A stretch of DNA of 64,000 nucleotides from a bacterium (GTDB lineage Bacteria; Zhuqueibacterota; Zhuqueibacteria; Residuimicrobiales; Krinioviventaceae): the NCBI GenBank assembly GCA_963674595.2, contig CAXXFV010000023.1, positions 288,001 through 352,000 on the forward strand. Reading direction: 5' to 3'. The notes beneath the pieces were generated by a model. It was not told where the DNA came from and did not search any database. It saw only the letters and a program-made list of their open reading frames with translations. Positions within the stretch are counted from its first letter, which is position 1. Every line of letters starts with the position of its first letter. Position numbers and translations under genes: made by a program. Below are positions 1-64,000 of this stretch, piece by piece.

Positions 1-1854
1 TCTTCCTATGTTCGTTTACCGATTTTGTCGGAGGATGATGAAAAAAGTATTGTTAATCTTTATTTTGCCGACAAAACATCCTGGGACACCCGTCAAATTG
101 AAATTTTTGAATCCATACGAAAAAGTTTGCAAGAATTATCAAAACGATATACGGCGCTTTCGGAATTATCTTCCTATCAAAATCAAATTCAGGCAGTCAA
201 ACAGTTTTTAAGCAGTACTTCCAGTGGCGGGAATATTAAAGATATTGTATTGAATTCAGCAGATACCCTGAACCAATTTGTTGAATTTGATTGTCTGGTT
301 GTGACGGTATTTGACAATAAACAAATCCCGGCAAGTTATGAATTATGCCAGAAATCTGTTTCACTCCATTTGGATCGTTCTTATCAACGTAAGGCCATTG
401 AAAAGTCGCTGTTTGGTTGGGTACAAACTGAACCAAATATGGAAAACGAATCATCTGAGAATGGTGTTTCGGATATCCGGCCGAAAAGTTTGTTATACAA
501 AATGCCGGTCAATAAAACATTTCTATTAATGCAAAATGAACGTTTTTTAGGTAGTTTGTCCCTTGGTCGTGTTGAAGAAAATTCTTTTTCCGTAAATGAT
601 ATAAAAACAGTCGAATATTTTTGTGTTCATTTGGCACAGTTCCTAGACAAATCAAAAGAGCACCCTCACGGAAAAAAGTTTGTAGAAATTGATACGTTGA
701 CTCGTTTACTTGAAAAAACCGCTCAAAGTGAAAATTTGGATGATGTCTTGAAGCAAATTCAATCAGGTTTTGCGGGATTGATGGATGCAGACTTTGACCA
801 TATCGTTACTCTTACGGACCAAAAACTCCGTTTAAAACAATTAAACTGGCTATCGGAACCGTTACGTGAGGCTATATCTGAAAAAGAGATAAAAATATTG
901 TCCGACTTTATGCTGACAAGCCATACCCCTGTTTATTTTCCGGATATTAGCTTTTTTAAAGACAAAATCGGTAAACCGGAATTAAACATTAAACCCGAAT
1001 TGTTTTCTCCGTTTATTATAGCCCCTGTTTTTTTCAGCGACATTGCCCGATATTATCTTGTTGCCGGCTGGCAGCATTCCCCTGATGATAATATTGATTT
1101 AAACCTGGTGCAGGGATTTGTTCGGTTCGTTGAAAAACTCCTTTTAAATAAAAATCTTTATACAGGCATTCAGGAACAAAATGAACAGCTTGAACAGTTT
1201 GTTTATACTGTTTCTCATGATTTGAAAACACCCATTCAGACGATTAAAAGTTTTTCCGAATTGCTCAAGGAAGAATTGGGAGACGAGATATCAAATGACG
1301 CTCAAAAATATCTTGAGCGTATGAATGCCAACCTGGACCAAATGAACCGGTTGATTCTTGATTTGCTGGAATTTTCCCGGATTGGCCGGGTGGACTCCAA
1401 TTTTGAACCTGTTGATATAAATGAAATTGTTGACCAGGTCGTTCAGAGTTTTTCTGTTTTATTGGATAAAAATAATATAGAACTTGAAATTTTAAAAAAA
1501 CTTCCAGAAATTACCGCTGTCTCTACAGGTATTTATCAGGTTTTTTCCAATTTAATATCAAACGCGTTAAAGTTTTCGAAAAGTGCAAATAAACCCAAAA
1601 TTACCATAGATTATTCGGAAATTCCGGGATTTTACGAGTTTAGTGTTGCTGATAACGGTTGTGGGGTCCCAAAAGAATTAAGCACAAAGGTTTTTGAACT
1701 GTTCCGTACTCAAAATGGAGACATGAATCAGGAAGGTACAGGCGTGGGATTAGCAATTGTAAAAAAAATTATAGAGCTTCATAATGGTAAGGTTTGGGTA
1801 GAAGAAAGGTCCGGGGGAGGGGCAGACTTTCGGTTTACGATTCAAAAAAAATAG
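1..1854 (+). CDS. GAF-containing sensor histidine kinase (5'-truncated by window edge)
   Basis: Frame open from base 1; H-box FVYTVSHDLKTP, N-box NLISNALKF, G1 DNGCG, G2 GTGVGLAIVKKI. Confidence 0.85.
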   Translation, partial: SSYVRLPILSEDDEKSIVNLYFADKTSWDTRQIEIFESIRKSLQELSKRYTALSELSSYQNQIQAVKQFLSSTSSGGNIKDIVLNSADTLNQFVEFDCLVVTVFDNKQIPASYELCQKSVSLHLDRSYQRKAIEKSLFGWVQTEPNMENESSENGVSDIRPKSLLYKMPVNKTFLLMQNERFLGSLSLGRVEENSFSVNDIKTVEYFCVHLAQFLDKSKEHPHGKKFVEIDTLTRLLEKTAQSENLDDVLKQIQSGFAGLMDADFDHIVTLTDQKLRLKQLNWLSEPLREAISEKEIKILSDFMLTSHTPVYFPDISFFKDKIGKPELNIKPELFSPFIIAPVFFSDIARYYLVAGWQHSPDDNIDLNLVQGFVRFVEKLLLNKNLYTGIQEQNEQLEQFVYTVSHDLKTPIQTIKSFSELLKEELGDEISNDAQKYLERMNANLDQMNRLILDLLEFSRIGRVDSNFEPVDINEIVDQVVQSFSVLLDKNNIELEILKKLPEITAVSTGIYQVFSNLISNALKFSKSANKPKITIDYSEIPGFYEFSVADNGCGVPKELSTKVFELFRTQNGDMNQEGTGVGLAIVKKIIELHNGKVWVEERSGGGADFRFTIQKK

Positions 1855-1910
1855 AATAAAAATCCTCATTTTACATTTCTTTATATTCAATTTATGTGGT
1901 TGACTAATTT

Positions 1911-3743
1911 ATGAGTGAAAAAAACAAGGTTCTTATTATAGAAGATCATTTCGAGCAAGCTCGATTAATGGAAGTGTTGTTACTTCGTCATAGCAGTAAT
2001 TTTTCCGTGCATATTGTTGCAGATGCGGAAACCGGTCTGAAAAGACTTGAAGAAGAAAAATTTGATATAGTAGTGTTGGATTATAATCTTCCAAATTTAA
2101 ATGGTTTGGAAACTTTGAAAATTATTAAAAAACGCCAACTTTCCGTGCCGATCATTATGGTTACGGGACAAGGTGACGAACGGATTGCTGTTGAAGCCAT
2201 GCGGCAAGGCGCTCATGATTATATTGTAAAATCACCTGATCACATGGACCTTTTACCGCGTGTATTGACTCGGGCCGTTGAAGAACAACGTTTGTCGTCA
2301 CGGTTGGAACAGAGTGAAAAACGTTACTTTGCCCTGTTTGAAACAGCCAGTATTGCCATTTTTATAGCCAACGCTGAAAATTTTCAACTATTGCAAATTA
2401 ATAAAATGGCCGAACATCTTTTACAATCACTGGAAAAAGATTTAGTAAATAAAAATTTTATTGAATTATGTTCCGCAAAATCACAAAAAATCGTTGCAGA
2501 TGCCTTGTCCCATATAAGCGAAAAGAAACAGATCAACCTGGATAATCTTTATCTGGTTCGTTCAGACAACCGAATTATCCCGGTAGATTTAAATGGAAGT
2601 ATAGTAAAAATCGGCGATAACCATGTGATCCAGCTTTTTGTTCGGGATATTAGTGAAAAAGTTAAAATGCAGCGCCAGCTTTTGCTGAGCCGCCAGCGTT
2701 TGATTTCTTTGTTTGATGGAATTACCGATTTAATTTCGGTCCAGGACCACGAATATAATTTGGTAATGGGAAATAAAAAATATTCACAGGTAACTCGTCA
2801 ACATAATGAGCAACTGGTCGGAAACAAGTGTTACAAATCTCTTTTCGGCAGGGAGCAACCCTGTGAAAATTGTCCGGCATTTGCAACCTATAAAACCGGG
2901 CAATCCCATTCTATTGAAATTTTTCACAAAGGGAGAACATATCTAATCTGGACATTTCCCATGGCCGGTCTTGATGGTAAACCTGATTTTATTGTCGAAT
3001 ATACCAAAGATGTTACGGAACAAAAGGAAATTGAAAAACAACTGATAAAATCGGAAAAATTGGCTTCCGTAGGATTGCTCTCTTCGGGAATCGCCCATGA
3101 ACTGCGAAATCCTTTAAATATTATCGAAACCGCCCGGTACTCGATTGGTATGGAATTGACTGAACAGAATGAAAATGTTGATAACAAGCTGGAAATGATC
3201 AAAAAAAATGTACGGCGGGCAGCGTTTATTATTGATAATTTGTTACAGTTTTCCCGGCATTCTGAATTCGAGCGGGAAAAGGTGGATATTGAAAAACTAA
3301 TCGATACTACCATATCATTGGTTAAAAAGGAAATCAGCCAAAGACACATTGAATGTGTTTTAAATTTTAAAAATGTACCCAAAGTATATTTTAGTATCGA
3401 TTCATTAAAACAGGTATTTTTAAATATTATTATGAATGCTTTCCAGGCCATGCCGGAAGGCGGTACGCTGGAGATAAGTTCAAAATTGTCTAATGACGGA
3501 AACTGGGTGTTGGCCAGTTTTGTGGATAGCGGCGTAGGAATTTCAGAAGAGAATATGAAACATATTTTCACCCCGTTTTTTACTACAAAACGTACAAAAG
3601 GCGGGACCGGATTGGGATTGTATCTGTCCTATTCTGTCCTAAAAAGAGAAGGCGGCGATTTGATCGTAAAAAGTGATGAAAAATACGGCAGCAATTTTAC
3701 CGTTAAATTACCTATTGCAAAACCTGGTGACAAACCTGTCTAA
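1911..3743 (+). CDS. Hybrid REC-PAS-PAS-histidine kinase
   Basis: N-terminal receiver (IIEDH, LDYNLP, MVTGQG, YIVK); H-box SGIAHELRNPL; G2 GTGLGL. Confidence 0.9.
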   Translation: MSEKNKVLIIEDHFEQARLMEVLLLRHSSNFSVHIVADAETGLKRLEEEKFDIVVLDYNLPNLNGLETLKIIKKRQLSVPIIMVTGQGDERIAVEAMRQGAHDYIVKSPDHMDLLPRVLTRAVEEQRLSSRLEQSEKRYFALFETASIAIFIANAENFQLLQINKMAEHLLQSLEKDLVNKNFIELCSAKSQKIVADALSHISEKKQINLDNLYLVRSDNRIIPVDLNGSIVKIGDNHVIQLFVRDISEKVKMQRQLLLSRQRLISLFDGITDLISVQDHEYNLVMGNKKYSQVTRQHNEQLVGNKCYKSLFGREQPCENCPAFATYKTGQSHSIEIFHKGRTYLIWTFPMAGLDGKPDFIVEYTKDVTEQKEIEKQLIKSEKLASVGLLSSGIAHELRNPLNIIETARYSIGMELTEQNENVDNKLEMIKKNVRRAAFIIDNLLQFSRHSEFEREKVDIEKLIDTTISLVKKEISQRHIECVLNFKNVPKVYFSIDSLKQVFLNIIMNAFQAMPEGGTLEISSKLSNDGNWVLASFVDSGVGISEENMKHIFTPFFTTKRTKGGTGLGLYLSYSVLKREGGDLIVKSDEKYGSNFTVKLPIAKPGDKPV

Positions 3744-3786
3744 ACGAAAATTATTTATTAATTTATAATCGTCATGGACAATGATA

Positions 3787-3815
3787 TTGACAATAAAATA
3801 ATAAATCGTTAAATT
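3787..3815 (+). promoter_or_regulatory. Putative sigma70 promoter
   Basis: TTGACA-17 nt-TAAATT upstream of the prenyltransferase gene. Confidence 0.5.
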
Positions 3816-3875
3816 ATAAATCATAAATTTCGTTATAGTTAGCAGGTTTTTATATGTACCAGAAAAGGATGATGC

Positions 3876-4850
3876 GTGGAAATAAACGACGTTTTTTTAC
3901 CGGTTAGAGACCATCTTGATGAATTTGAAAAGGCCTTTTCGGACCTGCTTCATTCCAATATACCCCTTGTTGATCAAATTGTTCGATATATTGCCACAAA
4001 AAGAGGAAAACGTCTTCGACCTTTACTCGTTTTGCTTTCTGCGCGGCTGCACGGACAAATAACCAAAAAGACGCTTCAGGCCGGAATGGTTGTTGAAATG
4101 CTGCATACGGCAACCCTGGTTCATGATGATGTTGTTGACGAATCCGAATTACGGCGGGGTTCACCAACCGTTAACAACATGTGGGACAATAAAATATCCA
4201 TTTTAATCGGTGATTTTCTTTTTTCAAAAACCCTTTCCAGTGTTCTGGATATGCGTGATTATGATGCTCTTTCTATTCTGGCGGAAACGGCAAAAGAAAT
4301 TACCGAAGGTGAGTTGCTGCAAATTGAACGCGGTAATGACATAAACATGGGTAAAGATATATATTTTGATCTGGTTTCCAAAAAAACAGCTTCTTTAATC
4401 AGCGCTTCCTGCGAACTTGGTGCGCTTTCTGTTAACGGAAGCAAAGAGGACCTGAAGCGGATGCATGATTTTGGAATGAATTTGGGAATTGCTTTTCAAA
4501 TACAGGATGACCTGCTGGACTATATCGGTGATTCTTCCGTGTTGGGCAAACCAACCGGAAACGATATTAGGGAAAATAAAGTCACTCTGCCGCTGATTCT
4601 TTCGCTGCCGTCTTCTGATGAGGAGGAACAAAATCGTATATTATCCATGTTTGAACAGGGAATTGAAAACGATAGCCAGGTCGCAGATGTTATTCGTTTT
4701 GTCGGTAACAACGGTGGTGTTGAAAAATCACGAGAAATTGCAAACCAATATATGGACAAAGCGATTGGAATATTGTCCGAATATCCGGATTCTGACAAAT
4801 TGAATGATTTGAAAAATCTTGTGCAATATTTAATACGTCGAGAAAAATAA
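3876..4850 (+). CDS. ispB: Polyprenyl (octaprenyl/heptaprenyl) diphosphate synthase
   Basis: GKRLRP, FARM LVHDDVVD..RRG, KTA, SARM FQIQDDLLD, GKP..ND. Confidence 0.85.
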   Translation: MEINDVFLPVRDHLDEFEKAFSDLLHSNIPLVDQIVRYIATKRGKRLRPLLVLLSARLHGQITKKTLQAGMVVEMLHTATLVHDDVVDESELRRGSPTVNNMWDNKISILIGDFLFSKTLSSVLDMRDYDALSILAETAKEITEGELLQIERGNDINMGKDIYFDLVSKKTASLISASCELGALSVNGSKEDLKRMHDFGMNLGIAFQIQDDLLDYIGDSSVLGKPTGNDIRENKVTLPLILSLPSSDEEEQNRILSMFEQGIENDSQVADVIRFVGNNGGVEKSREIANQYMDKAIGILSEYPDSDKLNDLKNLVQYLIRREK

Positions 4851-4897
4851 AAAACGATTGCTTGTGTCATTCCTGAAACCAACTTCCAATTGAAAAT

Positions 4898-5932
4898 TTG
4901 AAAGAATTGCATAAAATACTCGTCATCCGCTTTAGTTCTATTGGTGATATTTTATTATCATTTCCGCTTTTACGAATATTAAAAAAGCGTTTTCCAAATG
5001 CATCTGTTGATTTTGTGACAAAGTTACAATACAAAGAGCTTTTGGCGACAAATCCTCACCTGAATCATATTTACTATCTCCCAACTCACAGCAAATTTTC
5101 TGATTTGAAACAATTGCGAAAAGAAATCTCTAACCAGAAATACGACCTGATTGTTGATATTCATAAAAATTTCCGCAGTTTTTATTTACGTGCCTTTTCT
5201 TTTGCTCAAGTAGTAAAATACCATAAATATCGTATTCAGCGATTTTTTTTGATTCAATTTAAATTCAATTTTTATCAAAAATATACTCCCGTATATAAAA
5301 GATATATTGACAGTGTTAAAAGTTTTCAGATAGAGGATGACAAAGAGGGCCTCGAGTTCTTTTTAAATGATAAAGGATGTGAACATGTCAGACAAAAATT
5401 ATCTGCCAAAGGTCTCCAACAAGATGGGTTGATTGTTGCTGTTGCTGCCGGGGCCAGTTTTCCAACGAAACGATGGCTTCCGGAATATTTTGCCCGGGTT
5501 ATCCAGAGTATCAGCCATTCAACGCCGGTGCAGTTTGTTTTGTTTGGTGATAAAAATGACCGAAAAAATACGGATTACATTGAATCCCTGGTTGAATTTC
5601 CAGTGATTAATATTGCCGGTGAATTTGGACTGATGGAAACGGCCTGTGCCCTTTCATTTGCAGATCTAGTTCTTACCAATGACACCGGGCTTTTGCATCT
5701 ATCCATGGCCCTGAAAAAGAAAACTGTCGCTATATTCGGGCCCACAACCCGTGAATTGGGATTTTACCCTGTTGGAGAAAATGTTCGGGTGCTTGAGAAT
5801 AATGCCCTCGACTGCCGGCCATGCACCCATATCGGTACCAATAAATGTCCCAAAAAGCATTTTAAATGTATGACAGAAATTACACCGGACGTTGTTATCG
5901 GTGTTTTACAGGATATATTGAACCGTGTTTAA
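4898..5932 (+). CDS. GT9 LPS heptosyltransferase (RfaF/WaaF-like)
   Basis: ILVIRFSSIGD, TKRW, TNDTGLLHL, IFGPT, C-terminal CRPC..C..C. Confidence 0.85.
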   Translation: MKELHKILVIRFSSIGDILLSFPLLRILKKRFPNASVDFVTKLQYKELLATNPHLNHIYYLPTHSKFSDLKQLRKEISNQKYDLIVDIHKNFRSFYLRAFSFAQVVKYHKYRIQRFFLIQFKFNFYQKYTPVYKRYIDSVKSFQIEDDKEGLEFFLNDKGCEHVRQKLSAKGLQQDGLIVAVAAGASFPTKRWLPEYFARVIQSISHSTPVQFVLFGDKNDRKNTDYIESLVEFPVINIAGEFGLMETACALSFADLVLTNDTGLLHLSMALKKKTVAIFGPTTRELGFYPVGENVRVLENNALDCRPCTHIGTNKCPKKHFKCMTEITPDVVIGVLQDILNRV

Positions 5933-6017
5933 GCCGCCTATCTTTATCTTGTATATAATAATAAGGTTTAGTATATTTTAGTTTTGATTAAAATATAACA
6001 TAAGAAGGATAAAATAC

Positions 6018-6377
6018 GTGCAGGGAAAAGAGTTAGCTCAACAAATTGCCCAACTTGTTTTGGATAAAAAAGGTTATGATGTCAAGATTTTGGATTTACG
6101 AAAACTGACAACCATGACCGATTATTTTGTTATATGTTCCGCCGATAGTGATGTTCAAATAAAAGCGATGGTGGAGCATATAAAGGATGAACTCATTTAT
6201 CAGTCTGTCAAACCCTGGCATACGGAAGGCGAACAGTCTTTAAACTGGGTGCTGATGGATTTTGTTGATGTTGTTGTTCACATTTTTATGCCGGATACAC
6301 GTGATTTTTATGAATTGGAGCGTCTGTGGGGAGATGCGGTTATGACGGAAGTTAAGGATGATAATGAAACCACATGA
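6018..6377 (+). CDS. rsfS: Ribosome silencing factor
   Basis: DKKG..I.DL, DYFVICS, WVLMDFVDVVVHIF, RDFYELERLW. Confidence 0.95.
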   Translation: MQGKELAQQIAQLVLDKKGYDVKILDLRKLTTMTDYFVICSADSDVQIKAMVEHIKDELIYQSVKPWHTEGEQSLNWVLMDFVDVVVHIFMPDTRDFYELERLWGDAVMTEVKDDNETT

Positions 6378-8016
6378 TTATATACAGAATTGCATACGCC
6401 AGGCACTGGTAAAATTAAATATTGAACTTGATGATGAAAAAATGCTGAGTTTAGAAAAACCCAAACAAAGTGATTTTGGCGATATTGCCACACCGATTGC
6501 CATGAACCTGGCTCGTGTTGTTCGTCAGGCACCGCGAAAAATTGCTGAAAGTTTGATCGAAAATTTTGATATTGATACATATTATATTGAAAAAGTAGAA
6601 ATAGCCGGCCCGGGATTTTTAAATTTTTATTTGTCCAAATCCTGTTTACAGGATTCCATTCTTGACATTTTGCAGCAGGGTGAAAATTACGGTAAAGGTC
6701 AACAGGATAATCCGCAAAAAATCCAGTTCGAGTTTGTCAGTGCCAATCCAACCGGTCCGTTGAATATTGTCAGCGCCAGGGCGGCAGCCGTTGGTGATGT
6801 ATTATCTTCGCTTTGCACCCAGGCCGGTCACTCTGTGCACCGGGAATTTTATGTTAACGACGCAGGCCGACAGGTCCGGTTACTCGGCAAATCCCTGAGT
6901 GCTCGTTATCTGACCGCATGCGGCATGCCGCAAGATGTACCGGAAGACGGATATCACGGCGAATATTTAATTGATTTGGCCAAATCGATTTTTGATAAAG
7001 ATGGAAATAAATATTGTGATTTGGACGCCGAATCACGAGAGCAGGCATTAAGCCGGATTGCATTGGATTATATGACCGGCCGCCAAAAAGAAAGCATGAA
7101 AAAATATCGCCTGGAATATGATAACTGGTTCAGCGAAAGCACCCTTCGGGAAGAGAACGCGCACGAACGGGTCCTGCTAAAACTGGAACAGGGTGGATAT
7201 ACCTATTCTCAGGATGGTGCGCTTTGGTTCAAATCGAGTGATTTTGGTGATGAAAAAGACCGTGTTCTGATTACCAGCGAAGGCGAGCCCACCTATTTTT
7301 TAATTGATATTGCCTATCATGAAACCAAATATGAACGAGGTTTTGAAAAATTATATGACCTGTGGGGACCGGACCATCACGGATATATTCCCCGTATGAA
7401 AGCGGCCCTTCAGGCATTAGGGCATCCGGAAGACAGTTTTCAAGTCCATATAATTCAGCAGGTGAATCTGTTAAGGGACGGCCAACCTGTTAAAATGTCC
7501 AAAAGAGCGGGCAAGATTATAGAAATGGACGAGTTGATTGAAGAAGTCGGCGTTGATGCCGCGCGTTACTTTTTTGTTGACCGCCGCATGTCGCAGCCGC
7601 TGGATTTTGATATCGAATTGGCTAAAAAACAATCCGATGAAAATCCGGTTTACTATGTACAATATGCCCATGCCCGAATCAGCAATGTTATAAGATTTGC
7701 TCAGGAAAGCGGTGTGGATATTCCTGAAAAAGCTGATGTAACACTTTTGGAAAATGAACGTGAATTTGAATTGATTAAAAAGCTGTTGGACTTGCCGGAA
7801 CTGATTTCCAAAGCAGCTTTCTTTTTGGAACCGCACCGGGTTACAAACTATCTGCATGAAACAGCAACAATTTTTCATCGCTTTTATCATGACAACCGTG
7901 TTGTTACGGAAGATAAAGAATTGACCCATGCCCGGTTGTTATTATGTAAAGCCACGAAACAAGTTCTTGCAAATGGATTGAAAATATTGGGCGTATCTGC
8001 GCCGGAAAATATGTAA
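6364..8016 (+). CDS. argS: Arginine--tRNA ligase
   Basis: EFVSANPTGPLN, YVNDAGRQ, WGPDHHGY, KMSKRAG, YVQYAHAR; start moved to ATG 6364 behind AAGGA. Confidence 0.95.
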   Translation: MKPHDYIQNCIRQALVKLNIELDDEKMLSLEKPKQSDFGDIATPIAMNLARVVRQAPRKIAESLIENFDIDTYYIEKVEIAGPGFLNFYLSKSCLQDSILDILQQGENYGKGQQDNPQKIQFEFVSANPTGPLNIVSARAAAVGDVLSSLCTQAGHSVHREFYVNDAGRQVRLLGKSLSARYLTACGMPQDVPEDGYHGEYLIDLAKSIFDKDGNKYCDLDAESREQALSRIALDYMTGRQKESMKKYRLEYDNWFSESTLREENAHERVLLKLEQGGYTYSQDGALWFKSSDFGDEKDRVLITSEGEPTYFLIDIAYHETKYERGFEKLYDLWGPDHHGYIPRMKAALQALGHPEDSFQVHIIQQVNLLRDGQPVKMSKRAGKIIEMDELIEEVGVDAARYFFVDRRMSQPLDFDIELAKKQSDENPVYYVQYAHARISNVIRFAQESGVDIPEKADVTLLENEREFELIKKLLDLPELISKAAFFLEPHRVTNYLHETATIFHRFYHDNRVVTEDKELTHARLLLCKATKQVLANGLKILGVSAPENM

Positions 8017-8043
8017 TAATTTAAGAAAAAGGATATCGATATT

Positions 8044-8964
8044 ATGAGTTTGCTAGTTGTCGGTTCGGTTGCCTATGATTCTGTAGAAACACCCTTTGAT
8101 CAGGTTGATGACGCTTTGGGTGGTTCCGCTACTTTTTTTTCAGCAGCCGCAAGTTATTTTGTTCCTGTAAATTTGGTTGCCGTGGTCGGAGAAGATTTTA
8201 ATCAGGATGATATTGCCTTTCTTAAAAAACGAAACGTCAATTTTGACGGATTGACGACCGAACCGGGAGAGACCTTTCGTTGGAAAGGTAAATATCTGGA
8301 AAATATGATCGACCGGGAAACGATCTATACTCATTTGAATGTTTTTGAAAAATTTAATCCGGTTTTGCCGGATCAATATAAATCCAGTGATTATGTTTTT
8401 CTGGCCAACATAAGCCCGGACTTGCAGTTAAATGTTGTTAACCAGGTATCAAAACCAAAGTTTGTCGCCCTGGATACCATGAACTATTGGATAACCGGTA
8501 CCCCGGATGATCTTAAAAAAACGCTAGCCGTCGTTGATGCGGTTATGATAAATGATTCTGAAGTGCGGTTGTTATCGGGTGAGAGCAATCTTTTCAAAGG
8601 AGCTAAAATTGTTCAGGAAATGGGCCCGAAAACACTTATCGTAAAAAAGGGTGAGCACGGCGCTATTCTTGTTCATAATGACAGCTATTTTATGTGTCCG
8701 GCCATTCCGGTTACAAATTTATTTGATCCGACAGGCGCAGGTGATACCTTTGCCGGTGGTTTTATGGGATATTTGGCAAAATGCGGTGATATTAGTGAAA
8801 AGAGTTTAAAACAAGCCGTCATCGCAGCTACAGCCTTGGCTTCATTTTCTGTGGAAGCATTCAGTATGGACCGCCTTAAAAATTTGAGCAATGCCGAAAT
8901 TAATGATCGTATTCAGCAATTGCTGACATTAATTAAAGTGGAAGACGCCGTAAACTGGGTATAA
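8044..8964 (+). CDS. PfkB-family carbohydrate/nucleoside kinase
   Basis: LGGSA, INDSE, KKGEHG, DPTGAGDTFAGG. Confidence 0.9.
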   Translation: MSLLVVGSVAYDSVETPFDQVDDALGGSATFFSAAASYFVPVNLVAVVGEDFNQDDIAFLKKRNVNFDGLTTEPGETFRWKGKYLENMIDRETIYTHLNVFEKFNPVLPDQYKSSDYVFLANISPDLQLNVVNQVSKPKFVALDTMNYWITGTPDDLKKTLAVVDAVMINDSEVRLLSGESNLFKGAKIVQEMGPKTLIVKKGEHGAILVHNDSYFMCPAIPVTNLFDPTGAGDTFAGGFMGYLAKCGDISEKSLKQAVIAATALASFSVEAFSMDRLKNLSNAEINDRIQQLLTLIKVEDAVNWV

Positions 8965-8968
8965 CAAA

Positions 8969-9388
8969 ATGAAAATAGTAACGGATTTTATCGCCATTTC
9001 TACAAAGGGTGATACGGACATTATAGATATTACGGGAAATGTTGAAAACCGTTTGGAAGAATCCGGTCTTAAACAGGGGACTGTTACTTTTTTTGTCTCC
9101 GGTTCTACAGCCGGTATTACGACAATTGAATATGAACCGGGATTGTTGAATGATCTTCCCGAAACCTTTGATAAAATTGCGCCCAAAGGCGCTCGATATC
9201 ACCACGATGCGACCTGGGGCGATGGCAATGGTTACTCGCATGTGCGGGCTGCCATGTTGGGAGCTTCATTAGTAGTGCCCTTCCAAAACGGCAGAATGCT
9301 GTTGGGGACCTGGCAGCAAATTGTTGTTATCGATTTTGACAACAGGCCCCGGCAGAGAAAAATTGTCATGCAAATTAACGGAGAATGA
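8969..9388 (+). CDS. yjbQ: YjbQ/UPF0047 family protein
   Basis: GSTAGITTIEYE, NGYSH, LGTWQQI..DFD. Confidence 0.85.
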   Translation: MKIVTDFIAISTKGDTDIIDITGNVENRLEESGLKQGTVTFFVSGSTAGITTIEYEPGLLNDLPETFDKIAPKGARYHHDATWGDGNGYSHVRAAMLGASLVVPFQNGRMLLGTWQQIVVIDFDNRPRQRKIVMQINGE

Positions 9389-9410
9389 GCCCTGTCACAG
9401 CAGGGCTTTG
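9388..9410 (+). terminator. Short hairpin, possible weak terminator
   Basis: AGCCCTG-tcacag-CAGGGCT followed by only a short T run. Confidence 0.3.
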
Positions 9411-9436
9411 TACTGTAGAGTTGAAATATAGAAATA

Positions 9437-10237
9437 ATGATAGAATTTGATCACGTAACGTTTTTTTATGGTCAGGAAACATCTGAGCAGAATATGATTT
9501 TGAATAATGTTTCTCTGTCCATTCAGCCCGGGGAATTTGTGGTTATGATGGGGGCTAATGGGTCCGGCAAAACAACATTATCAAGATGTATAAACGGGCT
9601 TTTGTTGCCTGCACAAGGTGATGTAAAAGTCGACGATTTTAATACAAAAGATGAAAAAAATCTCCTGCAAATTAGACGTCTTGTCGGTATGGTTTTTCAG
9701 AATCCAGACAACCAGATTGTTTCTACTACCGTAGAACGTGAAATCGCGTTTGGATTGGAAAATTTAGGCATTTCATATGAAGAAATGCACAAAAGAGTAA
9801 ACAAGGTATTGGCTGATTTTCATTTATCGCCATATCGATCAAAATCGCCGCATTATTTATCCGGTGGCGAAAAACAGCGTTTGGCATTGGCTTCTGTTAT
9901 GGCCATGCGTCCTAAATATTTGGTTTTGGATGAGCCGACATCATTGTTGGACCCTAAAAACCGAAAAAAAATATTAGGATTTATTAAAAACTTGCATGAG
10001 CAGCAAAATGAAAAATCCGAAACCGCTATTGCAACTGTTTTGATAACGCAATTTCCTGAAGAGGCTTTAATAGCAGACAGACTTGTTGTGATGAGCCAGG
10101 GAAAAATTGTTATGGATGACAGTCCAGATAAGGTTTTTCAACAGGCAGATCAACTGGAAACTATCGGATTAGCACCTCCTGTGAGTTATTTATTAAAAGA
10201 TGTTCTGAAACGTTATAATTATTTTGATAATAGTTAA
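9437..10237 (+). CDS. ECF transporter ATPase (EcfA/CbiO-like)
   Basis: Walker A GANGSGKT, FQNPDNQ, LSGGEKQR, LDEPT. Confidence 0.85.
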   Translation: MIEFDHVTFFYGQETSEQNMILNNVSLSIQPGEFVVMMGANGSGKTTLSRCINGLLLPAQGDVKVDDFNTKDEKNLLQIRRLVGMVFQNPDNQIVSTTVEREIAFGLENLGISYEEMHKRVNKVLADFHLSPYRSKSPHYLSGGEKQRLALASVMAMRPKYLVLDEPTSLLDPKNRKKILGFIKNLHEQQNEKSETAIATVLITQFPEEALIADRLVVMSQGKIVMDDSPDKVFQQADQLETIGLAPPVSYLLKDVLKRYNYFDNS

Positions 10238-10253
10238 ATTCACCAATGAATTA

Positions 10254-10282
10254 TTGACATTGAATTTTATTTCATCTATATT
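10254..10282 (+). promoter_or_regulatory. Putative sigma70 promoter
   Basis: TTGACA-17 nt-TATATT. Confidence 0.55.
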
Positions 10283-10342
10283 ATCTCATCCGGTTCCCGC
10301 ATCCTCTGCTATTGCATCCAAAACTAAAATTTTTAATAGATT

Positions 10343-11767
10343 ATGACAAAAAGAAATAAATATTTTATTATTTGCTTATTTATTTTATTTGCTTTGCAAT
10401 CAGCCTTTGCCATCGTGTATGATGACTATTTTCATACGAACACTCTTCGTATCGATTATTTTCATACGGGCACAGCAAATAATGAATTTTTCAGTATCGA
10501 TGAGATTAAAGTTGAAGATGAATGGCCGGGAAGCAGGCATAATCTGATAGATACGTTAAATCTCGGCAAGTATCTTATAAAAATTTATGACTTGAAAACA
10601 AATCAGTTGATTTTTTCCAAAGGTTATTGCACTATTTTTGGTGAATGGCAGACAACTGATGAAGCACAAAATATATATAAAACTTTTCATGAAACGATTC
10701 GTTGCCCTTTGCCGAAAAGAAAAATTCAATTGACCATTGACGTACGTAACAGGGATAACGTTTTTATAAACAAGTATTCTACTGTTATAGATCCGGATTC
10801 CAGGTTTGTAAACCGGCAAAAGCAAAACTTGAACTATCATAAAGAAGCTGTTATAAATAACGGTGATCCGGGGAAAAAAGTTGATCTTGTGATCCTGGGT
10901 GACGGTTATACTGAAAATGAATTGGAAAAGTTTAAAAATCAGGTGAATTATTTTCTAGATGTTTTGTTTAAAGTTAAACCCTTTGATAAATACAAATCAT
11001 CTTTTAATGTCTGGAGAATTGACACGCCGTCAACCGATACCGGGATTGACGAACCCAGGCTGAATAAATGGAAAAGTACCGTTTTTGAAACAGGCTATAA
11101 TTCGCTGGATTCACCGAGGTATATTCTGACGCAATCAAACAAAGTGTTGCACGATGTTGCGGCTATGGTACCCTATGACTATATTTATATTATGGTAAAT
11201 TCCTCCCGTTATGGCGGAGGCGGTATTTATAACTGCATGGCAACGTCCTATACAGACAGCAAAAACAATGATCCGAAATGGTGGCCGGATTATGTTTTTG
11301 TCCATGAATTCGGGCATTTATTCGCCGGACTCGGAGATGAGTATTATTCGTCAAATGTGGCTTATACTGATTTTTATCCGATAGGTGTTGATCTCTGGGA
11401 ACCGAATATCACGGCTTTTACCGAACGGGAAAAAATTAAATGGGCTGATTTAATTAAAAACGATACGCCCTTACCAACACCATGGGACAAAGCAAAATAT
11501 GATTCTTTGAGTAATATATTATCAAACATAGATCGTCAATCAGAAGAATATGTTATAAAATCGAATGAATTGAAACCTTTTCAACAAAAAATTTTACAGA
11601 ATAATAGAGTAAGTGGTGTTGTTGGATGTTTTGAGGGGGCAGGTTATGTTTCTGAAGGTCTGTATAGACCTGGTATCGATTGTCGAATGTTTTCCAAAAC
11701 GGTTGGAGATTTCTGTCCTGTTTGCCAGGCAGCTATCATTCGAATGATCGGTTACTATTCTAATTAG
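10343..11767 (+). CDS. Secreted M64 (IgA peptidase-like) metallopeptidase
   Basis: Signal peptide; TLRIDYFH, GDGYT, YGGGG, HEFGHLFAGLGDEY, FEGAGY, CRM..FCPVC. Confidence 0.9.
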   Translation: MTKRNKYFIICLFILFALQSAFAIVYDDYFHTNTLRIDYFHTGTANNEFFSIDEIKVEDEWPGSRHNLIDTLNLGKYLIKIYDLKTNQLIFSKGYCTIFGEWQTTDEAQNIYKTFHETIRCPLPKRKIQLTIDVRNRDNVFINKYSTVIDPDSRFVNRQKQNLNYHKEAVINNGDPGKKVDLVILGDGYTENELEKFKNQVNYFLDVLFKVKPFDKYKSSFNVWRIDTPSTDTGIDEPRLNKWKSTVFETGYNSLDSPRYILTQSNKVLHDVAAMVPYDYIYIMVNSSRYGGGGIYNCMATSYTDSKNNDPKWWPDYVFVHEFGHLFAGLGDEYYSSNVAYTDFYPIGVDLWEPNITAFTEREKIKWADLIKNDTPLPTPWDKAKYDSLSNILSNIDRQSEEYVIKSNELKPFQQKILQNNRVSGVVGCFEGAGYVSEGLYRPGIDCRMFSKTVGDFCPVCQAAIIRMIGYYSN

Positions 11768-11811
11768 TTGGGTTGGGTTGTGTTTTGTGGTTTAGACAAA
11801 GGAAAAATGAC

Positions 11812-14800
11812 TTGAATATTGATACCTATAAATTAACTGATTTGGTTGAATCAGTTGTCTTACAACAGGTACAAAATACCTATACATTAAAAAATCAAAT
11901 GGGGATTGCCATTTTTGATGATATGGGACATTTAGTTACACAGCCGTTTCAAAGCGTGTCTTTTCAAACAGACGTTCCATCATCGCTTATGAAACGATTT
12001 TTTAATATGTTCCTGGATTTTATTCCGGATAAAAATGACGCCAATTTTTTTGACGGCAAAACAATATTTTCAAGTTTTGCCAATGGATTGGTCATAAGGG
12101 CCTTTATTCCTGTCATGTTTCAGGATAGTTTGTTAGGTCTATTGGGTTTTGTAAAATATCAGCGACCTGTTGACGAAAAACTGGTACGTCATTGGGTGCA
12201 GATGTTTGAACAGAGTGAAAATAAGGAATCCGCTTTTCTGACTTTTATGGACTCGGAACCTCCTGTTTTGAGTAACGAACTTCATAATGTTCTTGATGAG
12301 TTTAAGACAAAAATATATTCTCAAGTTGAAGCCGGTTGGGAACGGTTGAAATATAAACAAAACGGGGAATCTCATTTTGATTATGACGAGACAGAGTTTG
12401 AGAAGGAAAGTGATCTTACAATATCCGTTTCCGGTGATTTAATTTATTGTTCCAAAACTTTGGCCCAACAGTTGGGTTATGATCATGTAGATGAAATATT
12501 TGGATTAAATTTTATTAACTCATTTATCATCGATGAGCATACCAGGTTTACGTTAAAGACGTTTTTGCTTGAAAAAGATGAAATTGACTGGCGTCCTTTA
12601 CAGCTTGAAAAAAAGGACGGTTCAACGTGTGTTTTGTTTTTTAAATTTGTCCCGAGAAATACGGACATAACAAACCTGTTTGAATATGATGGATTTGTAA
12701 AAAAGAATATTAATACGGATTCTGAACGGGCTGAAATTGAAAAAGACAAATCAGCCATTGAAGTGATTAATCAGAGATTGTCTGAAACGGAATCTATTGC
12801 AGATACATTACAAAATGAGATGCATGCTGTTATCGATTATCATGATGAACCTGTATTGGATACGGACCAGGTTGTAGAGATAGAAGATAAGGAAGATAAC
12901 GAACCTCAGACCGATCAGGAAATATCATTTACACAATCATTTCGCGGTGTTGCCCAAATTCTGGACACCGTCCCCTATCCTCTTTTTGTCATTGATGAAA
13001 ATGATCAGATATGTGTCTGGAACAATCTGGTTGAAAATATATTTGACATTTTGGCTTTGTCGGTCCTTTCGACAAATTTTTCAAATTTACTTCTTGGCGA
13101 GGCACAGGTCAAATGGGACGAATGGATAAAAACATTTCGTAACAGTAAAAAACAAAAAGAACTGCACCCAAAAGAAAATATTTCCTTGTTGGATAGAAAC
13201 GGCAATATTATAAAGGCCAAAGTACAATTATCAAAGAATTTGATAATCGGTAAAGAATTTATCTCTGTAACCATTAATGAGTGGGAAAAGGTTAAAGAAG
13301 GTAAAAAGCTAAAACAAACAAGTAAAATTGACAAGAAAAATGTCGATGCTACTATTTTTTCGGATAATGAAGGCAAGATATTATATGCCAACGATTCGAC
13401 TATAAAATTATTAAACGAAAAAAATGAAAAAATATTAGCCCTTTATATACATGATCTTTTTAGGGATATTGACGTTAAACTACCGGATGATATAAACAGG
13501 AAAATCCGTGTTGATAAAGCAATAAACCAAAATGTACGGTTTATGCCTGAATTTTTGGACGGGGCTAAAGTTACATTGTCCGTGCAAATGATTGAAAATT
13601 ACGAAAACGATGATCAATTTTTATTGTGGACAATTCACGAAATTGAACCGGTCATCGAAAAAGTCCATGAAGAGCCCGCTGTACCCAAAACGACACCGGC
13701 TAAAAATGTCCAAAAATTGGATGAAATGATTCAGTTTACTAAAAATGCTTCATTTAATATCAATTATATATCATCAGAACTGGATGACCAGATAAAACAA
13801 TTGAAAAATGAAGATACAAGCCAATCAATTTCCCAGATCATAGAAAACCTTGAAAAGCTTTCCGATAAAGTAAAATTTATGCACAATCGGTTAGAGTCAT
13901 TTTCAAGGACCAAAAAAGTCAGCTCTCAATCCATTCATTTAAATAAAGTCGTTAAAAAAGCTCTGGAATTTATTAAAGAAAAACTGCCCTATGACATTAC
14001 CATAAAACTGGATTTGGATGAAAGTTTGGATGTAATGCCGGGAGATTTTGAACTTTTATCACAGGTTGTTCAAACACTGTGTTTCAATTCCTTTGAGGCA
14101 ATGCCCGATGGAGGCGATTTATATATTTGTACTTTTTCAAGTTTACATCCGCAAGTAGATCCTAAAATAATTCCGGATGACGAACAGCAATATAATATAT
14201 TACAAGTTAAAGATAATGGCAGGGGAATTTCCAAAGCTATTCGTCCGCATTTATTTGAACCATTTATGACAACCAAAATGAATTTGCCGGGTGCCGGACT
14301 AAATCTGTCGGCAGTTTATGGAATTATTAAAAATCATGACGGTCATATTAATATCAAGACAAAAGATGATGAGGGGACGACCTTTACGATTTTTTTACCG
14401 GTTAAAAAACAGGAACCTGCAAGCCCTTCTATCGAAGGACCATCACAAGGCTTACACGAAACCATATTACTTATTGATGATGATACCGGAATTGTGGAAG
14501 TAAATTCGATTACCTTGAAACATTTTGGTTACTCTGTTATAACGGCCCTTACCGCAGAAGAAGGACTGGCGCTGGTTAAAAAATACGCTCCGGCAATAGA
14601 TTTGATTATACTGGATGTTACGTTGCCTGACATGCCAGGGTCCGAATGTGCTCTGAAAATTCATGATCTGATACCGGGAACTCCTGTTATTTTGTCAAGC
14701 GGTTATCATTATGATGACAATCTTTTGAGTATCATGGACCAGATTGGTGCAAAATGGCTGCAAAAACCATTTACAACCAAAGTACTTTTGGAAAATGTTC

Positions 14801-14829
14801 AGGAAATGCTGGTTAAGCGTAAAAACTAA
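11812..14829 (+). CDS. PocR-like/PAS hybrid sensor kinase-receiver with degenerate H-box
   Basis: PocR-like N-terminus, PAS repeats, HATPase (NSFEAMP.GG, DNGRGI, FEPFMTTK), C-terminal REC (LIDDD, LDVTLP); start placed at TTG 11812 behind AAGGA (uncertain). Confidence 0.75.
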   Translation: MNIDTYKLTDLVESVVLQQVQNTYTLKNQMGIAIFDDMGHLVTQPFQSVSFQTDVPSSLMKRFFNMFLDFIPDKNDANFFDGKTIFSSFANGLVIRAFIPVMFQDSLLGLLGFVKYQRPVDEKLVRHWVQMFEQSENKESAFLTFMDSEPPVLSNELHNVLDEFKTKIYSQVEAGWERLKYKQNGESHFDYDETEFEKESDLTISVSGDLIYCSKTLAQQLGYDHVDEIFGLNFINSFIIDEHTRFTLKTFLLEKDEIDWRPLQLEKKDGSTCVLFFKFVPRNTDITNLFEYDGFVKKNINTDSERAEIEKDKSAIEVINQRLSETESIADTLQNEMHAVIDYHDEPVLDTDQVVEIEDKEDNEPQTDQEISFTQSFRGVAQILDTVPYPLFVIDENDQICVWNNLVENIFDILALSVLSTNFSNLLLGEAQVKWDEWIKTFRNSKKQKELHPKENISLLDRNGNIIKAKVQLSKNLIIGKEFISVTINEWEKVKEGKKLKQTSKIDKKNVDATIFSDNEGKILYANDSTIKLLNEKNEKILALYIHDLFRDIDVKLPDDINRKIRVDKAINQNVRFMPEFLDGAKVTLSVQMIENYENDDQFLLWTIHEIEPVIEKVHEEPAVPKTTPAKNVQKLDEMIQFTKNASFNINYISSELDDQIKQLKNEDTSQSISQIIENLEKLSDKVKFMHNRLESFSRTKKVSSQSIHLNKVVKKALEFIKEKLPYDITIKLDLDESLDVMPGDFELLSQVVQTLCFNSFEAMPDGGDLYICTFSSLHPQVDPKIIPDDEQQYNILQVKDNGRGISKAIRPHLFEPFMTTKMNLPGAGLNLSAVYGIIKNHDGHINIKTKDDEGTTFTIFLPVKKQEPASPSIEGPSQGLHETILLIDDDTGIVEVNSITLKHFGYSVITALTAEEGLALVKKYAPAIDLIILDVTLPDMPGSECALKIHDLIPGTPVILSSGYHYDDNLLSIMDQIGAKWLQKPFTTKVLLENVQEMLVKRKN

Positions 14830-14937
14830 ATTCTGCTCATTTTGCTTACTCGTTGAATATCGGTTTCGTGTTGAATAAAAAACATTTTTAATGTATATTC
14901 TGACTTGACGTATTGACATCGTCTTATATGGAAAATT

Positions 14938-16059
14938 ATGACAGAAAAAAAGATTGCTGATTATTTAAGATCAAATACTGTTAAAAATATTTTTGATGTT
15001 CTTTATTTACTCGCGATAGTATACTTGTTCCTGTTTAGTATTAATCTTTTGGGGCATTCATTCAAATTATTCGGAAAAGGATTTGCAGAAAACATCTTGT
15101 CAACAACGGCGAATCCCTTTCTTGGTCTGTTTTTAGGTATATTCGCAACGAGTATTATTCAAAGTTCTTCAACAACCACATCCATTATCGTTGGGCTTGT
15201 TGCCGCCGGCGGCCTCTCTTTGAACAATGCCATACCAATGGTTATGGGGGCGAATGTTGGTACAACCGTTACCAATATAATCGTTTCATTTGGTCACGCC
15301 ACCAGGCGGGCCGAATTTCGCAGGGCTTTCTCTGCCGCTATTGTGCATGATATTTTTAACGTGTTTAGTGTTCTCTTGTTATTTCCGTTGGAATTAAAAT
15401 TTCATCCCATTGCCAAAGCCGCTACGCTGCTTGGTGACGGATTTGTCGGTATGGGAGGCTTGAAATTATTTAATCCTCTCAAATTTATCATTAATCCGGC
15501 CATCAAGCTGATGGATATACTATTGGGAGACTTTTCTTTTGCCGCCCCATTAATGACCATTTTATCTCTGGTGTTTTTATTTATTGCACTGGCTCAACTC
15601 GTCCGTAAGATCAGGTCTTTGGTAATGGGAAGGATTGAAGTTATAGTTGACCGTTATCTCTTCGGCAAAGACATAATGAGTTTTGTTCTCGGAATTGTGG
15701 TCACTGCAATTGTGCAAAGCAGCTCTGTTACCACTTCTTTAGTTGTACCGCTTGCCGGGGCCGGTTTGTTGCAGGTACGCCAGGTTTTTCCATTTACGTT
15801 GGGGGCAAATATTGGAACGACCGTTACAGCTATTATTGCCGCGCTCGCTACGAATAATGTCGTATCTGTGACAGTCGCTTTTGCACACTTGTTTTTTAAT
15901 ATTTTTGGTATTATTATTTTTTATCCGATACGGTTTATCCCTATTAATTTGGCTCTCAGGGCTGGTGAATTTGCCGGCAGAGCGCAACGAAATGTATATA
16001 TTATTATCGGTTGTTTTATTGCTATATATTTAATTCCAATTGCTTTTTTCCTGTTTTAA
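14938..16059 (+). CDS. Na+/phosphate symporter (NptA/SLC34-like)
   Basis: Two QSSS motifs and two GAN(V/I)GTT motifs. Confidence 0.9.
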   Translation: MTEKKIADYLRSNTVKNIFDVLYLLAIVYLFLFSINLLGHSFKLFGKGFAENILSTTANPFLGLFLGIFATSIIQSSSTTTSIIVGLVAAGGLSLNNAIPMVMGANVGTTVTNIIVSFGHATRRAEFRRAFSAAIVHDIFNVFSVLLLFPLELKFHPIAKAATLLGDGFVGMGGLKLFNPLKFIINPAIKLMDILLGDFSFAAPLMTILSLVFLFIALAQLVRKIRSLVMGRIEVIVDRYLFGKDIMSFVLGIVVTAIVQSSSVTTSLVVPLAGAGLLQVRQVFPFTLGANIGTTVTAIIAALATNNVVSVTVAFAHLFFNIFGIIIFYPIRFIPINLALRAGEFAGRAQRNVYIIIGCFIAIYLIPIAFFLF

Positions 16060-16102
16060 AAATGAAATGCATCTTGGAATAAATACGGTTTTTGGAGGTT
16101 TT

Positions 16103-16786
16103 ATGTGGTTTCTGAAAAAAAACGAACAGATAAGTCTGGTTAAACTGGCCTATCAGGAAACAATAACCATGATGGAACTGGGCCATCAAATGTTTAAAAT
16201 GGTTACCGAAGTTTTGATTGAAGATACAAAACAGGGAAAACTGGACAAGATTCAAAAGATGGACAAAAAAATAAATCGTTATCATCGGGATGTCCGGAAA
16301 AAAATCTATGAACATTTGTCTATTTCTCATGGTAAGGATTTGTTTGAATCTTTGGTCATTCTTATCGCTGTTGATGATTCGGAGAGAATTGGGGATTATA
16401 ATAAAAATATCGCAGAATTGATTGAAATGATGCCTAAAAGAACAAATTTTAGCGAATATGATAAAATATTTAAAAACATATGGAATACAACAGATAACTA
16501 TTTTGTAAAAACCCTTCAAGCGTATAAAAACGATGATGAAAAGCTCGCTTCAGAGTTGTTAAAAGAATATACAGAGAATGCGGAAAAATGTGAAAAACTG
16601 ATTCGTGATATTATGCTGGCTGATAAAAAAGCCACGGAAGTCAGGAAGGATTATATTGTATTGTTATTGTTGATGCGATATTTTAAACGGCTGAACGCCC
16701 ATTTGAAAAATATTGCATCAACTGTTGTCAATCCCTTTCACCGGATTGGTTATAGCCCCAAAAAGAAACATTTAAAGAAAAAATAA
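16103..16786 (+). CDS. PhoU-domain protein
   Basis: D..IN, ERIGDY.KNIAE, RYFKRL.AH..NIA; GGAGG precedes ATG 16103. Confidence 0.8.
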   Translation: MWFLKKNEQISLVKLAYQETITMMELGHQMFKMVTEVLIEDTKQGKLDKIQKMDKKINRYHRDVRKKIYEHLSISHGKDLFESLVILIAVDDSERIGDYNKNIAELIEMMPKRTNFSEYDKIFKNIWNTTDNYFVKTLQAYKNDDEKLASELLKEYTENAEKCEKLIRDIMLADKKATEVRKDYIVLLLLMRYFKRLNAHLKNIASTVVNPFHRIGYSPKKKHLKKK

Positions 16787-16789
16787 CGT

Positions 16790-17881
16790 TTAAACAGCAA
16801 AACGGAATGAAATAATATCGCCATCTTTAACGATATATTCTTTTCCTTCCAAACGAAGAACGCCGTCTGTTTTACATTGATTTAATGTACCGCGCTGGAT
16901 AAAATCATCATAATGGACAACTTCAGCGCGAATAAATCCCCGTTCAATATCCGAATGAATCTCTCCGGCGGCTTGCGGCGCTTTGGTGTTGTGAGTGATC
17001 GTCCAGGCCCGAACTTCATCACTCCCGACCGTAAAGAATGATAATAATCCCAATAAATCATAAGAAGCCCGAATAAGTCTGGACATTGCCGAATCGGTAA
17101 GCCCGAGATCACTTCTGAAAATTTCTGCTTCTTCTTCAGACAATTGTTGAATTTCCATTTCAATTTGTGATGAAATACAAACTGTTGATGTTTTGGGAAA
17201 ATTTGCTTTTTCTGAAAATTGCGAAATGATTTTTTGTTCTTCAGAAATATCCTGTTCGGAAATATTGGCGACTATGATATGGGGTTTTAATGTCAGGAAT
17301 TGATAGCCCCTTACAATCAGTTCCTCATCAGCGGTCATACTCATACACCGCAAAGGTTGTTCGTTTTCAAGCTGGTCTTTAAATTTTTCCAGCAAATTAT
17401 ATTCCCGCACATCCTGGTCATTTTTTTGCGCCCTGAGCGTTCTTTGCAAACGCTGCATCCGGTTTTCTATGATTGCCAAATCACTTAATATAAACTCAGA
17501 TTCAATATAGGCCAGGTCCCTGACCGGATCAATCGTATTCAACGGATGGGGGACGTTATCATCTTCATAGGCCCTTACAACCACAAGAATTGCATCGACA
17601 GTTCGAATTTGGCCGAGAAAGTTGTCGCTAAAACCCTGCTTTTTCTGTTCAGATGTTGAAAGACCGCCCAAATCAATATAATCTATAGTGGCAGGAATTT
17701 TTTTCTTTGGCTGAAAAATTTCCGTCAGTTTTTCTACACGTTCATCCGGCACTTTAATTGTGGATTGATGAGCTTCGTCCTTTCCGCCGCTATAGGATGT
17801 TGTATCGACATGCGCCCCTGTCAGGGCGTTAAATAATGTTGTTTTGCCTGAAAAAGGCAAACCGACAATTCCAATTTTCAT
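16790..17881 (-). CDS. ychF: Redox-regulated ATPase YchF
   Basis: GIVGLPFSGKTTLFNALT, VPDER, FFTVG..EVRAW, AAGEIHSD.ERGFIRAEV, EGKEYIVKDGD. Confidence 0.95.
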   Translation of the reverse strand: MKIGIVGLPFSGKTTLFNALTGAHVDTTSYSGGKDEAHQSTIKVPDERVEKLTEIFQPKKKIPATIDYIDLGGLSTSEQKKQGFSDNFLGQIRTVDAILVVVRAYEDDNVPHPLNTIDPVRDLAYIESEFILSDLAIIENRMQRLQRTLRAQKNDQDVREYNLLEKFKDQLENEQPLRCMSMTADEELIVRGYQFLTLKPHIIVANISEQDISEEQKIISQFSEKANFPKTSTVCISSQIEMEIQQLSEEEAEIFRSDLGLTDSAMSRLIRASYDLLGLLSFFTVGSDEVRAWTITHNTKAPQAAGEIHSDIERGFIRAEVVHYDDFIQRGTLNQCKTDGVLRLEGKEYIVKDGDIISFRFAV

Positions 17882-18090
17882 CTATTTACTCTTTTTATAT
17901 TTTTTTTAATTATTTAAGACTGAAATATAGTCGAAACAGTAACGATTTGCAAGTAAAAAGATAGAACTGTATTATTAACAGACTGATAATTTATACAAAT
18001 TGTTTTAATGATGCATTTATTATTTTTAAAAGTGAATAAAATTTTATACTTTAAAAATCAAACTGAAAATGGTTTTTTATGAGGTTATAA

Positions 18091-18912
18091 ATGATAAACA
18101 AAAAAACAAACGGTTCTATAGTCTGCCCCAGTTGCGGCCGTCTTATTTCAGCGAATTCAAAAGTATGTATGCATTGCGGACGTAAAAATCCCGGACTGTG
18201 GGGCTATGGCCCGTCTATAAACAAAATATTGGCAAACCTGTCCGGACCCACTCAATATATTATTGCCGCCTGCGTTGCCCTTTATGTTATATCACTGTTG
18301 ATAGATCCCAGGGTTATTTTTCAATCCATGAGCCCGTTTTCACTTTTTTCACCAAGTCGAGATGCATTAGAACAAATGGGTATGACTGGAAATGTAGAAC
18401 TGTTAAAGGGGCATTGGTATACCATGATTACGGCGATTTATTTACACGGTGGTGTGCTTCATATTCTTTTTAATATGCTGTGGTTAAATCAACTTGGACC
18501 GATGGTGGAGCAGTTGTTTGGCCGTTCCAGAATGTTTTTGATTTTTACGTTTGCCGGTTTTTTCGGTTTTTTTCTGTCAAACATATTTGGGATTTCCGCC
18601 ACGATCGGAGCTTCCGGTTCTGTATTTGGTTTATTAGGAGCGCTTGTATATTACGGACGAAAAAGGGGCGGAGCTTTTGGCACTGCTATTTATAAACAGG
18701 TCGGTATATGGGCTGTGGTTTTATTTGTATTCGGATTTATGATGCCGGGTGTTAATAATTTTGCTCATTTCGGCGGATTTGCCGGCGGTTATGTATCGGC
18801 CTTTATATTGGGTTTCCATGAAGAACGTTTTGAAACAAAAAATCATCGTCGGTTAGGTCTCATTGCAGCCGCTTTTACGGTTATTTCATTTTTACTGGTT
18901 TGGTTTTTTTAA
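18091..18912 (+). CDS. Rhomboid intramembrane serine protease with N-terminal Zn ribbon
   Basis: CPSC..CMHC; HGGVLHILFNM, GASG, NFAHFGG. Confidence 0.9.
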   Translation: MINKKTNGSIVCPSCGRLISANSKVCMHCGRKNPGLWGYGPSINKILANLSGPTQYIIAACVALYVISLLIDPRVIFQSMSPFSLFSPSRDALEQMGMTGNVELLKGHWYTMITAIYLHGGVLHILFNMLWLNQLGPMVEQLFGRSRMFLIFTFAGFFGFFLSNIFGISATIGASGSVFGLLGALVYYGRKRGGAFGTAIYKQVGIWAVVLFVFGFMMPGVNNFAHFGGFAGGYVSAFILGFHEERFETKNHRRLGLIAAAFTVISFLLVWFF

Positions 18913-18943
18913 GGGATTAGCTAACGAATTTATAGGATTGTCA

Positions 18944-20509
18944 ATGGATTACGATTATCTTGTTATTGGTTCCGGATTCGGTGGGAGTGTATCAGCACTT
19001 CGTTTGGCGGAAAAAGGTTACAAGGTCTGTGTTTGTGAGCAGGGGAAACGTTATCGCGATGTTGATTTTGCCGATACAAACTGGCAGTTGTGGAAATGGC
19101 TGTGGATGCCGAAATTGTTTTGCCACGGTATTCAGCGGTTAACGTTCCTTAAAAATGCGTTGATATTAAGCGGTGCAGGTGTCGGCGGCGGCAGCCTTGG
19201 GTATTGCGCTGTTTTGCTGGAACCTGGGAAACCTTTTTTCACAGACCCTCAATGGTCTGAACTGGATGACTGGCAGAACAAGCTGTCCTCATATTATGCC
19301 ACGGCACGCCGGATGCTGGGCGTCACCCCAAATCCTAAAATGTGGGAAAGCGATCAATTGGTTAAGGAATATGCTCAGGATATTGGCCGCCTGGATCATT
19401 TCGAACCGACAAATGTTGGTATCTTTTTTTCGGAAAACGGGGAAACGGTACCAGACCCCTTTTTTGACGGCAAAGGCCCTGAACGAAAGGGTTGTGACCA
19501 TAGCGGCCGCTGCATGGTGGGATGTAAAAACGGTGGTAAAAATTCCCTGGATCGAAATTATCTTTACCTTGCCGAAAATATGGGAGTGGAAATCCGGCCG
19601 GAGACGGAAGTAACGTTGGTTAAAGAAATTCCGGGTGGATACGAGGTTTATACAAAAAAATCAACGGCCCTTTTTTCACGACAAAAAAGCGTTATAAGAA
19701 CAAAAGGAATCGTTTTTTCTGCGGGTGCACTCGGCTCAACACGGCTGTTAATGACATGTAAAAACAAAAAGACCTTGCCGGGATTGTCAAGCCAGCTTGG
19801 AAAAACAATGCGCACCAACAGTGAAGTGCTGATCGGAGCGTCTTCAAAAAGAAACAATCGTGATTTTAGCAAGGGCATTTCCATTACTTCCAGTTTATAT
19901 GTGAATGACACGACACATATTGAACCGGTGCGTTACCCGGCCGGTTCGGATGCCATGTTCTGGCTGTCCACAATGATTACGGACAGCGGTACCCGTTTAA
20001 CCCGGCCCTTGAAATATTTGTGGAATTGTCTGCGGCACCCGATAAAATTTCTTTATACTCTGAATCCGTTTGGCTGGGCAAAAAAAACCGTTATTCTGCT
20101 GGTCATGCAAAATCTCGATAACAAGCTTTCCCTTTCTTTAAAAAGAAAGTTGTACTGGCCGTTTTCTTATAAATTCAGCACAGGCAAGGAAAACAGTTCC
20201 ATTCCAACCTACATTCCCGAGGCTAATGCCGCCGCACGTGCCATTGCAGAGAAAATGGACGGTATTCCGCAAAGTGCTATTACTGAAGTATTATTGAACA
20301 AACCCATTTCCGCTCATATTTTGGGAGGATGTGTTATCGGTAAAGATTCGGAATGTGGGGTTGTTAACCAAAGATGTGAGGTTTTTGGTTATAAAAATAT
20401 GTATGTGATTGACGGCGCGGTTGTTCCGGCTAATTTGGGCGTCAATCCGAGTTTAACAATTACAGCCATTGCCGAGTATGCAATGGACCAAATTCCAATG
20501 AAAAGCTAA
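18944..20509 (+). CDS. GMC oxidoreductase (cholesterol oxidase-like)
   Basis: DYLVIGSGFGGSVSALRLAEKG, GVGGGS, KNSLD.NYL, AHILGGC, GVNPSLTI. Confidence 0.85.
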   Translation: MDYDYLVIGSGFGGSVSALRLAEKGYKVCVCEQGKRYRDVDFADTNWQLWKWLWMPKLFCHGIQRLTFLKNALILSGAGVGGGSLGYCAVLLEPGKPFFTDPQWSELDDWQNKLSSYYATARRMLGVTPNPKMWESDQLVKEYAQDIGRLDHFEPTNVGIFFSENGETVPDPFFDGKGPERKGCDHSGRCMVGCKNGGKNSLDRNYLYLAENMGVEIRPETEVTLVKEIPGGYEVYTKKSTALFSRQKSVIRTKGIVFSAGALGSTRLLMTCKNKKTLPGLSSQLGKTMRTNSEVLIGASSKRNNRDFSKGISITSSLYVNDTTHIEPVRYPAGSDAMFWLSTMITDSGTRLTRPLKYLWNCLRHPIKFLYTLNPFGWAKKTVILLVMQNLDNKLSLSLKRKLYWPFSYKFSTGKENSSIPTYIPEANAAARAIAEKMDGIPQSAITEVLLNKPISAHILGGCVIGKDSECGVVNQRCEVFGYKNMYVIDGAVVPANLGVNPSLTITAIAEYAMDQIPMKS

Positions 20510-20521
20510 ACTGATACGAAC

Positions 20522-22120
20522 ATGAAATCTGAAAATCAACTGGTATCCATCAATCCAACAACCGGGCAGCAATTCGGAAGTTTGGATGTTATATCTCAAG
20601 AGCAACTGGACATTATTATTTCCAAAGCGCATTCCAAATCTGATGAATGGGCAAAAACAAGCATTTCGGAACGTATTAAATATTTACAAAAACTGTCTGA
20701 CGTTATTCTTGAAGAGAAAAACGAGATTGCCAAACTTGTTGCAGAAGAACAGGGCAAGCCGGTTGGTGAAGCGCTTGGCGCTGAGGTGCTGGCGGTTTTG
20801 GCTATTTTAAAAGATTTGATAAAAAATGCCAAAAAAATACTCGTAAAAGATAAAGTGCCGCATGAACAAATTTTATTTGCTCATAAAAAAAGTCATTATA
20901 ATTATGTGCCCTTTGGTGTGGTTGCCATTATTTCACCCTGGAATTACCCCTTTTCCGTACCGGTCCCTGAAATAGCGGCTGCATTGGTTGCGGGTAATAC
21001 GGTTGTTTTTAAACCGGCGCCGCAAACCATTTTTGTTGGTAAATGTATTGATGAACTGTTTAAAAAGGCCGGGTTCCCCGAGTATGTGATGAATACGGTT
21101 TTTGTAACGGACCATGTTGCCCCTTTTATCACCACCCATCCGGATGTTAGGAAAATTGTTTTTACCGGCAGTACCGAGGTCGGCAAAAAAATTATGAAAG
21201 CCGCTTCCGACCACCTTAAACCTGTGGTTTTGGAACTCGGCGGTAAAGATGCCGCCGTCGTTGCTGGTGACGCCAATTTGCAGCGCGCCGCCAAAGGCAT
21301 TGTTTGGGGTGCCTTTTTTTCAACAGGACAGGTTTGCGCTTCGGTTGAGCGGGTTTATGTCGTTAAAGAGGTTGCTGAGCAATTTTTAGAATTATGCGTC
21401 AAAGAAACCGGCCTGCTCAAAGTCGGTAATCCTTTAGAACATGATACCGATATGGGCCCGCTTAGTACGGCTGAACAGATGGAAAATTTTCAGGCCCACA
21501 TTCAAGATGCCGTTGAAAAGGGCGCCAAAGTGTTGGTTGGCGGTAAAAAAATCCCCGGACCGGGTTTTTTCTTTGAACCCACGGTTCTATCTCATGCAGA
21601 CCATTCCATGAAAATTATGACCCATGAAACCTTTGGACCGGCTTTGCCCATTATGATCGTGGATTCCCTGGATGAAGCTATTCGAATGGCGAACGATTGT
21701 GATTTTGGCTTGTCAGCATTTGGCTGGACCCAAAGTCGAAAAACTGCTCAAAGGTTAATGAATGAATTACAAGCCGGGACTGTTCTGATTAATGACAGTA
21801 CCGTGACCTGGGGCGAACCGAACGCGCCCTGGGGCGGTATGAAACAAAGCGGTATCGGCCGAACCCGGGCACGGTTTGGATTGCTGGAAATGGTACAGGT
21901 AAAATATACCTGTATGGATAAAGGAAACAATGATTATAATCCCTGGTGGTTTCCCTATAACCAGGAACTTGTTTCACTGTTTCAATCGGCTTTGGATTTG
22001 TTGTTTACAAAAAATATTTTTATAAAAATTAAAAAACTGGTTTTCCTGTTGACCCTGAAGCGTTTTACCAAAACCGCCCACTGGACGGCTGTTTTTAAAA
22101 ATTTGAAAAAATTGTTTTAA
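20522..22120 (+). CDS. Aldehyde dehydrogenase
   Basis: SPWNYP, FTGSTEVG, LELGGKD, GQVC, ETFGP, PWGG.KQSG.GR. Confidence 0.9.
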   Translation: MKSENQLVSINPTTGQQFGSLDVISQEQLDIIISKAHSKSDEWAKTSISERIKYLQKLSDVILEEKNEIAKLVAEEQGKPVGEALGAEVLAVLAILKDLIKNAKKILVKDKVPHEQILFAHKKSHYNYVPFGVVAIISPWNYPFSVPVPEIAAALVAGNTVVFKPAPQTIFVGKCIDELFKKAGFPEYVMNTVFVTDHVAPFITTHPDVRKIVFTGSTEVGKKIMKAASDHLKPVVLELGGKDAAVVAGDANLQRAAKGIVWGAFFSTGQVCASVERVYVVKEVAEQFLELCVKETGLLKVGNPLEHDTDMGPLSTAEQMENFQAHIQDAVEKGAKVLVGGKKIPGPGFFFEPTVLSHADHSMKIMTHETFGPALPIMIVDSLDEAIRMANDCDFGLSAFGWTQSRKTAQRLMNELQAGTVLINDSTVTWGEPNAPWGGMKQSGIGRTRARFGLLEMVQVKYTCMDKGNNDYNPWWFPYNQELVSLFQSALDLLFTKNIFIKIKKLVFLLTLKRFTKTAHWTAVFKNLKKLF

Positions 22121-22936
22121 ATGAAAATTTCTGTCATTATACCTGCTTTTAACCGTGCTTCTTTTGTTGTTGAGGCGTTGAATTCCGTGTTGAAACAACG
22201 TGAAAAACCGGATGAAATCATCATCGTTGATGATGGATCAGAGGATGAAACGCAGTCGCTTTTGCAGCCTTTTCAGGATAAGGTAAAAATTATCCATCAA
22301 AAAAACAGTGGTGTTTCCGCAGCCAGGAATACCGGTATTAAAGCCGCTTCACATGAATGGCTCTCTTTTTTGGATTCGGATGATCTGTGGAAAACCAAAA
22401 AACTGCTTCGGCAAAAGGAAATGCTGACGCAATATCCGGACTATAAAATATGTTATACCGATGAAGAATGGCGCAAGGACGGAAAATGGATGAATCAGGG
22501 AAAGAGACACCAAAAATATTCCGGAAATATTTACCCGAACTGCCTTCCTTTGTGTATTATCAGTCCGTCGTCCGTTATTATTCACAAGAGTGTTTTGGAC
22601 CAGATCGGCTTGTTTGATGAATCTTTACCTGCCTGCGAAGATTATGATTTGTGGTTGCGAATTTCTGCTTTATATCCGATATTGTTTATCCCGGAACGAT
22701 TGATTGTAAAACGGGCCGGTGACTGGCCCCAGCTTTCAAAACAGCACAGCCTGGACAAATATCGTATTCTGGCTTTGGTAAAAATGATGGATTCCGGCAG
22801 CATCCCTGCTGAACATGAAAAAGAAACTCTAGACGAGCTGGTGCAAAAATGCCGGATATATAAACTCGGCTGTGAAAAATATAATAAAGCTGACGAAATC
22901 GAATGGATTGACAAACTCCTCAACCGTTTCGCTTGA
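22121..22936 (+). CDS. GT2 glycosyltransferase
   Basis: SVIIPAFNR, VDDGS, ARN.G, FLDSDD, EDYDLWLR. Confidence 0.9.
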   Translation: MKISVIIPAFNRASFVVEALNSVLKQREKPDEIIIVDDGSEDETQSLLQPFQDKVKIIHQKNSGVSAARNTGIKAASHEWLSFLDSDDLWKTKKLLRQKEMLTQYPDYKICYTDEEWRKDGKWMNQGKRHQKYSGNIYPNCLPLCIISPSSVIIHKSVLDQIGLFDESLPACEDYDLWLRISALYPILFIPERLIVKRAGDWPQLSKQHSLDKYRILALVKMMDSGSIPAEHEKETLDELVQKCRIYKLGCEKYNKADEIEWIDKLLNRFA

Positions 22937-22992
22937 GAGGGGTTGCAATAGAGTATGATTTATATAAAGAATAATTTTGAAAGGTAATATAA

Positions 22993-23874
22993 ATGGAAAA
23001 AATTGGATTTATCGGTCTTGGCATAATGGGACAGCCGATGTGTTTAAATTTACTCAAGGCCGGATTTGAGGTTACAGCATATAATCGTACCACATCTAAA
23101 CTGGATGCGGTTAAAAAAGCCGGGGCTGTTGCGGCTGATTCGCCGAAACAGGTCGCCGAACAGTCAGATATTATTATCACTATAGTCACGGACTCTGCAG
23201 ATGTAGAACAGGTGATACTTGGTACAAACGGCGTGATAGAAGGTGTTTCTGCTGAGAATGTTGTTATTGATATGAGCACCATTTCACCGTCCGTAACGAA
23301 AAATATTGCAGCGGCTCTTTTTGAAAAAGGTGTTCACATGCTGGACGCGCCCGTCAGTGGTGGAGATTCCGGCGCTATAGCCGGAACATTGGCGATTATG
23401 GTTGGCGGTAAAAAGGAAATTGTAAATCGATGTCTGCCTTTTTTTCAGGCAATGGGAAAAACCATTACCCATGTTGGTGATCATGGCATGGGTCAAACCG
23501 TCAAGTTGTGCAATCAAATTTTGGTTTCGGTAACCAATATGGCTGTTTGCGAAGCGGTGACTTTTGCTCAAAAAGCCGGTGTTGATCCCAATGTTATGAT
23601 CGAAGCCACAAAGAACGGGGCAGCCGGTTCCTGGCAATTGTCAAACCTGGGACCTAAAATGGTGGCCGACGATTTTAATCCCGGCTTTATGATAGATTTA
23701 CAGCAAAAAGATTTACGGCTGGCCCTTGAAGCGGCCCGTGAACTGGATATGCCGCTTCCTGCTCTGGGTCTTGTCCATCAATTATTTCTCGGGTGTCAGG
23801 CTCTTGGCGAAGGACTGGAAGGGACGCAGGCTTTGGTGAAATCGTTGCGGCGTCTTTCCGGCACTCAAAAATAG
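22993..23874 (+). CDS. beta-hydroxyacid dehydrogenase (2-hydroxy-3-oxopropionate reductase-like)
   Basis: IGFIGLGIMG, DAPVSGG, KLCNQ, KDL. Confidence 0.85.
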   Translation: MEKIGFIGLGIMGQPMCLNLLKAGFEVTAYNRTTSKLDAVKKAGAVAADSPKQVAEQSDIIITIVTDSADVEQVILGTNGVIEGVSAENVVIDMSTISPSVTKNIAAALFEKGVHMLDAPVSGGDSGAIAGTLAIMVGGKKEIVNRCLPFFQAMGKTITHVGDHGMGQTVKLCNQILVSVTNMAVCEAVTFAQKAGVDPNVMIEATKNGAAGSWQLSNLGPKMVADDFNPGFMIDLQQKDLRLALEAARELDMPLPALGLVHQLFLGCQALGEGLEGTQALVKSLRRLSGTQK

Positions 23875-23901
23875 AAAATTAACGATACTTTGTAATCATA
23901 C

Positions 23902-25725
23902 ATGGTATCCGGAGAATTTGATTTGCAGCACCGGCTTTTAAAATATGTGATTCTTGCAGGATTGTTTTTTTATTCAACTATCCTGGCTGTGGAACCGCAT
24001 CGTTCTGCTGACTTTATGGTTTCCTCAAACGGTCATTGTTTGATTGCCTATCATCATAATTCCCGTAAAGTTGACGGATTTTTTCCCCACCTGCCGGATA
24101 GCTGGGACGTTGGTGAAAAAACACCAAATCTGATAAAAGCCGCCGGATTCAAAATCAAAATCGATGATGTATCTCTTGATCTGGACCGTCTTCCTGTTAT
24201 CAATGCCGGTTATATCAACGGAACAGGTATTATTCGCATTGAACAAAAAACAGATAAATTGAAAATTACCACCTATGTCTGGGCGCCGATGACCTTTGAA
24301 TTCAAGTCCCTGTTTTTGATGGTTGATGTGGAAACAGAGGATTTGTTGTTAAGGCCGAAAAATTTTGAACCCTATTTTATTTCTGATTGTGAGTATCTTG
24401 AAGGTGTTCGCTGTCAGGATTTGGATGTCGGCAGGTTTCAGGTTTGTCAGGCTGTAATCTATACTCCGGGAATTGCTGAAGAAACTCTGGAGGTAATGCG
24501 TAAGGAACTGGCGCTTGCCAAACCTCTTCTTTTGCTGGAGGCCGAACAGAGGAACTGGATGCATTGGCATCGTATGGGACAGGTGCCGAATTCAATTATC
24601 AGCAAAAAATACAGTGTACTGAAACAATCCCTGGCTTTTTTAAGAATGGCCCAGGTTCAGGAAAAGGGACCGGGATTTGGTCAGATTGTGCAAAATTTAT
24701 CCCCTCATAGTAAAAGTTACGCCCACCCTCGTGATATGGCCTATGCTATCATTGCTCTTTCCCGCACCGGGCATTACTCTGAAGCGAAAAATGCTTTGAC
24801 CTTTATGTTAAATGCCGGCATGGGTATATTTTATAATTATAGGGTCAATGGTGTACAATGGGGAATGCCGCAGCCTTATGTTATCTCTCTTGCTTATTAT
24901 GGCGGTGTTGGTTATGAAAAGACCGATCTGTTAAACGGTGAACCGGCACTTTATTTGGATGCACAGGGTTTATTTCTATGGGCATTGTCCGAATATGCCA
25001 GAGAAAGCACGGATTTTACCTTTGTTTCAAATAACCGGCAAAAGATAATAAAGTATGTCATTAACCCGCTCCTGGCTTCTATTGATGAAACCGGTTTGAT
25101 CCGCAGGGATTCGGGTTTATATAATTATGCAGCACCGGGAGAACATTTCAGTTTTACCTCTCTTTGCGCTTTTAAAGGACTTAATAGTGCCATTACACTG
25201 GCGCATACTGTTGGTGATTATGAGTTGGAAAATTTTTATACCAAAAAAGCTGCTGCTCTCAGAAGTAATATTATGACAAAATTAACAACCGGCAAGGCAA
25301 AATTAATCACCAAAAGTCTGGAAACAACATCTTTTCCGGAATTGTTAGACGGCTCAATGATTGAAGCAGTTAATTGGAGGGTTGTCAAACCGGATTGGAA
25401 AACATCAAATACGATAAAAAAAACATTACAGGTGTTTTTACAGGCTGGTGATAAAAAAAGAGGATTTGTTTCCGGTTATGCCAACGAAAATGAAAAATTA
25501 CCGGAAAATTTGTTTACAAGTTTGCGGTCTGTAAATGCACTCAGAAAGTTGGATGACCAAAAGCGGGCAGACCAGATATTGGATTGGGTCATTGAACAGA
25601 GCGTTCGAAACGGGTGTATGGTACCTGAATATTTTACATTAAAAGAAGCTGATTATCTGGGGAGTTATCCTGTCATCGGACAAGGCGCTGGTGTTTTTAT
25701 TATGGCAGTTATAAATAAAAAATAA
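23902..25725 (+). CDS. GH15-like (alpha/alpha)6 protein, exported, possibly inactive
   Basis: Hydrophobic N-terminus; YAHPRDMAYA..AL...GH..EA, DSGLYN at the D-x-G-x-W-E position, late PEY. Confidence 0.55.
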   Translation: MVSGEFDLQHRLLKYVILAGLFFYSTILAVEPHRSADFMVSSNGHCLIAYHHNSRKVDGFFPHLPDSWDVGEKTPNLIKAAGFKIKIDDVSLDLDRLPVINAGYINGTGIIRIEQKTDKLKITTYVWAPMTFEFKSLFLMVDVETEDLLLRPKNFEPYFISDCEYLEGVRCQDLDVGRFQVCQAVIYTPGIAEETLEVMRKELALAKPLLLLEAEQRNWMHWHRMGQVPNSIISKKYSVLKQSLAFLRMAQVQEKGPGFGQIVQNLSPHSKSYAHPRDMAYAIIALSRTGHYSEAKNALTFMLNAGMGIFYNYRVNGVQWGMPQPYVISLAYYGGVGYEKTDLLNGEPALYLDAQGLFLWALSEYARESTDFTFVSNNRQKIIKYVINPLLASIDETGLIRRDSGLYNYAAPGEHFSFTSLCAFKGLNSAITLAHTVGDYELENFYTKKAAALRSNIMTKLTTGKAKLITKSLETTSFPELLDGSMIEAVNWRVVKPDWKTSNTIKKTLQVFLQAGDKKRGFVSGYANENEKLPENLFTSLRSVNALRKLDDQKRADQILDWVIEQSVRNGCMVPEYFTLKEADYLGSYPVIGQGAGVFIMAVINKK

Positions 25726-25751
25726 AAAAAGCCGGGTTAACCGGCTTTTTT
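25724..25751. terminator. Bidirectional rho-independent terminator
   Basis: A-tract-GCCGG-gttaa-CCGGC-T-tract between convergent genes. Confidence 0.85.
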
Positions 25752-25752
25752 A

Positions 25753-26982
25753 TTATAAAACCATTGCTATGGGATTTTCCAACAATTTTTTCAGTTCTCT
25801 TAAAAAGAGCGCTCCCGTGGCACCGTCAACAATACGGTGATCACAGGACAGTGTTACTTTCATAACATTACCAATAACAATTGCATCGTTTTTAACAACA
25901 GGTTTTTGCTGCACGGCCCCGACTGCCAATATCGCGGCTTCCGGAGGGTTAACTATTGCTGAAAACTCTGAAATATCATACATACCAAGGTTGCTTATGG
26001 TAAACGTTGCGTTTGTATATTCATCCGGCATTAATTTTCGGTTTTTAGCTCGTTTTGCCATATCTTTAACCGTATTTGATATTTCGCCCAACGATTTACT
26101 GTCGGCATTTCTGATAACAGGGGTAATCAATCCTTCTTCCAGCGCTACGGCAAACCCGATATCGATACGCTGATGGAGTACAATTTTTTCATCAACAAAA
26201 GACCCATTCACCAGCGGATGTTTTTTTAAAGCCTGTGCGCACGCTTTAATGACCATATCGTTATGGCTTATTTTTGTTTCGGACTGTATTGAATTCATGG
26301 ACAACCGCGCCGAAACCGCTTTGTCCATATCAATTTCCATGGTCAAATAAAAATGTGGTACAGTCGTTTTGCTCTGCGTCATTCTTTGTGCAATGACCTT
26401 TCGCATCGTCGAAAGCTGAACCTCCTGGTCCTGGCCTTCTATTAATGTGCCGGTCGGCAAGGTTTCTTTAATATCATCAATATCTCTTTTAATTATTCTA
26501 CCGCCGGTGCCGGAACCTTTAACCGTTTTCAGGTCTATTTTTCGGTCCTCAGCGATTTTACGTGCCAGCGGAGACGCTTTAATTCTCATCGAACCTGTTG
26601 TCATTATTTGGTCTTTTGGTGTGTCATCCTTAATCGGAGCAGCAGGAATTGGTAAAGGTTCAGCTTTTTCACTCTTTGGAGTCGGCGCTGTCTCTTTTTT
26701 AGGGGCTTCCGGTGTTTCATTTAGCATATCTGAGATGTCTTCATCTTCTTCTGCAATGATTGCCAGTGTACCACCAACAGGGACTTTACCACCTTCCGGT
26801 ATCAGAATTTTTTTCAACTGACCTGCGTCAAAAGCTTCCAATTCCATTGTCGCTTTATCACTTTCAGCTTCGGCGATAACTTCTCCGGCTTGAATAATTT
26901 CACCTTCTTTTTTTAGCCACTTTAACAGAACACCTTCTGTCATTGTGTCGCTCAGTTTCGGCATTGTGACTTTGGTCGCCAT
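25753..26982 (-). CDS. pdhC: Pyruvate dehydrogenase E2, dihydrolipoamide acetyltransferase
   Basis: Lipoyl ESDKATME, E3-binding ASPLAR..GSG.GGRI, DHRIVDGA. Confidence 0.93.
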   Translation of the reverse strand: MATKVTMPKLSDTMTEGVLLKWLKKEGEIIQAGEVIAEAESDKATMELEAFDAGQLKKILIPEGGKVPVGGTLAIIAEEDEDISDMLNETPEAPKKETAPTPKSEKAEPLPIPAAPIKDDTPKDQIMTTGSMRIKASPLARKIAEDRKIDLKTVKGSGTGGRIIKRDIDDIKETLPTGTLIEGQDQEVQLSTMRKVIAQRMTQSKTTVPHFYLTMEIDMDKAVSARLSMNSIQSETKISHNDMVIKACAQALKKHPLVNGSFVDEKIVLHQRIDIGFAVALEEGLITPVIRNADSKSLGEISNTVKDMAKRAKNRKLMPDEYTNATFTISNLGMYDISEFSAIVNPPEAAILAVGAVQQKPVVKNDAIVIGNVMKVTLSCDHRIVDGATGALFLRELKKLLENPIAMVL

Positions 26983-26994
26983 GTTCCTCCTCGC

Positions 26995-27972
26995 TTATAT
27001 ATATAAAACTTTTTTTGCTGCTGTAACGACTTTTTGTGCATTTGGAATGACAGCTTTTTCCAAATTTGCGGCATAGGGCATTGGAACATCTTCACTGGAT
27101 ACCCTGACAACCGGTGCATCGAGGTGGTCAAACGCCTGCTCGGTGATGCGTTGGGCAATTTCCGCTCCCACACCGGCATAGGGCCAGCCTTCTTCTACGA
27201 CAATGCATCGATTTGTTTTTTCAACAGATGTAATGAGCATTTGATCATCCAACGGACGTAATGTTCTGGGATCAATTACCTCTGCGTCGATGCCTTCTTT
27301 TTCCAGCATATTTGCTGCTTCCAATGCAACATGGATCATTTTAGACCATGCAACAATTGTAATATCTTTTCCTTCGCGTTTAACATCTCCAACACCAATT
27401 GGAATCAGATACTCTTCATCCGGAACAAAGCCTTTATATCCATAGGCAACTTCGCTTTCAATAAACATAACCGGATTGTCATCTCTGATGGCTGTTTTCA
27501 GCATTCCTTTTGCATCCTTTGGAACGCTTGGCGCCATAACAATCAAACCCGGCACATTACATAACCAGGGATCAAGGCATTGCGAATGTTGGGCACCGAG
27601 CTGATGCGCTCCTCCTCCCGGTCCCCGAACCACAAGCGGAATTTTAAAAGCGCCGCCTGACATATATCTTAATTTTGCGGCATTGTTTATAATTTGATCC
27701 AATGCTAAAATGGAAAAGTTGAACGTCATCATTTCAATAATGGGTCGTAGTCCAACCATTGCGGAACCTACACCTACACCGGCAAAACCAAGTTCGGCGA
27801 TGGGGGTATCTATAACCCGTTCAGTACCGAATCTTTCCATCAATCCCTGGCTCACTTTATAAGCTCCCTGATAATAACCGACCTCTTCACCCATTAAATA
27901 TACATTAGGATCACGTTCCATCTCTTCGGCCATAGCCTGATTGAGTGCTTCTCGATATGTTATCTCTGACAT
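26995..27972 (-). CDS. pdhB: Pyruvate dehydrogenase E1 beta
   Basis: ITYREAL, GEEV, DTPIAE.GF, GAQHSQ; start at MSEITY. Confidence 0.93.
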   Translation of the reverse strand: MSEITYREALNQAMAEEMERDPNVYLMGEEVGYYQGAYKVSQGLMERFGTERVIDTPIAELGFAGVGVGSAMVGLRPIIEMMTFNFSILALDQIINNAAKLRYMSGGAFKIPLVVRGPGGGAHQLGAQHSQCLDPWLCNVPGLIVMAPSVPKDAKGMLKTAIRDDNPVMFIESEVAYGYKGFVPDEEYLIPIGVGDVKREGKDITIVAWSKMIHVALEAANMLEKEGIDAEVIDPRTLRPLDDQMLITSVEKTNRCIVVEEGWPYAGVGAEIAQRITEQAFDHLDAPVVRVSSEDVPMPYAANLEKAVIPNAQKVVTAAKKVLYI

Positions 27973-28006
27973 ATTAAACTCTCTATTTAAATGTAATATT
28001 ATCTTG

Positions 28007-28966
28007 TTAGGCGTAAATATCTTTAAAAAGTTCATCCATGGAAGGTTCCGGGCTTTCTTCGGCAAATTTTACGGATTCCATGACTTTGGATTTTATTTCA
28101 TTCTCAATGTTTTTAATTATTTCCGGTGTTAATAGTTTATCTTTTAATAATTTATCCTGAAATAGTAAAATGGGGTCCATCTTTTTTTGTTCTTCTACTT
28201 CTTCTTTCGTCCTGTAATGTGAATGGACCGGATCGGACATGGAATGACCTCTGAAACGATAGGTCCTTGCTTCTATTAAAGTCGGCTCATGTTCGTTTCT
28301 GGCGCGATCGATTGCTTCTTTTAAAACATCATAAACTTTAAAAATATCCATTCCATCTACTGTGGCTCTGGCCATGTCGTAAGAACATGCTTTTTGTGAA
28401 AGGTCCCAAACCGCTGAAGCACGTTCGAGGGGTGTTCCCATTCCATATCGATTATTTTCTATTAAATAAATAACCGGAAGTTTCCACAGTTTCGCAAGAT
28501 TTAATGATTCATGAAATGCACCTTGATGAACAGCCCCTTCTCCGAATGAAATAACAACAACATTATCAAGTTTTTGGTATTTCATGGCAAAGGCCATCCC
28601 TGTTCCCAATGGTATTTGTCCGGCAACGATACCGTGGCCGCCCATGAATCGTTTTTCGGCATCAAACAAATGCATGGACCCGCCTTTACCTTTTGAAACG
28701 CCCGTGCTTTTTCCGAACAGCTCTGCCATAACCGGATTCGGGTCTGCTCCTTTAGCCAGAATATGTCCGTGATCCCGATAGGAAGAAATAAAATAGTCAT
28801 CGGGATTCATTGCTTCAACCGTTCCAACGGCAACAGCCTCCTGTCCGATATACAAATGGCAAAATCCGCTTATTTTTTGCATACCATACATTTGGGCGGC
28901 GCGTTCTTCAAAACGGCGTATAAGCAGCATCATTTTGTAGATATCAATATAGCGTTCTTTTTTCAT
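28007..28966 (-). CDS. pdhA: Pyruvate dehydrogenase E1 alpha
   Basis: GFCHLYIGQEA, YRDHG, GKGGSMH, GEGA...ENN, TYRFRGHSMSDP. Confidence 0.95.
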   Translation of the reverse strand: MKKERYIDIYKMMLLIRRFEERAAQMYGMQKISGFCHLYIGQEAVAVGTVEAMNPDDYFISSYRDHGHILAKGADPNPVMAELFGKSTGVSKGKGGSMHLFDAEKRFMGGHGIVAGQIPLGTGMAFAMKYQKLDNVVVISFGEGAVHQGAFHESLNLAKLWKLPVIYLIENNRYGMGTPLERASAVWDLSQKACSYDMARATVDGMDIFKVYDVLKEAIDRARNEHEPTLIEARTYRFRGHSMSDPVHSHYRTKEEVEEQKKMDPILLFQDKLLKDKLLTPEIIKNIENEIKSKVMESVKFAEESPEPSMDELFKDIYA

Positions 28967-29014
28967 TCCAGCTTCCTTTATTAATTCATTTCAAATTTTT
29001 TAACCTGACGATAC

Positions 29015-31510
29015 TCATAAAATCGAAATCGGATCAACATCCATAGAGATTGTGACCCGATGGATACGGTGCTTTTTTTTAAGATTATTTAAAGCCCTTT
29101 TTATTGCATTTTTCATCGATGTTCCCCCGGTATCGTTTTGTTTTAAACTCATAAACAAAATTTGCCAGCGATAATTCCCTTGAATTTTCGCTAAAGCAGC
29201 CGGTGCCGGACCCAGCATTCTGAACTGCCGTTTTACCGGAATTTCCTGTGCAAATTGTTCGGCTGTTTTTTTAACAGCGGCTTCATCTTCTCCGCGAAAC
29301 AGTATGTTAACGATGCGACTGAACGGGGGATAGCCTAATCCACGCCGGTCGCTTGTTTCCATTTTAAAAAAACTGTGATAGTCGTGGTATTTTGCAAATT
29401 GCAGACTGGGGTGTTCCGGGGTGTAGGTTTGGATAATTACATCACCCTGCTTGTTTTTTCGGCCTGCTCTGCCGGCTACCTGGGTCAACAGTTGAAAAGT
29501 ACGCTCACCGGCCCGAAAATCAGGAAATAATAATTCCGTATCAGCAGAAATAACACCTACCAGGGTTACATTTGGAAAATCCAGTCCTTTTGCTACCATT
29601 TGTGTGCCGAGCAAAATTGGATATTCACCACTGCCGAATTTTGATAATATTCGGTCGTGCGCCATACGTCCTTTGGTTGTATCCAGGTCCATACGTAGAA
29701 CTTTAACACCCGGAAACAGGGTATTTATTTCTTCTTCTATACGTTGTGTTCCGACACCTTTCATAAAAATATCCACACCACCGCATTCAGGGCACCTTTC
29801 AGGGGCACGAGTTGAAAAACCGCAATAATGACATTTTAACCGGCTGCCGTGTATATGAAAGGTTAAAGATATATCACAATTTTGGCATTTAGCCAGATAG
29901 TTACAGTCCTTGCATTTTATAAGAGTGGCAAACCCACGGCGATTTTGGAATAGAATAATTTGTTCTCCGTGGGCCAGTTTTTCATCAATTTTTTCCCGTA
30001 ACCTTTTTGAAAAAATAACCGGCTCTTTTCTGCCGATAATTTTCGGCTCTCTTTTCATGTTGACGATTTCTATGGCCGGCATGGGTATGTTATCAATTCG
30101 GTTCGGCATGGAAAGATGAGAATACTTGTTTATCGAAGCATTAAAAAATGTTTCGATGGAGGGTGTGGCAGAGCCCAACACCACAACAGCCTTATTCAAG
30201 TAGGCCCGAATTATTGATACATCTCTGGCGTTGTATTTCGGCGTCATGTCTGTTTGTTTGTAGGACGGTTCGTGCTCTTCGTCAATAATAACCAGTCCGA
30301 TATTTTTCAGGGGAGAAAAGATGGCGGAACGTGGCCCGATAACAATGTGGTGTTTCCCTTCCCAGGTTTGTCGCCAGGAATCGTATCGTTCTCCCGGTGA
30401 CATCCGACTATGAAAAACCGCCACTTTATCTCCAAAATGAGAACGAAAACGGTGCACCATCTGCGGCGTTAAAGCAATTTCCGGTACAAGCACAATGGCA
30501 TTTTTATTTTTAGCCATACAATGATAAATAGCTTCGATATATACCTGAGTTTTTCCACTACCGGTTACACCATGTAACAACATGGGAGAAAAATCGTTTG
30601 AATCAATTTTTTGTATGATCGCGGAAAGTACGGATGCCTGGTCTTTATTCAAATCAAAACGAATACCCTGTTCTATAGCGGTTTCTTTATAATAGTCCCT
30701 GACAACTTCTTTTGTGGTGAATTTGATGAATCCCTTTTGTTCAAGCGTGTTTAAAACAACTGTGTTTATCTCTGCCAGTCTGCAAAGTTCGGGACGGGAA
30801 AATTCCTGATTAGGCGAAGACGCAAGAACTTCCAGACAATTTGCCTGTTTGGGGGCACGCTTTCTGATGGAATCAGCCTCAGCATATAATGAGTCCGATG
30901 TATGATTATTGTGTACGGATACAAATATTTCATGTTTTATGGAGACTTTGGGTTTTGGTAATTCCAGCTCCATGCGAATATGTCCGGCTGATTTTAATTT
31001 TTTTAAACTTGCATAAATATTACCGGAGGACATTGTTTTTAAAAGTTTACTTTGCCGAATCGGATTTTCTGCTAAAAGTCTGCGGATAATTTCAGCCTGG
31101 CGGGGTGCCCGATTTTCCAAAGAGGAAATAAGATCATGTGGATGTCCGTCAACCAGGCGAATGATTTTTTCAGAATCCAAATGAATACCGGAGGGAAGCG
31201 CTGCTTTGAGGACCTCGCCCCAGCCGCAAATATAATATTCTGCAATCCACTTTGCCAGTTCCAGTACTTCCGGAGTGAAAAGCGGTATCGGATCAAGAAC
31301 GTCCTCGATTTCTTTGATCTCCGTTAAATCAGTTTCGTTTTTACGACTGACAATAAATCCTGTGGTTTTACGTCTGCCAAAAGAGGCTAAAACCCGAACC
31401 CCCGGAACAGCATCTTCATTAAATCTTTCCGGAATTTTGTATGTAAAAGCATGTTCTACGGGAACCGGAAAGACAATTTCAGCGTATGGTTGTATGATAT
31501 AATTTTCCAT
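29015..31510 (-). CDS. priA: Primosomal protein N'
   Basis: GVTGSGKT, VPEIALTPQ, DEEHE, NRRGF, four CxxC pairs, GTQMVAKGLDFP, QVAGRAGR. Confidence 0.95.
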   Translation of the reverse strand: MENYIIQPYAEIVFPVPVEHAFTYKIPERFNEDAVPGVRVLASFGRRKTTGFIVSRKNETDLTEIKEIEDVLDPIPLFTPEVLELAKWIAEYYICGWGEVLKAALPSGIHLDSEKIIRLVDGHPHDLISSLENRAPRQAEIIRRLLAENPIRQSKLLKTMSSGNIYASLKKLKSAGHIRMELELPKPKVSIKHEIFVSVHNNHTSDSLYAEADSIRKRAPKQANCLEVLASSPNQEFSRPELCRLAEINTVVLNTLEQKGFIKFTTKEVVRDYYKETAIEQGIRFDLNKDQASVLSAIIQKIDSNDFSPMLLHGVTGSGKTQVYIEAIYHCMAKNKNAIVLVPEIALTPQMVHRFRSHFGDKVAVFHSRMSPGERYDSWRQTWEGKHHIVIGPRSAIFSPLKNIGLVIIDEEHEPSYKQTDMTPKYNARDVSIIRAYLNKAVVVLGSATPSIETFFNASINKYSHLSMPNRIDNIPMPAIEIVNMKREPKIIGRKEPVIFSKRLREKIDEKLAHGEQIILFQNRRGFATLIKCKDCNYLAKCQNCDISLTFHIHGSRLKCHYCGFSTRAPERCPECGGVDIFMKGVGTQRIEEEINTLFPGVKVLRMDLDTTKGRMAHDRILSKFGSGEYPILLGTQMVAKGLDFPNVTLVGVISADTELLFPDFRAGERTFQLLTQVAGRAGRKNKQGDVIIQTYTPEHPSLQFAKYHDYHSFFKMETSDRRGLGYPPFSRIVNILFRGEDEAAVKKTAEQFAQEIPVKRQFRMLGPAPAALAKIQGNYRWQILFMSLKQNDTGGTSMKNAIKRALNNLKKKHRIHRVTISMDVDPISIL

Positions 31511-31662
31511 TGGAAAAAATAACAAAATATAAATCGAGTTGCAATTAAAAAGAAACATGCTTAAAGAATGTTACTTTTTTAAGGTGTGTTGTAAAGTGTT
31601 TTGAATTATTAATTGAAATTATTACATTTTGTAAATTTGTCAGTTTGTAAGAGGAGGAAAAC

Positions 31663-32319
31663 ATGAGGTCTTTAACAGTTGTTTTGGTAGTATCATTAAT
31701 GTCATTTATTATCGGTTGTAGTAAAACTGAAAATGTTCCGTTGACAAAACCGCAGATTAAAGAACTTTTATTTAATGTTCAGCAAATGCCGCTTGAGCCG
31801 GTTGAAAAAAACGAAGTGGCTGTATTGGAAACAAATTACGGAAAAATGGTATTGTCCTTTTTCCCGGATATTGCACCGGAACATTGTAAAGCTTTTAAAA
31901 GATTAGTTAAAGCCGGATATTATGATGGCATTAAATTTCATCGTATCGTTAAAGATTTTATGATTCAGGGTGGAGATATTTTGTCACGTGATGCCGATCC
32001 TAATAATGATGGTTATGGCAGCCCCGGTTATACATTACCTGCCGAGTTTAGTGATATTCCTCATGACAAGGGAATTCTTTCCATGGCCCGTCGTGGTGGT
32101 GATGACAATAGCGCCGGTAGTCAGTTTTTTATATGTCTTTCCAGAAAGGGATGTATGGCTCTTGACGGAAAGTATACGGTATTCGGCAAAGTTGTTGATG
32201 GGATTGATGTACTTGAAAAAATCGGCGATCTTGAAACAACAAAACGTCCTAACAGTACTGAAAAATCGATGCCGGTTGAGCCGGTTGTCATTAAAAAAGC
32301 CTATATGAAAATTCAATAA
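31663..32319 (+). CDS. Cyclophilin-type PPIase lipoprotein
   Basis: Lipobox IIGC; FHRIVKDFMIQGGD, SMAR, SAGSQFFI, YTVFGKV. Confidence 0.92.
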   Translation: MRSLTVVLVVSLMSFIIGCSKTENVPLTKPQIKELLFNVQQMPLEPVEKNEVAVLETNYGKMVLSFFPDIAPEHCKAFKRLVKAGYYDGIKFHRIVKDFMIQGGDILSRDADPNNDGYGSPGYTLPAEFSDIPHDKGILSMARRGGDDNSAGSQFFICLSRKGCMALDGKYTVFGKVVDGIDVLEKIGDLETTKRPNSTEKSMPVEPVVIKKAYMKIQ

Positions 32320-32331
32320 GATTAATCTGTT

Positions 32332-34041
32332 TTGAAACCGTGCGGGCTGAAAATTCTTTTTATTTTATATTCATGTTTGTTTTTTTATACGTATCTTTTT
32401 GCAGAAAATTCAAATCATGATAAATATTGGATTTATTTTAAGAATAAGGGCCCCACAAATTATATTGAAAAAAGTTTAAAAAAAGCCGGGCACTATTTAT
32501 CTGAAAAATCTGTTGCCCGGCGAATAAAACATCAGATTGCTGCTGTTGATTATGCCGACCTGCCCGTATGGTCTGAATATATACAACAGCTTGACTCGCT
32601 TGGTGTCCGTATTGTCCATTCATCAAAATGGTTGAATGCCGTCAGTGTCATCGCTGATCAAAGTTTGGTGGAACAGATTTCAATCCTGCCGTTTGTGACA
32701 CATATTGATAAAGTCGCTTCTGCCTGTCGAAATCGTTCCCCGGAATCTCTTGAAAAAAAGTCGTCGTTCAACGCAGACTATTATGATTATGGCTTTTCCC
32801 TGCAGCAGAACGATATCATTGGCCTCCCCTCGGTTCATCAAACCGGAAATACCGGTGAAAATGTTCTTATCGCCATATTTGATACCGGGTTTAATGTAAA
32901 CCACGAGGTTTTTGCTTCAACCAAAATTTTATCGACCTGGGATTTTATTAATGGTGATTCTGTTGTGAGTAATGAATCGGATCAGGATATGGCACGGCAA
33001 CATAGGCATGGCACAGAAGTTTTATCTGTTGTTGGCGGATATGCTCCCGGGAATTTGATCGGTTCTGCTTTTAATGCTGAATTTTTATTAGCCAAAACAG
33101 AAATCGAAGACCAGGAAATACCTGTAGAAGAAGACCATTGGATTGCAGCGGCTGAATGGGCAGACAGTATTGGTGCCGATATTATAAGTTCCAGCGTGGG
33201 TTATCTGGACTGGTATAGTTATGAAGACATGGACGGCAATACGGCGCCGATTACCATCGCGGCTGATATGGCAGTTAAAAAAGGCATTGTTGTTGTGGTG
33301 GCGGCTGGTAACGAGGCGAATCTGCCGTGGCATTATATAACAGCCCCGGCCGATGGCGACAGTGTCATAACAGTCGGATCGGTCCTTTCAAACGGTATCC
33401 TTGCAGGCTCAAGTTCGCGGGGTCCGACTTTTGACAATAGAATTAAACCCGAAGTGGTTGCAATGGGTGCGGCTGTTTATACAGCAAAAGCCTCGGCGGC
33501 GGATCAGTATGGAGATCAATACCAATATTCTTCAGGTACATCTTTTGCGTGTCCTATTGTTGCCGGGGTCGCCGCTCTGATATTGTCTAAACATCCTGAA
33601 TTAACAGCTATGCAGGTTCGGGAGGCATTAATAAAAACCGCAAGTCGTTCCAGTCAGCCGGATAATTCCTATGGTTATGGTTTGGTTGATGCGCCGGCGG
33701 CTGTAAACTATTGGGATGATGAAAATACTGATCCTGAGATGAATCAGTTTGTTGCTGTTTATCCAAATCCCTTTATAATAAATGAAACAAATCAGGTTTA
33801 TTTTAGTCTCAATTTAAAGGCAAGTACATTTATTGAAGCAGATATATTCAATATTCGCGGACAAAAAGTAACAACCATCTGGAACGGATTTTTATCCAAA
33901 GGAAATTTAAGAAAAATATCTTGGAGTGCCCGAAATGCCCAGGGAGACTGTGTAAAAAGTGGCATATACTTTTGTCGAATTAAAATGGATAACCGTAATT
34001 TGTATATAAAGTTTACCGTAATTACAGGAAAAAACAGATGA
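32332..34041 (+). CDS. Secreted S8 subtilisin-like protease with FlgD/T9SS-like CTD
   Basis: DTG, HGT, AAGN, GTSFACP; C-terminal YPNPF..IFNIRGQKV..W..SGIYF. Confidence 0.9.
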   Translation: MKPCGLKILFILYSCLFFYTYLFAENSNHDKYWIYFKNKGPTNYIEKSLKKAGHYLSEKSVARRIKHQIAAVDYADLPVWSEYIQQLDSLGVRIVHSSKWLNAVSVIADQSLVEQISILPFVTHIDKVASACRNRSPESLEKKSSFNADYYDYGFSLQQNDIIGLPSVHQTGNTGENVLIAIFDTGFNVNHEVFASTKILSTWDFINGDSVVSNESDQDMARQHRHGTEVLSVVGGYAPGNLIGSAFNAEFLLAKTEIEDQEIPVEEDHWIAAAEWADSIGADIISSSVGYLDWYSYEDMDGNTAPITIAADMAVKKGIVVVVAAGNEANLPWHYITAPADGDSVITVGSVLSNGILAGSSSRGPTFDNRIKPEVVAMGAAVYTAKASAADQYGDQYQYSSGTSFACPIVAGVAALILSKHPELTAMQVREALIKTASRSSQPDNSYGYGLVDAPAAVNYWDDENTDPEMNQFVAVYPNPFIINETNQVYFSLNLKASTFIEADIFNIRGQKVTTIWNGFLSKGNLRKISWSARNAQGDCVKSGIYFCRIKMDNRNLYIKFTVITGKNR

Positions 34042-34892
34042 TCGAACCTGTTGTTCTGGCGCTTGGCGGCGGAGGAGCAAGGGGATTTGCTCATATTGGC
34101 GTACTTCGTGTGCTGGAGCGTGAAAAAATACCTGTTAAGGCCATAGTCGGCACAAGCATGGGTGCTATGATTGGTGCAATGTATGCTCACACACCGAGCG
34201 CTGATTTTGTGGAAAATAAAGTCAGGGCAATGTTAAATAATAAAAGATTTACATCTAATATTTTGGAACATGTTGAAAAAAATTCGGTACGCCGTGGATG
34301 GTTTGATCCGATAGAATCTGAAAACGGTGAATTGGTAATAAAAATTAAAAAGAATAAAATATCCGAACTCTCCGGGGATAAAATTTTTGACATGCTTGAT
34401 TTGTTGCTGCCGGACCATAATTTTGAATCAAATAAAATTCCTTTTGCAACTGTAGCTTCTGATATTATGACCGGTGAAGAGGTTATCTTTCAACAAGGCT
34501 CTGTTAAAAAGGCCGTAGCTGCCAGCGCTTCCTTGCCCGGCATTTTACCACCGTTTGTTATAAACAACCATACTCTTGTTGATGGTGCCGCCACTTCACC
34601 TGTTCCTGTAATAGCTGCCCAGACTCTTTATAATGAAAAAATTGTCGCAGTTGATGTTTCGTCAAGTTTATATAAAAATCCGAGGCTGGATAATATTTTA
34701 AGTATTATTATTCGGAATTTTTATTTAACTGTCAGAAAGCACCACGATGAATTAGTCAAAAGGGCGGATATTCTTATTCAGCCGGATGTCGGTACCTATC
34801 ATTGGTCTGATTTTGAAAAAATTGATTTTTTTATTAAATCAGGGGAAGATGCTGCCATACTGAAAATAAACGAAATCATTCAAGTTAAATAG
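34038..34892 (+). CDS. Patatin-like phospholipase
   Basis: LGGGGARG, GTSMG, DGA. Confidence 0.9.
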   Translation: MIEPVVLALGGGGARGFAHIGVLRVLEREKIPVKAIVGTSMGAMIGAMYAHTPSADFVENKVRAMLNNKRFTSNILEHVEKNSVRRGWFDPIESENGELVIKIKKNKISELSGDKIFDMLDLLLPDHNFESNKIPFATVASDIMTGEEVIFQQGSVKKAVAASASLPGILPPFVINNHTLVDGAATSPVPVIAAQTLYNEKIVAVDVSSSLYKNPRLDNILSIIIRNFYLTVRKHHDELVKRADILIQPDVGTYHWSDFEKIDFFIKSGEDAAILKINEIIQVK

Positions 34893-35014
34893 ATATATAT
34901 TTTTATACGAATAAAATCTTGGAATTTTTATTTTATTTGTATAGCTTTCTTTATTGTAAATGAATTAATCGTATTTTTAATGCCTGCTTTTATTTAATTG
35001 GTTTAGTTGGATAA

Positions 35015-36499
35015 ATGAAAGAATATTTGAATAACCGAAATGTAACTCTTTTCTTTATTGCCATTCTATTGGTTTCATCCTTTTTGATCCCGGTGACCAA
35101 TACAATTTCTCTTGATGAGGCAGATTATATTGCCTCTGCTGACAAGGGATTTGTTGCAAACTATTTTGATTTAGATGGCACCCGGGATTTACGTCACTTT
35201 CACGGACCAATGGTTTCATACCTTATTCAACTGGGCTTTATGTTTGGTGAAAGAGAAATGTATGTATTACATACATTGAACAAGATAATAGGACTGCTTT
35301 CAATATTTTTTGTTTTTCTCGCCTGTCTGTCCCTGTTCGGTAAAGATGGAAAATGGATCGGTTTGGTGAGTGGTTTTTTGTTACTGACCATGCCTGTATA
35401 TATTCATACTCATATCAGTGACTCTGCTACAATGCACCCCATAACAAATTTGTTCAGTACACTTTGTTTCCTTTTTTTATCGTTGGCTGTCATTCGTAAG
35501 GAAAAATTATATCTGTACGCTTTTAGCGCCGCCCTGGGACTGATGTTTGTTTCTATGGAATATGGTTTTATTTTTTTGTGTATAGCCGGTCTTACGCTTT
35601 TTATTGTCCCAAATCCATTTTTTAGTCTCTCATTCAAATCGATTAAAATTTCAAAATCATTGTGGATATCTGCGCTGCTTTTAATAGCTGTTATTGCTGT
35701 TTTTTGGAATGCCGGAATATTTAAATTGAATCTTTTAAAAAATTTTGTTTATTATTTGAGATATGGTGCGCACGGTCACCCGATATATTTTCGCGGGGAA
35801 TTAACATATCATGCGCCCTGGTGGGCATTTATTTACTGGTATTGGAAAATAAATGCAATTTTTCTTGTCTTTTCCATTATTAATCTGGTCGGGTTTATTT
35901 TCCTGATAATTCAAAAAAAGTTTCCAAAAGAATATGCAATATTGGGAGTTTTTTTCGTTGTTTTGGTTGCTGCTTTATTTCGACAGCATATTATGTCGCC
36001 ACGATATAGTTTGTATATATTGCCTTATCTTTGTCTGATAAATGGTATTGTATTCGTATATTGGATGAAAAGAGTGCCAAAATATCTGAAATTAGTTTTT
36101 GGAATTATTTTTACGGCTGTTCTTCTTTACGGTCCTTTAAATTATACTCCTTTTGCCGGGGATTATGAACCCTTTAAAGATGTGGCCCAATATATTCAAA
36201 AACATACTGAAAAAGATGATAAAATATTATCAGATTATAGTTCTGTTTTAAAATTTTATTTACATGACTTTGATAATATTTTTAACTATAAAACAGGATA
36301 TGCTGATTCTTTATTAGTTAAAGATATTCAAAATTACAAATACCGGTTTGTCGTTCTTACCGTAAACCGGTTGAGACGTTGGCCTGACGATGCTGCAATA
36401 TTATTTATTCGTCAGAATTATCGTAATAATTTTACAGTTTATTATAATGACGAACCAAGAATTTTTATTTACGAGTCTGAAAATAACAATCAAGATTGA
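35015..36499 (+). CDS. GT-C (ArnT/PMT-like) membrane glycosyltransferase
   Basis: DEADY in first loop, many TM helices, PRY motif, next to a DPM-synthase-like GT2. Confidence 0.65.
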   Translation: MKEYLNNRNVTLFFIAILLVSSFLIPVTNTISLDEADYIASADKGFVANYFDLDGTRDLRHFHGPMVSYLIQLGFMFGEREMYVLHTLNKIIGLLSIFFVFLACLSLFGKDGKWIGLVSGFLLLTMPVYIHTHISDSATMHPITNLFSTLCFLFLSLAVIRKEKLYLYAFSAALGLMFVSMEYGFIFLCIAGLTLFIVPNPFFSLSFKSIKISKSLWISALLLIAVIAVFWNAGIFKLNLLKNFVYYLRYGAHGHPIYFRGELTYHAPWWAFIYWYWKINAIFLVFSIINLVGFIFLIIQKKFPKEYAILGVFFVVLVAALFRQHIMSPRYSLYILPYLCLINGIVFVYWMKRVPKYLKLVFGIIFTAVLLYGPLNYTPFAGDYEPFKDVAQYIQKHTEKDDKILSDYSSVLKFYLHDFDNIFNYKTGYADSLLVKDIQNYKYRFVVLTVNRLRRWPDDAAILFIRQNYRNNFTVYYNDEPRIFIYESENNNQD

Positions 36500-36517
36500 T
36501 GTCTTAAAAGTGGAGAT

Positions 36518-37351
36518 ATGCCGGAGAATATGGAAACAAATCTAGATTTAAATTATGAAATAAATAAATATAGTCTAAACTCTTTTTTCTATGATAAAGC
36601 ACTTGTTGAACTGGTAAACAAGAATTTATTTTCCATTGTTATACCTGTTTTTAATGAAGAAAAAACAATTTTGGAATTGTTGGAACGTGTTCAAAATATC
36701 AGTATCCCTAAAGAAATTATAATCATTGATGATTTTTCATCCGATGGTACCCGTCCTGTTCTTGAAAAATATTGTTCAGAGCATGATAATGTAAAACTTT
36801 ATTTACATGAATATAATCAAGGCAAGGGGGCCGCACTTCGAACCGGCTTTGAAAAAGTAACGGGCGATGTTGTTATCATACAAGATGCAGACCTGGAATA
36901 TCATCCCGGTGAATATTATCGGTTGATATATCCTATTTTAATCGGCGAGGCTGATGTAGTTTATGGTTCCCGATTTTTGGGAGAGGCCCATCGTGTATTG
37001 TTTTTTTGGCATTATGTGGCAAATAAAATGCTGACGACTTTTTCCAATATGATGACAAATCTTAATTTAACTGACATGGAAACCTGTTATAAGGTTTTTC
37101 GCAGACAGGTATTGGAAAATTTTGTCATTAAATCCAACCGGTTTGGATTTGAGCCGGAATTTACAGCCAAAATTGCAAAACGTAAATGGCGCATCTTTGA
37201 AATGGGTATTAATTATTACGGTCGGGATTATAGCCAGGGTAAAAAAATCGGCTGGAAAGATGCTGTAAGCGCTTTTTTTTCAGATTGTAAGGTTTCGTTT
37301 TTTCGACTAATAAAATCAAATACTTGTGTTTCTAAAATAAAATTTGAATAA
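36518..37351 (+). CDS. GT2 polyprenol-phosphate glycosyltransferase (DPM1-like); probable C-terminal frameshift
   Basis: [44 protein letters not shown]. Confidence 0.88.
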
Positions 37352-37357
37352 AATAAC

Positions 37358-37386
37358 TTGCAAAATTTCTGCAATATCTCTATATT
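37358..37386 (+). promoter_or_regulatory. Putative sigma70 promoter of B12 operon
   Basis: TTGCAA-17 nt-TATATT about 20 nt before the riboswitch. Confidence 0.6.
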
Positions 37387-37406
37387 TAGCCAGTAAAATT
37401 TTATAA

Positions 37407-37571
37407 CTTTTGGTCCCTCGTCAGGGATAATAGGGAAGACGGTGCAAGTCCGTCGCAGCCCCGCTACTGTAATGAGCTACGAAAGTCGCACTTGTTAAGA
37501 CAAGCCACTGGAGTTTACCGGGAAGGCGCGATTGTAGGTTTGATGCTCAAAGCCAGGAGACCTGCCAAAAG
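37407..37571 (+). ncRNA. Cobalamin riboswitch
   Basis: P1 CTTTTGGT/GCCAAAAG; AATAGGGAA..CGGTGCAAGTCCG, CCCGCTACTGTAA, GCCACTG..GGGAAGG, B12 box AGCCAGGAGACCTGCC; upstream of cobO and btuB-like. Confidence 0.93.
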
Positions 37572-37630
37572 CAATTTTGTTAAGCAACCTTCGCGGGTGA
37601 GGTAGGCTTTGTCTCTTTTATGCAAATCCC

Positions 37631-37662
37631 CCCAACTTGTCGTGACTGGTTGGGTTTTTTTA
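37631..37662 (+). terminator. Riboswitch attenuator terminator
   Basis: CCCAACT...GGTTGGG stem followed by T7. Confidence 0.7.
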
Positions 37663-37708
37663 TGCCCTCCCCCTCCGCGTATAATCTTTATTTTATTATT
37701 AAAAATTT

Positions 37709-38242
37709 ATGCAATCTCAAAATTACTCCGGATACATTCATATCTATACCGGTAATGGTAAAGGTAAAACCACCGCTGCCTTGGGTTTGGCCCTGCGAGC
37801 TGCTGGTGCCGGCATGAGGATATATATTGGTCAATTCCTCAAGGGACAGTCCTATGCTGAACTGGAAGGCGTTAAAATGTTCGGCACACAACTGTGCATA
37901 GAACAATTTGGACAAACCTCTTTTTATAAATTGGGTAATGGTGATTTAAACGCAAAATCCTGTGCTCAAAAGGGTTTTCAACGTGTACAAAAAATCATTC
38001 AAAACAATGAATATGATATTGTCATTCTCGACGAAATCAATGTAGCCGTTTCTCTGGATTTAATCCGGCAGGACCAGGTGTTGGATTTGATGAATTTAAA
38101 ACCGGCCATGATGGAACTGATTATGACCGGACGAGGTGCCAGTCAGGCAATTATAGAGCAGGCTGATTTGGTCACTGAAATGAGGGATGTAAAACACTAT
38201 TATCATCAAGGTGTTATGGCGCGCAAAGGAATTGAACATTAA
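37709..38242 (+). CDS. cobO: Cob(I)alamin adenosyltransferase (CobO/BtuR)
   Basis: IHIYTGNGKGKTTAALG, QFLKG, ILDEI, TGR, ADLVTEM..KHYY..G..ARKGIE. Confidence 0.93.
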   Translation: MQSQNYSGYIHIYTGNGKGKTTAALGLALRAAGAGMRIYIGQFLKGQSYAELEGVKMFGTQLCIEQFGQTSFYKLGNGDLNAKSCAQKGFQRVQKIIQNNEYDIVILDEINVAVSLDLIRQDQVLDLMNLKPAMMELIMTGRGASQAIIEQADLVTEMRDVKHYYHQGVMARKGIEH

Positions 38243-38243
38243 A

Positions 38244-40448
38244 ATGAAAAATGTTTTAAATATATTTTTAATTTTTGTTCTGATCCCGTTTATGGTTACA
38301 AGGGGACAGTCTGTCGAAAAAGTTGTTGGCTATGTAATTGATGAAAGCAATGGAATGCCGCTAATCGGTGCCAATGTTGTTGTTCTTGGTACGTCTCAGG
38401 GTGCATCAACGGATATAAACGGTCGTTTCCAAATTTCTAATTTATATAATGGTGAATATTCCATTATTGCGCAATATGTCGGCTATGAATCAATTGTCAA
38501 GTCCGTACAAATCCAGATGGATCGACCGGTGAACATCATGTTCCGGTTAAAGCCGACAGTTGTAAAAGTTGATGATATAGAAATAGTAGCTGAAAGAGCA
38601 GAGCAAACATCTGATCGCATTATTGAAGTAATCCGCCATGAGGATATCCGCCGACTTGGTGCAAAAGATGTCGGTGATGTTTTAAAAACGCTGAATGCTG
38701 TGGAAATTGCAGAAACCGGGGGTTTGGGTAGTAAAAAAACTATTTCTATTCGCGGTAGCAATGCCAACCAGGTGCTGGTTTTACTCGATGATGTCCCCTT
38801 GAATGATCAGATGAGTGGTGAGGTGGATTTGTCTCAAATTCCTGTTGATATGATTGAAAGTATTAAAGTCCACAAGGGCGGCAGTTCTCCGGCATTCGGT
38901 AACGGGGCCATTGCCGGTGTTGTGCAAATTGAAACACGCAAAGTTTTTAAAAAATATATATCCCTTCAGATGCAAACAGGGTCTTTTCAATACCGACAGT
39001 TTAATCCGAGCTTTTCCGGTGTTTACAAGAATTTTGGCTATTATACATCGTTTGGTTATACGGAAAACAAGGGAGATTTTGAATTTTCCTATGAACACGG
39101 AAATGAAACAATTAACGCTGTTCAACAAAATGCAGATTTTATTTCCAGAAATTATTTTTCACGATTTTATTACGATTTAAAAGACAATCGGTTAACTGCC
39201 CATCTGCAATTGTTTAATTCTGAAAGGGGCCTGCCGGGACAAAAACGGCGCTGGTCCATTTGTGCCCGGTCTCATAACGAAAGAAACTTGTATGGTTTTG
39301 ACTTTAATCGAAATAAAAAAGTTTATGCTGTTACTATGAGTTATCGCATTACGGATGAGGAAACCGCTAACGTAAATTTACCTCCGGATACGTTGTCCGC
39401 TGCTTACAAGGGAAACAAGTATAACTATGTTTATAACGTTGAAAATAAACTTTTTATAGCCAAGGTGAAATATTTTCCAAAAAACTGGATTTATCTGACC
39501 ATAGGATTTGATAAAAGCCATTTATCTTATAATGATGAGGATTTTCTTGACTTTATTTCCCCAATTGGTCATGCAAAAGACAAATCCCATTCTTTTTCCA
39601 GCGACCACGAGATTAAGTTTAAACAACCAAAGTTGTTGATGCAGGGACAAATCCATTCCTATATACGTTATGATGAATTTCGTCTCGAAAGTAGAAAAAC
39701 AAGACGTTTTGAACATCAAACGAGTCCGGGTATCGGCGCCAATTTACAATTCGGAAATAAATACAAAGTTTTTTTAAGAGGCAATTTTTCCCGATCATTT
39801 CGGATTCCTACATTTGCAGATTTGTTTTATCAGGACGGGCGTGTAATCGGAAAACATGATTTGCTTCCGGAGAAGGGTAAAAACAAGGAATTTAATTGCG
39901 GGTTTGATATTCAATGGTTTGGAGATTGGACCAGTGAATATGCTGTCTTTCAAAATAAAATTGATGATTTGATCTATTGGACAAAGCAGGCCCATGATAC
40001 CTTTACGCCGGCCAACACCGACGCACAAATTGATGGTTATGAATACAATCTCTCTTACACAAGCCCAAACGAATGGGTTATAATAGATGCCGGTTATACG
40101 CATTTGGAACCACTCAACAAATCAAAGAATATTACACTTTACGACAAAATCATTACGTTTCGGCCGCAGGATACATTCAAGGGTAAAATAGAATGGCATA
40201 TAAAATCATCTTATTTGATTTTACAATATCGTCATATCGGCAAACGCTTTACAACTATAACCAATACTTATGCAGCGCCGGAATATGAGGTTTTTGATCT
40301 TACATCCGGTTTAACAAAAAATTTTCACCATTTCAGTTCAACATGCAGTTTTGCTGTTCTTAATGTTTTTGATGAAGAGTATGAGCTTGTTCAAAATATG
40401 TCCATTCCGGGGCGTCAATGGCGAGTCGGATTAAATTTTAAATTTTAA
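38244..40448 (+). CDS. TonB-dependent receptor, probable B12 importer (BtuB-like)
   Basis: Signal peptide, CarboxypepD-like domain, plug SIRGS.ANQVLVLLD, PTFADLFY, L.PE, terminal Phe; in riboswitch operon. Confidence 0.85.
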   Translation: MKNVLNIFLIFVLIPFMVTRGQSVEKVVGYVIDESNGMPLIGANVVVLGTSQGASTDINGRFQISNLYNGEYSIIAQYVGYESIVKSVQIQMDRPVNIMFRLKPTVVKVDDIEIVAERAEQTSDRIIEVIRHEDIRRLGAKDVGDVLKTLNAVEIAETGGLGSKKTISIRGSNANQVLVLLDDVPLNDQMSGEVDLSQIPVDMIESIKVHKGGSSPAFGNGAIAGVVQIETRKVFKKYISLQMQTGSFQYRQFNPSFSGVYKNFGYYTSFGYTENKGDFEFSYEHGNETINAVQQNADFISRNYFSRFYYDLKDNRLTAHLQLFNSERGLPGQKRRWSICARSHNERNLYGFDFNRNKKVYAVTMSYRITDEETANVNLPPDTLSAAYKGNKYNYVYNVENKLFIAKVKYFPKNWIYLTIGFDKSHLSYNDEDFLDFISPIGHAKDKSHSFSSDHEIKFKQPKLLMQGQIHSYIRYDEFRLESRKTRRFEHQTSPGIGANLQFGNKYKVFLRGNFSRSFRIPTFADLFYQDGRVIGKHDLLPEKGKNKEFNCGFDIQWFGDWTSEYAVFQNKIDDLIYWTKQAHDTFTPANTDAQIDGYEYNLSYTSPNEWVIIDAGYTHLEPLNKSKNITLYDKIITFRPQDTFKGKIEWHIKSSYLILQYRHIGKRFTTITNTYAAPEYEVFDLTSGLTKNFHHFSSTCSFAVLNVFDEEYELVQNMSIPGRQWRVGLNFKF

Positions 40449-40476
40449 AAAAGTAACATAAAACCAAGGAGATACT

Positions 40477-42417
40477 ATGCGGAAAAAGTTTGTTACACTG
40501 TTTACCTTAATTGTTCTTGTTATTTCAAGCGCTTTTACTGTTTGGGCTGAAACTCCCCGAACTATGTATGTGATGAGCAGCGCTTCCCGTTCATTATCAA
40601 AAATGAACATGGAAACCGGCGGCGTTTTACAGGATGTTGTTTTGTTGGGTGAAACCAGCAACCAGGTTTTGGTCAATAATAATAAAATTTATGTTGTCAA
40701 TTCCGGTACGGATGACATTATGATCATTGATGCGGAAAACGACCAGGCTGTGCAGCAAACCATTGCTTTGGACATTGGCAGCAATCCCTGGGCTATGGAT
40801 TTTATCAGCAATGATATGGCTTATGTTAGCAATTTTTTAGATAATTCCGTATCTGTTATTGATTTTTCGACAGGACAGGCAACAAAAAAAATAACTGTCG
40901 GAACAGCACCAGAAGGTGTTTTTGTAATGGCAGATGCGGCTTTGGGAACCAAAGCGTTTATAACAAATACCGGTTATGCCGGTTGGAACCAACCCTACGC
41001 CGGTTCGTCTGTTTCTATTATTAATGTTGCAAACGATTCTGTAACACATACAATTGATATGCCGGTTAATCCTCAGGATATAGCAATTGACAGTTGGGGA
41101 CGTTTACATGTTATGTGTACCGGTGATTACGGCGAAAACACGGGAAAAATAGCCATCCTCAGTATGTATACCGGTGATAACTGGAATGAACCTGGTGTTG
41201 TTGCCACGGTAGATATTGGCGGTCAACCCGGAGATATTGTTGTAACCCCTGACGGAAAGGGATATTGTGTTGCCTGGGGTGATGGTACAAATGGATATTT
41301 GTACGTTTATGATGCCCTGGCCGATACAGTTATCCATGGTGCTGATGACCCAATTTTAATCGGACCTAATGTATCCAATCTTGTTTATGATAACAAAGAA
41401 AATTGTCTTTGGATCCCCTATATGGCGGAATGGGGAGGCGACAGCTATATCCAAAAATTTGATCTGGAAAGTGAATCTGTTGTATGGCAATCGCCATTGG
41501 TTTGTGCAGGCGCTCAGGCTCTTGCTATTCTGGAACCAATTTTGGACACAGATGCATGGGCAGACGGTGTTGTTTCATTTACAGCAGGAGCCGAGTGGAA
41601 CCATTTTGGTGAAAACTTTTTTCCACAAAATGTTCTCGGGCCACCGGACCCAAGCCCGAATATCGGACCATACTCTCCTTCTGCAAAGGCCCAAGAATTG
41701 TTGTCCTTGGGAAACGGTGGGGAAATCGTCCTTGAATTCTCAAATAATGTGATTGAAAACGGAGATGGTGCTGATTTTACTATATTTGAAAATCCGTTTA
41801 TTTCGTACTTTGATGGTTCTGTAAATTGTGAAACAGGTATTGTCTCTGTCAGTCAGGATGGTGAAAACTGGGTACAGTTCCCCTATGACGCTGAAACCTT
41901 GATCGGACTGGCTGGTGTTACACCAACCGGTGATACGCAGAATCCAACTGACCCGGCTGTTTCCGGCGGTGATCAGTTTGATTTGGCTGATGTTGGTTTG
42001 GCATGGGCACGATTCGTTAAAATTACAGACGCCGGTGATCTGGTCGTTGATAGTGGTGATTTTGATCTGGATGCGGTTGTGGCAATAAATTCTGCTAAAG
42101 AACCGACCTCAGTTGAAGATAATGAACATAATGTGCCGGAACAGTTTACCTTGGAGCAAAATTATCCGAATCCTTTTAATGGACAAACCTCAATCGAGTT
42201 TTTATTAAACAAAAACAATCATGTTTCTGTTGAAATTTATAACACAAACGGACAGCTTGTAAAAACGCTCATGAACAAATCCGTACAAGCCGGAGCTCAT
42301 CGCGTAGTATGGGATGGACGTGATAATCAAAACCTTGACGTTGTCAGCGGATTGTATCTCGCTGTTCTGAAAACGCCGGTTAAACAAAAGATGATTAAAA
42401 TGAGTTTTATTAAATAG
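40477..42417 (+). CDS. Secreted YncE/BtuG-like beta-propeller + cell-surface domain + FlgD-like CTD
   Basis: YVTN-like repeats (KIYVVNSG, AYVSNF, VSVID); LSLGNGGEIVLEF..DFTIFEN domain; LEQNYPNPFN CTD. Confidence 0.7.
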   Translation: MRKKFVTLFTLIVLVISSAFTVWAETPRTMYVMSSASRSLSKMNMETGGVLQDVVLLGETSNQVLVNNNKIYVVNSGTDDIMIIDAENDQAVQQTIALDIGSNPWAMDFISNDMAYVSNFLDNSVSVIDFSTGQATKKITVGTAPEGVFVMADAALGTKAFITNTGYAGWNQPYAGSSVSIINVANDSVTHTIDMPVNPQDIAIDSWGRLHVMCTGDYGENTGKIAILSMYTGDNWNEPGVVATVDIGGQPGDIVVTPDGKGYCVAWGDGTNGYLYVYDALADTVIHGADDPILIGPNVSNLVYDNKENCLWIPYMAEWGGDSYIQKFDLESESVVWQSPLVCAGAQALAILEPILDTDAWADGVVSFTAGAEWNHFGENFFPQNVLGPPDPSPNIGPYSPSAKAQELLSLGNGGEIVLEFSNNVIENGDGADFTIFENPFISYFDGSVNCETGIVSVSQDGENWVQFPYDAETLIGLAGVTPTGDTQNPTDPAVSGGDQFDLADVGLAWARFVKITDAGDLVVDSGDFDLDAVVAINSAKEPTSVEDNEHNVPEQFTLEQNYPNPFNGQTSIEFLLNKNNHVSVEIYNTNGQLVKTLMNKSVQAGAHRVVWDGRDNQNLDVVSGLYLAVLKTPVKQKMIKMSFIK

Positions 42418-42429
42418 TTTCTTCTCGTC

Positions 42430-42467
42430 AAAGGCAAGTTCGTTTTGGGTCGGCTTGCCTTTTTTTT
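42430..42467 (+). terminator. Rho-independent terminator of B12 operon
   Basis: AAGGCAAG...CTTGCCTT followed by a T run. Confidence 0.8.
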
Positions 42468-42506
42468 CCCCCCCTGTATTCGATTTCAGGTTTTAACTTT
42501 TAGTTG

Positions 42507-42546
42507 AAAAAAATCCCATCTGCCAAAACAGCAGATGGGATTTTTT
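42507..42546 (-). terminator. Rho-independent terminator of minus-strand TBDR (possibly bidirectional)
   Basis: AAAAAATCCCATCTGC-caaaaca-GCAGATGGGATTTTTT. Confidence 0.85.
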
Positions 42547-42553
42547 ATATGAA

Positions 42554-44896
42554 CTAGAATAAAGTTTGTAAACCAAAGTAAAGTGTCCTTGGGCGAATAG
42601 GACCATAGGTATAAGCCGGGTCCCGGTCCGGACCTTTATCCAGATCGTCCTGATAAGCATTTGTGATATTTCGAACACCAAAATTTAATTTTGTTTCCAT
42701 TCCATGGTTTATCGGTAATTTTATGGTTGCCCCAAGATCGATTTGGAAAAAGCTGTCGCTTTCAATCAGCAATAACTCTGGATCATCCTGGCCTTCTATA
42801 GCCACTTCGTGGGGTAGGTCTGCTTTGCCGATATAATTTCCTCCGATAAACACACTAAAACGGTCAACAGGATCAACCGTAAAACGAATATTTCCAGTTA
42901 AATCCGGTGTACGTAAGAAATTGGTTGTGCCAAAATCTTCATTCGGTGTGTCATACTCGCTCTTTTTATAAGTAAAACCGGCACGGGTCTCCAGTATGGG
43001 GACCGGACGAATTCCCAAATCAAGTTCAACGCCTTTAATTTGAGCGCCATCACTATTGATGCGTTCCCAGTATTCAATAACGCCTTGTTTGGAAACAAAT
43101 GTTTCTGTAAATCCATCATCAAGGGTTGTGTTGAAACCGGTCATTGTAATCATAACCGGAATATGATTGTATATGCCTTTAAATTCAAGTCCGGCAGAAT
43201 AGGAATAACTTTTTTCTTCTTTCAAGTCGTCGGAATTTCTGATGATTCGCTGGTCGCCTTCAATACCGCATAAATGTAAATCTTCATCATAGGTTTGTGG
43301 CGGTTTAAAACCTGTTGTAAAGGCAGCTCTTGCTGTAAATCCTTTACCGATATCGAATTTTCCGTTGACTCTCGGACTCCATATCCAGTTTTTTAACTCA
43401 GAATGTTTGTCGGCTCTTACACCAATAACAAACTCTATTTGCTCATGGCTTCCAAAATGAATATTGTCTTGGAGAAAGATTCCTGTGTTTTTATATGTTT
43501 CGTCAATGTAATACGTTGTTTCTGCTGCAGTTTTATCTTCGAGCTTGTCAAGTGTGTGCTGAAAACCCAGAGTCATCAGTTGACCGGCAAGTCGATAATT
43601 TAACTGGCCTCCGAAAAAATGAAGAGGATTGTTGGTCCTTCCATAAAAAGCCAAAGCATCAAGCTGGTCCTGGTCAGTGTCTCCCCCTAGACCACCAAAA
43701 TACGACTTGCGTTTTTCAATGGAAAAAGAGTAATAGAGTCTGTAATCAAGCAATGAGGAAGGACGATGGTTCCAGCGAATGCTCCCGCCAGACCGCCAGT
43801 GTTCAAGCCATTCAGCAATTTCTGCTTCATGTACAGGTAGATGAAAGTTGTTACCACCACGACGTTCTTCGTGAATACGGTGGAAGGAGGTTACAAATTC
43901 ACCTGTTTTAATAGGTTGATAATACCATTTGAACCCTATGGACTCATTTAACAGTTCACCCAATTCGCTATAGCCGTCTCCATTATGATCATAGGGATTT
44001 CGTTTGCGAAAAGAGCCGAACACATAAGCCCCGGATGTACCTTTTTCATTGACTGTTTCTGCTACAGCACCAACACGCTGGTCCGGTAAACCATTTGATG
44101 AATTGTTCAAATATTTAATTCGTACCTGGTTCATAATGGGTTTACGGGTGATCATATTAATAACGCCGGCAACCGCACCGGCACCGTATAATGAAGAACC
44201 ACCACCTTTAACGATTTCAATTTGGTCAACCATCTCTTCCGGAAAATGTTCCAGACCGTATACACTGGCAAGACTGCTGACAAGCGGATCACCATCAATA
44301 AGAATTTGTGAATACTTGCCGTCCATACCTAAAATACGTACCTGAGAAAAGTTACAGTTTGAACAATTGTTCTCAACACGAACACCCGTCTGAAATTCGA
44401 GTGCTTCAGCCAGGTTACTGGCTTGTTTTTGCTCTATAATATGCCTTGGAATAACTTCGGTGCGTACCGGCATATCTTCTACCAGGTGCGGGGTTGCTGT
44501 ACCGGTTACAACCAGGGCGCCCATTTCAAGGGCTGTCTGCTCCAGCTCAAAATCGACAACAAGTGATTCATTTGCTTTCAGGACAACAGTTTGATGGACC
44601 GTTTGATATCCTATCATTGAAGCTGTTAAATGAATTTTCCCGGATGGTACGGATGTAATAAGATATGCACCTTTGTCATTAGCTGCTGCACCATTTGTTG
44701 TATGATGGATTATAATATTTGCACCGGGTAATGGTTCTTTTGTGTCGGCGTCATATACCGTACCGCTGATTTTTCCTTTAAGATGATTTGCATTGTTACG
44801 CCCTTGATGTCTGCCATGCCTTTGTCCTTCTGCAAATGCAACGCTGCTTATTACAAGTGATAAAAGTAGTATAATATATAAAAATAGTTTTTTCAT
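42554..44896 (-). CDS. TonB-dependent receptor, probable transition-metal importer
   Basis: Signal peptide, His/Arg-rich N-terminus, plug NNCSNCNFSQVRILG, IEIVKGGGSSLYG, DEDLHLC, terminal Phe. Confidence 0.85.
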   Translation of the reverse strand: MKKLFLYIILLLSLVISSVAFAEGQRHGRHQGRNNANHLKGKISGTVYDADTKEPLPGANIIIHHTTNGAAANDKGAYLITSVPSGKIHLTASMIGYQTVHQTVVLKANESLVVDFELEQTALEMGALVVTGTATPHLVEDMPVRTEVIPRHIIEQKQASNLAEALEFQTGVRVENNCSNCNFSQVRILGMDGKYSQILIDGDPLVSSLASVYGLEHFPEEMVDQIEIVKGGGSSLYGAGAVAGVINMITRKPIMNQVRIKYLNNSSNGLPDQRVGAVAETVNEKGTSGAYVFGSFRKRNPYDHNGDGYSELGELLNESIGFKWYYQPIKTGEFVTSFHRIHEERRGGNNFHLPVHEAEIAEWLEHWRSGGSIRWNHRPSSLLDYRLYYSFSIEKRKSYFGGLGGDTDQDQLDALAFYGRTNNPLHFFGGQLNYRLAGQLMTLGFQHTLDKLEDKTAAETTYYIDETYKNTGIFLQDNIHFGSHEQIEFVIGVRADKHSELKNWIWSPRVNGKFDIGKGFTARAAFTTGFKPPQTYDEDLHLCGIEGDQRIIRNSDDLKEEKSYSYSAGLEFKGIYNHIPVMITMTGFNTTLDDGFTETFVSKQGVIEYWERINSDGAQIKGVELDLGIRPVPILETRAGFTYKKSEYDTPNEDFGTTNFLRTPDLTGNIRFTVDPVDRFSVFIGGNYIGKADLPHEVAIEGQDDPELLLIESDSFFQIDLGATIKLPINHGMETKLNFGVRNITNAYQDDLDKGPDRDPAYTYGPIRPRTLYFGLQTLF

Positions 44897-44906
44897 TATT
44901 TATGTT

Positions 44907-44963
44907 CCTCTGGTTTAAATCCTTTTCTTACGTTAATTAATACAAAAAGTGGCTCACCAGAGG
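44907..44963 (-). promoter_or_regulatory. Anti-SD hairpin linking RAPP codons to the TBDR ribosome-binding site
   Basis: On the mRNA, CCUCUGGU (44963-44956) is the exact complement of ACCAGAGG (44914-44907), which contains most of the SD GAGGA. Confidence 0.65.
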
Positions 44964-45308
44964 GGGCGCGCGGGTGTGGTACCTGAAGCATGGATTTATG
45001 CTCAAGTAGTAACATTTATACTTGAAAATTGAAAAGAATAAAATAATAAATAACAGGACTTTAATGCCAATTAAAAGATGAGACATTATATTGGTAATAA
45101 ATTCCCAATAATAAAGTTTGAATTCGGAATGCGTATGTGCTGGTGTTGAATTGTTTGCACCATCCTTTTGAAATGGATGAGCGTGAAAAACAAACTGGTT
45201 ATATATGTTTTTATGAAGATGTCCATTGACAGCATAATTTGACAACAGGGCCAATAACTGTATTAATAGAACAATTGAGAGAAATGATTTTATAAAAATT
45301 GATCTCAT
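44937..45308 (-). CDS. His-rich membrane leader protein with C-terminal RAPP (DUF2946-like putative arrest peptide)
   Basis: Hydrophobic segment - NGHLH..FHAHPF..HTH - TM - TRAPP; stop 40 nt before TBDR start. Confidence 0.75.
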   Translation of the reverse strand: MRSIFIKSFLSIVLLIQLLALLSNYAVNGHLHKNIYNQFVFHAHPFQKDGANNSTPAHTHSEFKLYYWEFITNIMSHLLIGIKVLLFIILFFSIFKYKCYYLSINPCFRYHTRAPPLVSHFLY

Positions 45309-45448
45309 AATTGTACGATTTTTATGATCAGTAAAAAGTTAGCTGGAATATCTATAGCAATAGACTAAAAATATAGAATATTGTTTTTAATGAACATACC
45401 AAGGCTATTTAAGCTGGTAAGAGCATTTATTTATTTTAAGTTGAAATG

Positions 45449-45826
45449 TTAAAAGGAAAAGAATAAAGGGGGACCGCGTAGGCTAAAACATAAAATATAA
45501 GAAGAAGGTGTTAAAGTACGTTGTTTAGCCGAGTATGAACGGTTGATTGTGAGAAAAATAATAAAAAGAATAAATAAAACAATAAAAGCCAAAAGATTTG
45601 TGATAAACTGATAAAAAAGAAACTGGGCTTGTGTATGCGTATGTTTGTTTTGGAAAGGTATTGTTGATCTGTCTTCATGTGAAGAAAACGGATGAGCGTG
45701 AAAAATAACAATACCATTTTCATTTTTGTGAAAATGGCCATTCATAACATTATTGTAACACAACAATAATGTCACGAAAATCATAAATAAAGCTGTTAAT
45801 TTTTTTATGTAATTAAATTGTACCAT
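45449..45826 (-). CDS. Paralogous His-rich membrane leader protein with C-terminal RGPP
   Basis: Hydrophobic segment - NGHFH..FHAHPF..HTH - TM - LRGPP; SD AGAAAGGA. Confidence 0.75.
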   Translation of the reverse strand: MVQFNYIKKLTALFMIFVTLLLCYNNVMNGHFHKNENGIVIFHAHPFSSHEDRSTIPFQNKHTHTQAQFLFYQFITNLLAFIVLFILFIIFLTINRSYSAKQRTLTPSSYILCFSLRGPPLFFSF

Positions 45827-45851
45827 ATTTCCTTTCTATAACGTGATTAGA

Positions 45852-45880
45852 AAGATAAAAATAAACAGAGTGATTGTCAA
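45852..45880 (-). promoter_or_regulatory. Putative sigma70 promoter of RGPP/RAPP-TBDR unit
   Basis: Minus strand TTGACA-17 nt-TATCTT. Confidence 0.6.
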
Positions 45881-46146
45881 TATTTATCTTTCAAGCTCTT
45901 TTGTTTATGTTTAGGGCATTCGTTAAAGTTCAAAAAGAATTTAATGATTTTGTGTTGTGTTTTTTTATGTCTGAATGGGCATTTATCATTTAATAATTAT
46001 AGACATAACATGACTAATTTGTAATATAGTATTTACAATTGCCGGTAGTTCATTAAAAATAGTGATTTAAATGTATATATCGTAATTTATTGTTTTAATT
46101 GTACTTTTCCTTTAAACATTTTTTTTGAAAAAAAATTGGAAAAGAC

Positions 46147-46189
46147 TTGACTTTATTGTCAATCATTTGTATAATTGTAATAACAATTA
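46147..46189 (+). promoter_or_regulatory. Sigma70 promoter with overlapping palindromic operator
   Basis: TTGACT-17 nt-TATAAT; TAATTGT-aata-ACAATTA at 46172-46189. Confidence 0.7.
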
Positions 46190-46206
46190 AAGCGAATGGA
46201 AAGAAT

Positions 46207-47313
46207 ATGAATATTGATAAAAACAGTCCTGTTCCTCAATATTATCAATTAGAGACATGGTTGGAAGAGCAAATTGATCAGGGTATTTTCAGGGAAGATG
46301 AAAAGATACCAACAGAGGAAGAGCTGGCACGTATGACTGGTCTTTCCCGTCCCACCATTAGGCATGCCATTCAGAATTTAGTAAATAAGGGATATTTGTC
46401 CAGAAGGCGCCGGTTAGGTACTTTTGTCAATAAGAAATTTTTAACGTCATCTACGCAAAACATATTAGGAATTCTGGTAAATTTTTATAAAAGTGGATAC
46501 GCCACGGAATTGATCCGGGGAGCTGGAGACGCCTCGGCAAAGGAGAATTATAGCCTTGTTTTATGTAATACCGATGATTCCTATGTTATGGCAGATATGC
46601 ATATAGATAGATTGTTAGAGCAAGGAATTCGGGGCGTTATTTTTGTTCCTACAGCCGCTTCAGATGAAAAGAATATATTACTTGTCCAGAAATTGCTAAG
46701 AAAAGGTGTCAAAGTTATAATAGCAGACCGTCACATTCCCGGTGTCGATATAGATAATGTCATTACGGACAATTTCTGGGGAGCCTATAATATAACCAAC
46801 TATTTAATTTCAAAGGGGCACCACAAGATTGCAATACCAATAACCACCCTGTTTAATACGGCCCGTGAGCGATTGGAAGGTTATAAACAAGCGTTAAAGG
46901 ATGCCAATATATCTATTGATCCTTCATTGATATTTTTAAATAACGAACGTTTTACGGATACATCATATTATGAATATGCGACACTTGTATTTAATACAAG
47001 GAACAAGTTTTCATCTATTTTTGCCAGCGATGACAAAATGGCCCATATTTTTTTCTCGGTTGCACGGCAAATGAATATCCGAATACCGGAGGATATTTCT
47101 CTTGTTGGGTATGATGATCTGCCCTGTTCATCGCCGGAATTTTTCGACTTGACCACCGTGCATCAACCTATTTATGAAATGGGTCAAAAGAGTACAGAGA
47201 TTTTATTAAGTCGTATAAATGGAAATAATGAAAAGACGCAGCAACTTACACTAAAATCATATTTAGCCGAAAGGCGTTCTGTTTTACCTCAAAAATATTA
47301 TAAACGTAAATAA
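46207..47313 (+). CDS. GntR wHTH + LacI-type sensor domain regulator (AraR-like)
   Basis: PQYYQL, IPTEEEL, SRPTIR.A, GTFV; then DNFWGAY, GHHKIA, IPEDISLVGYDD, LTTVHQP. Confidence 0.9.
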   Translation: MNIDKNSPVPQYYQLETWLEEQIDQGIFREDEKIPTEEELARMTGLSRPTIRHAIQNLVNKGYLSRRRRLGTFVNKKFLTSSTQNILGILVNFYKSGYATELIRGAGDASAKENYSLVLCNTDDSYVMADMHIDRLLEQGIRGVIFVPTAASDEKNILLVQKLLRKGVKVIIADRHIPGVDIDNVITDNFWGAYNITNYLISKGHHKIAIPITTLFNTARERLEGYKQALKDANISIDPSLIFLNNERFTDTSYYEYATLVFNTRNKFSSIFASDDKMAHIFFSVARQMNIRIPEDISLVGYDDLPCSSPEFFDLTTVHQPIYEMGQKSTEILLSRINGNNEKTQQLTLKSYLAERRSVLPQKYYKRK

Positions 47314-47597
47314 GTATTTAATATAATATTTTTATAACCTAATCATTGAACTGTTGTTTTTTTGTTAAAAGACAGATTTAAAAATGATTTTCAGATCAAA
47401 CACCTATAGCATTCCTTTTTTTAAATTATTATTTAAGATATTTATATCACAATGATATTTCTTTATGTCGGTGTGGCACTAGAAATTTAATTGGCTAATA
47501 AAAGTTAGAATAGCAATAACACGTTTTTTTTGACAAAAGATTTTATTAACACATATAAGATATTTAACTAATTGATTGATTTGGTAAAGGATTTGTT

Positions 47598-50276
47598 ATG
47601 CGAAAAATCAAGGTATTTTTATTATTTATTCTTTTTTTGGTATTGTTTTCAGAATTGCACGCAGGGGTTACCGGAAAAATTGCGGGTCGAATCGTAGACC
47701 GTGAAACAGGGGAGCCGATTCCCGGAACAAATATTGTTTTAGAGGGAACGTCGCTTGGTGCTTCTGCTGATTTGGAGGGATATTATTTTATAATCAATAT
47801 TCCGCCTGGCCGTTACAATGTAGTATTTCGGTGTATGGGTTATACCACACAAAAGTTTGAAGAGATTAGAGTGAATGTAGATGTTACCAATACGATAAAT
47901 GTCAAGCTTGAGCCTACGATTATAGATGGTCAGGAAGTGACCATAGTAGCAGAGAGGACACTTATTCAAAAGGATTTAACCTCTACGTCCGCCCGTGTTT
48001 CAAGTGATGACATCGAGTTGTTGCCATTGGAAAGTGTCGGAGAGGTTGTAAATCTTCAGGCTGGTGTTGTAGACGGCCATTTTAGGGGCGGACGACTCGG
48101 TGAAGTAACGTATTTGATAGATGGTGTTTCAGTAAACGATGCTTATGATGGCGCTCAAATGATTAACCTGGAGCCTAACGCAATTGCAGAAGTTGAGGTT
48201 ATAAGTGGAACGTTTAATGCGGAATATGGGCAGGCAATGTCCGGTGTCGTTAATATTGTTTCCAAAGAGCCGGAACAAAGAATAAACGGTCAGTTTTCTG
48301 CATATACAGGAGCCTATCTAAGTAATCGTAAGACACCATTTGCCACAAAAAGTGGAGATGCTACGAAAAGGGATGATTTTGGCCAGGAAGAGCTTTCCTA
48401 TTTTGATATTGCTGGTTTGGGTGATGTTTATGATGTTCAGGGGAATTTGACCGGGCCGCTTTATAAGGACAAGTTGTTCTTTTTTAGTTCAGTACGATAT
48501 AACAAAGATGACGGTTACTATTATGGGCGGAGGTTGTTTAGTCCCGGAGATTCATCATCTTTTATGGGAGATCGTGAAGATTGGGAGATTGAGGCGACCG
48601 GAGATGGTGAATTGGTTCCAATGAACTGGAAAAAGGCGCTGAGTTTTACCGGTAAGCTTATAGCCAAGCCTTTTTCAGGCCACAAGATTACGTATAATTT
48701 TATATATGATGATGATGAAAATCAGAATTTCACACACAAGTACAAATACAATCCGGATGGCCGTCCAACCAACTATGGTAAGAGTTTTTCACACATGTTT
48801 CACTATGATTATGTAATAAATCAAAATGGTTTTATAAATTTCAAATTTGCGAATTTTAAAAAGGATTATAAAACATACCTGTATGAAAATCCTTATGACC
48901 TGAGATATGTTCCGGATACCCGGTTTAGTATTGGTTCGGGACCAACTTTTTATATGGCGGGCACAAATATGAGTCATTCCTACCGTTCTTCCCTTAGCAC
49001 GGTGGCGAAAGCAGATTTGACCTATCAGGTAGACCGGTATAATCAGATTAAGGTGGGTGTACAGGCCCAGGCGCATGAAATAAACGTACACAGTTATTCG
49101 ATTAGGTTGGACCGTCAAACAAACTGGCTGCCACGACCGATAGAGAAAGAGAGTCCTAATTACGTACAATATACAAAAAAGCCTGTAGAATTTAGCGCCT
49201 ATATTCAGGATCGTATTGAATGGTCTTATTTCATTATGAATGTTGGCTTACGTTATGACAGATTTGAGCCGAGAAGTGTCATACCTACGGATTTAAATGA
49301 TCCTTCCAACAGTGAAAAGGTCGATGCCAAGGTAAAAAGCCAGTTTAGTCCCCGTTTTGGTATAGCTGTACCCATTACTGAGCATAGTGTGCTGCACCTT
49401 TCCTATGGTTTGTTTTTTCAGATGCCTTCTTTAAACGCTCTTTATTTAAATCCGGACTTTAGAATTCCTGTTGCTTCCTACTCACAGATCGGTAATAGTG
49501 ATCTGCAACCACAAAAAACGGCAACATACGAAATAGGCCTGCAGCACGAGGTTACCAAAGATGTCGCGCTGGAATTGACGACTTATTATAAGGACATTAG
49601 AAATCTTTTGGGAATGGAATCATATACTATGTATGAGACATTTACCCAATATGCCAGATATGTAAACAGGGATTATGGTCAGGTGTTTGGTTTTACTGTT
49701 TCATTGGAACAACGAAGTAGTGATTTTTTAACCACCTCTGTTGATTATACCTATATGCTGGCAGAAGGAAATGCTTCCGATCCCAAGGATGTGTATTTAA
49801 AAAGTGTAACAAGTCCTCCAACAGAAGTTACAAAGCAGCTTATTCCATTGGACTGGGACCGAACACACAGTTTAAACATAACAGCAACGGCCCATGACCG
49901 AGATCGCTGGAATTTGGGACTGATTGGAACATTTGCTTCGGGTGTTCCCTATACGGCTGAAAAGAATGACAATTATTTTGGTCCGGCAAATAGCGAGCGG
50001 AAACCATTTTTTGTTAGTTTTGATTTAAATTTTTCGGTATCGTTTAAACTTGCCAAGATGAAGGCAACGTTTTTCTCCAATATGTATAATATATTTGATA
50101 TAGAAAATGATATACAAATATATACGGATAGCGGTAATGCAAGTTATACAAGAAGCATGAGCACAAAAACAGATGATATGATAACCGGAATTAATACAAT
50201 CAGGGATTATTATTATCGTCAGGATTACCGAAGCGCTCCGAGAAAAGTTGTTTTAGGTATACAGGTTGAATTTTAA
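47598..50276 (+). CDS. TonB-dependent receptor (GTTGKIAG-type, likely glycan-related)
   Basis: AGVTGKIAGRIVD, HFRGGR, SGTFNAEYGQAMSGVVNI, SPRFG, terminal Phe. Confidence 0.88.
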   Translation: MRKIKVFLLFILFLVLFSELHAGVTGKIAGRIVDRETGEPIPGTNIVLEGTSLGASADLEGYYFIINIPPGRYNVVFRCMGYTTQKFEEIRVNVDVTNTINVKLEPTIIDGQEVTIVAERTLIQKDLTSTSARVSSDDIELLPLESVGEVVNLQAGVVDGHFRGGRLGEVTYLIDGVSVNDAYDGAQMINLEPNAIAEVEVISGTFNAEYGQAMSGVVNIVSKEPEQRINGQFSAYTGAYLSNRKTPFATKSGDATKRDDFGQEELSYFDIAGLGDVYDVQGNLTGPLYKDKLFFFSSVRYNKDDGYYYGRRLFSPGDSSSFMGDREDWEIEATGDGELVPMNWKKALSFTGKLIAKPFSGHKITYNFIYDDDENQNFTHKYKYNPDGRPTNYGKSFSHMFHYDYVINQNGFINFKFANFKKDYKTYLYENPYDLRYVPDTRFSIGSGPTFYMAGTNMSHSYRSSLSTVAKADLTYQVDRYNQIKVGVQAQAHEINVHSYSIRLDRQTNWLPRPIEKESPNYVQYTKKPVEFSAYIQDRIEWSYFIMNVGLRYDRFEPRSVIPTDLNDPSNSEKVDAKVKSQFSPRFGIAVPITEHSVLHLSYGLFFQMPSLNALYLNPDFRIPVASYSQIGNSDLQPQKTATYEIGLQHEVTKDVALELTTYYKDIRNLLGMESYTMYETFTQYARYVNRDYGQVFGFTVSLEQRSSDFLTTSVDYTYMLAEGNASDPKDVYLKSVTSPPTEVTKQLIPLDWDRTHSLNITATAHDRDRWNLGLIGTFASGVPYTAEKNDNYFGPANSERKPFFVSFDLNFSVSFKLAKMKATFFSNMYNIFDIENDIQIYTDSGNASYTRSMSTKTDDMITGINTIRDYYYRQDYRSAPRKVVLGIQVEF

Positions 50277-50326
50277 GTGTATTATTTAATTTAGGAATTG
50301 AGTTAAAACGCAAGGGAATTTTAATT

Positions 50327-53300
50327 ATGTTGAAACAATTTTTTCGAAATAATATAGTCATAATGATCCTGCTGGTTTTTACCGTTGCCGGATTCGGTCA
50401 GCGAGATGAAGATGGTCATATTCTGCACCGTAAATATGGTGTTATGGACGGTAATCTGACACGTGTTCCTTTTTTTAACGATAGTCGAATTGCGGTAAAC
50501 GTGGGCATTATGGGGTATGTTTTGGAATACCCGATAGGGAGTGGTCACCAGCAGATGGACGGTATAGGTCCCGTCGTTGTAACCAAGATAACAGATGTAA
50601 ATGGCATCGTTAATGCCTGTTGTGAAACAGGTTATAGTAGTGGTGACCCTAATCCGAATGGAACAACGCGCTGGCGATATGAGGCCCTGGGTGGATATTG
50701 CAATCCGGAGCAATTGGAAGCGGCTATGAGTGATGATGATTATACTTGGCCGGACGTATGGCCGGACAAGATGGATGACAGTATCGATCCGGGCTGGTCC
50801 GGTGCGTGGAACGGATATTTCGGCAAGGGCGTGATGAATGCAGACCTGGAGACCTATTTTGTTGTTGACGATGATTGTGATGAAGAGTTTGACTATTACC
50901 CGGATGCAACGGACCCGAGCCGTCGCGGATTGGGCACACAGATTTATATTCGTTCTTTACAATGGCGCAATGTAATGACCGAATCGCATAATTTTTGGCT
51001 GTATGAGGTGGAGAATGAAGGTACGACGGACTATGATTCGGTTTATTTTGCCTTGTTTGCAGATTTTAAAATAGGCGGAGACGATGATGATGTGGCAGGT
51101 TATAATACCCGGTTAGACATTGCCTATTGTTATGATTTTGCGAATGAAGGTTTACCGGGAAATTACAAGCCTGTTCCGGCGACTTGTTACGGATTTTTGG
51201 AGAGTCCGACCCTTGGCTATGACGGCATTGATACGGATGAAGACGGCCTTGTGGATGAGAAACGCGACAGCGGTCCGGGCACATGGATATACGGATCGAC
51301 GGGCTATTATACTCAGGGAAGGCTTGATAATGAGCGGCAGTCGGGTCATGGTGCCTATTTTGAGAGCTGGCACTGGAGCGGAGACGAAGACGGTGACTGG
51401 CTTGCCTATGAGGACAACAACGGCAACGGGCAATGGGACGTGGGCGAGCCGTTGAATGATGATTTGGGAGTGGACGGTGTAGGTCCTTTTGACGAGTCTT
51501 ATACGGGCCGTGATGAAGGAGAGGGAGACGGCATGCCGACGTTGGGTGAGCCGGACTTTGACAAGACGGATTTGGATGAAGGCGATCAATTGGGATTAAC
51601 CGGCTTTTGGAGAGGTGCACACAGTGAACGTGCAGACCATACTGATGATGAATTGGTTTTAAGCTGGTGTTACCAGTCGGTTGGATTTGGTGGGTATGAA
51701 TCCCGTTTTGCAGATAATCTTGGTGTATGGTTTCACTCGGGGCCGGTATATTTTCCGGCCAAAACACGGAACCGTTTTTCATTTACATTATTTTTTGCAG
51801 ACGGATTGACGTATGTAGAGCAATTGGAAGATGCAACGCGTAAGAAGGAAACTGTACAAAAGATATATAATGCAAACTATAGTTTTGCGCAGCCTCCCAA
51901 GGTCCCGAATTTGAAGGCAGTTGCGGGAGACGGAAAGGTATATTTGTACTGGGATGACAGTGCTGAGAATTCCTATGACCGGTTTTTAGGTATTTATGAT
52001 TTTCAGGGATATTCACTGTACCGGTCAACAGACCCGTCGTTTACGGATTGTCATATCATAACGGATGGATATGGAGTCGAGTCTATGAACAAGCCGATCT
52101 TTCGGTGTGACAAGCGTGATAGTATATCGGGATTTTTCCCAGGTACGTACAATGGTTTACATTTTAATATCGGCAATAACAAGGGCTTGGTACACAGTTA
52201 TATAGACAGTGCGAATATTATCAACGGACAGACTTATTATTATGCGCTGTGTTCATTTGACAACGGCTGGATACCGGCTTATAATGAGGAACTGGGAACG
52301 ACAGAGTTGGGGTATGTTGGAAATGTATTGAACGAATCGATATTACCTTCAGAGTGTAGTTTTAATGTCAAGATAGACATGTTGAATGATGTACAGGCGA
52401 TGTCTCCGAACTGTGCGATGGTCAGGCCAAAGGCAGTAGCGGCCGGATATAGTGCGCCGGATATAGGTGGCAGTGTGATACATTACGGACCGGCATCAAC
52501 GACGGAGATAAGTTATAAGATATTTAATCCGGGCGAGTTAAAGAGCGGCAAATACCGGTTGGAGTTTAGTTATCCGGATAATGGATGGCGGTCAATGCCG
52601 TCCTATCAGGTGGTGGATGTGAGTGATGCGGTTGCAGACACGATAGAGAGTTTACGGGAGTTGGAGCGTCTGGATGGAGAGACGCGCTATTTTGATGGAT
52701 TGATCGTCAAGATGGATTTTGACACGAGTCGGGAGATTATCTATCAGGGTTGGCAGAGCGGTAGTAAATGTGAGTTGCCGGCGATTATATCGGCAGAGCC
52801 GACGCAGGACCTTGAGCTGGCGGTTAATTTTGATTTTGACATCGTGTTTACAGAAGAGATCAGTGACACGACGTTTCAAACGAGCCGGTTCAGCAAGTCT
52901 GTAGGCGTCCCGTTTTACGTATACAGCCCGACCTATGGAAAACGAATGGATATGACGTTTATCGATGCGAACAATGATAAACAATGGCAGAGGACAGAGA
53001 TTATTCGAATTATATTGGGTAATGACCGTGCAACAGAACCGGCGACGGGCACAGGTAAATTTCAGAATACGTGGCGAATCACGTTTGAAGCGCCTGCAGG
53101 AGTTGAAGAAGAAGATGTTGTATGGCCGCAGCCCGGAGATGTATTTATGTCGCGAATGAATGTTCCTCCCCAGCATGGAGAGGTTTATGAGTTTTTGACG
53201 AATGAGGCGCGTATAGAGTTAAGCAAGGCGTCGAGTGAGCTGGACAAGATAGCGGTCGTGCCGAATCCCTATGTCGTGACGGAGGTTTGGGAGCCGTCAA

Positions 53301-53554
53301 GTCCATATTTGGCAGGGCGAGGACCGATGGAGATTCATTTTATACATTTACCAAACGAGTGTACGATACGGATATTTACGATCCAGGGCTATTTGCTGGA
53401 CACGATAGAGCATCGCAGTGAGATCAATGATGGACTGGCGATATGGGATGTAATGTCAAAGGATAATATGCAGATAGCGCCGGGAAATTATATATATCAT
53501 GTCGATGCCCCGAATATAGGACAAAAGATTGGCCGGTTTGTGGTGATCAAGTAA
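50327..53554 (+). CDS. Large secreted acidic protein with Ca-binding-like repeats, Fn3-like segment and PNPY-type CTD
   Basis: Signal peptide; DGIDTDEDGLVDE, DNNGNGQWDVGEP; PP.VP.L.AVAGDGKVYLYWD; IAVVPNPY..F.HLP..CTIRIFT..G.YIYHV. Confidence 0.7.
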   Translation: MLKQFFRNNIVIMILLVFTVAGFGQRDEDGHILHRKYGVMDGNLTRVPFFNDSRIAVNVGIMGYVLEYPIGSGHQQMDGIGPVVVTKITDVNGIVNACCETGYSSGDPNPNGTTRWRYEALGGYCNPEQLEAAMSDDDYTWPDVWPDKMDDSIDPGWSGAWNGYFGKGVMNADLETYFVVDDDCDEEFDYYPDATDPSRRGLGTQIYIRSLQWRNVMTESHNFWLYEVENEGTTDYDSVYFALFADFKIGGDDDDVAGYNTRLDIAYCYDFANEGLPGNYKPVPATCYGFLESPTLGYDGIDTDEDGLVDEKRDSGPGTWIYGSTGYYTQGRLDNERQSGHGAYFESWHWSGDEDGDWLAYEDNNGNGQWDVGEPLNDDLGVDGVGPFDESYTGRDEGEGDGMPTLGEPDFDKTDLDEGDQLGLTGFWRGAHSERADHTDDELVLSWCYQSVGFGGYESRFADNLGVWFHSGPVYFPAKTRNRFSFTLFFADGLTYVEQLEDATRKKETVQKIYNANYSFAQPPKVPNLKAVAGDGKVYLYWDDSAENSYDRFLGIYDFQGYSLYRSTDPSFTDCHIITDGYGVESMNKPIFRCDKRDSISGFFPGTYNGLHFNIGNNKGLVHSYIDSANIINGQTYYYALCSFDNGWIPAYNEELGTTELGYVGNVLNESILPSECSFNVKIDMLNDVQAMSPNCAMVRPKAVAAGYSAPDIGGSVIHYGPASTTEISYKIFNPGELKSGKYRLEFSYPDNGWRSMPSYQVVDVSDAVADTIESLRELERLDGETRYFDGLIVKMDFDTSREIIYQGWQSGSKCELPAIISAEPTQDLELAVNFDFDIVFTEEISDTTFQTSRFSKSVGVPFYVYSPTYGKRMDMTFIDANNDKQWQRTEIIRIILGNDRATEPATGTGKFQNTWRITFEAPAGVEEEDVVWPQPGDVFMSRMNVPPQHGEVYEFLTNEARIELSKASSELDKIAVVPNPYVVTEVWEPSSPYLAGRGPMEIHFIHLPNECTIRIFTIQGYLLDTIEHRSEINDGLAIWDVMSKDNMQIAPGNYIYHVDAPNIGQKIGRFVVIK

Positions 53555-53632
53555 GAAGAAAAGATGAAATGGTTCAAAATTGATTAATAATAGAAATAAT
53601 CAACCAATGAATTTTCGGAAATAGGTGATAAC

Positions 53633-54679
53633 ATGAAGAAATTATTTTATATACTTTTGTTTGTCATTTTGGGAGGGATGAATCAAGCGTATGCTCAAAT
53701 TTCATTCAGCTCTTTCAAGTCGGATGTAACCAAAGTCGGAACCACATCCGGAGCTTTTTTAACAATTCCTGTCGGAGCACGCGCCAATGCAATGGGTGGA
53801 GCCTTTGTATCTGTTGCAAATGATGTAACAGCACTATACTGGAACCCTGCCGGAATAGCTTCGATTACTGGAATGCAACTGGCACTTATACATTCCAACT
53901 GGATTGCAGATATAAAACATGATTGGATCGGTGTTGTTGTACCACTTGGTATTGCCGGTAATGTTGGATTTAGTGTCAATTCATTGACCATGGATGATAT
54001 GATGGTTCGTACTCCTGCTTTACCAGAGGGTAATGGTGATATTATGGAGTGCTATGATTTGGCACTTGGAATGACTTATGGACGAACCTTAACAGACAGG
54101 TTTAGTATAGGTGGTAGTTTCAAATATGTCAGAAGTCAGCTTTGGCACATGACGGCGCAGGCTGCAGCATTTGATTTAGGTATTATGTTTTCAAATATAT
54201 TTGACATGTTCCAGTTAGGAGCTGTGATGACAAATATGGGTACAAAGATGCGTTTTGATGGTCGTGATACCTATGTATATTATGATGTCAGCGAGTCTGA
54301 AAATGGTAATAATGAGAAAATCGATGCAAAACTTTCAACAGAAAGGTATAATTTGCCAATAGCCTTTCAGGTTGGCGTTTCTACTGTTATTAACAGAAAG
54401 AGTTCGTTTCCTTTATTGCTTGCTGTTGAATTTTACGAACCATCTGATAATGTACGCAGTGTCAATGTAGGTGGAGAATGGTCATTTTACAACATGGTCT
54501 TCCTTCGTGGTGGATATGCCCGGATTTTTGAAAAAGATTCGGAACGCGGATTAACACTTGGAGCCGGTTATAAATTTCGAATTCCAAACTCTTCTTTACG
54601 ATTATTACTGGATTACAGTTATGAAGATTTAGGTATTCTCGATAATTCTCAAAAGTTTTCTCTAAATATTGTTTTATAA
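53633..54679 (+). CDS. PorV/PorQ-family outer-membrane barrel
   Basis: KVGTT...FLTIPVGARANAMGGAF..AND.TALYWNPAG; LRGGY, GLTLGAG, LDYSY. Confidence 0.8.
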   Translation: MKKLFYILLFVILGGMNQAYAQISFSSFKSDVTKVGTTSGAFLTIPVGARANAMGGAFVSVANDVTALYWNPAGIASITGMQLALIHSNWIADIKHDWIGVVVPLGIAGNVGFSVNSLTMDDMMVRTPALPEGNGDIMECYDLALGMTYGRTLTDRFSIGGSFKYVRSQLWHMTAQAAAFDLGIMFSNIFDMFQLGAVMTNMGTKMRFDGRDTYVYYDVSESENGNNEKIDAKLSTERYNLPIAFQVGVSTVINRKSSFPLLLAVEFYEPSDNVRSVNVGGEWSFYNMVFLRGGYARIFEKDSERGLTLGAGYKFRIPNSSLRLLLDYSYEDLGILDNSQKFSLNIVL

Positions 54680-54731
54680 TATCAAGTTTAAAAAAATTAC
54701 GATTGAAATTTAATATTTAGGATAGTGACTT

Positions 54732-56411
54732 ATGCAAAAAACTCTCTCATGGAAATATTCTTTATTATTGGCGGGGCTATTATCTGTATTTATTGCCTGT
54801 CAAAAAAAAGACACCGGTTATGATCATAATATCATAGCAAAAATAAACGATTCCAAAATCACTTTTCAGGATTTTAGTGATTACTTTAAACAAAAATATC
54901 CTAAAAAAAACCTTATAAATGCATCTGATAGCCTTAAAAACAACTTGCGTAATGATATGATTTTGCAACAAATATTGTTAATGGAGGCTTATCGGTTAAA
55001 ATATAATAAAGATATAGATATTGTCAAGTTTGTAGATGAAAAGGAACGAGAGTTAGCTGCAACTGCCATGCTCAAACAAATTACGACGCCAAAAAGGGTG
55101 ACAGAAGCAGAGTTGAAAAGATATTATCAATGGTTGGGAAAATCATTTACTTTTTATTCTATAATGGTGAAAACCGGTTTTTTTGATGAGAACCGGAAAA
55201 GTGCTGAACAAAAAGCAAATGATCTTTATAAGAAAATTTTAAATGGTAAAGATTTTAAAGAAATAGCCTTTAAATATTCGGAAAAGCCCGGAGCCAAATC
55301 GGATAGTGGCAGAATGGCAAATATGGAATGTTTTGACCTTTATGAGGGGCTTACAAAACAGCTCTATCAAATGAAGGAAGGAGAAACAAGTAAGCCTTTT
55401 TATACAGACAATGCTTATTACATTATCAAATTAGAAAAAATTAATGAGAGAAAATTTGGGGACTATAAAAAAGAAGAACTGCAATTAAAAGAATCATTAG
55501 ATAAATTTTATAACGATTGTGTTACGTTTAAAACCAATGAATTTAATAATTATATTAGAAAAGAAAATCATTATCAAACGTTCGCGGATAATATAGATTT
55601 CTTTTGTGAACGCGCAAAAAACATGACGTTCCGTGAGGATACACTCGGGTTATTCACAGATAAAGAAAAAGCCTTACCACTGTCAAAAAATGATGTAGAG
55701 GAAATAACGATTGGTGTGTTTCTCCCCAAAGTAATTGAATTTTACTGGGATTCACTTATTCATGAACGCGTTGTTGTCATGCTGTTGGATTATATGAACA
55801 CAAAACGATTGATTAAACACAAAGCTATTGAATTGAAATTTAATGAATTGCCCGAGCAGAAAAGAGATTTGGAAATTTGGAAGACACATTATTTAAAAGA
55901 GCAGGTAATACAAAAAGAAATACTTGACCATGCCAAAGTTTCGGACGATGTTTTAAGGTCCATTTATATGAAAAATAAGGCAAAATACAAAGTAAAGAAA
56001 AGAATAACGGTCAGAGAAATATTTTGTAAAAGTCAAACTCAAGCTGAAAAAGTATACCAGTTAGCTATAAACGGTGAAAATTTTGAACAACTTGAAAAGA
56101 AATACAATCAAAATCAGGAATCAAGAACACATGGTCTTCTTGGACCATTTGAAAAAGGAAGAAATGGGATATTAGGAGAAACAGCCTTTAATGATATGCC
56201 GGTTGGAAGTATTAGCAAACCGTTTCGTTACCGTGGTGGGTATTCCTTCTTTAAAGTAGTATCAATTGAACCTGAAGGTTATAAATCTTTTCAGGATGTA
56301 AAAGATGATTTGAAAAATCAATATTTAGAGGATAATAAAAATGAATTTATTTCCAACTGGTTTCAAAAGGTAAAGAAAAAATATAAAATTAAATTGTTCG
56401 AATTTGCTTAA
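54732..56411 (+). CDS. PpiC/SurA-like PPIase-chaperone lipoprotein (two parvulin domains)
   Basis: Lipobox FIAC; F.EIA.KYSE, GETSKPF, GSISKPF..GYSFFKV. Confidence 0.7.
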   Translation: MQKTLSWKYSLLLAGLLSVFIACQKKDTGYDHNIIAKINDSKITFQDFSDYFKQKYPKKNLINASDSLKNNLRNDMILQQILLMEAYRLKYNKDIDIVKFVDEKERELAATAMLKQITTPKRVTEAELKRYYQWLGKSFTFYSIMVKTGFFDENRKSAEQKANDLYKKILNGKDFKEIAFKYSEKPGAKSDSGRMANMECFDLYEGLTKQLYQMKEGETSKPFYTDNAYYIIKLEKINERKFGDYKKEELQLKESLDKFYNDCVTFKTNEFNNYIRKENHYQTFADNIDFFCERAKNMTFREDTLGLFTDKEKALPLSKNDVEEITIGVFLPKVIEFYWDSLIHERVVVMLLDYMNTKRLIKHKAIELKFNELPEQKRDLEIWKTHYLKEQVIQKEILDHAKVSDDVLRSIYMKNKAKYKVKKRITVREIFCKSQTQAEKVYQLAINGENFEQLEKKYNQNQESRTHGLLGPFEKGRNGILGETAFNDMPVGSISKPFRYRGGYSFFKVVSIEPEGYKSFQDVKDDLKNQYLEDNKNEFISNWFQKVKKKYKIKLFEFA

Positions 56412-56609
56412 AAAACTATCATTGTCCAAGTTCAACTAATAAGTTCAGTTAATTATCAATCTATATTTTCAGTTTAGAAGGAGGTGATAAAAGGCATTTA
56501 GATATATTTATACCATTTTTCGAGTGTTGGTGTGAGTTTGTACGACGAGGCATCTGATTTTTAGAGGCCTTACCTATTGAAAATTTTAAAACAGAACAGG
56601 AGAAGCACA

Positions 56610-59600
56610 ATGCAGAAAAAGAATTCTCTGTTTCTAGGGATTATTGTACTGTTGCTTATGGCTGTTACAGTAATCGCGCAGAACGACAATAACAATATGA
56701 AATGGCAACTCGCCTGGACATCACCGGCAACCCTGAATGAATCGGAACATCCGGTAGTCGGTAATGATGTTCCGGTCCCGTACCGTTTTTATAATTCAGA
56801 AGCATGGTTTGATTTTGATGGTGATGGTAACCTGGAATTTTACTGTGAGGACCAGGACCCCTACCGTGGTTATGTTTATGAAGCAGACGGGAACAATCAG
56901 TATGTATACCGCTGGCACATTGACTATTTCATAAACGACAGCACGAATTTGTTAAGAAGTGAGCGTTCATCACACGGAACAGACTGTGATGGAGATGGGG
57001 CGGATGAATTAATTCATCAGCATACTTGTACGATAACGGACCCTGAAGATCCGAATTATATTCCCTCGATTCGTGTATTCAAGCATGAAGCTGGTTCTGC
57101 TCAATTTTTGCCGGACCCGATGAACTGGACAGTAGCCTGGTATGATCTTCCAACGGGCCGGGAAGACAATTCATTCCGGCCGGAATATTACACGGATGCC
57201 GGAGATTTTGACAATGATGGCAAGGGTGAATTTGCAATCAATTACAAGCGTAATGCGACACATCATTTCGCTATTGTAGAGGTTACGCCTCCGTTAACTC
57301 CTGAAGAGGTAGAGTTCAAGATCGAGTTAATGCTCGACAAAGAAGAGTACATGAAACCAGGTGTAGAGATTGGAAACGGCTATAACAGTTGTCGAATAGA
57401 CGGCGAGGATTTGGATGGCGACGGTCGGGCTGAATTTTTCTTGTTAAACCGTGAGACACCAGCCGTATTGCCGCAGGCGGATTATTATGTAGACTGTGTT
57501 GGTCCAGACACCTATAATGTTCATGGATTTTTCAAGGATGATGAGATCGTATTTCCGGTACCTTATGTACGCATCGGAGAGAACTATACGTTTATCGATT
57601 TGGATCATGATGGTGTAAAAGAGATGGTCACGTATGCCAAGGGCTTGACCGAAGACGTAAATATGGGAATCATGTCATTGTGGGTAGGCAAGTTGAATCC
57701 TTCTGATCCGGCGCATGTAGTAAATATGGACAGCTGGTATTTGGTAGCGACAGTAGACCAGATGCTGGGATTAGAACCGGGAACATATTCAGGTGGCGGC
57801 GGCTGGATCGAAGCCGGCGATGCTGATAAGGATGGTTTTGGAGATGTTTATATCGGTGCTGGAGCTGATGGTCTTGTCATCGATGCCGAGTTTGTCGGTG
57901 ACGATCTTTCAGACGTAAACGATTACAATTTCTATCCTGTTTTTAATATGCAGACGGCCATGAATGATACGATCAACGGATACCATTCGGCCCGAAGTGC
58001 AATCGGCGATGGAGATAGTGATGGACAGACCGACATCGTTCTTTGGAACAAGGTTAAAGGTGAGACAGCACGCCCCGGTATTTGGATAATGGAATTTGAG
58101 ACCGGTGAATGGGCTGATAAAGACAATAATCAATGGCGACTCGCCTGGACATCACCGGCAACCCTGAATGAATCGGAACATCCGGTAGTCGGTAATGATG
58201 TTCCGGTCCCGTACCGTTTTTATAATTCAGAAGCATGGTTTGATTTTGATGGTGACGGTAACAAGGAATTTTACTGTGAGGACCAGGACCCCTACCGTGG
58301 TTATGTTTATGAAGCAGACGGGAACGACAACTATGTATACCGCTGGCATATTGACTATTTCATAAACGACAGCACGAATTTGTTAAGAAGTGAGCGTTCA
58401 TCACACGGAACAGACTGTGATGGAGATGGGGCGGATGAATTAATTCATCAGCATACTTGTACGATAACGGACCCTGAAGATCCGAATTATATTCCCTCGA
58501 TTCGCGTGTTCAAGCATGAAGCTGGTTCTGCTCAATTTTTGCCGGACCCGATGAACTGGACAGTAGCCTGGTATGATCTTCCAACGGGCCGGGAAGACAA
58601 TTCATTCCGGCCGGAATATTACACGGATGCCGGAGATTTTGACAATGATGGCAAGGGTGAATTTGCAATCAATTACAAGCGTAATGCGACACATCATTTC
58701 GCTATTGTAGAGGTTACGCCTCCGTTAACTCCTGAAGAGGTAGAGTTCAAGATCGAGTTAATGCTCGACAAAGAAGAGTACATGAAACCAGGTGTAGAGA
58801 TTGGAAATGGTTATAACAGTTGTCGAATAGACGGCGAGGATTTGGATGGCGACGGTCGGGCTGAATTTTTCTTGTTAAACCGTGAGACACCAGCCGTATT
58901 GCCGCAGGCGGATTATTATGTAGACTGTGTTGGTCCAGACACCTATAATGTTCATGGATTTTTCAAGGATGATGAGATCGTATTTCCGGTACCTTATGTA
59001 CGCATCGGAGAGAACTATACGTTTATCGATTTGGATCATGATGGTGTAAAAGAGATGGTCACGTATGCCAAGGGCTTGACCGAAGACGTAAATATGGGAA
59101 TCATGTCATTGTGGGTAGGCAAGTTGAATCCTTCTGATCCGGCGCATGTAGTAAATATGGACAGCTGGTATTTGGTAGCGACAGTAGACCAGATGCTGGG
59201 ATTAGAACCGGGAACATATTCAGGTGGCGGCGGCTGGATCGAAGCCGGCGATGCTGATAAGGATGGTTTTGGAGATGTTTATATCGGTGCTGGAGCTGAT
59301 GGTCTTGTCATCGATGCCGAGTTTGTCGGTGACGATCTTTCAGACGTAAACGATTACAATTTCTATCCTGTTTTTAATATGCAGACGGCCATGAATGATA
59401 CGATCAACGGATACCATTCGGCCCGAAGTGCAATCGGCGATGGAGATAGTGATGGACAGACCGACATCGTTCTTTGGAACAAGGTTAAAGGTGAGACAGC
59501 ACGCCCCGGTATTTGGGTAATTGAATTTGGTCAGGGAGTATCTCCTAATGGTGTTGACGCAAATAATGGTGACGCAACGCTGCCTGTTTCTTTTTCATTG

Positions 59601-59864
59601 AATCAGAATTATCCAAATCCATTTAATCCAACAACAACCATTAGTTATACTCTGGAAAAAATGTCCAAAGTTCAATTGGATATTTATGACATTAATGGAA
59701 GACTGGTTAAAACGCTGTTTACAGGTCAACAAGGACACGGAAACCATCAGGTTGTATGGGATGCAACAGATTTTAATTCTAATAAAGTCGCAACCGGTGT
59801 TTATTTCTACTCATTGGTTGTCAACTCTTCAAGAATCGTTAAAAAGATGACTTTATTAAAATAG
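56610..59864 (+). CDS. Secreted FG-GAP/VCBS double beta-propeller protein with FlgD-like CTD
   Basis: Signal peptide; 7 D-x-D-x-D-G motifs per repeat unit; NQNYPNPFNPTT CTD; ATG 56610 behind AGGAG. Confidence 0.8.
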   Translation: MQKKNSLFLGIIVLLLMAVTVIAQNDNNNMKWQLAWTSPATLNESEHPVVGNDVPVPYRFYNSEAWFDFDGDGNLEFYCEDQDPYRGYVYEADGNNQYVYRWHIDYFINDSTNLLRSERSSHGTDCDGDGADELIHQHTCTITDPEDPNYIPSIRVFKHEAGSAQFLPDPMNWTVAWYDLPTGREDNSFRPEYYTDAGDFDNDGKGEFAINYKRNATHHFAIVEVTPPLTPEEVEFKIELMLDKEEYMKPGVEIGNGYNSCRIDGEDLDGDGRAEFFLLNRETPAVLPQADYYVDCVGPDTYNVHGFFKDDEIVFPVPYVRIGENYTFIDLDHDGVKEMVTYAKGLTEDVNMGIMSLWVGKLNPSDPAHVVNMDSWYLVATVDQMLGLEPGTYSGGGGWIEAGDADKDGFGDVYIGAGADGLVIDAEFVGDDLSDVNDYNFYPVFNMQTAMNDTINGYHSARSAIGDGDSDGQTDIVLWNKVKGETARPGIWIMEFETGEWADKDNNQWRLAWTSPATLNESEHPVVGNDVPVPYRFYNSEAWFDFDGDGNKEFYCEDQDPYRGYVYEADGNDNYVYRWHIDYFINDSTNLLRSERSSHGTDCDGDGADELIHQHTCTITDPEDPNYIPSIRVFKHEAGSAQFLPDPMNWTVAWYDLPTGREDNSFRPEYYTDAGDFDNDGKGEFAINYKRNATHHFAIVEVTPPLTPEEVEFKIELMLDKEEYMKPGVEIGNGYNSCRIDGEDLDGDGRAEFFLLNRETPAVLPQADYYVDCVGPDTYNVHGFFKDDEIVFPVPYVRIGENYTFIDLDHDGVKEMVTYAKGLTEDVNMGIMSLWVGKLNPSDPAHVVNMDSWYLVATVDQMLGLEPGTYSGGGGWIEAGDADKDGFGDVYIGAGADGLVIDAEFVGDDLSDVNDYNFYPVFNMQTAMNDTINGYHSARSAIGDGDSDGQTDIVLWNKVKGETARPGIWVIEFGQGVSPNGVDANNGDATLPVSFSLNQNYPNPFNPTTTISYTLEKMSKVQLDIYDINGRLVKTLFTGQQGHGNHQVVWDATDFNSNKVATGVYFYSLVVNSSRIVKKMTLLK
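56701..59516 (+). repeat. Intragenic direct tandem duplication, period 1431 bp (477 aa)
   Basis: 56701-58085 aligns to 58132-59516 with about 13 substitutions counted by eye. Confidence 0.97.
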
Positions 59865-59899
59865 TGTAACAGCACTATTATTTAGTTTCTGCTTCTTGG

Positions 59900-59940
59900 T
59901 ATAGGGCTTCCTTGATTGTGAGGAGGCCCTATAATTTTAT
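59900..59940 (+). terminator. Stem-loop, probable terminator
   Basis: TATAGGGCTTCCT...AGGAGGCCCTATA followed by ATTTTAT. Confidence 0.65.
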
Positions 59941-60246
59941 TAAATAATTTCAAGCCGACTGTTTTGATCAAGATGTACTTTAATGTTTTTTCGGACTAAT
60001 AATATTGAAATTCTCGATCATCATATCATGGATGACAATGGTTTTAAATAAATATATTGATAAAATTACTGTTTTCGTTGTTTAATAGAAAAACATGTGA
60101 TAAGGCTATAAAATTATTTTGATATAAAAATGTAATGACGATAATAAATTAAACTGTTTTATGAATTTTTTTTTAGATCTAACTTTTTTAAAAAGACTGA
60201 AAGATTGATTAATATAGATAGCATATTTTTAAATTACCAAACGTTG

Positions 60247-60815
60247 ATGAAAAGTTTTAAAATTATTTCCTTTTTTAACCCTGGATTTACTAGAAAAGCC
60301 TTTTTACTATATATATTAATTATTTTTTCAAATCTTCCGGGAAATGTCAATTGTAAAAAAGCCGGCAATTCTTTTGAACCAAATTTTACTGATTTTCATG
60401 GCTATGAACAACCAAACGGCTGCCGGGATAATACTTTTAGGCCAAATTTTTACCTGCCTTTACATGGTACTGCTAACTTTTTTCGAACAACATATTTTTT
60501 CAGATCCAACTTGAGCAGTTCTCTTGTGCTCGGATGGAATATAAACAATAACGATTGTTCGCAAGCTGAAATGCAAAGCTTTATTGCGGATTTTAAACGA
60601 TTAACACCATATTATTATGGAGATTATTATCCATTAACAAAATTTGGCAACAGATTCAGGAATAATACTGGCTTTCCGTCGTGATAATTGTCGAGATGAA
60701 TCTCGCCATATATTAAATTTTTTATAAAGGTTATGATATTAAAACAGAGCAAACAGGAGCAGAATTAATGAAAGGGATAGATATTTATATTCCAGTGGAA
60801 CCGGGCTCTGATAAG
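60247..60815 (+). pseudogene. Degraded remnant, mostly C-terminal part of a GH36-like alpha-galactosidase
   Basis: NFYLPLHGT..YFFRSNLSSSLVLGW..FKRLTPYYYGDYYPLT, then out-of-frame AFRRDNC and TGAELMKG..I..EPGS; family assigned from memory. Confidence 0.55.
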
Positions 60816-60900
60816 TTATAAAATAGAAAAGTAAAAAATTATATTTATTATTAAAATTTCTTTGTATCATTGAATAGAAGTATGTTAGGATGCTTTTCAA

Positions 60901-61050
60901 TATGATCCGGATGGTTGGTACTGTTATACGGCGATTGAGTTTATAAATGATGATATTTTACTCTCTTGTTGTGCAGGAAACCGCAAACAAAAAACCGGGC
61001 TATCGGTTACACACGTATCTCTGTTAAATTTTGAAAAATTATATAAATAA
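60901..61050 (+). pseudogene. Orphan C-terminus of a sialidase/BNR-family gene
   Basis: YDPDGWYCYTAIEFINDDILLSCCAGNRKQKTGLSVTHVSLLNFEKLYK* with no long upstream frame. Confidence 0.55.
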
Positions 61051-61075
61051 TAAATTATAAAATAGAGAATGTATC

Positions 61076-62278
61076 ATGATTTCTAAGAACAAAAAATTTT
61101 TAACCTATGCGTTAAACATCTTGTTACTATCCTTTATCTTACCTACCATTTTAAATTGTACAAAAACTCCTTTATTTGAAAAGCAGATTGTTTTAAAACG
61201 TACCGAATCCGGTGCGTATGCAATTCCGAAAATTATTGTTACGAATAATGGGACCGCCGTTATTGTAGCACAGGACAGGGATGGCGGCGACTGGGGTAAA
61301 AAAATCCAACCTGTTTGTCTGCGCAGTACGGATGGCGGAAAATCCTGGAGTGAGCCTTTTTTATTAATCCCTGATGATTTTCCAAATCGTAATAATTTTA
61401 TTTTAAAGCCGACAGGTATTGTTGTTGATCAGCGTAATAATCGAATTTTTGTTTTTATAAATCGTTCCCCGTTGCCGACTCCGGAATTAGATATCGATGA
61501 ATACTGGTTTTATGCCAATATCCAAAAAACACGTAATATGGGCCGGGCCTGGTTTCTCACTTACAGTGATGATGATGGTCAAAGCTGGTCTGAACCTCGC
61601 GAAATTACACAGGAACTCATCGTAAAACCTCATTGGCAGGAATGGTCGCCTGTTCATAAAGGCATTCAGTTGGACAGTGAAGCTTATAAAGGACGGCTGG
61701 TTGTTCCGGTACGGTGTTATTGCCCGGAACAGGATCCGAGTGTTCATGATTTAAAATATCAATATAATGGTGTTATGTACAGTGACGACGGTGGTGAAAC
61801 CTGGATTCCCGGAGGGCGCAGCGATGCTTATCTTGGCGAATGTTCTATTGTTGAAACGTCCGACGGTTCAATATATGCCAATCATCGGACCGCCCGGGAT
61901 TCATCCCGTAAAACAGAAAGAATGCATAATCTCAGCAACGATGGCGGTGTCTCCTTTTCTCCATGTACATATTCCGGCGTTGCTGATGCCCGGTGTCATG
62001 CCGGTATAACGGCGCTGACTAAATCTGATGGAACACGAATTTTATTGATGACAAATATACCAGGCCCCAAGCGTGAAGGTTTGACTGCAAGTATCAGTAA
62101 AGATGATGGTAAAACATGGACTGCTAAAAAAGTTTTAGAACCGGGATATGCAGCTTATTCAGATATTGCAATATTGCCCGATAAAACAATATTGTGTGTT
62201 TATGAAACAGGTGATGAAACATCACGGCAACATTTGGCAGTTGCAAAATTTAATATAGAGTGGTTGGAAGAACAATAG
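61076..62278 (+). CDS. Sialidase-fold (GH33/BNR) lipoprotein
   Basis: Lipobox-like ILNC; five Asp boxes (STDGGKSW, SDDDGQSW, SDDGGETW, SNDGGVSF, SKDDGKTW); GRLVVP, GECS, AAYSDI, YE. Confidence 0.85.
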   Translation: MISKNKKFLTYALNILLLSFILPTILNCTKTPLFEKQIVLKRTESGAYAIPKIIVTNNGTAVIVAQDRDGGDWGKKIQPVCLRSTDGGKSWSEPFLLIPDDFPNRNNFILKPTGIVVDQRNNRIFVFINRSPLPTPELDIDEYWFYANIQKTRNMGRAWFLTYSDDDGQSWSEPREITQELIVKPHWQEWSPVHKGIQLDSEAYKGRLVVPVRCYCPEQDPSVHDLKYQYNGVMYSDDGGETWIPGGRSDAYLGECSIVETSDGSIYANHRTARDSSRKTERMHNLSNDGGVSFSPCTYSGVADARCHAGITALTKSDGTRILLMTNIPGPKREGLTASISKDDGKTWTAKKVLEPGYAAYSDIAILPDKTILCVYETGDETSRQHLAVAKFNIEWLEEQ

Positions 62279-62425
62279 AATTTTAAGGTAACGCTAATGT
62301 CAGTTTTTTTTCGTTATTAATGAAAAAACAAAAATTGACAAGATTACCAATTAAAAAGGGTGAAATCGATATTATAAACCTTGTTGATACAAGTTATTGA
62401 CGTTGTGTATAAATGGAGATAATTC

Positions 62426-64000
62426 ATGAAAAAATTTACATTAATAATGGCATTTTTGTTATTTATTAATTTAAAATTAACGGCGCGGGAAAAATTTATG
62501 TTGACTGATTTTAGTATTGAACTGAAAGAGATAACATCGGCGCCGCAGCATGTTTGGGTGAACAGTGGTTACACAACAGTCAATCCGCAACAAAATACAG
62601 TGATGAGTGTGAATGAGTTTTTCTCACCACCCTATGCCGCCAAGGAATTCAATTTGAGCGTCGATCTGAAAGCAGGCTCTCAACTCATTAAAGACACAGG
62701 TAGTTTCGGAAAGGGTGATGTCGGTTTGTTATACGCCGGCGGTACGTGGTTCCCTCATAAAATTGTACGACGAGGAACATATCATCATTTGAAAGAGGAA
62801 GGGCTCATTTCACTAGGCGTCACATCCGAATTGATTCCGTTGTTCGGTATTCCCGGATTTATGCTTAAAATTAAAGTCAAAAACAGAGGTGATCAGGCCA
62901 TTCAATTAAATCTCCTGCCGACGGTAAATCCTGGCAACCCAGTGTGTTTACCTCTGAACAAGTGGGCCTTTGGCCAACCCAAGTCCACCAAACCTGTAGC
63001 CGAGAATATTTCTGCTGCTGTTTGGGGAAATGAAGATGGGAAACTTGGCCTGTTTCAGGAGAACATGGAACCGGAACTTTTACCCGGTGCATCCTCCATA
63101 TCCTATGTTGTTGTTATGATGACGGCTGGCGACGGAAAGCTTCCGGAAACATGTAATCCCAGGGAACTAGAACAAGCTTCAATTCGTGCCTGGGAGAACA
63201 GGCTGGCAAAATATACGCGCAACATTCCCACACTCGAAAGCGATATTGATGGCTTGCAGGAATATTATTATCGCTCGGTGTTAAGCGGACTGGTGTGTAT
63301 CTGGGAAAATGATGCTTTTATCGTTAATCCATATTTAGCCACGGCGGGCATGGACGGTGGCGGCACATGTTCCTATTTATGGGATATTGCGGGTTATGTT
63401 CCGAATATGGTGAGTTTAATGATGGATTCGGATATTATACCGATTGCCCGGCAAATGGTTAACATTGATCTGGAAAAATATTATGCGTATGCGTTTGACG
63501 GTGGGGGAGTTGGTGTGCGCTATTCATACAGTCCAAATGCGTTTACAAAACTGGTTTGTTCAATTGCAAAATTTTTTGGTCCCGATGAGCTATTGTTTCA
63601 ATCTGCGAAAAAATTGATCCTGAATGATGAAAAAAACACAACACAGCGTGATCATCTGGTAGATTACGGCGTACAACACAATCTCCTGGAAATGCGAAGC
63701 ACAGGATGGGAACACTTTGTTGCGAGCCCCAATGCGGAACGCGTTTGGTGCCTGGATCAACTGGCAATATTGGGCGAATATGTTAATGAAAATCCTGATG
63801 AATGTGCTGCCTGGCGGGATAAAGCAAAAGTCATTAAAAAAGCTATTCAAACAGAATTGTGGGACGATGATGTTCAGTGGTTTATATCCAAATATCCAAA
63901 TGGTTATAACGACTGTGTGTATACCGTTCAGGTCTTTGATGTACTTCGAACCGGTGTATGCAATGAAGCTATGACAGATGCCATACTTGATCATTTACGT
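62426..64000 (+). CDS. Secreted six-hairpin glycosidase-like protein (3'-truncated; absent from ORF track)
   Basis: GGAG then ATG 62426, MKKFTLIMAFLL signal peptide; frame open to window end; YYYRS, SYLWD, NLLE, AAWRDKA..IKKAIQTELWDDDVQWF. Confidence 0.75.
   Translation, partial: MKKFTLIMAFLLFINLKLTAREKFMLTDFSIELKEITSAPQHVWVNSGYTTVNPQQNTVMSVNEFFSPPYAAKEFNLSVDLKAGSQLIKDTGSFGKGDVGLLYAGGTWFPHKIVRRGTYHHLKEEGLISLGVTSELIPLFGIPGFMLKIKVKNRGDQAIQLNLLPTVNPGNPVCLPLNKWAFGQPKSTKPVAENISAAVWGNEDGKLGLFQENMEPELLPGASSISYVVVMMTAGDGKLPETCNPRELEQASIRAWENRLAKYTRNIPTLESDIDGLQEYYYRSVLSGLVCIWENDAFIVNPYLATAGMDGGGTCSYLWDIAGYVPNMVSLMMDSDIIPIARQMVNIDLEKYYAYAFDGGGVGVRYSYSPNAFTKLVCSIAKFFGPDELLFQSAKKLILNDEKNTTQRDHLVDYGVQHNLLEMRSTGWEHFVASPNAERVWCLDQLAILGEYVNENPDECAAWRDKAKVIKKAIQTELWDDDVQWFISKYPNGYNDCVYTVQVFDVLRTGVCNEAMTDAILDHLR

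Follow-up and report, generated by a model that had tools for sequence, protein, structure and literature searches.

Tandem His-rich leaders ending in R[AG]PP ahead of a TonB-dependent receptor gene: a candidate metal-sensing ribosome-arrest system

The locus described here raises the question of whether a small ORF lying immediately ahead of a TonB-dependent receptor gene serves as a leader on which the ribosome is arrested or released according to metal, and whether synthesis of the receptor is thereby switched. The window, that is the whole stretch of 64,000 nt analysed, was translated in all six frames, and the features which the question first concerns are as follows.

42554..44896, minus strand: TonB-dependent receptor of 780 aa with CarbopepD_reg, Plug and beta-barrel domains (domain profile matches)
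44937..45308, minus strand: leader 2 (P0001), 123 aa (ORF translation, family search)
44961..44972, minus strand: RAPP codons of leader 2 (CGC GCG CCC CCT), the predicted arrest site
45129..45221, minus strand: codons H30 to H60 of leader 2, spanning its six-His cluster (H30, H32, H42, H44, H58, H60) in a predicted periplasmic loop

Control of the receptor by a metal-sensing R[AG]PP arrest leader is the reading we favour, with a probability of roughly 0.6. The layout proposed for the 123-aa product in the original prediction was borne out by translation: a hydrophobic N-terminal helix is followed by a loop with three His pairs (H30-x-H32, H42-A-H44 and H58-T-H60), another hydrophobic helix (about residues 70-95), a spacer of 17 residues and R113-A-P-P116, encoded at 44972-44961. 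The motif was further said to be followed by the stop; it does lie near the C-terminus, but seven codons (LVSHFLY) intervene before the TAA at 44939-44937. The N-terminal helix comes after R2/K7 and a KYK comes after the second helix, an arrangement that predicts membrane targeting. The AF2 model (pLDDT 81.8) showed a helix at residues 2-28, a beta-hairpin at 29-33/39-43, a helix at 62-96 and a tail without secondary structure, the local pLDDT being 82-95 over residues 1-50 and 61-100 and 68 for 51-60. H30/H32 and H42/H44 sit on opposite strands of the predicted beta-hairpin; the model shows topology only and holds no metal. By analogy with structural work on RAPP peptides, an arrested ribosome would have CCC (44966-44964) in its P site and CCT (44963-44961) in its A site.

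Only two ORFs of 60-260 aa in the window end in R[AG]PP, namely leader 2 and its upstream neighbour. A single leader had been described before; leader 2 is real, but the locus holds two leaders in tandem, and the upstream one had been overlooked.

45449..45826, minus strand: leader 1 (P0003), 125 aa, directly upstream of leader 2 (translation, similarity to P0001)
45467..45478, minus strand: RGPP codons of leader 1 (CGC GGT CCC CCT), the predicted first arrest site

Leader 1 also has two hydrophobic helices, with NGHFH, FHAHP and HTH in the loop between them and a C-terminal end reading ...SLRGPPLFFSF*, and an SD-like AAGGA is found 5 nt ahead of its ATG. It is 31% identical to P0001 (E 2.4e-11) and was the second-best match when the phylum was searched with the family profile (E 4.0e-31). 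The motif stands 7 residues from the C-terminus in P0001 (RAPP) and 5 residues in P0003 (RGPP). We read the locus as an operon of leader 1 (RGPP), leader 2 (RAPP) and the TonB-dependent receptor. Among 57 leaders of the phylum, RGPP is present in all six that precede another leader, and the tandem copies form two old clades, first copies grouping with first and second with second in 5/6 loci.

The family to which both leaders belong has no Pfam model and comprises 152 representative clusters (phmmer, E ≤ 1e-3); 46 of 167 phylum genomes contain it, as do records titled Bacteroidota and Ignavibacteria. RAPP or RGPP is present in 131 of 151 small family proteins and [RKH][AGSP]PP in 148, the types being RAPP (89), RGPP (42), R[PS]PP (9), [HK][AS]PP (8) and none (3); of the three motif-less members, the two shortest, at 89 and 102 aa, could be incomplete. 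In 135/140 members the end of the motif and the C-terminus are 1-11 residues apart, and the roughly 20 residues ahead of it show no conservation in the family. Across 100 aligned members H30, H32, H42, H44 and H60 are invariant, and H58 is kept in at least 90%. The first two HxH motifs are spaced by 12 residues in 124 of 134 members, and the distance from the last His to the Arg is 51-57 residues in 132 of 134, though the intervening sequence varies. The His cluster is probably the metal sensor.

The protein had been set apart from the DUF2946 leaders, and this distinction held. PF11162 (DUF2946; Pfam cut-off 23.7 bits) gave 0 matches at E ≤ 1 among 100 family members and scored above cut-off in 0/167 genomes of the phylum, and a Pfam search with P0001 and P0003 gave no match at E ≤ 0.1. 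Furthermore, no Cys occurs in the loops of P0001 or P0003, the 100-member alignment has no conserved Cys column, and CXXC/CxxxC is absent. When this alignment was compared by hhalign with a DUF2946 profile, a weak one made of only 4 PF11162 proteins, the probability was 6.6% over 30 columns. DUF2946 membership was rejected on the missing PF11162 match, the missing Cys motifs and the hhalign result. A literature search turned up no account of a His-type R[AG]PP arrest leader, in agreement with the claim that a CxxC-free version with six His is uncharacterised.

Outside these leaders the proteome avoids the motif. Neither RAPP nor RGPP occurs in the 2722 long ORFs of the genome (1,409,216 residues), which contain the control tetrapeptides AAPP, RAPA and RPAP 5, 5 and 4 times, and six small membrane-type ORFs ahead of transporter genes do end with RAPP/RGPP. 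Both motifs are reported to cause robust arrest, to be refractory to EF-P and to be excluded from proteomes (PMC12992588). A third copy of the family, at locus L009 elsewhere in the genome, was missed by the original prediction; it precedes genes for a ZnuA/ABC-3 importer. In three more cases in the genome a RAPP/RGPP leader stands before another receptor (two cases) or an RND efflux pump (one). That an arrest-peptide leader regulates the metal-import genes downstream is very probable.

The loop and both helices are conserved in a protein-like manner, with AF2 confident there, the family is always found with importers, and the two old clades of tandem copies (5/6 loci) would fit two subunits. 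Such features could mean that the His-rich products act mainly as mature membrane proteins, either periplasmic metal chaperones or accessory subunits of the receptor or ABC importer, with R[AG]PP slowing synthesis or tuning stoichiometry and no metal switch at all. We consider this improbable, as it leaves unexplained why a motif banned from the rest of the proteome should hardly vary, and should keep its distance to the His cluster, within a tail that is otherwise variable; moreover, CruR and CutF, which share the layout, are regulators that are degraded after export (PMC9426467; 10.1101/2025.02.05.636593).

The nature of the metal was approached through the downstream genes. The receptor in the window matched PF07715 (4.9e-21), PF00593 (1.9e-36) and CarbopepD_reg_2 (1.9e-23), and none of the substrate-specific NCBIfam models scored above cut-off against it. 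Its stretch just after the signal peptide, EGQRHGRHQGRNNANH, contains three His, compared with 6-7 in the His-rich receptor N-termini of loci L019, L021, L023 and L025. The gene next to the 57 phylum leaders encodes a CarbopepD_reg-Plug-barrel receptor in 27 cases, a signal-peptide protein of about 440 aa in 14 and a second leader in 6; the same receptor type comes next in 11/11 loci outside the phylum (records titled Bacteroidota, Ignavibacteriae and others). In both scanned loci, L009 and L011, the ~440-aa protein is followed by ZnuA (PF01297) and ABC-3. The best NCBIfam match at L009 was AztC, below its cut-off; the ZnuA-type protein fell below every NCBIfam cut-off and is without a long His-rich loop. 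The genomic link to ZnuA/ABC-3 importers suggests zinc over the open list of Ni, Co, Zn and Cu, and we put zinc at about even odds as the sensed metal; Mn, Fe, Ni, Co or Cu could be sensed in its place.

We then turn to the mRNA between the RAPP codons and the receptor start, where the gap from the leader 2 stop to the receptor ATG, on the same strand, is 40 nt.

44907..44963, minus strand: mRNA hairpin with 5' arm CCUCUGGU (44963-44956) and 3' arm ACCAGAGG (44914-44907) (RNAfold, duplex scoring, ensemble model)

The perfect pairing claimed between the RAPP codons and the receptor SD was seen: CCUCUGGU, which begins at the second Pro codon of RAPP, forms an 8-bp duplex with ACCAGAGG, which includes the SD GAGG 10 nt ahead of the receptor ATG. 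RNAfold of the minus strand of 44880-44990, the check that had been proposed, recovered this hairpin at an MFE of -20.7 kcal/mol together with the expected inner stem (CUUUUU/AAAAG, at about 44949-44921), but the z-score of the whole-segment fold was weak (-1.42), 22 of 200 shuffles being as stable. The duplex itself scored -15.5 kcal/mol, a value matched by only one of 829 adjacent gene junctions in the genome, and none of 2720 mock 3'-end windows paired as well with the receptor ribosome-binding site. When the G+C-rich RAPP codons were held fixed, 96 of 2720 ribosome-binding sites of the genome (3.5%) paired equally well with them, so part of the complementarity reflects base composition; Pro-Pro codons resemble an anti-SD by their nature, so some pairing comes at no cost. 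The SD arm was unpaired with a probability of 0.01 in the ensemble model of the free mRNA, versus 0.38-0.45 with the footprint of a stalled ribosome masked. Measured from the first base of the presumed P-site codon, the 5' arm occupies the positions 3-10 nt in the 3' direction, inside a ribosome footprint of the usual size, and the 3' arm lies about 37 nt past the leading edge of that footprint; a second ribosome could therefore load. On balance we lean slightly towards the SD hairpin as the output at this locus.

Put together, these features would allow the following course of events. Each leader would be a small inner-membrane protein targeted by its N-terminal helix, the loop of about 45 residues with three HxH would be exported to the periplasm, helix 2 would span the membrane, and a variable cytoplasmic tail would lead to R[AG]PP, at which the ribosome translating the leader would stall. 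At arrest the last His would be about 55 residues from the peptidyl-transferase centre and would just have emerged on the periplasmic side. Without metal the loop would stay unfolded and the arrest would be kept; on leader 2 the stalled ribosome would sit on CCUCUGGU, leaving the SD in ACCAGAGG free, and the receptor would be translated. Metal, most likely Zn2+, may be bound by the His cluster of the nascent chain, and the folding so induced, the insertion of helix 2, or both, would pull the chain and release the arrest. Termination would then follow seven codons on, the hairpin would re-form and receptor synthesis would fall.

The second helix ends 14-31 residues ahead of the Arg in most members (mode 22-26). 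Insertion of a helix can pull the nascent chain at such distances, according to force-profile work. This geometry would suit an arrest that reports membrane-insertion or secretion capacity (SecYEG/YidC) in the manner of SecM, MifM and VemP, with the His cluster serving another purpose, and known RAPP peptides first came to light upstream of Sec/YidC genes (PMC12992588). We regard such a role as highly improbable: the downstream genes of the 57 + 11 classified loci include receptors and ZnuA/ABC-3 importers and no Sec or YidC component, and the most conserved features of the family are the six His and their spacing to the Arg.

Conservation of the pairing in homologues, which the original prediction had named as a check, was found in part. 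The stall site paired with the downstream ribosome-binding site at 21 of 54 homologous junctions versus 2 of 54 for a mock footprint placed 45 nt upstream of the stall footprint. In the phylum, at least three expected base pairs were formed in 18/44 junctions versus 2/44 (Wilcoxon p = 3e-4), and outside it pairing was obtained in 3/10 versus 0/10. The mean footprint/RBS duplex was -9.36 kcal/mol for cognate and -8.13 kcal/mol for non-cognate pairs, and the cognate mean was matched in 0/10,000 permutations. CCU encodes the first Pro in 28/57 leaders and gives an anti-SD-like CCUCC; in the 41 loci with background there were 20 CCU observed, versus 8.1 expected (simulated p = 5e-5). Neither the permutation test nor the codon test takes relatedness or shared base composition into account. 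An SD is used at 45% of 2720 starts in the genome versus 5% at a control position. On the other side, of the 44 junctions in the phylum that had enough sequence, 23 showed no such pairing, as did 7/10 outside the phylum; masking the footprint across the 44 raised mean RBS accessibility only from 0.393 to 0.414, similar to the mock (p = 0.19). Leader 1 paired with the leader 2 RBS in only 1/6 tandem loci, and the six Bacteroidota-type loci showed no pairing (0/6), no SD and gaps of 167-356 nt. The hairpin is not universal in the family and is absent from the Bacteroidota-type loci. A search for close relatives in which covariation of the stem could be followed found none. As most junctions are without pairing, the family must also use some other output.

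Such an output could be transcriptional, with arrest and metal sensing as proposed, the stalled ribosome blocking Rho or polarity so that RNA polymerase reads into the receptor gene, and the SD hairpin being of minor weight, or arising incidentally where G+C-rich RAPP codons face an SD. CruR uses an output of the same sort (PMC9426467), Rho is encoded in the genome (708 bits, above cut-off), and most junctions are long (16-451 nt; median about 165 nt before receptors among intergenic regions of at least 60 nt). In the leader ORFs C is frequent (0.22) and G scarce (0.14-0.15), and this possibility would also accommodate the many junctions without footprint/RBS pairing, among them 6/6 Bacteroidota-type loci and 5/6 tandem leader 1/leader 2 junctions. 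However, the C over G skew is absent from the intergenic regions before receptors (0.162 versus 0.162), a terminator-like hairpin was detected in only 5/54 junctions, and selection for SD pairing would be expected to yield just such a CCU bias at the first Pro. The gap in the window is short and the hairpin there is strong and specific, judged by the single matching junction in 829 and the unpaired probability of 0.01. A transcriptional output of this kind is held to be unlikely, and we keep to a metal-sensing arrest leader with the SD hairpin as the candidate output.

To our knowledge, the metal-sensing arrest peptides described so far are two copper systems, CruR and CutF, both Cys-based, of DUF2946 and from Proteobacteria. 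CruR (Bordetella pertussis Bp2923; DUF2946/PF11162) is the copper-responsive leader of the TonB-dependent transporter BfrG/CrtA and, like the leaders here, a small exported product of the first gene of its operon (PMC9426467; PMC12914433). It also resembles them in that its metal motif and its C-terminal RAPP, which comes shortly before the stop, keep a conserved spacing (PMC9426467), and metal is proposed to relieve its arrest and shut off the importer (PMC9426467; PMC12914433). The CXXC-to-RAPP spacing in CruR is conserved and required (PMC9426467). Nevertheless, CruR carries CXXC in place of six His, and it has a signal peptide and a spacing of 45 residues where the leaders here have a second membrane helix and 51-57 residues; the conserved distance (45 ± 2 for DUF2946) is an analogous feature, not an identical one. 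CruR acts by Rho-dependent termination over a 162-bp gap (PMC9426467) and occurs mostly in Proteobacteria. No sequence or profile similarity links CruR to the family (0/100 at PF11162 E ≤ 1; hhalign 6.6%).

CutF (Rhodobacter capsulatus; DUF2946), the leader of the multicopper oxidase CutO, likewise couples a periplasmic metal site on the nascent chain to a C-terminal Pro-rich stall, which melts a stem-loop hiding the SD of the next gene (10.1101/2025.02.05.636593). It uses CxxxC and an EF-P-sensitive PPP motif and belongs to a family different from the His-type leaders; copper induces stalling and turns the detoxifying enzyme on (10.1101/2025.02.05.636593), and an importer is expected to show the opposite sign. 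In SecM-secA, arrest near the C-terminus similarly holds a hairpin open and exposes the next SD until a pulling force releases it (10.1101/2025.02.05.636593), but SecM monitors secretion and not metal, its arrest motif ends in RAGP, and it belongs to Enterobacteria.

RAPP/RGPP uORFs ahead of TonB-dependent receptors are not new as a general class, having been reported in bulk in 2025 (PMC12992588). ApcA, ApdA, ApdP and the products of these uORFs (Fujiwara et al. 2025) are likewise small secreted or membrane proteins, encoded ahead of the gene they regulate, with R[AG]PP close to the C-terminus, and the motif is depleted from proteomes as in the genome here (PMC12992588). The receptor-linked uORFs almost all have signal sequences, whereas the second membrane helix is integral to the present family; the main text of PMC12992588 mentions no His-type family, zinc (0 occurrences) or tandem leaders, and its supplements may list such proteins. 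In the same paper, SLIV_16130 and SLIV_18480 of Streptomyces lividans are experimentally arresting RAPP/RGPP peptides with conserved Cys/His and predicted metal sites, proposed as metal sensors upstream of metal-related genes (PMC12992588). By their description they stand apart, being from Actinomycetota, copper-related, with four membrane segments or Cys pairs and no link to an outer-membrane receptor (PMC12992588). What is new here, judged from sequence, is probably the variant: His-based, probably zinc-sensing and arranged in tandem.

The family is unrelated in sequence to CruR and CutF, is widespread (KSB1, Bacteroidota and Ignavibacteria-titled records) and appears to follow the same logic with six His and a second membrane helix. 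If this is true, nascent-chain metal sensing would extend to another metal, probably zinc, and would reach the FCB group, where post-transcriptional control is little known. It would also offer a clean natural example of ribosomal arrest released by ligand-induced folding beyond the membrane, give a function to common 'hypothetical' genes of 120 aa and a likely substrate class to their receptors, and lead one to ask why two sensors are maintained one after the other. A more far-reaching version, which we put forward as a doubtful conjecture, would make this the first zinc-responsive, or more generally His-based, arrest sensor reading periplasmic metal co-translationally across the inner membrane, and a cascade of two stages: whether transcription or intact mRNA extends into leader 2 would depend on leader 1 (RGPP), receptor translation would depend on leader 2 (RAPP) via the SD hairpin, and the response would be sharp and AND-like. 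Taken with the three further RAPP/RGPP leaders of the genome, arrest peptides, and not classical metalloregulators, would then form one of the main layers of control over metal homeostasis in KSB1 and its FCB relatives.

One more feature lies upstream of leader 1.

45850..45892, minus strand: 18-nt inverted repeat, 83% complementary, with 7 nt between the arms (sequence)

It overlaps a sigma-70-like promoter match, TTGACA-17-TATCTT, at 45880-45852 and might serve a transcriptional regulator as its operator. Upstream of another RAPP-leader/receptor pair in the same genome there is a similar palindrome, AAGATAAA...TTTATCTT.

Three consecutive minus-strand genes were found in the window, two putative leaders and a TonB-dependent receptor gene:

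45449-45826, minus strand: leader 1 (P0003), 125 aa, same build as leader 2, C-terminal end ...SLRGPPLFFSF
44937-45308, minus strand: leader 2 (P0001), 123 aa, 140 nt after leader 1
44972-44961, minus strand: RAPP codons of leader 2, seven codons before the stop at 44939-44937
42554-44896, minus strand: TonB-dependent receptor, 780 aa, with CarbopepD_reg, Plug and beta-barrel domains, 40 nt after leader 2

On translation, leader 2 showed the anatomy given in the original prediction: a hydrophobic N-terminal segment, then a loop with three HxH motifs (H30xH32, H42AH44 and H58TH60), then a further hydrophobic helix, with RAPP after a spacer of 17 residues. The single error of that prediction was to put the stop directly after RAPP. 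When the whole window was translated in six frames, leaders 1 and 2 were the only ORFs of 60-260 aa ending in R[AG]PP, and the two shared 31% identity (E 2.4e-11). The AlphaFold2 model of leader 2, with the family alignment as input, reached a mean pLDDT of 81.8 and consisted of a helix (2-28), a beta-hairpin (29-33/39-43) with one of the first two HxH motifs on each strand, and a helix (62-96); the tail was without predicted secondary structure, with pLDDT 57-62 over the last 23 residues. The basic residues next to the helices (R2/K7 ahead of helix 1, KYK behind helix 2) would suit a topology that is N-in/C-in and leaves the His loop outside.

Searched exhaustively with phmmer, 1.84 billion representatives yielded 152 matches at E ≤ 1e-3, almost all of them 100-150 aa long; a word-indexed homologue search with P0001 gave no matches, and metagenome scans with P0001 and with P0003 gave no relatives. 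Motifs were counted in 151 small proteins, namely the two leaders of the window and 149 phmmer matches. The C-terminal motif was RAPP in 89, RGPP in 42, R[PS]PP in nine and [HK][AS]PP in eight, and three had none, the two shortest of which (89 and 102 aa) may be truncated; the motif ended 1-11 residues from the C-terminus in 135/140. In the best-scoring match, the 1576-aa P0004, 20 separate segments aligned to residues 53-105 of P0001. This protein, probably hydrophobic and repetitive, was excluded from every count. H30, H32, H42, H44, H60, R113, P115 and P116 were invariant in an alignment of 100 members, which were picked among R.PP carriers, so that invariance of the motif there is partly due to selection. 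H58 and P45 were conserved at ≥90% in this alignment, and the mean column identity was only 26%. The distance from the last His to the Arg was 51-57 residues in 132 of 134 members, with the intervening sequence free to vary, and the first two HxH motifs lay 12 residues apart in 124 of 134. On sequence grounds, the leaders are members of a real, large family. It was present in 46 of the 167 genomes of the phylum, and a contig search with the degenerate DNA pattern NGHxH-x9-HAHP gave 59 loci, 16 of them true members. Leader sequences identical to those of relatives' loci recurred in records of 'candidate division KSB1 bacterium'; the other true members lay in records titled Bacteroidota, Bacteroidales, Rikenellaceae and Ignavibacteriae and in two others.

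Neither leader matched Pfam or NCBIfam. None of 100 family members matched DUF2946 at E ≤ 1, no DUF2946 protein above cut-off was present in the 167 genomes of the phylum, and hhalign of the family alignment against a four-sequence profile of proteins above the DUF2946 cut-off gave 6.6%. A profile search of PDB sequences found nothing (best E 0.8), and Foldseek of the AlphaFold2 model against the PDB gave no matches at E ≤ 0.001. The 30 nearest Protein Atlas clusters were all unnamed 'hypothetical' Bacteroidota clusters. Among named clusters, DUF6769 (0.93) and DUF2946 (0.92) came closest and serve as leads only; a search for DUF6769 in this genome and in four genomes holding family members found nothing. 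Relatives from the same phylum contained small ORFs with two helices and with His as well as CPxC motifs. One (locus L073, 1489-1857, minus strand) carries HTHSDCPIC, ends in ...PRAPPSLF and scored 18.9 bits to DUF2946, below the cut-off; a word-indexed search with it gave no matches. The other, the gene after the leader of locus L066, carries FHNH..DDCPAC. These ORFs may be a bridge between Cys-type and His-type leaders.

The gene following the leader was then determined for 57 non-identical leaders from the phylum. It was a receptor of the same type in 27, a signal-peptide protein of about 440 aa in 14, a second leader in six and something else in seven, and in three the contig ended. Outside the phylum, such a receptor was again the next gene in 11 of 11 loci, that of L086 being split into two ORFs. 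In both loci scanned with Pfam (L009 of this genome and L011), ZnuA (PF01297) and ABC-3 permeases were encoded after the ~440-aa protein. The L009 leader is the third family member of this genome (G000:C16:136400-144800, ORF 4011-4388; 125 aa, ...FLRAPPYILS*), and after it came a 441-aa signal-peptide/coiled-coil protein outside all known families, of a class recurring in 14 loci, then ZnuA and two ABC-3 genes; the best NCBIfam matches of the binding protein and permease were zinc transporter AztC/AztB, both below cut-off. After the signal peptide of several receptors there was a His-rich stretch, with 6-7 His in four loci and three in the window. The gene linkage points to metal import. Zinc is the first guess for the sensed metal, and only a guess, on the basis of the ZnuA/ABC-3 linkage, the AztC/AztB matches and the His-rich receptor starts.

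RNAfold paired CCUCUGGU (44963-44956), beginning at the second Pro codon of leader 2, with ACCAGAGG (44914-44907), in which GAGG lies 10 nt before the receptor ATG, and it also formed an inner stem; the predicted hairpin between the stall site and the SD was thus recovered. The z-score of the 111-nt hairpin segment was an unimpressive -1.42, with 22 of 200 shuffles folding equally well. The CCUCUGGU/ACCAGAGG duplex, at -15.5 kcal/mol, stood out against the genome's own junctions: the 3' end of one gene paired with the RBS of the next at this energy in only one of 829 neighbouring pairs, and none of 2720 mock 3'-end windows paired equally well with the receptor RBS. The G+C-rich RAPP codons of leader 2 were paired equally well by 96 of 2720 RBSs (3.5%), indicating that part of the complementarity stems from the nature of RAPP codons and SDs. 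An SD was used at 45% of 2720 starts in this genome, against 5% at a control position. The unpaired probability of the receptor SD arm in the ensemble was 0.01, and masking the 30 nt that surround the presumed P site brought it to 0.38-0.45.

Pairing was scored in 44 of the 57 phylum junctions; 13 were left out for want of a downstream gene or of a signal-peptide-like start, for a gap >270 nt or because the locus ended. At least three expected base pairs (ensemble) joined the 30-nt stall footprint to positions -18..+4 of the next gene in 18 junctions (12/24 with receptors, 4/12 with importers, 1/6 leader-to-leader and 1/2 others), compared with 2/44 for a mock footprint 45 nt upstream (Wilcoxon p = 3e-4). 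Footprint/RBS duplexes averaged -9.36 kcal/mol for cognate and -8.13 for non-cognate pairs, and the cognate mean was matched by none of 10,000 permutations. When the first Pro codon is CCU, an anti-SD-like CCUCC results; this was so in 28 of the 57 leaders, compared with a CCU share of 19% in downstream genes (20 observed against 8.1 expected in the 41 loci with background, p = 5e-5). Neither the permutation nor the codon test takes relatedness or common base composition into account. The pairing register varied by locus, and in L010 the same ACCAGAGG-type RBS paired with the Arg-Ala-Pro codons. With the footprint masked, mean accessibility over the entire RBS window barely rose, from 0.393 to 0.414 (p = 0.19 against the mock). 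The original prediction had called for pairing conserved in homologues; it was seen in the stated share of phylum junctions and in 3 of 10 outside, and in none of six typical Bacteroidota loci, which had no SD and gaps of 167-356 nt.

Outputs at the level of transcription were also considered. Intrinsic terminators were rejected as a general output, since terminator-like hairpins occurred in just 5 of 54 junctions, and none was found in the two gaps of the window. CruR combines CXXC with RAPP before a TonB-dependent transporter and is a Rho-dependent copper regulator (PMC9426467). Rho is present in this genome, so that a CruR-like output stays a live rival. In this window, and in a substantial minority of the loci, the SD hairpin is a likely output; it is not a universal mechanism of the family.

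RAPP peptides halt the ribosome while their first Pro codon occupies the P site, and by analogy leader 2 would do the same. The last His would then lie about 55 residues from the peptidyl-transferase centre, approximately one exit tunnel plus one membrane crossing, which would place the His cluster just at the periplasm during arrest. Metal binding would fold the loop, tug the chain and end the arrest, a sensible sign for importers; the hairpin would then close and receptor synthesis drop. As a laboratory precedent, metal-dependent folding of an ADR1a zinc-finger domain placed before the SecM arrest peptide is said to release arrest. The His-to-arrest geometry matches the 'transmembrane' sensing proposed in a preprint for CutF, which is described there as a copper regulator with CxxxC, PPP and an SD stem-loop, and the fixed His-to-Arg spacing matches the spacing dependence shown for CruR (PMC9426467). 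Enrichment of RAPP/RGPP uORFs in front of TonB-dependent receptors has been reported for many Gram-negative phyla (Fujiwara et al. 2025, PMC12992588), and we regard the His-type leader as a variant of these already reported leaders. Full-text searches of the literature yielded no account of a His-type, Zn-linked or tandem leader; the supplements of PMC12992588, outside this search, may list these proteins. Overall, the observation behind the original prediction was confirmed, and its interpretation was largely borne out as far as sequence analysis reaches.

Two leaders in series were found in six loci, and the first copy carried RGPP in all of them. In five of the six, first copies were mutually nearest, and likewise second copies (mean alignment scores of 201 and 148 within the copy classes against 94 between them), which marks the leader pair as an old, retained design; the two leaders of the window were nearest to each other. 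A two-level gate, of transcription and then translation, is a speculation on the role of the tandem.

Neither RAPP nor RGPP occurred in the long ORFs of this genome (2722 ORFs, 1.41 million residues), in which the control tetrapeptides AAPP, RAPA and RPAP occurred 4-5 times each. This agrees with the proteome-wide avoidance of RAPP/RGPP that Fujiwara et al. (PMC12992588) describe. Fourteen small frames of this genome ended in R[AG]PP; three are the His-family members and three more resemble further leaders, two of these having FHNHxPD...H..CP loops and standing before other receptors:

G000:C23:421500-424600 (L134), ORF 247-564, about 70 kb past the window end: two-helix leader-like ORF, loop FHNHEPD..HQDCPAH, ending in ...HHSRAPPFQLMKIA*
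L134, 603-2969: receptor, 788 aa, CarbopepD_reg-Plug-barrel, 38 nt after the leader-like ORF
G000:C16:258500-262000 (L133), ORF 324-623: leader-like frame, 99 aa, FHNHQPD..H..CP loop, hydrophobic helix, ...KRGPPAYCDVL*
G000:C28:1-6500 (L135), ORF 4-402: leader-like ORF, 132 aa, His/Cys-rich (HFHVHP..GCEFHH..THHHHEGHVCG), ...QRAPPVFC*

The L134 ORF had no Pfam match beyond one of chance level, and the L133 frame was followed by a 151-aa lipoprotein-like ORF and then a 738-aa TonB-dependent receptor; these two ORFs appear to form one second leader family. The L135 ORF lies 74 nt before an OEP - CusB/HlyD - AcrB-family efflux operon. It is a candidate for an arrest leader controlling a metal exporter, and a regulatory sign opposite to that of the importers would be expected there.

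Contigs from four DNA runs were compared with the stretch. One was identical, and the strain of a second sample showed three differences over 1.6 kb, each of them in leader 1 and together too few to judge constraint; leader 2, the hairpin, the RBS and the initial 500 nt of the receptor gene were unchanged. The change at 45480 (A>C, leader 1 codon 116) turns Leu116 into Arg and SLRGPP into SRRGPP; RRGPP is also the form of four of the five other first leaders. Those at 45506 and 45755 fall on third codon positions. A 'joint' 44900>45556 was disregarded, as it was carried by short foreign contigs with 22-nt sides.

The operon was flanked by the following features:

38211-40448, plus strand: CarbopepD_reg-type TonB-dependent receptor, leaderless
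40477-42417, plus strand: CarbopepD_reg-type TonB-dependent receptor, leaderless
45850-45892: 18-nt inverted repeat (GAAAGATAAA.. / ..TTTATCTTTC) over a promoter-like site upstream of leader 1
46147-47313, plus strand: GntR-HTH/LacI-type regulator, divergently transcribed
47598-50276, plus strand: beta-propeller protein with a T9SS sorting domain

Rfam gave no match above the gathering score in 42000-46500. Several sub-threshold matches clustered just past the receptor stop (42472-42703), including rliE (34 bits; gathering score 90), and this pile-up probably reflects a terminator-like hairpin. The strict palindrome pattern had only two matches in the genome, one of them situated some 380 nt before the L134 leader; the inverted repeat of the window has a longer spacer than these palindromes and is possibly a shared operator.
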